Numbered from the stretch's first letter, positions 1 to 44,933 are shown. The stretch: DNA of 44,933 nucleotides from a virus (IMGVR_UViG_2541047866_000012); one strand, 5' to 3'. Made by a program: numbers and translations. Notes: generated by a model not told the origin, from the letters alone.

Positions 1-90
1 TTGCCTCCCCCCCGTTGATGGGTAAAATAGCCGCAATTTTTCGTTTTCAACAAGCGCGGCGCGATGCCGCTTACTCAAGAAGAAAGAATT

Positions 91-165
91 ATGACGTTGT
101 CTCCTTATTTGCAAGAGGTGGCGAAGCGCCGCACTTTTGCCATTATTTCTCACCCCAATAATTAA
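91..165 (+). pseudogene. prfC: 5' fragment of host peptide chain release factor 3 gene, interrupted by prophage insertion
   Basis: Translates [22 protein letters not shown] then NN-stop; first 22 residues match my recollection of the E. coli RF3 N-terminus, with the P-loop truncated. Confidence 0.55.
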
Positions 166-319
166 GTCCAAATTAAAGCTCTTTCACTCTTTCAAAATCC
201 TTTCAGTTAATTGAGGTCGAGCTATATAACTCATTTAAATACATTTGGTTATGTGACTTCTTTAATTGAAAATTCTTTCATGTAACTTTAAATCGATCAG
301 GTTGCTTTCATCAAAAATC

Positions 320-376
320 TGTACATATGCTTGTACATAATGTACAAAGCAGCAGAGGTGTTTTGCGATTTGTACA
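320..376. promoter_or_regulatory. Four copies of palindromic hexamer TGTACA (320, 332, 341, 371) just upstream of int; candidate int operator or arm-type sites
   Basis: Directly visible repeats within 70 bp of the int start codon; CTTTCA also recurs about 5 times between 190 and 310. Confidence 0.3.
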
Positions 377-385
377 AGGTGAGTA

Positions 386-1600
386 ATGGCGCTGTCTGAT
401 GCGTGGTTGCGTTCAGTCGTTGGAAAGGAACGTGATAAGGTTTTGGTTAAATCCGATCGTGATGGTCTGTCTGTCAGAGTATCACCGAAAGGTCGCGTAG
501 TGTTCCAATATCGTTATCAATGGGCAGGGAAAGGTGAGCGTCTTGATATCGGAACTTACCCGGCAACTGGATTAAAAGAGGCCAGAGAAGAAGTTATTCG
601 TCTCCGTGGTGAACTCGAGTCAAACCGTAATCCACGATTGGTCAAGCAGGCTGAAAAACGAAAAGCTACTGAAGCCATGACGGTAGAGTCTGTGATCCGT
701 GCCTGGTATGAAGCATATTGTGTAAAAAATAAAAAAGGTTCTGAACAGATACTCCGCTCGTTTGAGCTGCACCTGTTCTCTAAAATCGGGAATATCCCTC
801 ACGATGCAGCTACATTGCATGATTGGTTAGAAGTCCTGGAGCCTCTTAGCACTAAGACTCCAGCAATAGCAGACCGATTGCTAATTAACGCAAAGCAGGC
901 CCATGTCTGGGCGTATAAGAGAAAGCTCATTGAAACTCGCCCGCTGTCGGATATCACGGGTAAAGATATGGATATCCGTAAAGGTCAGAAGAAACGGTTT
1001 CTGACACATGATGAAATTAAAATCCTTTATGCTGCGATCGATGGTTCTCGAATGGTTCCTAAATACCGGGCCTTCATTAAACTATTGCTTCATTTTGGTT
1101 GCCGTAGTTCAGAGCTAATTACCGCCAGGGTGGACGATTTTGATTTCATTAATAAAGTATGGACTGTACCACCAGAACGACATAAGACTGGGGAGATAAC
1201 AGGCGAACCGCTAAAGCGGCCCATTATTGAACCGGTTGAAGAGCTTATAAAGTACGCTATTTCTATGAACAATGGTTCCGATATGCTTTTTACTAAGGAA
1301 GGAAGCAGGGAACCCGTTGGTCGGACATCATTGCAGTCGCTGCCTTACAATTTAATGCAGTATGCATGGCGGCGTTTGGGTTATCAATTCCCTCATTGGT
1401 CTCTTCATGATTTGAGGCGAACAGCACGAACAAACTTTTCTGATCTTACTGCGCCTCATATTGCAGAAATTATGCTAGGTCATAAACTGCCAGGGGTATG
1501 GCAAGTTTATGACAAGAGCGATTATCTAGAAGAACAGCGTAAAGCCTACCAAGCGTGGTGGGAGAGGGTTGAATCGATCGTTACTTGTACTGGTTCATAA
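386..1600 (+). CDS. int: Tyrosine recombinase / phage integrase (P4-type)
   Basis: 404 aa; RBS AAGGTGAG before ATG; catalytic HDLRRTARTNF (HxxR box) and C-terminal GHKLPGVWQVYDKSDY with Tyr; N-terminal arm-binding-like domain. Confidence 0.93.
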   Translation: MALSDAWLRSVVGKERDKVLVKSDRDGLSVRVSPKGRVVFQYRYQWAGKGERLDIGTYPATGLKEAREEVIRLRGELESNRNPRLVKQAEKRKATEAMTVESVIRAWYEAYCVKNKKGSEQILRSFELHLFSKIGNIPHDAATLHDWLEVLEPLSTKTPAIADRLLINAKQAHVWAYKRKLIETRPLSDITGKDMDIRKGQKKRFLTHDEIKILYAAIDGSRMVPKYRAFIKLLLHFGCRSSELITARVDDFDFINKVWTVPPERHKTGEITGEPLKRPIIEPVEELIKYAISMNNGSDMLFTKEGSREPVGRTSLQSLPYNLMQYAWRRLGYQFPHWSLHDLRRTARTNFSDLTAPHIAEIMLGHKLPGVWQVYDKSDYLEEQRKAYQAWWERVESIVTCTGS

Positions 1601-1975
1601 TCGAAATGATATTTTGCATATCTAGTACGCAATAAAATATGACAGTCCGCTTTGAGCTGCGGGCATTGCTAGCAGCATTTTCTGTGAAGTAACGGGAGGT
1701 TGTTCAATATTGCCTCTGAAAAGGATAACCATTCAATTCTTCATTGAAAAAACTCATCGAAGATTTTATGGAGGGATGCAATTTATTTTGAGCGAATTTA
1801 ATTCATCACTAATGATCCTACATAGTTATTGCCTTGCTCACTAAAAGGTGAGATTTCATTAGCTCACCAACAATAATTAAATAGGATCATTAGCACTTTA
1901 TATCAGGCTATAATTTTAATAAATTACGTTATTTAAAGCCATTTTCTCCATCAAGTAATATCTTCATGCTAATGT

Positions 1976-2971
1976 TCACTTTTGTTTTAGCTTTATAATT
2001 TCTGATATCATAGTTGTTAGCTTTGAATCGGAAAGATTCTGCAGTCTATCTTTCTCAATAGAAACTGTAGTTTGTCCCTTTTCTAATATGAAATTTCTTT
2101 CTGTTTTCATTAAAAGCATTGCCAACTCTTTTATCATGTCTTCGTTCTTGAATTCTTGAGCATATTTTAGAGACATGACTTTCATCTCAATATTTGTGAT
2201 TTCATTCTGAAAATATTTGATTTCGTCAAACCCATTTTTATAGAGGCGTAGAAAAAAATAAGCAAACAATTCAACGACTATTACAAATGATAATTTAGGA
2301 AGGTGATGAATAAAAAATCCCACCCCATCCACAATGTCTGGCGCGCTGTAAAGAAAGTAAGCAAGAGATAATATCCCTGTCAACGCAATTATTGTTCCGA
2401 TTGCAAGGTTAAGCCCACCTCGTCGATTGAGTCTGTCTATTTCAGACTCTAATCTTAGAACCATATCAGTATGGAGTTTATGTAAGCTGTAGCTCTTCTT
2501 AAAATCAGATATATCGCTTTTTAGGCTGTTATCTGCCAGAAGTATTGTGTTTCCAATTATTCTCTTTTTTGCATCGGATATTAACTTCTCCCTTTCACTC
2601 TCTGTTATTTCAATGGAAACTCCGGAAGATGTTCTATTTTCAATTTCGCTCAATTTTTTATTTAGCTTAACTATTTCTTTGTGAAAAATATATCTCGTGT
2701 TTTCAATATCTCTACCACCAATTCCTTTGTTTAAATAAGAAGTCATTATTGCGACAAAAGAACCAACAAAAACTAGGGCAGTTGCTGTAAATAAAATAAA
2801 CTCTTTCTTCTCGTTTATTAAATTTACTATTGATGATGATTCCAGTTGAATGTCTGAAAGCGAAGTTTTAAGCACAAAATTCATCACAGGTGAAACCATG
2901 ATTATGGCAACAACTATAATAAATCCATATTTTTTTATAATGTAAATAAGAAGACCAAATAAATCTTTCAT
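1976..2971 (-). CDS. AT-rich predicted 4-TM membrane protein with coiled-coil segments, unknown function (cargo / moron)
   Basis: ORF 1976-2992 (TTG); first ATG at 2971 gives about 331 aa; hydrophobic helices near residues 12-36, 66-88, 194-216, 225-250; much more AT-rich than backbone; no enzymatic motif seen. Confidence 0.8.
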   Translation of the reverse strand: MKDLFGLLIYIIKKYGFIIVVAIIMVSPVMNFVLKTSLSDIQLESSSIVNLINEKKEFILFTATALVFVGSFVAIMTSYLNKGIGGRDIENTRYIFHKEIVKLNKKLSEIENRTSSGVSIEITESEREKLISDAKKRIIGNTILLADNSLKSDISDFKKSYSLHKLHTDMVLRLESEIDRLNRRGGLNLAIGTIIALTGILSLAYFLYSAPDIVDGVGFFIHHLPKLSFVIVVELFAYFFLRLYKNGFDEIKYFQNEITNIEMKVMSLKYAQEFKNEDMIKELAMLLMKTERNFILEKGQTTVSIEKDRLQNLSDSKLTTMISEIIKLKQK

Positions 2972-3344
2972 TTTATCTTTTACCTGAAACAAATTTTTAT
3001 TAAAGTAACTTAAAAAATGATTGATTGCAAGATTTACTATTGCTGTTCATTTTAAATTACTATACCCCCCTATGCATACATATAATCCCATAGGGGAGAA
3101 GTTTATTAGTTAGTTAAGTTGAAGGCTATACCTACAATCTAATTCCCCTCCAACCTAACATGCACAAGCGTCAACCTATCGGTAGTGATAATTTTATGAG
3201 GATACGTATAAACAAGATTCTGAGTTGCTCCTATTCATTAAGACAATACATTTTGTAACTTCTGCTTTTGGCTCAGGGTGGGGTGTGAGATTAGGTTTGG
3301 CTCTGTGCCATAGATGTGTCAGTTCACATCTGAGCTAATACACA

Positions 3345-3539
3345 TTACTCAATCACTCCAGCAAACCTATATATCTTGTGTGACGCCCATTTATTTGGGC
3401 ATGATTTAATATCAGGATCTGGAAAATCAGGCCTGTATTTCTGGCCAGTTCTCCGGTTTACGCTGTTCCAGCGAAGAACTGTCGATACTGAAACGCCACA
3501 GAAGTCGGCGACTTGTTTAGTTGTCATTAAGTTGTTCAT
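3345..3539 (-). CDS. xis: Excisionase / AlpA-type HTH DNA-binding protein
   Basis: 64 aa; motif TTKQVADFCGVSVSTVLRWN typical of AlpA/Xis HTH; start overlaps stop of upstream gene (TAATG). Confidence 0.75.
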   Translation of the reverse strand: MNNLMTTKQVADFCGVSVSTVLRWNSVNRRTGQKYRPDFPDPDIKSCPNKWASHKIYRFAGVIE

Positions 3540-4333
3540 TACTTCACCTCCTGCGGCGGTTCCGGTAGCGGCATCCAGTGGGTTACTTTCGATGCCGGTT
3601 CTTCCACATCGTCAGTAACTGCCCACCATTTGTTTCTCGACCAATCGTAATACCCTTCGAAGGTATCGCACTCAGTCCAGCCGTAAGACTTCCCCCAACA
3701 CCAAACATACTGTTTATCGTTCGGCATTCGCTCACTACAGCTTATCCAACCATCCGGAGTTACCGGAGAGTTGCCCGATAGCGCATTACGCAATCGCTCC
3801 AGCTTCACGTATTCCTGAACCCTGTTTCCGTCGCATGCCTGAAGCCATTGCGCAGCCTTTTGCGCATCAGTGTGAAAGGCACAAGTGCGACCGTCATCAA
3901 ATTGCATTTCGTAGAGGTCAGCAACTTGTTCAAACTGCGTGTGTTGTGACTTGTAAGTTTGGCTTACAGGTTCGGCACCATGAAGCATGGCGGCGCGGCA
4001 GGCGTTCCAGCCATCAACATAATCAAACGTATTGCTATCGTCTGGCTCGATTTCATCTGGCACTATCAGCACCGGCTGGACGGTGACATTGGCAAAGGCA
4101 GCACGCAACCCGGTTTTAATTTCTTCGATTTCATCAGAGCCAAGCGATGAGTCAGAAAGCGCATGGTGGAATGCGTAAGCCATGTCGTCGTTTACTGCCA
4201 CCGGCTCTGCTTCCAGTGATGCCAGCGCGATAAGCGCCAGCTCACGAATTTCACCGCCGTCTATATCGTCAATGTCATCGCGGCCAGAAATGTTAGCCAG
4301 CCATTGCAGTCGCTCTTTGGAAATAGTGATCAT
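3539..4333 (-). CDS. Phage early protein with C-terminal DUF551-like domain
   Basis: 264 aa; C-terminal WISCSERMPNDKQYVWCWG...THWMPLPEPP resembles DUF551; N-terminal part paralogous to ORF 4697-5053; ATGA overlap with upstream gene. Confidence 0.8.
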   Translation of the reverse strand: MITISKERLQWLANISGRDDIDDIDGGEIRELALIALASLEAEPVAVNDDMAYAFHHALSDSSLGSDEIEEIKTGLRAAFANVTVQPVLIVPDEIEPDDSNTFDYVDGWNACRAAMLHGAEPVSQTYKSQHTQFEQVADLYEMQFDDGRTCAFHTDAQKAAQWLQACDGNRVQEYVKLERLRNALSGNSPVTPDGWISCSERMPNDKQYVWCWGKSYGWTECDTFEGYYDWSRNKWWAVTDDVEEPASKVTHWMPLPEPPQEVK

Positions 4334-4695
4334 GCCGTAGCCCCTTCTTGATATTTTTCAAACCAGAACACAACCGGGTCAGATTTCATTTCAACCAATC
4401 CCATACGAACCAGCGCCTTGCCTTTCCCGGACGCAAGGAATTCACGACGACCATCACTGATAATTCGCCGATAGTCTTCCAGGCTACTGCAATGCTTGTG
4501 CAGATTGCATGGGTGGCATGCCGGAACCATGTTGGATATATCGTCACGCTCCTGGTGAAGCATATTTCCATCAAAACGAATGACCGGTTTTACATGATCT
4601 GCATGCCACTTTTCGCCAAGTTCGCAGCCGCAATAAGCGCAGCGACCACCGAACTTCATGCGCAGTTCTGCACGTTGTTTTTTCGTCAGTGCCAT
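4330..4695 (-). CDS. HNH endonuclease
   Basis: Start taken at MALTKK (ATG 4695); motifs CAYCG, HADHVKP, ACHPCNLHK fit an HNH zinc-finger nuclease. Confidence 0.85.
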   Translation of the reverse strand: MALTKKQRAELRMKFGGRCAYCGCELGEKWHADHVKPVIRFDGNMLHQERDDISNMVPACHPCNLHKHCSSLEDYRRIISDGRREFLASGKGKALVRMGLVEMKSDPVVFWFEKYQEGATA

Positions 4696-4696
4696 A

Positions 4697-5053
4697 TCAC
4701 TCTCCTTTCCCCTGAAGCATGGCTTCGCGGCAATCGTTCCATCCTTCAGCATAATCACTATACGCAAGAGGCCAACCTCTTATGTATTCACGCGGCAACT
4801 TATCAGGCACTACCAGCGCTGGCGGCGCGGTGTAAAGCTGGTGCGTTCCATCTGGCAGCGAGTGACCTACATACTCACCGACCCCGTCAACACACATGCA
4901 CCCATCCTCAATAATGCATTCCGCTACAGGCTCTGCCTCCAGCGATGCCAGCGCAATTTCATAAGCACGGCGCTCAATATTGTCTCTAACGTCCAGGCTA
5001 CCGATTCGCTCTTTGATTTCTTTAATCAGTTCCTTATCGGTGAAAGTGGTCAT
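4697..5053 (-). CDS. Phage early protein, paralogue of N-terminal domain of ORF 3539-4333
   Basis: 118 aa; shares IALASLEAEPVA and GWN(A/D)CR(A/E)AML motifs with ORF 3539-4333. Confidence 0.7.
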   Translation of the reverse strand: MTTFTDKELIKEIKERIGSLDVRDNIERRAYEIALASLEAEPVAECIIEDGCMCVDGVGEYVGHSLPDGTHQLYTAPPALVVPDKLPREYIRGWPLAYSDYAEGWNDCREAMLQGKGE

Positions 5054-5415
5054 TATGCCCCAGCCTCCGGTGCTTTTGGCATTACTGCCCAGTGAGTGAT
5101 ATTGACGTTTTCAAGGTCCCCGACCTGAAATGTCCACTGCCATTCTCCGGTTTCTTTTTGTCCCCAGGTGTACCAGAGAGAACGCCAGCCAATCAGCCAG
5201 CCTTCTCCGTTAATATCAAATAACAGAACACTTTCATTTGCTGGTGGAAGTTCAACTGACACTGGTATTACTTTGTTTTCCAGTGCCGCACATTTAGCTT
5301 CAAGCGCATCGAATTTACGTACCAGATACTCAGCATTTGTTTCATTCACTTTCAGATCTCGCGGTACACATTTCCCGCGAAGAAACCCTTCCATTTCGAA
5401 AACATTCATGCGCAT
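5053..5415 (-). CDS. Hypothetical phage early protein (DUF551-like C-terminus)
   Basis: 120 aa; C-terminal ITHWAVMPKAPEA resembles the THW..P.P end of ORF 3539-4333; operon-packed. Confidence 0.65.
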   Translation of the reverse strand: MRMNVFEMEGFLRGKCVPRDLKVNETNAEYLVRKFDALEAKCAALENKVIPVSVELPPANESVLLFDINGEGWLIGWRSLWYTWGQKETGEWQWTFQVGDLENVNITHWAVMPKAPEAGA

Positions 5416-5942
5416 TTGCGTAACTCCGATAACTCGTTAAAACGTTCCATAAACATCCCATAGGCATGGCCTGGCGACAGTGGAATAACTTTGAACATCT
5501 CTGTTGCCGGGATACCTTCCAGTACAGGCCAGAAAGAGCCATCATCAAGCCCGAGATCGCGGCGTTCGGTTGCCAGCATGATGAGATCGGCATATTTCAC
5601 AGGCGTGCTCATAACCGGGGGTAACCCGTATTTCTCACGGATTACGGCGTCTATTTTTTCTTCCATCCGTTTATAGTCAGGAAGAAGGCGTTTCAGTGGC
5701 GCGGGGATGTCCTGGCAATACGCTTCTGTTGCATCATGCATTAACGCTTCAAAAGCAAATTCCTGCGGCACCAGCTGGCTGCAAAGCACCGCATGCTGGG
5801 CGACGCTGTAGAAGTGTGAAAGATGTCCTGCAAAGCGACAGATATTTGAAAGGGAAACCGCGATATCGTTAATCACGATGTCGTCTTTATTTATCCTGTC
5901 ATAATAAAAATGCTTCCCGGAAAAAGTTTTAATAAATGACAT
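5406..5942 (-). CDS. HD-domain phosphohydrolase (YfdR-like, 5'-deoxynucleotidase-like)
   Basis: Start at MSFIKT (ATG 5942) with GGAG RBS; H..HD signature FAGHLSHFYSVAQHA...EALMHDATE. Confidence 0.8.
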   Translation of the reverse strand: MSFIKTFSGKHFYYDRINKDDIVINDIAVSLSNICRFAGHLSHFYSVAQHAVLCSQLVPQEFAFEALMHDATEAYCQDIPAPLKRLLPDYKRMEEKIDAVIREKYGLPPVMSTPVKYADLIMLATERRDLGLDDGSFWPVLEGIPATEMFKVIPLSPGHAYGMFMERFNELSELRKCA

Positions 5943-6069
5943 TTTGTTCTCCACGTATATGTGCTGCACCACGCTGAATTCTGGTAAAAGGAAGCCCTCA
6001 CCATCCGGTGATTATTGAGTTAATTACGTTTCCATAAATGCCCCCGCAGGGGCATTTGCAGTAATGAAA

Positions 6070-6894
6070 TCAGGCGGTGAAAGTACCAATAAAGGTTTCT
6101 ACTTTGCTGTCCTTGAATTTCTCAACAAGCAGATCACGAAATTCGTTAGCCATTTCCTCCTGCACTGCTTCCAGCTGAATAATGCGCAGAACCAGTACAG
6201 GACGATCGCCAGTGAGAATGCTGAGGCGTAATTTAAACGGACGTTCTTTCAGGCCTTCAAACGGAACGCATTTAAATTCAAATGCCACTGGCATAATGTC
6301 TTTGGTTTTCGCTTCGACAGACTCCATCAGAGAGCGTTTGCCGCTGAAGTCATTGTCTTCAAAATCAGCGGTCTGGTTTGCTTCAATCGTGATTTTACGG
6401 ACCGCCGCAGCCGCTTTTGTTGCCTGAATGGCGTCACCATTAGCATCAAAGCCCACAAGGTAGTCGGCCCAGTCTTCAATCCATTCTGCCAGTGACTTCT
6501 GGGAGTTACGCTCGCCATTAACAGACAACAGAGCAGAGAACGGTGCTGTCTTTTTCAGTTTGAGAGTGGCGGTGTTATCTGCGTGACCTGGTTCATCAAT
6601 AGTACCCAGATTAAGCACACTGACAGCACGCATATTATCAGCATCGATAAAGCAGCGGGTGCCTTCATCTGCAAGATCTTTAGAATAACGGGTAAAGTCA
6701 TCGATGCTGGCAGTGGAAAGCGCACCACGGAAACGGAAGCGATTTAAATTAAATTTTTCCAGATCATGAATGCGGAAATTCTCAGGCAATGCCACAGCAT
6801 CGGCACCAATCTTACTGATAATTTCATTAACACCCTGAGCAGAAATAAGGGCATGGATTTGATTAATTGCGGTTGCGTCTAAGTTCTGAGACAT
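6070..6894 (-). CDS. YfdQ-like phage protein (DUF2303-like)
   Basis: 274 aa; size and sequence recalled as CPS-53 YfdQ-like; sits in a yfdP-yfdT-like gene order. Confidence 0.75.
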
Positions 6895-6959
6895 AATAAG
6901 TCCTCACTATATAAAGATATTCAGTGATGAGATAAATAATCAGTTAATTAAGAACGATA

Positions 6960-7322
6960 TTAATGACCTGCTGCGCGGAGTTTTCCGTCAGGTTCACCGG
7001 CAAGAGTCAGTAATTGTCCCTGGTCTTCCTGCAGAATAGTCAGGCGACCACCGCGATTGACATACATCGGCGTTTCGGTGGTGTCTTCTTCGGAAATTTT
7101 CCCGCGGTTAGTTGGGCGAACATATGAGAGTTTGTGTTTGATTTTCACACGGTTCTCATCAAACGGTTCGATTTCCAGATTGAGTGAGACCTTCCCTTTG
7201 GTTTTCGTGTTCATCACACCGGAAGCGACTTCACTTAGAACTGCGCCGATTTTTGTTTCAAATACGCCGCCGTCCAGCTCCCCGATAAATGCCTGCACAT
7301 CAGTACTGCGTTCACTAGCCAT
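6960..7322 (-). CDS. Hypothetical phage early protein (first gene of leftward operon)
   Basis: Start at MASERS (ATG 7322) preceded by GAGGAG RBS; 120 aa; the upstream extension in the ORF track lacks an RBS. Confidence 0.7.
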   Translation of the reverse strand: MASERSTDVQAFIGELDGGVFETKIGAVLSEVASGVMNTKTKGKVSLNLEIEPFDENRVKIKHKLSYVRPTNRGKISEEDTTETPMYVNRGGRLTILQEDQGQLLTLAGEPDGKLRAAGH

Positions 7323-8000
7323 TTTGCTGCTCCTCATCATATCGACCCTGCAATGTCGGTTAGTTTCTCCACAAAACAGAGAAGAACACCTGCGGTGGTA
7401 GCCGCCCGGATGGATTGGGTTATGAGCCCGTCGTCCGGTGATGTTCTTCTCTGTTTTGTAAAAAGAGCGGTACCAGCCGGAAGCAAGTGTACAAACTGGT
7501 ACCGCCAAAGCAGTGGCTGTTGTGGTGACCGGTGCTGATCTCCGGCTTGCGGTTATTTCAGACTCTCACGGGCATTTAATTGCCCCGCCGAACAGCTCTT
7601 TTCCGCAATAGCTGCAATGTCTTTCGCGCATCAGCCTGCGCATTCACCACAACGCTGAGAGCACTTAGCCAGTTACGGCACCACACTTTGTCGCGGTTCC
7701 ATAAATGCCCTCATCGTTGCACCCTGGTCTCTTCCCAGGTGTCAAACCGAACCGCCACGCTGGTTAGGCGTCTTATCAGCATCATCATTGACTTGCACAT
7801 TCCGGCTACCTGGTTTGTTTGCCCGAGCAAGGAGTGGATTGTCCCCTTTAACGTCCCCAGACCGCTAACGACGCATGTGCCATACGCCGTGTTACAACCA
7901 AATTTTGTTAGTACCTTGTTTGTTTGTCTGGAAAGAAAGATAAAATGAAGTTGCGCATTATGCAAGTGTTTTTGTTGCGAGATATGCAATTTAATGGGTA

Positions 8001-8024
8001 ATGAAAAGCCACCTTCGGGTGGCT
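8001..8024 (-). terminator. Intrinsic terminator downstream of cI
   Basis: Perfect hairpin AGCCACC-TTCG-GGTGGCT followed on the minus strand by TTTTCA; sits 20 bp after the cI stop. Confidence 0.7.
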
Positions 8025-8044
8025 AATTGATGAGGAGGTAAGGG

Positions 8045-8737
8045 TTAATTGTGTCGCTTAAGGGTTTGTGACTGGCTGATTAAGACCTTTCCAAAGACCA
8101 TAAACCGGTGTTCATTTTCGCTGGTAATTCCCCATTCACGGTAAATCTGGTTATCAGAAATCACCAGTAGTTTGTCAGGTATCATTTGCAGTCGTTTGAC
8201 ATAAATTTTATCATCAAAACCAAATACATAGATACCATCTCCATCAAACTGATTGATACTGACATCAACGAAGATGAGATCTCCTGGCTCAATGGTTGGA
8301 CACATACTGTCCCCACGAACGTTGATAACTTTAATGTGATTGGCTGGCCGTCCGCCAAACATCGATACAGCATTATCAGTTCTGTATTCAATGGCATGAA
8401 TCACATCAATGACATCACCGCCCTGGATAAGGCCATTTCCCGCACTGGCACTGACATCCAGCATTTCAATACGGAATACATCCTTCACCTGCGCAACATC
8501 CTCACTAATACTGTTTTTACATACAGTATTACTTTTGAAGTCTGAGGTAAAGAGATCAGCAATATCAACACCTAAGCTCCTGGCAATATTACTCAGGGCT
8601 TGTTCAGTGAATTGTTTCTGCTTACCTGTTTCCAGGCGTGAGATATTCGCCGCATCCACTCCTATTGCTTCAGCGAGATCGGCGATTTTCATGTTCTTCG
8701 CCTGGCGAAGTTGTCTGACTCGGTTTCCTATGTTCAT
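8045..8737 (-). CDS. cI: CI-type phage repressor (HTH_XRE + S24 LexA-like peptidase domain)
   Basis: 230 aa; N-terminal HTH (IADLAEAIGVDAANISRLETGK); C-terminal S24 motifs (GDSM, VKRL); divergent from cro across an operator region. Confidence 0.93.
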   Translation of the reverse strand: MNIGNRVRQLRQAKNMKIADLAEAIGVDAANISRLETGKQKQFTEQALSNIARSLGVDIADLFTSDFKSNTVCKNSISEDVAQVKDVFRIEMLDVSASAGNGLIQGGDVIDVIHAIEYRTDNAVSMFGGRPANHIKVINVRGDSMCPTIEPGDLIFVDVSINQFDGDGIYVFGFDDKIYVKRLQMIPDKLLVISDNQIYREWGITSENEHRFMVFGKVLISQSQTLKRHN

Positions 8738-8757
8738 GCGTTTATTACATTTCTTTA

Positions 8758-8820
8758 TTGCGCGTTAAGCAAATCAACTTGCGCAAAATATTTGCGTGAA
8801 ATAATATGCTCATCACGCAA
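8758..8820. promoter_or_regulatory. OR operator region: two 29-bp sites with inverted TTGCG(T/C)G...C(A/G)CGCAA arms, overlapping PR (-35 TTGCGC 8779-8784, -10 TAATAT 8802-8807)
   Basis: Inverted repeat TTGCGTGA-N13-TCACGCAA at 8792-8820 and TTGCGCG...CTTGCGCAA at 8758-8786; 17-bp promoter spacer; between divergent cI and cro. Confidence 0.7.
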
Positions 8821-8834
8821 TATGTGGAGGTCAT

Positions 8835-9095
8835 ATGCAATCACCATTACGGAATGTGCGTAAGGCGCACGGATTTACTTTGCAGCATGTTGCTGCTGGC
8901 GTTCAGGTCAATCCAGCGACGCTGAGTCGTATTGAAAGACTGGAACAAATTCCATCTATCGATCTTGCAGAACGTCTGGCCAATTTTTTTAAGGGTGAAA
9001 TCAGCGAAATGCAGATTCTTTATCCGGCACGTTTTCAATCTAGCCAAAACCAGAATGGGTTTAAACCACAGGAACAGGAGGTAAGCCGTGGGTAA
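8835..9095 (+). CDS. cro: Cro-like HTH regulator
   Basis: 86 aa; RBS GGAGG; HTH FTLQHVAAGVQVNPATLSRIE; first gene rightward from OR. Confidence 0.85.
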   Translation: MQSPLRNVRKAHGFTLQHVAAGVQVNPATLSRIERLEQIPSIDLAERLANFFKGEISEMQILYPARFQSSQNQNGFKPQEQEVSRG

Positions 9096-9639
9096 TCATC
9101 ACTGGAAAGTGGAAAAACAGCCTGAGTGGTACGTGAAAGCTGTCAGAAAAACTATCGCGGCGTTGCCGGGGGGTTACGCTGAAGCTGCTGAGTGGCTGGA
9201 TGTAACAGAGAACGCTTTATTCAACCGCCTTCGTGCAGATGGCGATCAGATTTTCCCGCTGGGATGGGCAATGATTTTACAGCGTGCTGCTGGCACTCAC
9301 TACATTGCGGATGCTGTCGCACAGTCTGCTGGTGGGGTGTTTGTATCGCTTCCTGAAATTGAGGAAGTAGAGAACGCAGATATAAACCAGCGCCTGCTGG
9401 AAGTCATCGAACAGATCGGGAGTTACTCAAAGCAGATTCGTTCGGCAATCGAAGATGGGGTAGTGGAGCCACACGAGCAGACAGCAATTAATGATGAATT
9501 GTATCTGTCAATTTCGAAGCTCCAGGAGCATGCGGCACTGGTCTACAAAATTTTCTGCGCTCCAGAAAAGAGTGACGCCCGCGAGTGTGCAGCTCCGGGC
9601 GTCGTGGCGTTTTGTGTCTGTGGAGAAACTAACGCATGA
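9088..9639 (+). CDS. CII-like early regulatory protein (186-type CII / CP76-like, tentative)
   Basis: 183 aa; GTG start with AGGAGG RBS; position after cro; family assignment from memory only. Confidence 0.55.
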   Translation: MGNHHWKVEKQPEWYVKAVRKTIAALPGGYAEAAEWLDVTENALFNRLRADGDQIFPLGWAMILQRAAGTHYIADAVAQSAGGVFVSLPEIEEVENADINQRLLEVIEQIGSYSKQIRSAIEDGVVEPHEQTAINDELYLSISKLQEHAALVYKIFCAPEKSDARECAAPGVVAFCVCGETNA

Positions 9640-10472
9640 ACAGTTTAACGGCAAATAACCGTTTGTCGCAACAGCTGGTGGTCAGTGTCGCTGCACACCT
9701 GTTGTTACGGCATGAATGCAGATTACCAAATCACCTGGCTGTAAGTAACCACAGAGAACTTTACCTGACTGTGGGGGGCGAGTTGTGCAGGAACTTAACC
9801 GCTGGTTTCGTGACGGAAGAGGACTTTATGTTCATGTTATTCGTTGGGAGCCAGAAACACAGCGCGTTATCTATCTTCGCAAAGACTACCCGCATGAGTG
9901 CTTTAGTCCTTTGTGGAAATTCAGGCGTGATTTTGTTGAGTGTGAAGGACCACCAGCACATTGATTCTGCCATTCCGGGACGTTACACTGTTCAGGCACC
10001 TTATAAAGCGGGTGCCGGGCGTGGCGCCCCGGAATTGCATACGGCGACAATTGGCGCGTTAGCGTCTTTTTTGTTGCTACAACTCAGCTATACCCAAATT
10101 ATGGTGGGCTGGGTGGGGGCACCGAAAGGTGCGCCGGTTTCCGTATGCGCCGGTTACGCCAACCCTGCTCAGTTCACCACCAGCGAAATTGGCGTTTCCG
10201 GTGGTGGAAGTTATCCATTGCATACGGAGGCTGCCATCATGGCTACTGTCCCAGCCCTCTCTCGTCTGAATGATGACGACTTACATAAACTCAGTTATGT
10301 AACAACTGCACTACGTGCTCTGCGCAAGGTAACTCTTTCGGATCCGCAGGCACATCAGGTTCTGGTAGAAACCCTTCTTAACTTGCAGGCTGAACGTATT
10401 CGTCTGGCGGATAAGGCTAATTTTCATATTCACCGTCTCCTTAATATCAGCGGAGGGCATCGTCATGCTTAA
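9636..10472 (+). CDS. Hypothetical protein (frame uncertain in 5' third)
   Basis: 278 aa; start and stop overlap neighbours; 3' half shows purine-first / pyrimidine-third codon bias; an alternative frame at 9785-9963 also reads protein-like. Confidence 0.5.
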   Translation: MNSLTANNRLSQQLVVSVAAHLLLRHECRLPNHLAVSNHRELYLTVGGELCRNLTAGFVTEEDFMFMLFVGSQKHSALSIFAKTTRMSALVLCGNSGVILLSVKDHQHIDSAIPGRYTVQAPYKAGAGRGAPELHTATIGALASFLLLQLSYTQIMVGWVGAPKGAPVSVCAGYANPAQFTTSEIGVSGGGSYPLHTEAAIMATVPALSRLNDDDLHKLSYVTTALRALRKVTLSDPQAHQVLVETLLNLQAERIRLADKANFHIHRLLNISGGHRHA

Positions 10473-10701
10473 TCCGTTGATTCTCAATATTTGCCGTTTT
10501 CTTCAGCGTAAAAAAACATCAATTCCTACAGTTGGGCAGTGGTACACCACGCCTGCAGGGCATGTTCTACGTGTTAGCCTGGTTGACCGTGAATGTCAGA
10601 AGGTGATTTGTGAACCGCTGGGCCGTAATTACCGCGTCAGTATGCCGCTTATAGCCTTTTGCTCCGGAAAAATGTTTAAGCGTCTGGGAGGTGTGGCGTG
10701 A
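10465..10701 (+). CDS. Hypothetical small protein
   Basis: 78 aa; GGAGGG RBS; start and stop overlap neighbours. Confidence 0.5.
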   Translation: MLNPLILNICRFLQRKKTSIPTVGQWYTTPAGHVLRVSLVDRECQKVICEPLGRNYRVSMPLIAFCSGKMFKRLGGVA

Positions 10702-10997
10702 ACTGTTTTCAGTTTGTGTGCGGATGTGCTTTCGATAACCCGATTCAGCGCCTGATTATGTTGCGTGTTTTGATGTCGGGTTCTTCAGACGGTGAAGGCG
10801 AGAGAGTTATTGATCATCAGGTGCTTGCTGATTTCTGCTGTTGTTCTAAGCAAGCGATATTCAGGGAAACCCTGGCACTGGAAAGAGCTGGTTATCTTCA
10901 TATCCGAAAAATTGCAACGCTTACTATTGATGCAAAAGCCAGACTACAACCTGCGCGTGGCTACACAATTCTCATGCTGCGGAAGGAGGTTGTATGA
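10698..10997 (+). CDS. Hypothetical protein, possible HTH
   Basis: 99 aa; GTG start with GGAGG RBS 7 nt upstream; overlapping stops and starts. Confidence 0.55.
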   Translation: MNCFQFVCGCAFDNPIQRLIMLRVLMSGSSDGEGERVIDHQVLADFCCCSKQAIFRETLALERAGYLHIRKIATLTIDAKARLQPARGYTILMLRKEVV

Positions 10998-11989
10998 GCC
11001 GTTACGCCCCCACACCGGAAGTTATGGCTATTGGTCAAATTAATATTTCCGGCAATGTTACACCTGCGACCTGGTGGAAATATATTCGACTACCCAGTGG
11101 GCGTCCGGATGCGACGGCTATCGCTCTGCTTTCAGAGATCGTTTACTGGTACCGCCCGACAGAGGTCAGGGATGAGCACACCGGAGCGTTGCTGGGATAT
11201 CGCAAGCGTTTTCAGGGCGACAAACTGCAAAGAAGCTACCAGGCGTTTGCTGAGCAGTTTGGTTTCGGGAAAAGGGAAACCGCAGATGCGCTGAAGCGTC
11301 TGCGCGATGCAGGGTTTATTACTCTGGATTTACGCACGGTGGAAATGCTCGATGGGGTGAAATGCAGCAATATTTTGTTTGTCGGGATCAACCCACAGGC
11401 AATTGCGGCCATCACCACACCTTCTTCTGTTTCGCCAGAAAGTAACAGCAATAATGCAATCAGCGATACAGCTATTACGTTAAAACGGAACACCCCCCGA
11501 CGTCATAACGGAACAGGGGATACGCCGAATGTTGATACAAATACAGAGATTACTACAGAGATTACTACAGAGATTACAACGGAGACTAAAAACACTATTG
11601 GCGCATCCGCTGACGCGTCTGCACCAGCGCGTTCTGCCAGACAGGAATATTCACCGGAATTTGAACAGGCCTGGCAGGAATATCCCAAACGTGCTGGTGG
11701 TAATTCAAAATCCGCCGCTTTTAAAGCCTGGAAAGCCCGAATCAGGGAAGGTGTGACACCCGAAACCATGCTCGACGGTGTGAAACGCTATGCCGCCTGG
11801 GTGCGTGTCTCTGGAAATACCGGTACCCAGTTCGTGAAGCAGGCGTCGACGTTCTTTGGTCCGGATCGTCATTTCGAAGAATCCTGGGAAGTTCCTGCAG
11901 TATCTGCAGCCAGACGCGAGGACCCGTACTTCAAAGCCAGTTACGACAACGTGGACTACAGCCAGATCCCGGCAGGATTCAGGGGGTGA
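10994..11989 (+). CDS. Replication initiator (O-like replisome organiser) with internal iterons
   Basis: 331 aa; N-terminal replisome-organiser-like region; internal EITTEITTEITTE encoded by 12-bp tandem repeats. Confidence 0.75.
   Translation: MSRYAPTPEVMAIGQINISGNVTPATWWKYIRLPSGRPDATAIALLSEIVYWYRPTEVRDEHTGALLGYRKRFQGDKLQRSYQAFAEQFGFGKRETADALKRLRDAGFITLDLRTVEMLDGVKCSNILFVGINPQAIAAITTPSSVSPESNSNNAISDTAITLKRNTPRRHNGTGDTPNVDTNTEITTEITTEITTETKNTIGASADASAPARSARQEYSPEFEQAWQEYPKRAGGNSKSAAFKAWKARIREGVTPETMLDGVKRYAAWVRVSGNTGTQFVKQASTFFGPDRHFEESWEVPAVSAARREDPYFKASYDNVDYSQIPAGFRG
11543..11587 (+). repeat. About 3.5 tandem copies of 12-bp unit ACAGAGATTACT inside the replication gene; candidate ori iterons
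   Basis: Repeats directly visible; lambda ori likewise lies inside gene O. Confidence 0.45.
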
Positions 11990-11991
11990 TT

Positions 11992-12480
11992 ATGAGTCTT
12001 TTGAATGAAGTTCAGAAATTCATTGAAGCCCATCCGGGGTGTACTTCTGGAGACATTGCGGATGCTTTTGCTGGTTACTCACGGCAGCGCGTTCTGCAGT
12101 CAGCAAGCAAGTTACGTCAGAGTGGGCGTGTGGCTCACCGTTGTGAAGGAGATACACGCAGACATTTCCCGCGCCTGACTGAGAGAGCGCAGGAGCCGGA
12201 ACCACAATCTGTTCGTGAAACCAGACCTGTGCGCAATTTCTATGTCGGCACTAACGACCCCCGGGTGATTTTGTGCCTGACCCGCCTGGCTGAAGAACTG
12301 GAGTCCAGGGGCTTATTCCGTCGAGCTGCAACGGTGTGGATGGAGGCATTCCGTGAAAGCCACTCCCAGCCAGAACGAAACAATTTTCTGGCGCATCGTG
12401 AGCGGTGCTTACGGAAAAGCAGCAAGCGCGCTGCATCGGGTGAAGAGTGGTATCTGTCAGGGAATTACGTGGGGGCTTAA
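11992..12480 (+). CDS. PerC-family-like transcriptional regulator with N-terminal winged-helix-like region (tentative)
   Basis: About 162 aa from ATG 11992 (AGGGGG RBS); C-terminal LAEELESRGLFRRAATVWMEAF resembles the PerC motif. Confidence 0.55.
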   Translation: MSLLNEVQKFIEAHPGCTSGDIADAFAGYSRQRVLQSASKLRQSGRVAHRCEGDTRRHFPRLTERAQEPEPQSVRETRPVRNFYVGTNDPRVILCLTRLAEELESRGLFRRAATVWMEAFRESHSQPERNNFLAHRERCLRKSSKRAASGEEWYLSGNYVGA

Positions 12481-13133
12481 TGAGTAATAAATATTGCCAG
12501 GCGCTGGTGGAGCTGCGGAACAAACCAGCCCATGAACTGAAGGAAGTGGGCGATCAGTGGCGCACGCCGGACAACATTTTCTGGGGAATTAACACCCTGT
12601 TTGGCCCGTTTGTTCTGGATCTGTTTACTGATGGTGATAACGCCAAATGTGCCGCTTATTACACTGCGGAAGACAACGCGCTGGCGCATGACTGGTCAGA
12701 ACGTCTTGCGGAGCTTAAAGGTGCTGCCTTTGGTAATCCCCCGTACAGCCGCGCGAGTCAGCATGAGGGGCAATACATCACCGGCATGCGTTACATCATG
12801 AAACATGCCAGTGCTATGCGTGATAAAGGCGGGCGCTATGTTTTCCTGATCAAAGCTGCCACCAGCGAAGTTTGGTGGCCGGAAGATGCAGACCATATTG
12901 CTTTTATTCGCGGGCGTATTGGTTTTGAACTGCCAGCCTGGTTTATCCCGAAGGACGAGAAGCAGGTGCCGACAGGCGCTTTCTTCGCTGGTGCTATTGC
13001 TGTTTTCGACAAGACCTGGAAGGGACCGGCAATCAGCTACATCGGGCGCGATGAACTTGAGGCATGTGGTGAGGCCTTTCTGGCGCAGGTTCGCCAGCAG
13101 GCGGAAAAACTGGTCAGGGAGATGGCGGCATGA
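12480..13133 (+). CDS. Phage N6-adenine DNA methyltransferase (Dam-type, orphan)
   Basis: 217 aa; catalytic FGNPPYS (NPPY) motif; TAATG overlap with upstream gene; no adjacent restriction enzyme. Confidence 0.85.
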   Translation: MSNKYCQALVELRNKPAHELKEVGDQWRTPDNIFWGINTLFGPFVLDLFTDGDNAKCAAYYTAEDNALAHDWSERLAELKGAAFGNPPYSRASQHEGQYITGMRYIMKHASAMRDKGGRYVFLIKAATSEVWWPEDADHIAFIRGRIGFELPAWFIPKDEKQVPTGAFFAGAIAVFDKTWKGPAISYIGRDELEACGEAFLAQVRQQAEKLVREMAA

Positions 13134-13456
13134 CGACATTAACTCAATGCCAGCAGCAGGTGCTGGATATGCTGATTTCTTACCAGAAAGAACGTGGCTT
13201 CCCGCCAACCAATCAGGAGGTGGCAACCATGCTGGGATACCGTTCAGTGAATGCAGCGGTGGAGCATCTTCGCGCACTGGAGAAAAAAGGCGTCATCACG
13301 ATAAAGCGTGGTGTGGCCCGGGGGATCACGCTTCATACCGCGGTGAAGGACGACGACAGCGAGGCGGTCGGGATTATCCGCTCACTGCTTGCCGGTGAGG
13401 AAAACGCAAGGCTGTGTGCAACCCACTGGTTACATGAGAGAGGCCTGAAAGTATGA
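13130..13456 (+). CDS. LexA-like DNA-binding protein (N-terminal domain only, no S24 peptidase)
   Basis: 108 aa; LTQCQQQVLDMLISYQKERGFPPTNQEVATMLGYRSVNAAVEHLRALEKKGVI closely resembles the LexA N-terminal winged helix. Confidence 0.75.
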   Translation: MTTLTQCQQQVLDMLISYQKERGFPPTNQEVATMLGYRSVNAAVEHLRALEKKGVITIKRGVARGITLHTAVKDDDSEAVGIIRSLLAGEENARLCATHWLHERGLKV

Positions 13457-13842
13457 AGCTGATCCTGCCTTTTCCGCCCAGCGTGAACACGTACTGGCGA
13501 CACCCCAACAAAGGGGCGTTTGCAGGTAAGAGCCTGATAAGCGCGGCGGGGCGAAAATTCCAGAGCGCGGCGTGTGCAGCAATAGTTGAGCAGTTACGTC
13601 GTCTGCCAAAACCAACGTCGGCACCTGCTTCAGTGGAGATCGTGTTGTTTCCTCCGGATAACCGGATCCGCGATCTGGACAACTATAACAAGGCGCTGTT
13701 TGACGCCTTGACCCACGCGGGTGTGTGGGAAGACGACAGTCAGGTGAAAAGAATGCTGGTTGAGTGGGGACCGGTTATCCCGAAAGGGAAGGTCGAGATC
13801 ACTATCAGTAAGTATGAGAAACCGGCGGGTGCAGCCGCCTGA
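13453..13842 (+). CDS. rusA: Holliday junction resolvase RusA
   Basis: 129 aa; RusA-like motifs incl. DLDNYNKALFDALT. Confidence 0.9.
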   Translation: MKLILPFPPSVNTYWRHPNKGAFAGKSLISAAGRKFQSAACAAIVEQLRRLPKPTSAPASVEIVLFPPDNRIRDLDNYNKALFDALTHAGVWEDDSQVKRMLVEWGPVIPKGKVEITISKYEKPAGAAA

Positions 13843-13861
13843 TTAAGAGGAGAAACGAAGT

Positions 13862-14659
13862 ATGAATAATCTGATGGTCATTGATGGTATTGAAGTTCGT
13901 CGTGATGCTTATGGTCGTTACAGCCTGAACGATCTTCACAGGGCTGCCGGTTCTCTGGATAAGCATAAGCCTGCATTCTGGCTCCGCAATGAGCAAACTG
14001 AACATTTAATAAGCGAGTTGCAGATTTGCAACTCGGTCAATATAGAGCCAGTTAACGTTATTCGTGGCGGAAATAACCAGGGGACGTATGTCTGCAAAGA
14101 ACTGGTGTATGCCTATGCAATGTGGATAAGCCCGTCATTCCATCTTAAGGTGATCCGTACTTTCGATATGGTAACCAGCGTACCGGAAAAATTATCCGGG
14201 CAGGCTGCTGACAAGATGCAGGCTGGTGTGATTCTGCTGGACTTTATGCGCCGGGAATTAAATCTGTCTAACTCTTCAGTGCTTGGTGCCTGTCAGAAAC
14301 TCCAGGAGGCTGTTGGCTTACCGAATCTGGCACCGCGCTATGCCATTGATGCTCCTGCTGACGCGCCTGATGGCTCAAGCCGCCCCACGCTGTCACTGAG
14401 TGCACTGCTGAAGCAGTATGGTATCCGCCTGACAGCTAATCAGGCATATCACCAGATGGCGAAGCTGGGGATCGTTGAACAACGTGAACGATACAGCCGT
14501 ACCGAGATTAATAACATCAAAAAATTCTGGTCGCTGACGGCGAAAGGCTGCATGTTCGGCAAGAACATCACCAGTCCGGCAAATCCGCGCGAGACGCAGC
14601 CACACTTCTTCGAATCCCGATTCCCTGAGCTGTTAAAGCTGCTCGATACCGTTCATTGA
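13862..14659 (+). CDS. KilA-N domain protein (antirepressor-like)
   Basis: 265 aa; N-terminal KilA-N signature (IEVRRDAYGRYSLNDLHRAAG...KPAFWLRNEQTEHLI...VYAYAMWISPSFHLKV). Confidence 0.85.
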   Translation: MNNLMVIDGIEVRRDAYGRYSLNDLHRAAGSLDKHKPAFWLRNEQTEHLISELQICNSVNIEPVNVIRGGNNQGTYVCKELVYAYAMWISPSFHLKVIRTFDMVTSVPEKLSGQAADKMQAGVILLDFMRRELNLSNSSVLGACQKLQEAVGLPNLAPRYAIDAPADAPDGSSRPTLSLSALLKQYGIRLTANQAYHQMAKLGIVEQRERYSRTEINNIKKFWSLTAKGCMFGKNITSPANPRETQPHFFESRFPELLKLLDTVH

Positions 14660-14660
14660 G

Positions 14661-15656
14661 GTGACCGTGAGAGCACTACTGACCCCTGAAATTGCCCCGC
14701 GTATGGGGATCGTATTGTTCAGACCCGGTTCAGAGCTGATGCCCCTGTTTATGCAGGGGCGTGTCCTGCTGGAGCCTGAGCCGGAACGTTATTCATCTTT
14801 CGCCAGTGGTGCCGTTCCGGCGGCATCACAACCGCTGGCGGATGATCCTGCCGTTCGGGCCGTGTTCCGCAATGAGGCAGTTATTCGTCGTGCGGGTGGC
14901 GTGGAATGTCTTGAAAGCTGGTTACTTCGTGAAAAGGGCTGTCAGTGGCCTCATTCCGACTGGCACAGCGAGAACATGACCACAATGCGACACGCTCCGG
15001 GCGCAATCCGTCTGTGCTGGCACTGCGATAACCAGCTGCGCGATCAGTTCACGGAACGGCTGGAATCAATGGCAACGGATAACTGTGCCCGCTGGGTGTT
15101 GTCTGTTGTGCGTCGGGATCTCGGTTTTGATGACAGTCACGTTGTGACAATGCCGGAACTGTGCTGGTGGCTGATTCGTAATGACCTGGCGGATGCCTTA
15201 CCGGAAAGTGCAGCCCGTAAGGCACTGAGATTACCAAAGCCTGTTGTGCCGTCTGTCACCCGGGAAAGTGACCTTGTGCCTTCGGTTCCTGCCACCAGCA
15301 TCATCCAGGATAAAGCGAAAAAGGTGCTGGCGCTGAAAGTGGATCCGGAGTCGCCGGAGTCTTATATGTTACGCCCAAAACGTCGCCGCTGGGTTAATGA
15401 AAAGTACACGCGCTGGGTTAAGACACAGCCGTGTGCATGTTGTGGAAAGCCCGCTGATGATCCCCACCACCTGATAGGTCACGGTCAGGGTGGAATGGGA
15501 ACAAAAGCGCATGACCTTTTTGTGTTGCCTTTGTGCAGAAAGCATCACGACGAGCTGCATGCGGATACCGTGGCATTTGAAGAGAAGTATGGCTCCCAGC
15601 TGGAGCTGATATTTCGTTTTATCGATCGTGCGCTGGCAATTGGCGTGCTGGCCTGA
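14661..15656 (+). CDS. DUF968-family phage protein with C-terminal HNH-like Cys/His motif
   Basis: 331 aa; C-terminal CACCGKP...DPHHLIGHG...CRKHHDELH; typical position between rusA and Q. Confidence 0.8.
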
Positions 15657-15673
15657 TTTTGTGGAGAAAGTTG

Positions 15674-16039
15674 ATGCGTGATATTCAAATGGTTCTTGAA
15701 CATTGGGGGGCATGGGTGGCAAATAATCACGAGGATGTCACCTGGTCGTCTATTGCTGCAGGATTTAAAGGACTAATCCCTTCAAAAGTAAAATCCCGCC
15801 CGCAATGTTGTGACGATGATGCGATGATCATTTGTGGGTGCATGGCTCGCTTGAAAAAGAACAACAGCGATTTGCACGATTTATTAGTGGATTATTATGT
15901 AGGTGGTATGACGTTTATGGCGCTTGCCCGTAAACATGGGCGTTCTGATTGCTGGGTTGGGCGTTTATTGCAAAAGGCTGAAGGTGTAGTTGATGGCATG
16001 TTAATGATGTTAGAAATTGAGCTAGAGATGGATCGTTAG
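15674..16039 (+). CDS. Q: Late-gene antiterminator Q (82/21-type)
   Basis: 121 aa from ATG 15674 (GGAG RBS); [34 protein letters not shown]...CGCMARLKK matches recalled Q-family sequences. Confidence 0.85.
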
Positions 16040-16081
16040 AAGACCTCTTATTGAGGGGGTAATTGAATCAGTTTAATGTGT

Positions 16082-16112
16082 GGGGAGTCGATTTATTCTC
16101 CCCATTTTATTT
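16082..16112. terminator. Bidirectional intrinsic terminator between convergent Q and lipoprotein genes
   Basis: Hairpin GGGGAG-N10-CTCCCC followed by ATTTTATTT; lies between Q stop (16039) and lipoprotein stop (16124). Confidence 0.65.
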
Positions 16113-16123
16113 AATTAATTTAC

Positions 16124-16570
16124 TTAAGGTTTTAATTCATCAAGACGTTGTTGGATAGTGTTTTTGCTTGCGTTGTCTGTTATAGCCATTTGTTGTACTT
16201 GCCCCATTGCCATTTGAGTTTCCATCCACATATCGGCCCACACTTTTGTATCGTTATTAACTTGAGCGATAGTAAATCTGACTTTTGATACCGGGGTTGT
16301 TGAATAGGCATTGCCGATTAACATTTGTCCAAAAACGGCAGAGCCGCCTTCCAGTTCTTTACCACATATAACACTGCTGTTATCCGCGTTGTAAATTATC
16401 AACCCTCTACTATTGCAGTAATTCACAAGGGCATCTTTGACTTTATCTTTTGTCGTATTTTGATAAACCCCCTCAGGTTTTCCTGATTGAGTTTTCTTTA
16501 TCAATGGTACGGAAGAAGTACAACCTGAAATGATAGTTGCGCTAAGTAATAGTACAGTTATTTTATTCAT
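16124..16570 (-). CDS. AT-rich predicted lipoprotein (moron), unknown function
   Basis: 148 aa; signal peptide with lipobox ISGC (Cys17); opposite strand to flanking phage genes; lower G+C by eye. Confidence 0.8.
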   Translation of the reverse strand: MNKITVLLLSATIISGCTSSVPLIKKTQSGKPEGVYQNTTKDKVKDALVNYCNSRGLIIYNADNSSVICGKELEGGSAVFGQMLIGNAYSTTPVSKVRFTIAQVNNDTKVWADMWMETQMAMGQVQQMAITDNASKNTIQQRLDELKP

Positions 16571-16840
16571 GTTTCTTATCCATTGTTAAGGGCATACCCA
16601 CACAATTATTTTTATTGGAGATGAATAATCAACCGTTTACAATCGTAAAAAATCAAATATGCTGTTAAGAGTGGTTACTTCGCCACACAACTTAAACCCG
16701 CCGCTGAGCGGTTTTTTTGTACCTGTAAACTTGGTGCAGTACAGTAAACACGCTGGTGGTCGTGAATACTGACTTTTTATCTTGCTGGCTTTTTAGACAA
16801 GAGTTATTGGTATGTCATGTTAATCAGAAGGGAAAAAGAC

Positions 16841-17044
16841 ATGCTAAAACAGCAAGATATGACAGAAACCGCCGCCGCAGTCCTTCATTTCTTACCTGCT
16901 GACAAGTGGGTAACGCCACGCATGATGACGAGAACTACCGGAGTAAGCGAAGCCCAGTGCCAGTTAATACTGACTCAGTTAGTTCTGGCGGGTCTGGCGA
17001 AGGATAACGGCGGGTACGGGAATAAATTCAGACGCTGCCAGTAA
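16841..17044 (+). CDS. Hypothetical small protein (uncertain)
   Basis: About 67 aa from ATG 16841; weak RBS; no recognisable motif. Confidence 0.35.
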   Translation: MLKQQDMTETAAAVLHFLPADKWVTPRMMTRTTGVSEAQCQLILTQLVLAGLAKDNGGYGNKFRRCQ

Positions 17045-17194
17045 TGGCGGTTTCCTGCTGTGAAAATGGGCGGCTGGTGGGTGTTGGTAGCACCTGCCAG
17101 CCATTCGCTCATGCTTACTGGTCACAAGCGAACCACGGCCCACTGCTTTAGCGCAAAAGCAGAGTGAGCCTACCAGAGTTACGCTTACTGATCC

Positions 17195-18247
17195 ATGAAA
17201 AATACTGTAAGAATAAACAGTGTTGATTTAATCAACGCTGATTGCCTGCATTTTATTCAGTCCCTGCCTGATGATTCCATTGACCTGATTGTTACCGATC
17301 CGCCGTACTTCAAGGTGAAACCCAACGGCTGGGACAATCAGTGGAAAGGGGACGAAGATTACCTTAAGTGGCTGGACCACTGTCTGGCCCAGTTCTGGCG
17401 GGTGTTAAAACCTGCCGGAAGCCTTTACCTGTTCTGTGGGCATCGTCTGGCATCTGATATTGAGGTCATGATGCGTGAACGTTTCAACGTGCTTAACCAT
17501 ATCATCTGGGCGAAGCCGTCCGGACGTTGGAATGGGTGTAATAAAGAAAGTCTGCGCGCATATTTTCCTGCCACAGAGCGCGTTCTGTTTGCTGAACATT
17601 ACCAGGGGCCATATCGCGGCAAAAGTGACGGCTATGCGGCAAAAGAAAGGGAACTCAAACAGCACATAATGGCACCGCTGATATCGTATTTCAGGGATGC
17701 TCGTGCCGAACTGGGTATAACGGCAAAACAAATTGCCGAAGCCACAGGTAAGAAAAATATGGTTTCCCACTGGTTTGGTGCCAGTCAGTGGCAGTTGCCG
17801 AATGAGGCTGACTATCGGAAGTTACAGGCACTGTTTTCCCGTATAGCGGCAGAGAAGTTTCAGGAACAACAACTGGAACAACCACACCACCAGCTGGTGG
17901 CATCTTATGATTCACTGAATCGCAAATATTCTGAATTGCTGGATGAGTTTAAATCTCTCCGGCGCTATTTCTCCGTATCAGTCTCCGTGCCTTATACCGA
18001 TGTCTGGATGCATAAACCCGTTCAGTTCTACCCGGGTAAACATCCGTGTGAGAAACCGGCGGATATGCTCAGGCAAATAATCAATGCCAGTAGTCGACCT
18101 GGTGATCTGGTTGCTGATTTTTTTATGGGATCCGGTTCCACAATAAAAGCAGCAATGGCGCTGGGGCGTCGGGCCTTAGGTGTTGAGCTTGAGTCAGAGC
18201 GGTTTAACCAGACAGTGAAAGAGATAAACGAGCTGGTGGGGAAATAA
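17195..18247 (+). CDS. DNA methyltransferase (beta-class N6-adenine / N4-cytosine, orphan)
   Basis: 350 aa; motif [10 protein letters not shown] near N-terminus and motif I FFMGSGST near C-terminus. Confidence 0.85.
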
Positions 18248-18314
18248 TTTGGTGGCCACGTCAGGTGGCCTTTTTATTTCCATTACACAGCACCCGCATC
18301 TGCGAGGTGGGGTT

Positions 18315-18530
18315 ATGAAATCCATGGATAAGTTAACAACGGGTGTCGCCTATGGCACCTCAGCAGGTAGTGCCGGTTACTGGTTTTTACAGCTGCTCGA
18401 TAAAGTCACGCCCTCACAGTGGGCAGCAATAGGTGTGCTGGGTAGCCTGGTATTTGGCCTGCTGACGTACCTGACAAACCTTTATTTCAAGATTAAAGAA
18501 GATAAGCGCAAGGCTGCGAGAGGTGAATAA
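18315..18530 (+). CDS. Holin (class II, EssD-like)
   Basis: 71 aa from ATG 18315 ([10 protein letters not shown]...); matches recalled DLP12-type holin; two hydrophobic helices. Confidence 0.9.
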
Positions 18531-19027
18531 TGCCTCCATCATTACGAAAAGCAGTTGCTGCTGCTATTGGTGGCGGAGCAATTGCTATAGCATCAGTGTT
18601 AATCACTGGCCCAAGTGGTGACGATGGCCTGGAAGGTGTCAGCTACATACCATACAAAGATATCGTTGGCGTATGGACTGTATGTCACGGACACACCGGA
18701 AAAGACATCATGCTCGGTAAAACGTATACCGAAGCAGAATGCAAAGCCCTCCTGAATAAAGACCTTGCCACGGTTGCCAGACAAATTAACCCGTACATCA
18801 AAGTCGATATACCGGAAACAACGCGCGGCGCTCTTTACTCGTTCGTCTACAACGTGGGTGCTGGCAATTTCAGAACATCGACGCTTCTTCGCAAAATAAA
18901 CCAGGGCGATATCAAAGGCGCATGTGACCAGCTACGTCGCTGGATATACGCTGGCGGTAAGCAATGGAAAGGCCTGATGACTCGTCGTGAGATTGAGCGT
19001 GAAGTCTGTTTGTGGGGGCAACAATGA
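18530..19027 (+). CDS. SAR endolysin (GH24 lysozyme with N-terminal signal-anchor-release domain)
   Basis: 165 aa; N-terminal Gly/Ala-rich weak TM ([18 protein letters not shown]); lysozyme-type catalytic region follows. Confidence 0.92.
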
Positions 19028-19491
19028 GCAGAGTAACCGCGATTATCTCCGCTCTGGTTATCTGCATCATCGTCTGCCTGTCGTGGGCGGTCAATCATTA
19101 CCGTGATAACGCCATCGCCTACAAAGAACAGCGAGATAAAAAAGTCAGTGAGCTGAAGCAGGCGACCGCCACCATTACTGACATGCAGCAGCGCCAGCGT
19201 TCTGCTGATGCACTCGATGCTAAATACACGAAGGAGTTAGCTGATGCGAAAGCTGAAAATGATGCTCTTCGGCGCAAGCTTGATAATGGTGGTCGGGTGT
19301 TCGTCAAAGGAAAATGCCCTGTGCCATCCTCAGCCGAAACCTCCAGCGCCTCCGGCATGGGCAATGATGCCACCGTCGAACTCTCTCCAGTTGCTGGACG
19401 AAACGTTCTCGGTATCCGGGACGGAATTATCCGCGACCAAACAGCACTGAGAACGCTTCAGGAATACATCAGGACGCAATGCCTTCGATGA
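19024..19491 (+). CDS. Rz: i-spanin Rz
   Basis: [22 protein letters not shown]-terminal TM, coiled-coil periplasmic domain; ATGA overlap with endolysin stop. Confidence 0.9.
19244..19450 (+). CDS. Rz1: o-spanin Rz1 (lipoprotein embedded in +1 frame of Rz)
   Basis: 68 aa; lipobox VVGC; proline-rich ([11 protein letters not shown]); fully nested in Rz. Confidence 0.85.
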
Positions 19492-19697
19492 TAGCGATAA
19501 TTTTACTCATCATCCTCCACATCTGGCTCTGTAGACAGGATGGTGATCACTTCTGGAGTGAATCCAGATTAAACATCTCATTGCTGATGCTTGATATTGA
19601 GCATCTTGCGCGCGGTAAGGGGCTGCGTTGAGATAAGAGCCAGTCATTACAAATACCAGGATTTAGCCTCGCATTCGCGGGGCTTTTTATTGCCATT

Positions 19698-19729
19698 ATC
19701 AAAGCCACTCCCTACAGAGTGGCTTTGAT
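19698..19729. terminator. Perfect 13-bp-arm palindrome (ATCAAAGCCACTC-CCTACA-GAGTGGCTTTGAT); candidate bidirectional terminator or protein site
   Basis: Directly visible; follows a weaker hairpin plus T-run at about 19665-19690 after Rz. Confidence 0.5.
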
Positions 19730-19772
19730 AATGGCTTATACCCTACACGGGATAGCTTAACTGATATCCCTT

Positions 19773-19988
19773 TTAACGGATAAAGGTATTCAAGCCTGAC
19801 ACATCATGCGCTGTATCGTCGCCGTATTCCCGTATTAACAGAGACCGTAGCCCGACGGGGAACTCCTTCTGCGCGAGTGTGCGGGAATAATCAAAAACGA
19901 TGCACACCGGGTTTTTACCGCGTTTATGGTTCGCGGGTTTGTCCCTCATGCTCGCCAGTCCTGTGCGGGGGTGGAAGAAACAGGACAC
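19773..19988 (-). CDS. Hypothetical small protein (uncertain)
   Basis: 71 aa; ends just upstream of the palindrome; no recognised motif. Confidence 0.35.
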   Translation of the reverse strand: MSCFFHPRTGLASMRDKPANHKRGKNPVCIVFDYSRTLAQKEFPVGLRSLLIREYGDDTAHDVSGLNTFIR

Positions 19989-20089
19989 TTACACAGATTC
20001 TTGTGGGCACGATGCTATGCCTTTCTGGATTATCCCGATGCCATTCATGCAAGGCGTTGTATCAGACGTTCGTCAGAGCTGTCAGGCTG

Positions 20090-20140
20090 ACGGGTCCTCC
20101 CGGTGGGGTGGCCTGCCACGGGGCGGGAGCGTCGCGGAAA
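20090..20140. other. Candidate cos site (cosQ/cosN-like)
   Basis: ACGGGTCCTCCCGGTGGGGTGGCCTGCCACG-GGGCGGGAGCGT-CGCGG resembles my recollection of lambda ...ACGGGTCCTTTCCGGTGATCCGACAGGTTACG-GGGCGGCGACCT-CGCGG; sits about 170 bp upstream of the Nu1-like gene. Confidence 0.55.
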
Positions 20141-20306
20141 AAGGCTAGTTTTTGCATTTTTATCGGCCACCATCATCTTTGCATCTTATTGATTATTAAT
20201 GGTTGTTTGTTTTTTGTATGTCGAATTGAGTGTTTTTTGTTCGACATCGAACGCGTTTTCTTAAAGTTGTTCGCACGATGCATGTTTAAAGCTCTCCGGA
20301 GGAAAT

Positions 20307-20798
20307 ATGGATCATGAGTTGAAAAAACTGGTGCTGAATATTAATCAACTGGCGGCTTTATCTGGTCTGCACCGCCAGACTGTCGTGGCAAGACTGAAAA
20401 ACATTCGTCCCGCTGGTGGACATGACAAACTCAAGCTATACCGGTTGACCGATATTCTGACTGAATTTATGGGGTTACCACCGCCGGTTGCTGAGGGCGA
20501 AATGGATCCACATGAACGCAAAGCCTGGTATCAGTCTGAACGTGAGCGTCTTAAGTTCGAACAGGAAACGGCACAACTCATTCCGGCCAGTGATGTCAGA
20601 CGGGAGTTTGCCATCTGGGCAAAAGCGGTCGTGCAGGTGCTGGAGACATTACCGGATATTCTGGAACGTGACTGTGGTCTGCAGCCTGCCGCTGTGAGCC
20701 GTGTTCAGTCCATTATTGATGATCTGCGCGATCAGATAGCCCTGCGGGTGACCGAAGCAGGTGCGGATGATGAGGAGGAATTACAGCAGGAGGAGTAA
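20307..20798 (+). CDS. Terminase small subunit (Nu1-like)
   Basis: 163 aa; N-terminal HTH-like LNINQLAALSGLHRQTVVARL; immediately upstream of and overlapping terminase large subunit. Confidence 0.8.
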   Translation: MDHELKKLVLNINQLAALSGLHRQTVVARLKNIRPAGGHDKLKLYRLTDILTEFMGLPPPVAEGEMDPHERKAWYQSERERLKFEQETAQLIPASDVRREFAIWAKAVVQVLETLPDILERDCGLQPAAVSRVQSIIDDLRDQIALRVTEAGADDEEELQQEE

Positions 20799-22900
20799 TG
20801 CTGAATCAGGAAACCGCAAAGGCAGCACGAACCGATTCAGGTTATATCCTTCGCGCACCGAGACGAATGCGGGTTGCTGATGCCGTTGCTCAGTATATGC
20901 GGGTGCCCATGGGGGCAGGGAACTCAGTCCCGTGGGATCCGCTGGTGGCACCGTATGTTATTGAGCCGATGAACTGCCTGGCCTCGCGTGAATACGACGC
21001 AGTGATATTTGTTGGCCCGGCACGAACCGGCAAGACTATCGGCCTGATTGACGGCTGGGTGATTTACAACGTGATTTGCGATCCTGCGGATATGCTGATC
21101 ATTCAGATGACGGAGGAAAAAGCCCGCGAACACTCCAAAAAACGACTCGCCAGAACGTTTCGCGTCAGCCCGGAAGTGGTCAGTCGCCTGAGTCCGAACA
21201 AAAATGACAACAACGTTTATGACAGAACATTCCTTGCTGGCAACTACCTGAAAATCGGCTGGCCGTCAGTCAATATCATGTCCTCATCAGATTATAAATG
21301 CGTGGCGCTGACGGATTATGACCGTTTTCCGGAAGATATTGATGGCGAGGGGGATGCCTTCTCTCTTGCCTCAAAACGTACCACCACATTTATGTCCAGT
21401 GGTATGACGCTGGTGGAGAGTTCCCCCGGCAGGGATGTGAAGGATGTGAAATGGCGACGGACTTCACCGCATGAGGCTCCACCAACCACGGGGATACTGT
21501 CGCTCTATAACCGTGGCGATCGCCGTCGCTGGTACTGGCCCTGTCCACACTGTGGTGAGTATTTTCAGCCCTGCGGCGATGTGGTTGCTGGTTTCCGTGA
21601 TATTGCCGATCCCGTGCTGGCAAGTGAGGCGGCTTATATTCAGTGTCCTTCCTGTTCAGGACGGATTATGCCTGAACAAAAACGCGAGCTGAACGGACGT
21701 GGGGTCTGGTTGCGGGATGGTGAATCCATCAATGCGGATGGCAGTCGTTATGGTGATCCCCGACGCTCACGTATTGCGTCATTCTGGATGGAGGGTCCGG
21801 CAGCTGCTTACCAGACACTCTCGCAACTCGTTTACAAACTGCTTACTGCAGAACAGGAATACGAGACAACCGGAAGTGAAGAAACACTCAAGACGGTTAT
21901 CAATACCGACTGGGGATTACCTTATCTTCCCCGTGCCAGCATGGAGCAACGAAAAAGTGAACTGCTTGAGCAGCGGGCAGAGCCAGTTCCTTCCCGCAGT
22001 GTGCCGGATGGCGTTAATTTCCTTGTGGCGACAGTGGATGTGCAGGCGGGACGTCATCGCCGTTTTGTGGTTCAGGTAACGGGCTATGGCAGCCGTGGCG
22101 AACGCTGGATTATTGATCGTTACAACATCACGCAGTCATTGCGCGGTGACAGCGACGGGGAGAGCCAGCGAATTGATCCGGCCAGCTATCCGGAAGACTG
22201 GGATGTCCTGCTGACGGATGTTTTTCATAAAAGCTGGCCGCTGGCCTCCGATCCTTCTCAACAAATGCGACTGATGGCAATGGCGGTGGACTCCGGCGGT
22301 GAAGACGGGGTCACTGATAATGCCTATAAATTCTGGCGTCGTTGCCGTCGTGATGGCCTTGGTAAACGTATTTACCTGTTTAAGGGCGACAGCATCCGGC
22401 GCGCAAAACTGATCACCCGTACATTCCCTGATAACACCGGACGAACAGGCCGACGGGCGCAGGCCGCAGGTGATGTGCCGCTCTGGCTTCTTCAGACGGA
22501 TGCCCTGAAAGACCGGGTGAATAACGCGTTATGGCGTGACTCTCCAGGTCCCGGCTATGTGCATTTCCCTGACTGGCTGGGGAGCTGGTTTTACGACGAA
22601 CTGACGTATGAAGAGCGGAGTAGTGACGGGAAATGGAGTAAGCCGGGTCGCGGTGCCAACGAAGCTTTTGACCTGATGGTGTATGCCGAGGCTCTGGTCA
22701 TTCTGCATGGATACGAAAAGATCCGCTGGCCGGATGCACCGGGGTGGGCGAGCCGGGAAACCTGGCTGGAGTGTGTCCCGGACAGTACCGAACCGTCACC
22801 CTCACCGGAACCGGTATCCACGCCTGTTAAAAAACAAAAACGGAAGAAAACAGTAACTGACGATGTTAACCCCTGGCTGACTTCCGGAGGATGGTTATGA
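20798..22900 (+). CDS. Terminase large subunit (lambda GpA family)
   Basis: 700 aa; Walker A-like VGPARTGKT; WYWPCPHCGEYFQP parallels lambda gpA VACPHCGEEQYLKF. Confidence 0.95.
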   Translation: MLNQETAKAARTDSGYILRAPRRMRVADAVAQYMRVPMGAGNSVPWDPLVAPYVIEPMNCLASREYDAVIFVGPARTGKTIGLIDGWVIYNVICDPADMLIIQMTEEKAREHSKKRLARTFRVSPEVVSRLSPNKNDNNVYDRTFLAGNYLKIGWPSVNIMSSSDYKCVALTDYDRFPEDIDGEGDAFSLASKRTTTFMSSGMTLVESSPGRDVKDVKWRRTSPHEAPPTTGILSLYNRGDRRRWYWPCPHCGEYFQPCGDVVAGFRDIADPVLASEAAYIQCPSCSGRIMPEQKRELNGRGVWLRDGESINADGSRYGDPRRSRIASFWMEGPAAAYQTLSQLVYKLLTAEQEYETTGSEETLKTVINTDWGLPYLPRASMEQRKSELLEQRAEPVPSRSVPDGVNFLVATVDVQAGRHRRFVVQVTGYGSRGERWIIDRYNITQSLRGDSDGESQRIDPASYPEDWDVLLTDVFHKSWPLASDPSQQMRLMAMAVDSGGEDGVTDNAYKFWRRCRRDGLGKRIYLFKGDSIRRAKLITRTFPDNTGRTGRRAQAAGDVPLWLLQTDALKDRVNNALWRDSPGPGYVHFPDWLGSWFYDELTYEERSSDGKWSKPGRGANEAFDLMVYAEALVILHGYEKIRWPDAPGWASRETWLECVPDSTEPSPSPEPVSTPVKKQKRKKTVTDDVNPWLTSGGWL

Positions 22901-23109
22901 ACCAGAATGATATCGAAGCCATGATTCAGCGTTATACGGAAGCTGAAATGGCGGTGCTGGACGGAAAATCCGTCACCTTTAATGGTCAGCAGATGACCAT
23001 GGAAAACTTATCTGAGATCCGGCAGGGACGGCAGGAGTGGGAGCGCCGCCTTGCGGCTCTGATTACACGACGACGGGGGCATCCCGGGTACCGGCTGGCG
23101 AGGTTCTGA
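22897..23109 (+). CDS. Head-tail joining protein W-like
   Basis: 70 aa; C-terminal ...RRRGHPGYRLARF parallels lambda gpW ...RRRGPAGFYV; ATGA overlaps with terminase and portal. Confidence 0.8.
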   Translation: MNQNDIEAMIQRYTEAEMAVLDGKSVTFNGQQMTMENLSEIRQGRQEWERRLAALITRRRGHPGYRLARF

Positions 23110-24617
23110 TGGCAATTCTTGATGATGTGATTGGCGTTTTTTCACCAGGATGGAAAGCGGCAAGGCTGCGTTCCCGTGCGGTGATCCAGGCTTATGAGGC
23201 CGTAAAAACGACGCGGACACACAAAGCCCGGCGGGAAAACCGAACTGCCGACCAGTTAAGCCAGTACGGGGCCGTGTCGTTACGTGAGCAGGCCCGTTAC
23301 CTTGATAACAACCACGATCTGGTTATTGGTGTATTTGACAAGCTGGAAGAACGGGTGGTGGGGAAAAACGGGATTATTGTCGAGCCACATCCGGTATTAC
23401 GCAATGGGGCCATTGCCCGTGATCTGGCAGCAGAGATACGCACCCGATGGAGTGAATGGTCTGTCAGTCCGGAAGTCACCGGGCAGTTTACCCGTCCGAT
23501 GCTGGAACGTCTGATGCTGCGTACCTGGCTGCGCGATGGTGAGGTGTTTGCCCAGATGGTTTCCGGGCGCATAAACAGCCTGACGCCTTCTGCCGGTGTT
23601 CATTTCTGGCTGGAGGCGCTCGAGCCGGACTTTATTCCCATGACCAGTGATGAGAGCAACAGGCTGAATCAGGGCGTGTTTGTTGATGACTGGGGGCGTC
23701 CCGAAAAATATCTGGTGTATAAAAGCCGTCCCGTATCCGGGCGGCAGATGGAAACCAAAGAAGTGGATGCAGAGCGAATGCTGCATCTTAAATTTGTTCG
23801 CCGTCTGCACCAGATGCGCGGGACGTCTTTGTTGTCCGGTGTGCTGATCCGCCTCAGTGCCCTGAAAGAGTATGAAGATTCTGAGCTGACTGCAGCAAGG
23901 ATCGCCGCTGCTCTGGGGATGTACATCCGGAAAGGCGACGGGCAGAGCTATGAACCGGATGGTAATGGCAGCAAGGAGAATGAACGCGAGCTTACCATTC
24001 AGCCAGGCATTATTTACGACGATCTGAAACCCGGCGAAGAAATCGGAATGGTGAAGTCGGATCGTCCCAATCCTAACCTTGAAACTTTTCGTAATGGTCA
24101 GTTGCGTGCCGTGGCGGCGGGCAGTCGTCTGAGTTTTTCCAGTACGGCACGCAACTATAACGGCACTTACAGCGCCCAGCGTCAGGAGCTGGTTGAATCC
24201 ACTGATGGCTACCTGATCCTGCAGGACTGGTTTATTGGTGCCGTCACCCGCCCGATGTATCGTGCCTGGCTGAAACAGGCTGTGGCATCCGGTGTTATCA
24301 GGCTACCCCGCGATCTTGACCGTTCTTCACTGTATACCGCGGTGTATTCCGGACCGGTGATGCCGTGGATTGACCCTGTTAAGGAGGCTGAGGCCTGGAA
24401 AATTCAGATTCGTGGCGGAGCGGCGACAGAATCAGACTGGGTACGTGCAGGTGGTCGTAATCCGGATGATGTCAAACGTCGGCGCAAGGCAGAAATTGAT
24501 GAAAACCGCAAGCTGGATCTGGTATTTGATACCGATCCGGCCAGTGATAAAGGAGGCAGCAGTGCCGCAACGAAACGACAGGAGCCGCAGCACACCGACG
24601 ACCAGTCCGAAGAATAA
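23109..24617 (+). CDS. Portal protein (lambda B family)
   Basis: 502 aa from ATG 23109 (MAILDDVIGVF...); size and position as for portal. Confidence 0.9.
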   Translation: MAILDDVIGVFSPGWKAARLRSRAVIQAYEAVKTTRTHKARRENRTADQLSQYGAVSLREQARYLDNNHDLVIGVFDKLEERVVGKNGIIVEPHPVLRNGAIARDLAAEIRTRWSEWSVSPEVTGQFTRPMLERLMLRTWLRDGEVFAQMVSGRINSLTPSAGVHFWLEALEPDFIPMTSDESNRLNQGVFVDDWGRPEKYLVYKSRPVSGRQMETKEVDAERMLHLKFVRRLHQMRGTSLLSGVLIRLSALKEYEDSELTAARIAAALGMYIRKGDGQSYEPDGNGSKENERELTIQPGIIYDDLKPGEEIGMVKSDRPNPNLETFRNGQLRAVAAGSRLSFSSTARNYNGTYSAQRQELVESTDGYLILQDWFIGAVTRPMYRAWLKQAVASGVIRLPRDLDRSSLYTAVYSGPVMPWIDPVKEAEAWKIQIRGGAATESDWVRAGGRNPDDVKRRRKAEIDENRKLDLVFDTDPASDKGGSSAATKRQEPQHTDDQSEE

Positions 24618-26589
24618 TTCCTGGTTCAGGATGCAGGCTGGTCACCAGAGTGACGCGGATATTTATATTTATGACGAGATTGGTTTCTGGGGTGTTACAG
24701 CGAAGCAGTTTATCAGTGATCTGAATGCACTGGGCGATATCACCCACATTAATCTCCATATCAATTCACCGGGTGGCGATGTCTTTGAAGGCATCGCCAT
24801 TTTTAATGCGCTGAAAACACATGGTGCGTCCATTACCGTTTATGTCGACGGTGTGGCGGCGTCAATGGCGTCGGTCATTGCGATGGTGGGAAACCCGGTC
24901 ATTATGCCGGAAAACACCTTCATGATGATTCATAAACCATTTGGCTTTACGGGCGGTGATGCGGAGGACATGCGCACCTATGCCGACCTGCTCGATAAGG
25001 TTGAGGCGGTTCTGTTACCCGCTTATGCACAGAAAACCGGGAAAACCACCGATGAAATTGCTGCCATGCTGGCGGATGAGACCTGGATGTCCGGTGCCGA
25101 ATGTCTGGCACATGGATTTGCTGATCAGGTGACGCCAGCCGTTAAGGCAATGGCATGTATTCAGTCAAAACGTACAGAGGAATTTAAAAAGATGCCGGAA
25201 TCCATTCGAAACATGATTACTCCGCCACGCAACAGTGCTCCACGCGTACAGGATGATGAACCTGCAGCCTCCCGGACGCCAGTGCAGGCAGCAGCACCCG
25301 TGGTGGATGAAAACAGTATCCGTGCGCAGGTACTGGCAGAGCAAAAAGCGCGTGTAAACGGTATTAATGATCTGTTTGCCATGTTTGGCGGGCGTTATCA
25401 GACGCTACAGGCTCAGTGTCTTGCCGATCCTGAATGTTCGCTGGAGCAGGCCCGCGAAAAGCTGTTGAACGAGATGGGGCGCGAGTCCACGCCATCCAAT
25501 AAAAATACCCCGGCTCATATTTATGCCGGTAACGGTAATTTTGTGGGGGACGGGATCCGCCAGGCGCTGATGGCGCGTGCCGGATTTGAAAAAACCGAAC
25601 GTGATAATGTCTACAACGGGATGACCCTGCGTGAATATGCCCGTATGTCACTGACTGAACGGGGTATTGGGGTTTCCAGTTATAACCCGATGCAGATGGT
25701 CGGTGCGGCGTTCACACACAGTACGTCTGACTTCGGTAATATTCTGCTGGATGTTGCGAACAAAGCCATTCTGCAGGGCTGGGAAGATGCTCCTGAAACC
25801 TATGAACAGTGGACGCGGAAAGGTCAGTTGTCTGATTTTAAAATTGCCCATCGTGTGGGTATGGGGGGCTTCAGTGCTCTGCGTCAGGTGCGTGAAGGGG
25901 CGGAATATAAATACGTCACCACCGGAGATAAACAGGCCACTATTGCACTGGCGACCTATGGCGAGCTGTTCAGTATCACCCGTCAGGCCATTATCAATGA
26001 TGATCTGAATATGCTGACCGATGTCCCGATGAAACTGGGCCGTGCGGCGAAATCCACTATTGCCGATCTGGTTTATGCCATTCTGACGTCTAACCCGAAA
26101 ATCTCCACAGATAATGTAAGTCTGTTCGATAAAGCGAAACATGCAAACGTACTGGAGAGCGCTGCAATGGACGTGGCATCGCTGGATAAAGCCCGCCAGT
26201 TGATGCGCGTTCAGAAAGAGGGGGAGCGTCATCTGAATATTCGTCCTGCGTTCGTACTGGTACCGACGGCGATGGAGTCTGTTGCTAACCAGGTCATTCG
26301 CTCCTCAAGTGTCAAGGGGGCTGACATTAACGCCGGTATTATTAACCCGGTGAAAGATTTTGCGACCGTTATTGCAGAGCCTCGTCTTGATGATAACAGC
26401 CAGACCACCTTCTACCTGGCTGCGTCAAAAGGCTCCGATACAATTGAAGTGGCTTATCTCAACGGTGTGGATACGCCATATATTGATCAGATGGAGGGCT
26501 TCAGTGTGGATGGCGTGACAACGAAAGTGCGTATTGACGCCGGTGTCGCGCCAGTTGATCACCGCGGTCTGGTGAAATGTACGGCGTAA
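24562..26589 (+). CDS. Fused prohead protease (ClpP-like S14) - scaffold-like linker - major capsid protein
   Basis: Start proposed at GTG 24562 (AGGAGG RBS 5 nt upstream; alternative ATG 24631); ClpP-like INSPGGDVFEG, GVAASMAS, MMIHKP; C-terminal about 340 aa capsid-like domain. Confidence 0.88.
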   Translation: MPQRNDRSRSTPTTSPKNNSWFRMQAGHQSDADIYIYDEIGFWGVTAKQFISDLNALGDITHINLHINSPGGDVFEGIAIFNALKTHGASITVYVDGVAASMASVIAMVGNPVIMPENTFMMIHKPFGFTGGDAEDMRTYADLLDKVEAVLLPAYAQKTGKTTDEIAAMLADETWMSGAECLAHGFADQVTPAVKAMACIQSKRTEEFKKMPESIRNMITPPRNSAPRVQDDEPAASRTPVQAAAPVVDENSIRAQVLAEQKARVNGINDLFAMFGGRYQTLQAQCLADPECSLEQAREKLLNEMGRESTPSNKNTPAHIYAGNGNFVGDGIRQALMARAGFEKTERDNVYNGMTLREYARMSLTERGIGVSSYNPMQMVGAAFTHSTSDFGNILLDVANKAILQGWEDAPETYEQWTRKGQLSDFKIAHRVGMGGFSALRQVREGAEYKYVTTGDKQATIALATYGELFSITRQAIINDDLNMLTDVPMKLGRAAKSTIADLVYAILTSNPKISTDNVSLFDKAKHANVLESAAMDVASLDKARQLMRVQKEGERHLNIRPAFVLVPTAMESVANQVIRSSSVKGADINAGIINPVKDFATVIAEPRLDDNSQTTFYLAASKGSDTIEVAYLNGVDTPYIDQMEGFSVDGVTTKVRIDAGVAPVDHRGLVKCTA

Positions 26590-26612
26590 ACGTCGCAGAC
26601 AACAACTCTGAT

Positions 26613-26632
26613 GGCCCGTAAGGGCTTTTTTT
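26613..26632 (+). terminator. Intrinsic terminator / attenuator after capsid gene
   Basis: Hairpin GCCC-GTAA-GGGC followed by TTTTTTT; a second hairpin CAGCCCC-TGAAC-GGGGCTG at about 26644-26662. Confidence 0.6.
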
Positions 26633-26675
26633 GTACCTGAAATCAGCCCCTGAACGGGGCTGTGCGGAGACAGTT

Positions 26676-26999
26676 ATGGCAAAGAATTTTGTAGAAGAAG
26701 GAAAAACGGTGGCGATTGTTGCCAGTGCAGCCATCAGCAGCGGAGATCTGGTGCAGGTGGGTGATGTTTTTGCGGTGGCGCTGACCGATATTCCACAGGG
26801 TGAAACAGGCGACGGCATGACCGAAGGTGTGTTTATGCTGCCTAAGCTGAAAACGGATGACATGAAAACGGGTAAGAAGGTTTATCTGAAGTCCGGAAAA
26901 GTTCAGCTGACTAACAGCGGCTCTGATCCGCTGGTCGGGGTTGTCTGGGCAGATGCCGGAACCAGTGCAGAAGAAGTGCCGGTAAAACTCAATGTCTGA
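26676..26999 (+). CDS. Capsid-associated small protein (DUF2190-like / head decoration-like, tentative)
   Basis: 107 aa from ATG 26676 (GGAG RBS); directly after capsid gene; assignment from memory. Confidence 0.6.
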   Translation: MAKNFVEEGKTVAIVASAAISSGDLVQVGDVFAVALTDIPQGETGDGMTEGVFMLPKLKTDDMKTGKKVYLKSGKVQLTNSGSDPLVGVVWADAGTSAEEVPVKLNV

Positions 27000-27267
27000 T
27001 CCCTTTTCCCGGCTGGCAGCGCGTATGGATGCGATCACGGTCAGAAAGATGGGAAAGACAGCCTCGATTAATGATGTCGATATGACTGTGATCCCGGGAG
27101 AAACACTGGCAGAGCTGAATGCTCTGTCCGGACCTGCGGTCTCTCTGGTGGTGTTTTCTTCGGGATACCGCCCACGGCGCGGGGATCGCGTTGTTTATGA
27201 CGGACAACAATGGACGGTCACACGGCATGAACGCTTTAACGGTAAGCCAATGATCTTTATTGAGTAA
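26992..27267 (+). CDS. Head-tail connector protein (lambda FII-like)
   Basis: 91 aa; position between head and Z/U; RRGDRVVYDGQQWTV resembles FII RRGDTLTIGEENFWV. Confidence 0.7.
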   Translation: MSDPFSRLAARMDAITVRKMGKTASINDVDMTVIPGETLAELNALSGPAVSLVVFSSGYRPRRGDRVVYDGQQWTVTRHERFNGKPMIFIE

Positions 27268-27278
27268 AGAGGTGTGGG

Positions 27279-27869
27279 ATGAAGGGGCTTGAGAATGCCA
27301 TCCGCAATCTGAACAGCCTTGATACCCGTATGGTGCCACAGGCCAGCGCATGGGCGATAAACCGTGTGGCACAGAAAGCGGTCTCGGTTGCCACCCGGCA
27401 GGTTGCCGGGAATACCGTTGCGGGAGATAACCAGGTGAAAGGGATCCCCCTGAAACTGGTACGTCAGCGTGTCCGGGTGTTTAAAGCCAGTCCGTCAGGA
27501 AAAATGACGGCCAGGATCCGCGTTAACCGGGGCAATCTGCCCGCCATCAAACTGAACACAACACGGCGGCGTGCTGGTGAAGGACTGAGAGTGGGAAAAT
27601 ACTTTTTCCGGAGGGCATTTGTTCAGCAACTGGCGAATGGCCGCTGGCATGTTCTGAGGCGTCTTCCTGAAGCGCGTTTTGCAACAGGGCATGACCATCA
27701 GGGCAGGCCAAGAAAAAATCGTCTTCCTGTGGAGGTAGTGAAAATCCCGCTGTCCGGACCGCTGACACAGGCATTTGAAGATGCCCGCGACCGCATCATT
27801 GCTGCGGAAATGCCGAAACAGCTGGGGTATGCACTGAAACAACAACTGAGGTTATGGCTGACTCGATGA
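27279..27869 (+). CDS. Minor tail protein Z-like
   Basis: 196 aa; position and sequence as lambda gpZ family. Confidence 0.85.
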   Translation: MKGLENAIRNLNSLDTRMVPQASAWAINRVAQKAVSVATRQVAGNTVAGDNQVKGIPLKLVRQRVRVFKASPSGKMTARIRVNRGNLPAIKLNTTRRRAGEGLRVGKYFFRRAFVQQLANGRWHVLRRLPEARFATGHDHQGRPRKNRLPVEVVKIPLSGPLTQAFEDARDRIIAAEMPKQLGYALKQQLRLWLTR

Positions 27870-28267
27870 ACCGACATACACAAATCCGCCAGGCCGTACT
27901 GGCACGCCTTCGGGAACAGTGTGGAGACAGCGCCACGTTTTTTGACGGGCTTCCGGCATTTATTGATGCGCAGGAACTGCCTGCCGTGGCGGTGTGGCTG
28001 AGTGATGCTCAGTACACCGGAAAAATGACGGATGAAGATGACTGGCAGGCTGTTCTGCATATTGCCGTCTTCATCCGGGCACAGGCACCGGATTCAGAGC
28101 TGGATATGTGGATGGAGAGCACCATTTTCCCTGCCCTGAATGATATACCGGCACTTTCCGGACTCATCGACACCCTGATCCCACTCGGTTTTAACTATCA
28201 ACGTGATAATGAGATGGCCACCTGGGCGATGGCGGAAATCACGTACCAGATCACGTACACGAATTAA
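27866..28267 (+). CDS. Minor tail protein U (tail terminator)
   Basis: Start at MNRHTQIRQAVLARL aligns with lambda gpU MKHTELRAAVLDAL; ...ATFFDG.PA...PAVAV...DSELD.WMES conserved. Confidence 0.88.
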   Translation: MNRHTQIRQAVLARLREQCGDSATFFDGLPAFIDAQELPAVAVWLSDAQYTGKMTDEDDWQAVLHIAVFIRAQAPDSELDMWMESTIFPALNDIPALSGLIDTLIPLGFNYQRDNEMATWAMAEITYQITYTN

Positions 28268-28277
28268 GGAGGTGGTA

Positions 28278-29021
28278 ATGACCACACCAAATCCACTGGC
28301 AAAGACGAAAGGTGCGGGGACGACGTTCTGGATGTATACCGGCAACGGCGACGCATTTGCGAACCCTTTGTCGGACACTGACTGGCTGCGTCTTGCGATG
28401 GTGAAGGATCTGCAACCTGGCGAAATGACCGCTGATGCAGAAGATGATACTTATCTCGATGATGAAGATGCAGACTGGAAAACGACAACCCAGGGGCAGA
28501 AATCCGTTGGTGATACTTCGGCGACGCTGGCCTGGCGTCCGGGTGACAGCGGGCAGAAAAAACTGGTTCAGTTGTTCGACTCCGGTGAAGTCTGCGCGTT
28601 TCGTATCAAATATCCCAACGGTACTGTTGATGTTTTCCGTGGCTGGCTGAGTTCACTGGGTAAAACCATTGCCTCAAAAGACGTGATGACCCGCACTGTG
28701 AAAATCAGCGGTGTGGGGCGTCCGTATCTGGCAGAGGAAGGCACTGAAATAGTGAGCGTTACCGGGCTGACGGTGGCACCGGCATCTGCCAGTGTAAAAG
28801 TGGGAGCAACCACCACGCTGACCTTTACAGTAAAACCTGACGGAGCCAGTGACAAAGCGATCAGTGTGCATTCGTCAGATCCACAGACTGCCACGGTGAC
28901 CCTGAACGGGCTTGTAGCCACGGTGAAAGGCGTGAAGCAGGGCAGTGTCAGCATTGTGGGCATGACCGCTGACGGGAATTTTGTGGCTGTGGTTGCGGTG
29001 ACTGTCAGCGCCGCAGGTTAA
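28278..29021 (+). CDS. Major tail protein V with C-terminal Ig-like (Big_2) domain
   Basis: 247 aa; AGGAGG RBS; C-terminal Ig-like segment. Confidence 0.92.
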   Translation: MTTPNPLAKTKGAGTTFWMYTGNGDAFANPLSDTDWLRLAMVKDLQPGEMTADAEDDTYLDDEDADWKTTTQGQKSVGDTSATLAWRPGDSGQKKLVQLFDSGEVCAFRIKYPNGTVDVFRGWLSSLGKTIASKDVMTRTVKISGVGRPYLAEEGTEIVSVTGLTVAPASASVKVGATTTLTFTVKPDGASDKAISVHSSDPQTATVTLNGLVATVKGVKQGSVSIVGMTADGNFVAVVAVTVSAAG

Positions 29022-29041
29022 CAGGACGATACTCATCATTT

Positions 29042-29065
29042 GCCCCGGTTATCCGGGGCTTTTTT
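29042..29065 (+). terminator. Intrinsic terminator / attenuator after major tail gene
   Basis: Hairpin GCCCCGG-TTAT-CCGGGGC followed by TTTTTT, 20 bp after V stop. Confidence 0.6.
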
Positions 29066-29078
29066 GCAGGTGGAGAAC

Positions 29079-29468
29079 ATGATGTTTCTGAAACAGGGCA
29101 CGTTTAATTATGAAAAACAGTCCGTGGTGCTCAGTGAGCTGTCCGGGCTGCAGAGAATTGAATATCTGGCGTTTGTTCAGCAGCGAACGGCAAAGTTTGA
29201 TGCCGGTGAGGGAGAACTGCCGGAGGCTGAACGACAGATTGCTTTTCTGCGGATGGGGATGGATATCAATGCCTGGCTGGTTTCCCGCTCACTGTGGAAT
29301 GCGGATCAGTCTAAGGATGTAGAGACGCTTTGCGCATCCGTTATTACAACATGGTCGTATGATGCCCTGGGTGCGGGGGCGGAGATGGTTCTGTCGCTGA
29401 GCGGTATGGGGGCCATTGATAATGCCGGGGATGATGAGCATGAGGCGCTGACGCCGGAAAAGTCCTGA
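29079..29468 (+). CDS. Tail assembly chaperone G
   Basis: About 129 aa; GGAG RBS; position between V and tape measure; acidic C-terminus. Confidence 0.85.
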   Translation: MMFLKQGTFNYEKQSVVLSELSGLQRIEYLAFVQQRTAKFDAGEGELPEAERQIAFLRMGMDINAWLVSRSLWNADQSKDVETLCASVITTWSYDALGAGAEMVLSLSGMGAIDNAGDDEHEALTPEKS

Positions 29469-29806
29469 CGCGGGAAATGCAGTTTGTCATGCGGCTTGCC
29501 CGGGAGTTCCGGCGGGCAGACTGGCGGCGGATGCTGTCGGAAATGTCGGCCACTGAGCTTGGTGAGTGGGGTGATTATTTCCGGATGCAGAGCTTCAGTG
29601 ATGTGTGGATGGATGCGCAGTTTGCCTCGCTGAAGGCATTGATCGTGAGAATGGTGTCCGGCAGCAGTGATGCTGCGGTGGCTGATTTCAGCCTTTTACC
29701 GGAAGAGAACGGGATACCGGAGCGAACGGACGAAGAACTGATGCATCTTGGGGAAGGTATTTCCGGAGGTGTGCGTTATGGACCAGATAGCCAACCTGGT
29801 CATTGA
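29079..29806 (+). CDS. Tail assembly chaperone G-T fusion (predicted -1 programmed frameshift near 29456-29462)
   Basis: Downstream ORF is in the -1 frame relative to G and open from 29444; overlap window 29444-29466 contains GGAAAAG (lambda uses GGGAAAG). Confidence 0.65.
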
Positions 29807-32800
29807 TTTGGGGATTGATGCGGCAGAGTTTAAAAATGAAATCCCCCGTATCAAAAACCTTCTGAATGGTGCAGCCAGCGATGCAGAACGGTCTTCTGCC
29901 CGTATGCAGCGTTTTATGGAGCGTCAGACTCAGGCCGCCCGGCAGACAACGCAGGCGGCGTCTTCGGCTGCAACAGCCGCATCCGTCCATGCGCAGACGG
30001 TGGAGAAGAACGCACAGGCTCATGAACGCATGGCCCGCGAGGTGGAGAAAACCCGCCAGCGCATGGAGGCGCTGAGCCAGAAAATGCGCGAGGAACAGGC
30101 GCAGGCCATGGCTCTGGCGGAGGCTCAGGATAAAGCGGCTGCTGCGTTTTATCGTCAGATTGACAGTGTGAAACAGGCCAGTGCGGGTCTGCAGGAATTA
30201 CAGCGTATTCAGCAGCAGATCCGACAGGCCAGAAACAGTGGCGGGATTGGTCAGCAGGATTATCTGGCGCTGATTTCTGAGGTTACGGCGAAAACCCGTG
30301 TTCTTACACAGGCTGAGGAAGAGGCTACCCGACAGAAAGTGGCGTTTATCCGTCAGCTTAAAGAGCAGGCAACCCGCCAGAATCTTTCATCTTCTGAGTT
30401 GCTTCGTGCTAAGGCTGCCCAGCTGGGGGTAAGCAGTGCTGCAGAAGTGTATATCCGCAAAATGGAGCAGGCAGGAAAAGCCACGCATTCGCTGGGTCTG
30501 AAAAGTGCAGCGGCCCGCCAGGAGATAGGCGTTCTGATAGGTGAACTGGCCCGCGGCAATTTAGGGGCGCTGAGGGGATCCGGGATAACGCTGGCTAACC
30601 GTGCCGGATGGATAGACACACTGATGTCACCGAAAGGCATGATGCTGGGCGGGGTTATTGGCGGTATTGCCGCAGCTGTCTATGGTCTGGGTAAAGCCTG
30701 GTATGACGGTCAGAAGGAGGGGGAAGAATTTAACCGCCAGCTGTCGCTGACGGGGCATTATGCCGGAGTCACTGCCGGGCAGCTGTGGACGCTCAGTCGT
30801 GCTATTTCCGGGAATGGTATCACGCAACATGCTGCAGCCGGTGCGCTGGCTCAGGTGGTGGGGAGTGGTGCATTTCGTGGAAACGATATTGGTATGGTGG
30901 CGAGAGCTGCCGCACAGATGGAGCGATCGGTTGGCCAGTCGGTCAGCGATACCATAAGTCAGTTTAAGCGGCTGAAGGATGATCCTGTAAATGCCGCGAA
31001 GGCTCTGGACAATGAGCTGCATTTTCTTGCTGCCACTCAGCTTGAGCAGATACGCGTCCTTGGGGAACAGGGGCGGTCCAGTGATGCGGCACGGATAGCC
31101 ATGTCTGCACTGGCAGAGGAAACCGGTCGGCGTACTGCGGATATTGATAATAACCTCAATGCGCTGGGCAGTACGCTGAAGTATCTGTCTGATTTATGGA
31201 GTCGTTTCTGGGATGCGGCCATGAATATTGGTCGTGAAGACTCGCTGGATGAACAGATTTCCGCTTTACAGGAGAAAGTGTCGCGGGCGAAAAGACTCCC
31301 CTGGACGGCATCATCTTCTCAGGTTGAGTACGATCAGCAGCGTCTTAACGAGCTTCAGGAAAAAAAACGCCAGAAGGATTTGCAGGATGCAAAAGAGCAG
31401 GCAGAGCGGAATTATCAGGAGCAACAGAAACGCCGTAATGCTGAAAATGCTGCACTGAACCGGATGAATGAAACGGAAGCAGCACGACATCAGCGTGAAA
31501 TTGCGCGTATTAATGCCATGCAGTACGCCGATCAGACTGTCAGGGATGCGGCGATACAACGTGAAAATGAACGTTACGAGAAAGCCCTGGCATCCGGTAA
31601 GAAAAAAACACGCGAAACCCGTAATGATGAGGCCACCCGGTTATTGCTGCAGTACAGTCAGCAACAGGCACAGGTGGAAGGACAGATTGCTGCTGCCAGA
31701 CAGTCAGCAGGCATTGCCACGGAAAGGATGACAGAAGCGCATAAACAGCTTCTGGCTCTGCAGCAGCGCATCAGCGACCTGGACGGGAAAAAACTGACGG
31801 AAGATGAAAAGAGTGTGCTGGCCCGTAAAGATGAACTGATTCAGGCACTGACGCTGCTGGATGTAAAACAGCAGGAGCTTCAGAAACAGACGGCACTCAA
31901 CGAGCTGAAGAAAAAAACAATTCAGCTGACCAGTCAACTGGCTGAAGAAGAGCGTGCTCAGCGTCAACAACATAATCTGGATATCGCCACGGTGGGTATG
32001 GGTGATCAGCAGCGGCAGCGATATCAGGTACAACTGAGTCTTCGTCAGAAATACCAGCAACAGCTGGAGCAGTTGAGGCGGGATAGTGAGCAGAAAGGGA
32101 CATATAACACGGATGACTACAGAAAGGCCGAGCAGGCGCTGACGGAGAGCCTGAACCGACAACTGAATGAGAATCGCCGTTACTGGCAACAGCTTGAAAT
32201 TGCTCAGGGTAACTGGAAAAACGGAGTCCTGCGTGCACTCCAGAATGTCACTGAGAATGCGGATAACACAGCCTGGACAGTGGAACAGTTGTTCACGTCT
32301 GCGTTCAGTAGCATGAGTGACTGGCTGGCGACATTCTGTACTACAGGCAAACTCAATTTCAAATCTTTTACTTCTTCTGTGCTGTCAGATATGTCCAGAA
32401 TCATGGCTCAGATAGCTTTAATGAAAGCGGTAAAAGGCATTGCTTCCGCGCTGCCTTTTGATTTTGTAGCCAATGCTGATGGCGGTGTTTATCAGTCGGC
32501 TGATTTGAGTCGCTACAGTGGCACGGTGGTTAACCGTCCGACGTTTTTTGCTTTTGCAAAAGGCGCGGGTGTGATGGGGGAAGCGGGACCTGAAGCCATT
32601 CTGCCACTGCGTCGTGGTGCTGACGGTAAGCTGGGGGTTGTGGCGGATATTGGTGGTTCAGGTATGGCGATGTTTGCCCCGCAGTACAACATTGAGATCA
32701 ATAACGATGGCACGAACGGGCAGATAGGTCCGGCTGCCCTGAAGGTGGTTTATGACCTTGGGAAAAAAGCGGCAGCGGACTTTATGCAACAGCAGGCCCG

Positions 32801-32834
32801 TGATGGTGGTCGGTTAAGTGGAGCATATCGGTAA
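29778..32834 (+). CDS. Tail tape measure protein (lambda H-like)
   Basis: 1018 aa from ATG 29778 (MDQIANLVIDLGIDAAEF... like lambda H MAEPVGDLVVDLSLDAARF...); C-terminus matches lambda H end incl. NNDGTNGQIGPAALK. Confidence 0.95.
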   Translation: MDQIANLVIDLGIDAAEFKNEIPRIKNLLNGAASDAERSSARMQRFMERQTQAARQTTQAASSAATAASVHAQTVEKNAQAHERMAREVEKTRQRMEALSQKMREEQAQAMALAEAQDKAAAAFYRQIDSVKQASAGLQELQRIQQQIRQARNSGGIGQQDYLALISEVTAKTRVLTQAEEEATRQKVAFIRQLKEQATRQNLSSSELLRAKAAQLGVSSAAEVYIRKMEQAGKATHSLGLKSAAARQEIGVLIGELARGNLGALRGSGITLANRAGWIDTLMSPKGMMLGGVIGGIAAAVYGLGKAWYDGQKEGEEFNRQLSLTGHYAGVTAGQLWTLSRAISGNGITQHAAAGALAQVVGSGAFRGNDIGMVARAAAQMERSVGQSVSDTISQFKRLKDDPVNAAKALDNELHFLAATQLEQIRVLGEQGRSSDAARIAMSALAEETGRRTADIDNNLNALGSTLKYLSDLWSRFWDAAMNIGREDSLDEQISALQEKVSRAKRLPWTASSSQVEYDQQRLNELQEKKRQKDLQDAKEQAERNYQEQQKRRNAENAALNRMNETEAARHQREIARINAMQYADQTVRDAAIQRENERYEKALASGKKKTRETRNDEATRLLLQYSQQQAQVEGQIAAARQSAGIATERMTEAHKQLLALQQRISDLDGKKLTEDEKSVLARKDELIQALTLLDVKQQELQKQTALNELKKKTIQLTSQLAEEERAQRQQHNLDIATVGMGDQQRQRYQVQLSLRQKYQQQLEQLRRDSEQKGTYNTDDYRKAEQALTESLNRQLNENRRYWQQLEIAQGNWKNGVLRALQNVTENADNTAWTVEQLFTSAFSSMSDWLATFCTTGKLNFKSFTSSVLSDMSRIMAQIALMKAVKGIASALPFDFVANADGGVYQSADLSRYSGTVVNRPTFFAFAKGAGVMGEAGPEAILPLRRGADGKLGVVADIGGSGMAMFAPQYNIEINNDGTNGQIGPAALKVVYDLGKKAAADFMQQQARDGGRLSGAYR

Positions 32835-33163
32835 TGGAGACGTTTCACTGGAAAGTGCGCCCGGATATGAATGTGGTATCAGAGCCGAAAGTGGTGACAG
32901 TGAAGCTGGGCGATGGTTATGAACAGCGTCGTGCGGCGGGACTGAATAACCAGTTGTCGACTTACAGCGTGACGATACGTGTTCGTAAATGTGAACACCC
33001 ATCTTTAAAAGCCTTTCTGGAACGGCACGGTGGCGTCCGCGCATTTCAGTGGACGCCACCTTATGACTGGAAACCGATTAGGGTGGTTTGTCGTAAATGG
33101 TCGGCAAGCGTGGGGGCGCTGTGGGTAACCATAACGGCAGATTTTGAACAGGTCGTGGCATAG
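32834..33163 (+). CDS. Minor tail protein M
   Basis: 109 aa; closely matches recalled lambda gpM (METFHWKVRPDM.../...EFEQVV). Confidence 0.93.
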   Translation: METFHWKVRPDMNVVSEPKVVTVKLGDGYEQRRAAGLNNQLSTYSVTIRVRKCEHPSLKAFLERHGGVRAFQWTPPYDWKPIRVVCRKWSASVGALWVTITADFEQVVA

Positions 33164-33172
33164 GAGGCTCTG

Positions 33173-33871
33173 ATGCAGGATATTCCACAGGAAACACATC
33201 ATGAGACGACACGCCTCACTCAGTCAGCCCAGGTGGTGCTCTGGGAAATCGATCTGACAGAGGTCGGTGGTGAACGTTATTTTTTCTGTAATGAGCAGAA
33301 CGAAAAAGGTGAGCCGGTTACCTGGCAGGGGCGGCAGTATCAGGCATACCCCATTCAGGGGACAGGATTTGAACTGAACGGCAAGGGCAGTGCTGCCCGT
33401 CCGACACTGACGGTTTCTAACCTGCACGGCATGGTCACGGGGATGGCGGAAGACCTGCAGAGTCTGGTCGGCGGAACGGTGGTCAGGCGTAAGGTTTACG
33501 CCCGTTTTCTGGATGCGGTGAACTTCGTCAACGGAAACAGCGACGCCGATCCGGAGCAGGAGGTGATCAGCCGCTGGCGCATCGAGCAGTGCAGCGAACT
33601 GAGTGCGGTCAGTGCCTCCTTTGTGTTGTCCACACCGACGGAAACGGATGGTGCTGTTTTTCCGGGGCGTATCATGCTGGCCAACACCTGCACCTGGACC
33701 TATCGCGGTGATGAGTGTGGTTATCACGGTCCGGCTGTCGCGGATGAATATGACCAGCCGACAACCGATATCACGAAGGATAAATGCAGCAAATGCCTGA
33801 GCGGTTGTAAGTTTCGCAATAACGTCGGCAACTTTGGCGGCTTCCTTTCCATTAACAAACTTTCGCAGTAA
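33173..33871 (+). CDS. Minor tail protein L
   Basis: 232 aa; lambda gpL-like incl. C-terminal Cys cluster (CSKCLSGCKFRNN). Confidence 0.93.
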   Translation: MQDIPQETHHETTRLTQSAQVVLWEIDLTEVGGERYFFCNEQNEKGEPVTWQGRQYQAYPIQGTGFELNGKGSAARPTLTVSNLHGMVTGMAEDLQSLVGGTVVRRKVYARFLDAVNFVNGNSDADPEQEVISRWRIEQCSELSAVSASFVLSTPTETDGAVFPGRIMLANTCTWTYRGDECGYHGPAVADEYDQPTTDITKDKCSKCLSGCKFRNNVGNFGGFLSINKLSQ

Positions 33872-33875
33872 ACCC

Positions 33876-34619
33876 ATGACAGAGACAGAATCAGCGATTC
33901 TGGCGCACGCCCGGCGATGTGCGCCAGCGGAGTCGTGCGGCTTCGTGGTGAGAACGCCGGAGGGGGAAAGATATTTTCCCTGCGTGAATATTTCCGGTGA
34001 GCCGGAGGGGTATTTCCGGATGGCTCCGGAGGACTGGCTGCAGGCAGAGATGCAGGGTGAGATTGTGGCGCTGGTTCACAGCCACCCCGGTGGTCTGCCC
34101 TGGCTGAGTGAGGCCGACCGGCGGTTGCAGGTGCAGAGTGATTTGCCGTGGTGGCTGGTCTGCCGCGGGGCGATTCATAAGTTCCGCTGTGTGCCGCATC
34201 TCACCGGGCGGCGCTTTGAGCACGGGGTGACGGACTGTTACACGCTGTTCCGGGACGCTTACCATCTGGCGGGGATTGAGATGCCGGATTTTCATCGCGA
34301 GGATGACTGGTGGCGTAACGGTCAGAATCTCTATCTGGATAATCTGGAGGCCACAGGGCTGTATCAGGTGCCGTTGTCAGCGGCGCAGCCGGGCGATGTG
34401 CTGCTGTGCTGCTTTGGTTCATCGGTGCCGAATCATGCCGCCATTTACTGCGGCGACGGCGAGCTGTTGCACCATATTCCTGAACAACTGAGCAAACGAG
34501 AGAGGTATACCGACAAATGGCAGCGACGCACACACTCCCTCTGGCGTCACCGGGCATGGCACGCATCTGCCTTTACGGGGATTTACAACGATTTGGCCGC
34601 CGCATCGACCTTCGTGTGA
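33876..34619 (+). CDS. Tail assembly protein K (JAB/MPN + NlpC/P60-like)
   Basis: Start at MTETESAIL (ATG 33876); JAMM-like ALVHSHPGG; NlpC/P60-like Cys/His region. Confidence 0.93.
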   Translation: MTETESAILAHARRCAPAESCGFVVRTPEGERYFPCVNISGEPEGYFRMAPEDWLQAEMQGEIVALVHSHPGGLPWLSEADRRLQVQSDLPWWLVCRGAIHKFRCVPHLTGRRFEHGVTDCYTLFRDAYHLAGIEMPDFHREDDWWRNGQNLYLDNLEATGLYQVPLSAAQPGDVLLCCFGSSVPNHAAIYCGDGELLHHIPEQLSKRERYTDKWQRRTHSLWRHRAWHASAFTGIYNDLAAASTFV

Positions 34620-35164
34620 AAACGGGGGCCGAAGCCATCCGGGCGCTGGCCACGCAGCTTCCGTCGTTTCGCCAGAAACTGAATGAGGGCTGGTATCAGG
34701 TGCGCATTGCCGGGCGTGATGCAGGCGAAAATGAATTATCTGCCCGTCTTAATGAGCCGCTGGCAAATGGTGCCGTGATCCACATTGTGCCGCGTCTGGC
34801 GGGAGCTAAAAGTGGCGGTGTTTTTCAGGCAGTGCTGGGTGCGGCGCTGATTGCGGTGGCATGGTGGAACCCTGTGGGCTGGCTGGGTGCCGCGGCTGTA
34901 TCGGGCATGTATGCGGCAGGGGCCAGTATGATCCTGGGCGGTGTGGCTCAGATGCTGGCACCGAAAGCCAGAACTCCCCGCACACAGACAACGGATAACG
35001 GTAAGCAGAACACCTATTTCTCCTCACTGGATAACATGGTTGCCCAGGGCAATGTTATGCCTGTTCTGTATGGTGAAATGCGCGTGGGGTCACGTGTGGT
35101 ATCTCAGGAGATCAGCACGGCAGATGAAGGGGACGGTGGTCAGGTTGTGGTGATTGGTCGATGA
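34517..35164 (+). CDS. Tail assembly protein I
   Basis: 215 aa; near-identical to recalled lambda gpI (MAATHTLPLASPGMARICLYGDLQRFGRRIDL...). Confidence 0.93.
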   Translation: MAATHTLPLASPGMARICLYGDLQRFGRRIDLRVKTGAEAIRALATQLPSFRQKLNEGWYQVRIAGRDAGENELSARLNEPLANGAVIHIVPRLAGAKSGGVFQAVLGAALIAVAWWNPVGWLGAAAVSGMYAAGASMILGGVAQMLAPKARTPRTQTTDNGKQNTYFSSLDNMVAQGNVMPVLYGEMRVGSRVVSQEISTADEGDGGQVVVIGR

Positions 35165-35224
35165 TGCAAAATGTTTTATGTGAAACCGCCTGCGGGCGGT
35201 TTTGTCGTTTATGGAGCATGACGA

Positions 35225-38200
35225 ATGGGTAAAGGCAGCAGTAAGGGACATACCCCGCGCGAAGCAAAGGACAATCTGAAGTCCACGCAGTTGCTGAGTG
35301 TGATCGATGCCATCAGCGAAGGGCCGATTGAAGGTCCGGTGGATGGATTAAAAAGCGTGCTGCTGAACAGTACGCCGGTGCTGGACAGTGAGGGGAATAC
35401 CAACATCTCCGGTGTCACGGTGGTGTTCCGGGCAGGTGAGCAGGAACAGACACCGCCGGAGGGATTTGAATCCTCCGGATCCGAGACGGTGCTGGGTACG
35501 GAAGTGAAATACGACACGCCGATCACCCGGACCATCACGTCTGCAAACATCGACCGTCTGCGCTTTACCTTCGGTGTGCAGGCACTGGTGGAAACCACCT
35601 CAAAGGGGGACCGGAATCCGTCGGAAGTCCGCCTGCTGGTTCAGATACAGCGTAATGGTGGCTGGGTGACGGAAAAAGACATCACCATTAAGGGCAAAAC
35701 CACCTCGCAGTATCTGGCCTCGGTGGTGGTGGATAACCTGCCGCCGCGCCCGTTTAATATCCGGATGCGCAGAATGACGCCGGACAGCACCACAGACCAG
35801 CTGCAGAACAAAACGCTCTGGTCGTCATACACCGAAATCATCGATGTGAAACAGTGCTACCCGAACACGGCACTGGTCGGCGTGCAGGTGGATTCGGAGC
35901 AGTTCGGCAGCCAGCAGGTGAGCCGTAATTATCATCTGCGCGGGCGTATTCTGCAGGTGCCGTCGAATTATAACCCGCAGACGCGGCAATACAGCGGTAT
36001 CTGGGACGGAACGTTTAAACCGGCATACAGCAACAACATGGCCTGGTGTCTGTGGGATATGCTGACCCATCCGCGCTACGGCATGGGGAAACGTCTTGGT
36101 GCGGCGGATGTGGATAAATGGGCGCTGTATGTCATCGGCCAGAATTGCGACCAGTCGGTGCCGGATGGCTTTGGTGGCACGGAGCCGCGCATCACCTGTA
36201 ACGCTTACCTGACCACGCAGCGTAAGGCGTGGGATGTTCTCAGCGATTTCTGCTCGGCGATGCGCTGTATGCCGGTATGGAACGGGCAGACGCTGACGTT
36301 CGTGCAGGACCGACCGTCGGATAAGGTGTGGACCTATAACCGCAGTAATGTGGTGATGCCGGATGATGGCGCGCCGTTCCGCTACAGCTTCAGCGCCCTG
36401 AAGGACCGCCATAATGCCGTTGAGGTGAACTGGATTGACCCGGATAACGGCTGGGAGACGGCGACAGAGCTTGTGGAGGACACGCAGGCCATTGCCCGTT
36501 ACGGTCGTAACGTCACGAAGATGGATGCCTTTGGCTGTACCAGTCGGGGGCAGGCACACCGCGCCGGGCTGTGGCTGATTAAAACGGAACTGCTGGAAAC
36601 GCAGACCGTGGATTTCAGCGTCGGCGCAGAAGGGCTTCGCCATGTACCGGGCGATGTTATTGAAATCTGTGATGATGACTATGCCGGTATCAGCACCGGT
36701 GGTCGTGTGCTGGCGGTGAACAGCCAGACCCGGAAGCTGACGCTCGACCGTGAAATCACGCTGCCATCCTCCGGTACCACGCTGATAAGCCTGGTTGACG
36801 GAAGTGGCAATCCGGTCAGCGTGGAGGTCCAGTCCGTCACCGACGGCGTGAAGGTGAAAGTGAGCCGGGTTCCTGACGGCGTTGCCGAGTACAGCGTGTG
36901 GGGGCTGAAGCTGCCGACGCTGCGCCAGCGCCTGTTCCGCTGTGTGAGTATCCGTGAGAACGATGACGGCACGTATGCCATCACTGCCGTGCAGCATGTA
37001 CCGGAAAAAGAGGCCATCGTGGATAACGGGGCGCACTTTGACGGCGACCAGAGCGGCACGGTGAATGGTGTCACGCCGCCAGCGGTGCAGCACCTGACTG
37101 CCGAAGTCACCGCAGACAGCGGGGAATATCAGGTGCTGGCGCGCTGGGACACGCCGAAGGTGGTGAAGGGGGTGAGCTTTATGCTTCGCCTGACCGTGGC
37201 AGCGGATGACGGCAGTGAGCGGCTGGTCAGCACGGCCCGGACGACGGAAACCACATACCGCTTCACGCAACTGGCGCTGGGGCGGTACACGCTGACAGTC
37301 CGGGCGGTAAATGCGTGGGGACAGCAGGGCGATCCGGCGTCGGTATCGTTCCGGATTGCCGCACCGGCAGCACCGTCGAGGATTGAGCTGACGCCGGGCT
37401 ATTTTCAGATAACCGCCACGCCGCATCTTGCCGTTTATGACCCGACGGTACAGTTTGAGTTCTGGTTCTCGGAAAAGCGGATTACCGATATCAGGCAGGT
37501 TGAAACCACAGCCCGCTATCTTGGTACGGCGCTGTACTGGATAGCCGCCAGTATCAATATCAAACCGGGCCATGATTATTACTTTTATATCCGCAGTGTG
37601 AACACCGTTGGCAAATCGGCATTCGTGGAGGCCGTCGGTCGGGCGAGCGATGATGCGGAAGGTTACCTGGATTTTTTCAAAGGCAAGATAACCGAATCCC
37701 ATCTCGGCAAGGAGCTGCTGGAAAAAGTCGAGCTGACGGAGGATAACGCCAGCAGACTGGAGGAGTTTTCGAAAGAGTGGAAGGACGCCAACGATAAATG
37801 GAATGCCATGTGGGGCGTCAAAATTGAGCAGACCAAAGACGGCAAACATTATGTCGCGGGGCTTGGCCTCAGCATGGAGGATACGGAGGAAGGCAAACTG
37901 AGCCAGTTCCTGGTTGCCGCTAACCGTATCGCGTTTATTGACCCGGCAAACGGGAATGAAACGCCGATGTTTGTGGCGCAGGGCAACCAGATATTCATGA
38001 ACGAAGTGTTCCTGAAGTATCTGACGGCTCCCACCATTACCAGCGGCGGTAATCCTCCGGCATTTTCCCTGACACCGGACGGGCGGCTGACGGCGAGAAA
38101 TGCTGATATCAGCGGTAACGTGAATGCGAACTCCGGGACGCTCAATAATGTCACGGTAAATGAAAACTGTACGATTAAGGGCATGCTGGAGGCGAACCAG

Positions 38201-38638
38201 GTCAGAGGTGACTTCGTTAAAACTGTATCCAAATCATTCCCGAAAAAGGCTGGTACGTGGGGTAACACGGAAACACCAAACGGGACGGTTACAGTCACCA
38301 TTTACGATGATCATAACTTTGACCGCCAAATCATTATTCCGCCCATTATTTTTAACGGTGTGGCGTATGACGATCCGGGGAGCGGTAATAACCCGGGAGG
38401 TACGCGATACACGGGTTATGGTTTTGAAGTTCGCAAAAATGGCGTATTAATCGCATCCAGAGAAACTAAAGGAGCCATTCCCGGTAGTTACAGTGCGGTT
38501 ATTGATATGCCGAGTGGTGGTGGTAACGTCACTCTGGAGTTTAAGATTTTCCAGAAAGGCAATCAGGGCGCAGGAAACATCACAGACTGTACGGTGATTG
38601 TGACCAAAAAAGCTGCTTCCGGTATCAGTATCCGTTGA
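35225..38638 (+). CDS. Tail tip / host specificity protein J, divergent C-terminal receptor-binding domain
   Basis: 1137 aa; first about 980 residues near-identical to recalled lambda J; last about 150 residues (from about nt 38180) differ. Confidence 0.96.
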
Positions 38639-38658
38639 AATATTTATAACCCCAATAC

Positions 38659-38684
38659 GGGCGCCAGCAATGGCGCCTTTTTTA
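38659..38684 (+). terminator. Intrinsic terminator after J
   Basis: Hairpin GGCGCC-AGCAAT-GGCGCC followed by TTTTTT. Confidence 0.65.
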
Positions 38685-38698
38685 TTTGTGGAGTGAGT

Positions 38699-41071
38699 AT
38701 GGCAGTACAGATTTCAGGTGTGCTGAAAGATGGTGCGGGAAAACCAATACAGAACTGCACTATTCAACTGAAGGCAAAGCGTAACAGCACCACGGTACTG
38801 GTGAACACGGTGGCCTCTGAAAATCCGGATGAAGCCGGGCGTTACAGCATGGATGTTGAGTATGGCCAGTACAGCGTCATCCTGCTGGTTGAAGGTTTTC
38901 CGCCTTCACATGCCGGGACCATTACCGTCTATGAAGGCTCCAGACCAGGTACGCTGAATGATTTTCTCGGTGCCATGACGGAAGATGATGTCATGCCGGA
39001 GGCATTGCGTCGTTTTGAGGAAATGGTGGAAGAAGCGGCACGCAACGCTGAAGCCGCCTCTCAGAGCGCAGCGGCGGCAAAGAAATCCGAAACTGCAGCG
39101 GCATCATCGAAGAACGCGGCGAAAACCTCAGAAACGAATGCAGCTAATAGTGCACAGGCGGCAGCGACCTCACAGACTGCATCAGCAAACTCCGCGACAG
39201 CAGCCAAAAAATCAGAAACCAACGCGAAAAATAGCGAGACAGCCGCAAAGACGAGCGAAACCAACGCAAAGTCCAGCCAGACGGCAGCGAAGACCAGCGA
39301 AACGAATGCTAAAGCCAGTGAAACTGCGGCAAAAAACAGCCAGGTTGCAGCAGCCCAAAGCGAGAGCGCGGCAGCCGGTTCTGCGACTTCAGCAGCTGGA
39401 TCAGCAACTGCTGCGGCTAACAGCCAGAAAGCTGCGAAGACGAGTGAAACTAACGCAAAGTCCAGCCAGACGGCAGCGAAGACCAGCGAAACGAATGCCA
39501 AAGCCAGTGAAACTGCGGCGAAAAGCAGTCAGGATGCAGCGGCCCAAAGCGAGAGTGCCGCAGCCAGTTCTGCAAGTGAGGCGGCGGCTTCTGCTACTGC
39601 ATCAGCCAACAGTCAAAAAGCTGCAAAAACCAGTGAAACCAACGCAAAGGCGAGCGAGACTACGGCGGCCAACTCGGCGAAAGCATCCGCTGCAAGCCAG
39701 ACCGCTGCAAAAGCAAGTGAAGACGCAGCCAGAGAGTATGCAAGCCAGGCAGCAGATCCGTATAAATATGTCTTACAGCCGCTACCTGATGTGTGGATAC
39801 CGTTTAACGATTCACTGGATATGATTACGGGCTTTTCGCCATCATATAAAAAGATTGTTATTGGTGACGACGAAATAACGATGCCTGGCGACAAGATTGT
39901 TAAGTTTAAACGTGCATCGAAAGCAACCTATATTAACAAATCTGGTGTGCTGACAGAGGCTGCCATTGATGAGCCTCGATTTGAACGTGATGGCCTGCTT
40001 ATTGAGGGGCAAAGAACGAACTACATGCTCAATTCGGAAAACCCTGCCAGTTGGGGGCGATCGTCAAATATGGATGTTCCCGAAACCGGGACGGATAGTT
40101 TTGGTTTTACCTATGGAAAGTTTGTCTGTAACGATTCTCTGATTGGGCAAACCTCAGCCATTAATATGGCATCAATTGCTGCAACAAAGTCAGTTGATGT
40201 CTCAGGCGATAATAAATACGTGACAACCTCATGTCGTTTTAAAACAGAACTGCAGGTAAGGTTGCGTATCCGATTTGATAAATATGACGGTAGCGCAACA
40301 ACTTTTCTTGGTGATGCGTATATTGATACACAAACGCTTGAAATTAATATGACAGGCGGCGCTGCCTCAAGGATTACAGCGAGAGTCAGAAAGGACGAAG
40401 CTACCGGATGGATTTTTGCAGAGGCAACAATTCAGGCAATTGATGGGGAGTTAAAAATAGGTTCTCAGATACAGTATTCTCCTAAGCAGGGCGGGGCAAC
40501 CGTATCTGGTGACTATATTTATCTGGCCACCCCACAAGTAGAAAATGGGCCTTGTGTATCATCTTTTATTATATCAGGAACGACGGCGGCGACCCGCGCA
40601 AGCGATATAGTTACAGTTCCCATTAAGAATAATCTTTATAATCTTCCTTTTACGGTTCTTTGTGAGGTACATAAGAACTGGTATAAAACGCCAAATGCAG
40701 CGCCGCGTGTTTTTGACACCGGCGGTCATCAAACCGGAGCGGCTATTATTCTTGGCTTCGGTTCTTCAGCAGATTACGACGGATTTCCTTATTGCGATAT
40801 TGGAGGAGCTAACAGACGGGTAAACGAAAACGCATTGCTTGAAAAAATGGTTATGGGGATGCGTGTAAAGTCAGATCAGTCTACGTGCTCAGTAAGTAAC
40901 GGGCGTATATCCAGCGAAACAAAAACCACATGGTCCTGTATTCAGAACACCGCAATTATCCGTATTGGAGGCCAGACTACAGCCGGGTTACGTCATTTAT
41001 TTGGTCATGTCAGGAATTTCAGAATATGGCACAAGGCATTGACTGATGCTCAGGTGGGGGAGTCAATCTAA
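38699..41071 (+). CDS. stf: Side tail fibre: lambda Stf-like N-terminus, KTSETNAK-type repeat shaft, replaced C-terminal LamG/ConA-like domain
   Basis: ATG 38699 with GGAG RBS; N-terminus MAVQISGVLKDGAGKPIQNCTIQLKAKRNSTTV matches lambda Stf; C-terminal about 430 aa unlike lambda Stf, ending ...LFGHVRNFRIWHKALTDAQV. Confidence 0.9.
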   Translation: MAVQISGVLKDGAGKPIQNCTIQLKAKRNSTTVLVNTVASENPDEAGRYSMDVEYGQYSVILLVEGFPPSHAGTITVYEGSRPGTLNDFLGAMTEDDVMPEALRRFEEMVEEAARNAEAASQSAAAAKKSETAAASSKNAAKTSETNAANSAQAAATSQTASANSATAAKKSETNAKNSETAAKTSETNAKSSQTAAKTSETNAKASETAAKNSQVAAAQSESAAAGSATSAAGSATAAANSQKAAKTSETNAKSSQTAAKTSETNAKASETAAKSSQDAAAQSESAAASSASEAAASATASANSQKAAKTSETNAKASETTAANSAKASAASQTAAKASEDAAREYASQAADPYKYVLQPLPDVWIPFNDSLDMITGFSPSYKKIVIGDDEITMPGDKIVKFKRASKATYINKSGVLTEAAIDEPRFERDGLLIEGQRTNYMLNSENPASWGRSSNMDVPETGTDSFGFTYGKFVCNDSLIGQTSAINMASIAATKSVDVSGDNKYVTTSCRFKTELQVRLRIRFDKYDGSATTFLGDAYIDTQTLEINMTGGAASRITARVRKDEATGWIFAEATIQAIDGELKIGSQIQYSPKQGGATVSGDYIYLATPQVENGPCVSSFIISGTTAATRASDIVTVPIKNNLYNLPFTVLCEVHKNWYKTPNAAPRVFDTGGHQTGAAIILGFGSSADYDGFPYCDIGGANRRVNENALLEKMVMGMRVKSDQSTCSVSNGRISSETKTTWSCIQNTAIIRIGGQTTAGLRHLFGHVRNFRIWHKALTDAQVGESI
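39251..39628 (+). repeat. In-frame 189-bp tandem duplication (about 90 percent identical) within stf shaft
   Basis: Copy 1 from 39251 and copy 2 from 39440 (ACGAG(C/T)GAAAC(C/T)AACGCAAAGTCCAGCCAGACGGCAGCGAAGACCAGCGAAACGAATGC...); further diverged KxSETNAK units upstream. Confidence 0.8.
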
Positions 41072-41352
41072 TGAAAGATTTAACACTCAAATTTGCCGAC
41101 AGGGCCGACTTTTCGGCCTTTATGGAGAGTATTGGCTATTATGATGACGAGTCGATGCAGGATGATATTCTTATTGACGTGATAGGTAACGTGTACAAAG
41201 AAAACGGAGAACTGAATGAAGATGGCGAACCGGTATGTGTTAAGGACGACGGATATTTTGTAAACGTGCGCATCATTAATGATGTGAAAACACCATCAAT
41301 ATTCGATGAATACGTGGTTGCTGTTGAGCATCAACTTCGTGGCTGGATGTGA
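41071..41352 (+). CDS. Hypothetical acidic small protein, translationally coupled to stf
   Basis: 93 aa; TAATG overlap with stf stop; no recognised motif. Confidence 0.6.
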   Translation: MKDLTLKFADRADFSAFMESIGYYDDESMQDDILIDVIGNVYKENGELNEDGEPVCVKDDGYFVNVRIINDVKTPSIFDEYVVAVEHQLRGWM

Positions 41353-41361
41353 GGAAGAAAA

Positions 41362-42402
41362 ATGGCTACATCGACAGTAATTCCTGATGACATCAAAACG
41401 CTAAAATCCGACGTTAGCAAATTAAAAAACGATCAAGGAAGCTACGCAACAAAATCATATGTAGACAGCAAAGATGAAACCGTTGGTGACTGGTCTGCTT
41501 CATGGTATCAGCAGGTATTGCCAACTAGCGGAGCTATATTTGGGAGAAAACTCCGCTCAACTCACAGGACGGCAGGTGTTGAGGATGCGTATTGCGAACT
41601 ATACCTCAAAAAATGGATAGACAGTCCAGGTAACGCAATGGCGCGCCTTAACCTGAACGATAACGGGACAAACATTTGCTGGGACTTTACCAACCTTTAT
41701 GGCGGTACGATGATTTTTCCCGGTGACAGCGGATACCTCAAAATGGGTAACTGCCTTATGTCATACAGCAAGCGTGGAAGTAACGCGCTTATTAAATTTG
41801 ATTACACCGACACATTACAGATCAAATATGCCAATCATGGGTCAACCATGACATTAAACACACAGGGAACCGCTCATTCTGGCGCTACTACTAGTTTGTG
41901 GGGTAACTCTACCCGTCCGGTTGTATATGAAGTTGGTGCTGATGGTGGCGCGTATATGTTCTATGCGCAGAAAAATACCGATAACACCTATATGTTAAGC
42001 GTTAATGGTGCATGTCATGCCACCGCATTTAACCAGCATTCCGACCGGGATCTGAAAGACAACATTCAGGTGATCGATAATGCAACCGACCGCATCCGTA
42101 AAATGAACGGCTATACATACACGCTTAAAGAAAACGGTATGCCCTATGCTGGTGTCATTGCACAGGAAGCACTGGAAGCAATCCCAGAAGTTGTAGGTTC
42201 CGCAATGAAATATCAGGACGGTGCAGGCGGATCGGAAGGTGAAGAAGGTGAACGTTATTACACAGTAGATTATTCTGGTGTTACTGGCTTGCTTGTTCAG
42301 GTAGCCAGAGAGTCAGACGACAGAATAACAGCACTGGAAGAAGAAAACGCAGAATTAAGACAAAGATTATCTGCAATTGAGGCGGCGCTTGCGTCTAAAT
42401 AA
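41362..42402 (+). CDS. Tail fibre / tailspike-like protein with C-terminal intramolecular chaperone (peptidase S74) domain
   Basis: 346 aa; C-terminal HSDRDLKDNIQVIDNATDRIRKMNGYTYTLKENG...AGVIAQEALEAIPEVV plus terminal coiled coil fits the self-cleaving chaperone signature. Confidence 0.8.
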   Translation: MATSTVIPDDIKTLKSDVSKLKNDQGSYATKSYVDSKDETVGDWSASWYQQVLPTSGAIFGRKLRSTHRTAGVEDAYCELYLKKWIDSPGNAMARLNLNDNGTNICWDFTNLYGGTMIFPGDSGYLKMGNCLMSYSKRGSNALIKFDYTDTLQIKYANHGSTMTLNTQGTAHSGATTSLWGNSTRPVVYEVGADGGAYMFYAQKNTDNTYMLSVNGACHATAFNQHSDRDLKDNIQVIDNATDRIRKMNGYTYTLKENGMPYAGVIAQEALEAIPEVVGSAMKYQDGAGGSEGEEGERYYTVDYSGVTGLLVQVARESDDRITALEEENAELRQRLSAIEAALASK

Positions 42403-42408
42403 TATTAA

Positions 42409-42428
42409 GGGGCCGAGCGCCCCGTTTT
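42409..42428 (+). terminator. Intrinsic terminator after S74 fibre gene
   Basis: Hairpin GGGGC-CGAGC-GCCCC followed by GTTTTATT. Confidence 0.65.
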
Positions 42429-42444
42429 ATTGGGTAGGATGAAA

Positions 42445-42738
42445 ATGGATATAACACCTTTCCTTCATGCGCTTTGTGCTGCGGCTGCGCAGCTATTGAT
42501 TGGTCTTTTTACCGGGAACTGGGCTTACGGGGCGATAGCCGGTTGTACGTTCTTCATTGCGCGCGAACATACCCAGGCAGAATATCGCTGGATTGAAATG
42601 TTCGGGCATGGCAAGCGTATGAATATGCCGTGGTGGGGCGGTTTTGATCCTCGTGCATGGGATGTGGCAAGCCTGATGGATTTTTCTGTGCCGGTGGTGG
42701 CGTGTCTGCTGGTCTGGCTGTTGGTTAATCGTGGGTGA
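42445..42738 (+). CDS. Hypothetical small membrane protein
   Basis: About 97 aa from ATG 42445 (AGGA RBS); hydrophobic N- and C-terminal segments. Confidence 0.5.
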   Translation: MDITPFLHALCAAAAQLLIGLFTGNWAYGAIAGCTFFIAREHTQAEYRWIEMFGHGKRMNMPWWGGFDPRAWDVASLMDFSVPVVACLLVWLLVNRG

Positions 42739-42748
42739 AAAAAGGTGA

Positions 42749-42876
42749 GCTGTATATGCAACGGAGGAAGAAACCTCGTTGCTGGAAGCCTGGAAGAAGT
42801 ATCGGGTGTTGCTGAATCGCGTTGATACATCAGTAGCACCGGATACTGAGTGGCCGGAAGAACCAGACACAATGTA
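42749..42876 (+). pseudogene. tfa: C-terminal remnant of tail fibre assembly gene (about 42 codons)
   Basis: Translates ...[39 protein letters not shown]-stop, the conserved Tfa C-terminus; in-frame TGA at 42746 and no start codon. Confidence 0.65.
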
Positions 42877-43041
42877 AGTGAAAAAGAAAAAACGCAGACA
42901 CGACGTATGCAGGACGTGCTGCGGTTGGCTGGTGAACTTTCGATAGTGCGAGTATTGAATGATTTCCAGCCGTTACTGATTTTACGCATTTCACGCGCAA
43001 GAGAAATTGAACTTTATCCCTCTGTCACCCCATGACGGGGA

Positions 43042-43800
43042 TTAACATTCTGGATTTTTTATTTCTAAATCAGATAAAGCATTAATTCTTATTTTTTCTA
43101 AGGCTTTATCCATGGCCCCCTTGATTCTGTATCCATAATCATCCGGTTCTTCATATTCCTGTGGGGACGGATTTGTACCAATATTCTCAATCAATTCATT
43201 TAAAATAACTGTTACTTCTTTATTAAGAAGAACTGCTTTAGTTAACATCATCTCTGTTAATGCTGTGAAGGCTAGGCTAAGTTTCTGTTGTAGCTCTTTA
43301 TTTTTTAATTTTAGATCTTCATCGTTTAGTGCTTTATCACGGTCTTCGTGAGCCTGTTGTACTTCATCCCAAAACTGCTTTTCTTGTTCTTGATTAAAAT
43401 ATCCTTGATAACTATTGGCTACATATGTTGGCATCATGTGAATCTCAATAATTTCAAATTCATTATCAGCCCATTTTTTTATACTAAGTAACTGTGTGTA
43501 AATGTACTCATACATATCGTACTTTTTTTGCCAGATTTGTTGAGAAATCCACAACTCAGAAGTAATCTTTTTTTCTATATCTTTGATAGTTGTTGTATTT
43601 AATGCTAACTGCTTTCTGAGTATTTCATAGTTAGCGTTGGTAGCAGAAATTTTTGCTTTTTCAGTTATAAAAGAAACAATAAAGTTCACTATGAGAGCTA
43701 CAATAATAATAGCGAAGCTCAACCCCAAAATCTCTGTGGTTGAGAAATTGGATGACTGTAATGCTTTGATAAGTTCAAAAAACTGTTTTTCTGTGAGCAT
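43042..43800 (-). CDS. AT-rich single-TM coiled-coil membrane protein, unknown function (cargo gene B)
   Basis: 252 aa; TAAGG RBS; TM helix about residues 24-45; Lys/Glu/Gln-rich coiled-coil-like remainder. Confidence 0.8.
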   Translation of the reverse strand: MLTEKQFFELIKALQSSNFSTTEILGLSFAIIIVALIVNFIVSFITEKAKISATNANYEILRKQLALNTTTIKDIEKKITSELWISQQIWQKKYDMYEYIYTQLLSIKKWADNEFEIIEIHMMPTYVANSYQGYFNQEQEKQFWDEVQQAHEDRDKALNDEDLKLKNKELQQKLSLAFTALTEMMLTKAVLLNKEVTVILNELIENIGTNPSPQEYEEPDDYGYRIKGAMDKALEKIRINALSDLEIKNPEC

Positions 43801-43872
43801 GGTGCCTTACCAAAAATTAAGACTGTTATCTATATAAAAATGTTACCCAAGAGGGATTGTAATGAAATAACA

Positions 43873-43892
43873 AACCGGCACATTGGCCGGTT
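43873..43892 (-). terminator. Hairpin between cargo genes A and B (possible attenuator)
   Basis: AACCGGC-ACATTG-GCCGGTT, followed on the minus strand by TTGTTATTTCATT. Confidence 0.45.
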
Positions 43893-43898
43893 TGAAGT

Positions 43899-44933
43899 TC
43901 AAGGAGGTGAGATTGTAGAGGCGTTACCTTGTTCTATCACACCAGACCTAATCTTGTAACTACCAAGGATGTTGACCGTTTTATTATTTTTCATCGCGTC
44001 AAAAATTAAGCCTATTTCATCAGGGTCATTGATAAAACTGGTATCAACATAGATCGGGAATGAATCATCACCTGTTGGCTCATGGCAGCTTAACGTTAGC
44101 TTATCGGCTGAGCGTTTTATACTATCAATGACAACTTCCAATGTTTGCTGCTCTGACTTAGCCTTTTCAATTGGGTTCTTGATGATTTCTTGAACCTGAC
44201 CTTGCGAAAGTTCAATATTGCTGGCCCCGCGGATCGTCACTTTGTCTGCATCAGATGCACCTTTAAGAACTCCAGTGTATGCCTTAGCGGTGTGCTCTTG
44301 GATACCTTCGGCGCGCTCTATCGTATCAATACCTTCATGTGCTTTTATTGCAGACAGCATACCATCGCGTAGAATTGTCATCCGCTCGGATTCTGCTCGC
44401 TGTTTTGCTTCTTCCTGTTGTAACTCAATAGTTTTGGTTTCGACTTGTGTCTGATGATCTAAGTAGGACGTACCGACCCATGCGCCGCCTAAAACTAAGA
44501 CAGCAAACAGGAAACACATTGTTTTCTGTCTTGGGCTCATACCTTGTGTTACCTTCTCAAATGCGTTACCAAAGGAATCAATAAGTTCTTTAACTGAGGT
44601 GATAATTTCTGTACAGCCAGGTTTGATAGTAAAAACCAACTCTGCAGCTTCTCTATCCTCAGCAGTGAGCTTCTGTAAGTTAGAGGTTTTGTACTTGATT
44701 AGAGTAAAAACCTTGTACATCTCAGTTTGAAATTCACAAATACCCTGTGCCAAACCTGCAGGCAGAGTACCATTATACTTATCTTCATCACCAAAAAATT
44801 TGAAATCAATACTTTCTAAGAAGTTTAACTTCAAATTTTCAATGTGGATTTCTTCGCCTGAAATAACTCGGTCGAAAATATTTCCTATATCATCAATATC
44901 ATTGATTTCATAGGTCTGAATTGCATCTTCCAT
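43899..44933 (-). CDS. AT-rich single-TM membrane protein, unknown function (cargo gene A)
   Basis: 344 aa; start ATG is the last three bases of the window; internal TM helix about residues 138-158 (TMCFLFAVLVLGGAWVGTSYL). Confidence 0.8.
   Translation of the reverse strand: MEDAIQTYEINDIDDIGNIFDRVISGEEIHIENLKLNFLESIDFKFFGDEDKYNGTLPAGLAQGICEFQTEMYKVFTLIKYKTSNLQKLTAEDREAAELVFTIKPGCTEIITSVKELIDSFGNAFEKVTQGMSPRQKTMCFLFAVLVLGGAWVGTSYLDHQTQVETKTIELQQEEAKQRAESERMTILRDGMLSAIKAHEGIDTIERAEGIQEHTAKAYTGVLKGASDADKVTIRGASNIELSQGQVQEIIKNPIEKAKSEQQTLEVVIDSIKRSADKLTLSCHEPTGDDSFPIYVDTSFINDPDEIGLIFDAMKNNKTVNILGSYKIRSGVIEQGNASTISPP

Follow-up and report, generated by a model that had tools for sequence, protein, structure and literature searches.

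The window, that is, the whole stretch of 44,933 nucleotides analyzed, carries at its right end two minus-strand genes, called here A and B, for which strand, coordinates, and lengths (Table 1) agree with those given in an earlier annotation made from the nucleotides only (the sequence-only reading). Both are hypothetical proteins in the RefSeq annotation. They are placed between the tail-fiber genes and a DinI-like gene in a lambdoid prophage of the UTI89 type, with 99.4%–99.9% identity to the E. coli UTI89 prophage adjoining prfC. Two internal segments of the window differ from that prophage, one of the differences taking out a lom-like gene. Beyond gene A in UTI89 come, in order, a 446-bp spacer, the DinI-like gene, and prfC. 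A diverged copy of the 5′ end of prfC is part of the prophage, and the original, displaced, is found at the left end. Since this duplication marks attR, attR lies ∼1 kb past gene A, and both genes are within the prophage, between tail fibers and attR as had been proposed; the contrary case, with the genes beyond attR, is thereby set aside. The window ends at the ATG of gene A, so that the promoter region of A is off the window.

Table 1. Features of the region carrying genes A and B (window coordinates) and domains of protein A (residue numbers)
Feature	Position	Strand	Remarks
Gene A	43899..44933	-	344 aa; UTI89_C5141, Q1R273, WP_000389073.1; member of phrog_6191
Gene B	43042..43800	-	252 aa; UTI89_C5140, Q1R274, WP_000954672.1; ORF, family alignment, AF2 model
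Terminator-like hairpin with T-rich tail	43861..43894	-	directly 3′ of the gene A stop; assigned to the gene A module
Junction of A module and B module	43846..43858	.	limits of DNA homology of the two modules
3′ flank traveling with gene B	43000..43041	-	42 bp kept in Klebsiella L051/L052
A, α/β N-domain	residues 1–127		model
A, marginally hydrophobic helix	residues 134–158		model helix 134–151; hydrophobic stretch ∼138–158
A, disordered linker	residues 156–168		model
A, helical hairpin	residues 169–225		model
A, OB-fold	residues 231–342		model

The G+C content is 31.8% in B and 40.2% in A, against 50.4% in the remaining window, and the GC3 values are 0.28 and 0.37, against 0.67 in gene J. A content of 30%–35%, first estimated by eye for both genes, thus holds for B, whereas A lies above that range. 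The two genes are co-oriented and 98 bp apart. The hairpin with a U-rich tail seen between them in the sequence-only reading is found by a scan of the minus strand (43894..43871), with a 9-bp stem, including six G–C pairs, followed by the tail TTATTTCATT; the A–B intergenic RNA folds at −23 kcal/mol (z = −2.5). A scan for sigma-70-like consensus promoters found none upstream of A or B, and an Rfam scan of the region returned only a sub-threshold IS009 match, outside both genes.

Homologs of A and of B, dozens for each, are conserved across genera. Among them, pN is 0.10–0.36 versus pS of 0.48–0.85, synonymous divergence is saturated, and dN/dS, where computable, is 0.09–0.14; as judged from these substitution patterns, A and B are real genes under purifying selection. 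Searches of Pfam, NCBIfam, PADLOC, and PDB sequences gave no match for either, and no catalytic domain, nuclease included, is present in A or B according to Pfam, NCBIfam, and PADLOC, in agreement with the initial failure to recognize a catalytic motif. The sole real match across the family searches is that of A to phrog_6191 of PHROGs (E 7e-93), a family of unknown function. Profile searches against the PDB (profiles A1, A2, and A3) returned nothing specific, only look-alikes with a transmembrane (TM) helix plus a stalk (ATP synthase subunit b, MotB). No recurrent family appeared with Pfam in 61 remote A relatives or with PADLOC in the same 61 and in 30 B relatives. We found no sequence or fold link of A or B to a characterized defense protein; nor did the Pfam, PDB, and fold searches give specific homology to a characterized family outside defense, a homology that had been named beforehand as contrary to a defense role. 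A literature search for the accessions WP_000954672.1 and WP_000389073.1 returned no paper, and neither gene was found in the DefensePredictor supplements.

The AlphaFold model of A (pLDDT 83, pTM 0.74) contains the domains listed in Table 1. In the predicted structure, the C-terminal domain is a five-stranded β-barrel superposable on known OB domains, which places it in the OB-fold class. Over 30 homologs, the OB domain has a median pI of 5.2, a net charge of −3, and 3.5% aromatic residues. With such an acidic and aromatic-poor domain, a protein or a small ligand is a likelier partner than nucleic acid, and an SSB/RPA-like nucleic-acid-binding role was rejected on the acidic, aromatic-poor surface, this being a test of composition only. 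The central helix has a Kyte–Doolittle (KD) value of 1.82 and a Hessa-scale sum of +0.9. The family medians of the Hessa-type sum are +1.6 and +2.6 (+2.6 in the wide family), with values of zero or below in only nine of 61 sequences, and TMHMM reports no TM helix in Q1R273 (PMC5404293, Table S6). A helix is kept at the same position in the 61 A relatives. Because it is conserved in place but marginally hydrophobic, and not called by TMHMM, the anchoring of A in the membrane by this helix is uncertain; the high pTM could also mean that the helix is packed within a soluble fold. The flank charges favor N-in in 29 of 30 sequences, and an N-in, C-out topology is, on those charges alone, the favored one for A.

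GspM proteins have their TM helix near the N terminus, and the hydrophobic helix of A is central, so that the architectures differ. The label "T2SS GspM" is carried by A homologs in GenBank (PV340541–PV340554) and was rejected: Pfam gives no GspM/T2SSM match for A at E values up to 1, and none in the 61 relatives.

In B, the TM helix is N-terminal (residues 24–45) and robust, with a KD value of 2.9 and a Hessa-scale sum of −3.0. Thus, of the single TM helix that had been predicted for each protein, that of B stands and that of A is borderline. Past the TM helix of B extends an all-helical domain of ∼200 residues, with an invariant SELWxSQQxWQKKY motif (residues 81–94; family alignment A1) after the membrane helix. 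The AF2 model (pLDDT 80) is all helical, with one helix of 109 residues, so that the coiled-coil-like soluble parts ascribed to both proteins are found in B; A is instead built of the α/β domain, the hairpin, and the OB-fold. By the positive-inside rule, 28 of 30 B sequences are C-in, with the helical domain in the cytoplasm. A fold search with the B model returned nothing specific. Two assignments were tried for B and rejected, one as a HEPN nuclease, of which the Rx4-6H catalytic motif was not found, and the other as a spanin, for which the match to phrog_739 had an E value of only 0.9.

For the phrog_6191 family, 778 clusters were retrieved when 1.84 billion representative proteins were searched with a profile; among the 150 matches listed, most are 310–380 residues long, with the match covering the greater part of the protein. 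A co-oriented CI-type repressor is found directly upstream of A in 31 of 38 informative loci (HTH plus Peptidase_S24 in 29 of them, HTH only in two). Among the repressors, at least 11 clusters with <50% identity to each other are represented. The gap between repressor and A is 12–130 bp in most loci and 211–431 bp in four. In E. coli MDK9L1, and among cultured phages in mEp332 and PhiR12_1 to PhiR12_5, the A homolog has the same position behind the repressor; in the annotated genomes of mEp332 and PhiR12_2, cI is followed by the A homolog, the order in PhiR12 being cI, A, N. Gene order in these loci shows the repressor-adjacent position of the A family to be conserved. Less often, the gene follows a DinI-like gene close to attR (in the window and UTI89-type prophages, and in L033/L034), and of two remote relatives outside immunity regions, one is placed near AbiEi_2 and the other in a corticovirus-like element. 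The slot behind the repressor houses rexAB in lambda and bstA in BTP1, and it is described as a mosaic hot spot, highly transcribed and sharing the strong repressor promoter (PMC8585504). The A family is newly recognized here as a recurrent, uncharacterized occupant of that slot. In the window, A is not behind a repressor; a search upstream of A in UTI89 found no remnant of a repressor gene.

The family of B is much narrower: a search of 5.8 billion proteins gave 56–58 clusters, all of them hypothetical, ∼250 residues long, and at least 47% identical. The hosts are Enterobacterales and Aeromonas. A second profile search for distant B relatives brought no new remote members, so that the family is closed at ≥47% identity. 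The B copies have 33%–35% G+C in every host, including at an Aeromonas locus of 63% G+C. Six contexts at prophage ends were examined, and in five of these B lies between tail-fiber or tail-tip genes and the end of the prophage. Its neighbors at various loci include RnlAB, the PADLOC candidates PDC-S39 and PDC-S15/FRG, a HEPN_Toprim_N protein, and a 373-residue protein with an RNDFIH motif. B is thus one of a small orphan family, AT-rich throughout, that occurs with the defense-like cargo of prophages.

The two genes had been taken for a two-gene cassette. Among 47 IMG/VR loci with an A homolog, B adjoins A only in six near-identical E. coli copies and is absent from all 41 divergent loci (A at 32%–96% identity). 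B, for its part, is found with no A in six genera: Serratia, Rahnella, Klebsiella and Citrobacter (in these two at prophage ends), Proteus (in a prophage, flanked by the Q gene and lysis genes), and Aeromonas (a lone gene forming an island of its own between genes for formate dehydrogenase). A scan for gene B in genome contigs returned only two loci. The A–B pair is present in 28 of 5426 complete E. coli genomes. These belong to a single lineage, with at least 91.6% identity over the block, and the adjacency in the 28 genomes hence reflects descent. A divergent A is found in at least five further E. coli genomes (the one examined, MDK9L1, has it behind an S24 repressor) and a divergent B in at least seven others (the one examined has it at the right end of a prophage). 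Among the matches listed, these are different genomes; 8 and 10 further records exist beyond the divergent copies listed.

The limits of DNA homology point the same way. In A-only loci, homology begins at the start of A or up to 348 bp upstream (at −114 bp in L010), with ∼114–348 bp of A-specific upstream DNA traveling with the gene. At the other end, homology in L010 and L012 passes through the hairpin and stops just beyond it, at window position 43858 in L012, and in L011 it stops 13 bp short of the A stop. For B, the blastn homology in Klebsiella L051/L052 extends from 46 bp 5′ of the start to 42 bp 3′ of the stop, and the B module starts at window position 43846 (junction coordinates were converted from locus L001). 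With limits at 43846 and 43858, the two modules meet within ∼12 bp, after the A hairpin. The DinI-like flank is present in 3363 genomes, the A-proximal 200–340 bp in only 38. On these alignment limits, the hairpin belongs to the A module and is A's own terminator-like element.

The proposal that the genes are AT-rich cargo of foreign origin, in a prophage slot of variable content ahead of attR, receives support, and that of a cassette is rejected: A and B are shown to be unrelated families with distributions of their own, each a separate DNA module, and their pairing is owed to chance in the history of a single prophage lineage, to which the co-occurrence survey of phage loci and of the 5426 E. 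coli genomes confines it. Adjacency across independent lineages, expected of a two-gene operon, is not observed, nor is a single transcription unit free of an internal terminator, as the hairpin and the mosaic junction intervene. A moron is a self-contained foreign cargo gene. Both the deviant base composition and the presence or absence between otherwise conserved phage genes, expected of morons, are seen here. The earlier grouping is to be corrected accordingly, and A and B should be treated as separate genes.

The genomic company of the A and B families elsewhere is as expected of exclusion or defense genes expressed in the lysogen, and from this association of context a putative anti-phage exclusion role is plausible for both, although company with cargo genes is in itself weak evidence. 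That the locus consists of two independent single-gene morons, which became neighbors in one E. coli lineage, each a putative lone exclusion factor, is a reading to which we give even chances. Protein A would be made in the lysogen and, in the usual arrangement, would be co-transcribed with the repressor. On its own it may exclude phages at the inner membrane or close to it, where the weakly hydrophobic central helix would anchor it, possibly only conditionally. The helical stalk would then present the acidic OB-fold for binding a protein or a ligand of the DNA-delivery apparatus of an incoming phage. Within a defense role for A, the main alternative is that it would act abortively, like Rex, and that its marginal helix would insert only on activation. 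Protein B is most likely a separate inner-membrane protein, with a short N-terminal tail outside and the helical domain of ∼200 residues in the cytoplasm, and it may, with low confidence, act alone as another exclusion or abortive-infection factor. Stated in full, the proposal is that A is a widespread single-gene exclusion system of the immunity region, a counterpart of RexAB and BstA with a conditional helix and an acidic OB sensor, spread over at least 11 immunity types and over non-lambdoid elements too, and that B is a second, unrelated, stand-alone membrane-anchored defense gene; in this form we advance it tentatively, at less than even confidence. The A family fills the slot that yielded RexAB and BstA (PMC8585504), with no Pfam, PADLOC, or PDB link, and is in that respect a cheap and concrete candidate for a new exclusion mechanism. 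It is directly testable, since a homolog is present in mEp332 and in PhiR12_1 to PhiR12_5, phages of E. coli K-12 that are in culture.

A different function, as lysogenic-conversion factors in the interaction with an animal host (for example, as modulators of envelope or adhesion in uropathogenic E. coli), is suggested for A and/or B by published work on UTI89. A promoter-trap screen in bladder cells scored as induced fragments that it assigned to A (UTI89_C5141) and to B (UTI89_C5140), and deletion of the neighboring "UTI89_C5139" increased adhesion and invasion by 25% (PMC5404293); the signal of UTI89_C5139 is increased 2.3-fold in intracellular communities (PMC4959519). The exact A and B proteins are, in addition, common in E. 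coli, each on ∼990 contigs. However, most matches in Table 5 of the screen come from one chromosomal neighborhood (C5078–C5163, yjj, deo, osmY, slt, trpR), which in our reading looks like a regional artifact, and the screen is for this reason given little weight. According to the knockout primers, "C5139" is a 154-residue antisense ORF (42525–42989), without a family and with an annotation since dropped; its deletion removed most of a conserved phage membrane-protein gene on the opposite strand (phrog_1443) and left A and B untouched. The published UPEC "virulence-modulating gene" UTI89_C5139, next to A and B, is thus flagged as probably an annotation artifact. The occurrence of the A and B families also in plant- and insect-associated and aquatic bacteria (Dickeya, Pantoea, Xenorhabdus, Aeromonas) argues against a virulence role specific to one host, and we regard a function of this kind as unlikely.

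Alternatively, A could modulate the lysis–lysogeny switch or the induction of its own prophage, rather than exclude other phages. Its tight and repeated linkage to repressor genes of many immunity types would suit such a role, as would the other address behind DinI-like genes, DinI being a RecA-filament binding protein, and a role in the switch was recently proposed for RexA/RexB, which according to a preprint help the lysogen to pass over to lytic growth (10.1101/2021.04.19.439022). Against it, the remote A relatives near AbiEi_2 and in the corticovirus-like element are outside any immunity region, no DNA-binding or repressor-binding feature was detected in A, and the association of A with unrelated repressors makes a specific protein partner unlikely. 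An effect on the switch is accordingly quite improbable. There is very little chance that A and B form one two-component membrane defense system, transcribed and acting jointly like RexA/RexB, as their shared orientation, the 98-bp spacing, their adjacency in all 28 E. coli carriers, and a hydrophobic helix in each might suggest, since B is missing from every other A locus and A from every other B locus, the terminator-like hairpin and the mosaic junction separate them, and B stands alone as a one-gene island in Aeromonas.

Among known systems, the RexA/RexB pair of lambda occupies the same slot as the A family, directly downstream from and co-oriented with the CI repressor, and A likewise combines a hydrophobic, possibly membrane, element with a separate soluble domain. 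RexA/RexB is, however, a pair, with one protein of 279 residues and a partner of 144 residues with four TM helices, whereas A is one protein of 344 residues with at most one marginal TM helix; and the location downstream from cI, general in the A family, is replaced by one near attR for the copy in the window. No significant match to RexA or RexB was obtained with PADLOC or Pfam for A, B, and the 61 A relatives, or with PADLOC alone for the 30 B relatives (PADLOC may lack Rex models).

BstA is soluble, associates with DNA, and has a KilA-N-like domain, whereas A has a predicted OB-fold and a hydrophobic helix, and no likeness to BstA was detected in the A sequence with Pfam or PADLOC. As with A, a single gene is involved: BstA of prophage BTP1 is a one-gene abortive-infection system, typically located downstream from repressors in diverse Gram-negative prophages and with its own Rho-independent terminator (PMC8585504).

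By analogy, the mechanism favored for A would be that of P22 SieA, HK97 gp15, and T4 Imm, small prophage-expressed inner-membrane proteins that block DNA entry, and B, with a membrane anchor and a soluble domain, resembles inner-membrane exclusion proteins in architecture. SieA has 162–164 residues, three TM helices, and an FxRYPxEAxxFNK motif (PMC10883804); A (344 residues, at most one TM helix) and B (252 residues, one TM helix) differ from it in both respects and show no detectable sequence similarity to it. [quoted passage not shown] The proposed positioning of A and B at the membrane is alike, but SNIPE has a nuclease domain and A and B have none, and DNA binding by the acidic OB-fold of A is unlikely. 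The lambdoid morons bor, lom, and HK97 gp15 belong to other protein families, and no promoter was found for A or B; A and B share with these morons the deviant base composition, the self-contained gene (in A with a terminator-like hairpin), the patchy distribution, and the insertion between conserved genes.

The prophage is integrated in the 5′ end of prfC, and a 42-bp stretch of the start of that gene is present at both of its ends, with 79% identity between the copies (the coordinates of this and other features are collected in the table below). The copy at the left end is the displaced original and that at the right end, read in L001 (an E. coli locus with gene A that reaches past the right end of the window), is a phage-borne replacement. 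A 22-bp repeat, TGTACATATG(C/A)TTGTACATAAT, is possibly recognised by a recombinase or a regulator. The window differs from the prophage of the uropathogenic strain UTI89 at 38171–38680 and 10037–11594, the remainder being 99.4%–99.9% identical: the Ail/Lom-family gene found in UTI89 between J and the tail-fibre gene is absent from the window, and an early-region segment is unlike that of UTI89.

Deletion of "UTI89_C5139" (Q1R275) was reported to increase adhesion and invasion by 25% (PMC5404293). This ORF, for which no family match was found and whose annotation RefSeq has dropped, overlaps on the opposite strand a conserved phage membrane-protein gene (phrog_1443). As the knockout primers show, the deletion removed about 42544–42972, comprising most of the real, plus-strand phrog_1443 gene together with a tail-fibre-assembly remnant. 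A sub-threshold Rfam match to IS009 sits between the phrog_1443 gene and the tail-fibre-assembly pseudogene.

Features and their coordinates (in the window unless a locus is named)
Feature	Position	Strand	Remark
42-bp prfC-start stretch	114–155; L001 11879–11920		both ends
22-bp repeat	320–341; L001 11821–11842		near both ends
phrog_1443 gene	42430–42738	+	E 4e-58
"UTI89_C5139" ORF, 154 aa	42525–42989	-	antisense to phrog_1443 gene
IS009, sub-threshold Rfam match	42736–42834	+	64 bits vs. gathering score 117; E 1e-13
SRAP (YedK-like, PF02586) gene	about 8998–9743 in L05x loci

In the DNA upstream of gene A, a scan for consensus promoters found none. By eye, the A-specific part of this DNA (L001 10965–11000, off the window) has a short palindrome, GTGAT-TTAG-ATCAC, about 25–40 bp 5′ of the start codon and, farther from the gene, a near-LexA-box (CTG-N9-CAG).

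Next after gene B in loci of the Serratia type comes the gene for a conserved 373-aa protein (L002 9028–10149; L075 1989–3110; 90% identity between the two) with an RNDFIH motif (Rx4H, HEPN-like) and no match in Pfam and PADLOC searches, perhaps a further defence candidate that is so far uncharacterised. In prophages of Klebsiella and Citrobacter (L051–L058), and in one further IMG/VR contig (L077), a SRAP gene regularly follows gene B, and then come variable cargo (UmuDC, RnlAB, PDC-S39) and the tail-fibre genes. Gene B, SRAP, and variable cargo look like a recurring right-end cargo arrangement.

A remote relative of gene A (L069 4001–5041; E 1e-23), sharing the N-domain motif and also having a hydrophobic helix, occurs in an 8.7-kb corticovirus-like element, with a PM2-type major capsid protein gene just downstream and a rolling-circle Rep gene nearby; the gene-A family therefore extends past tailed phages.
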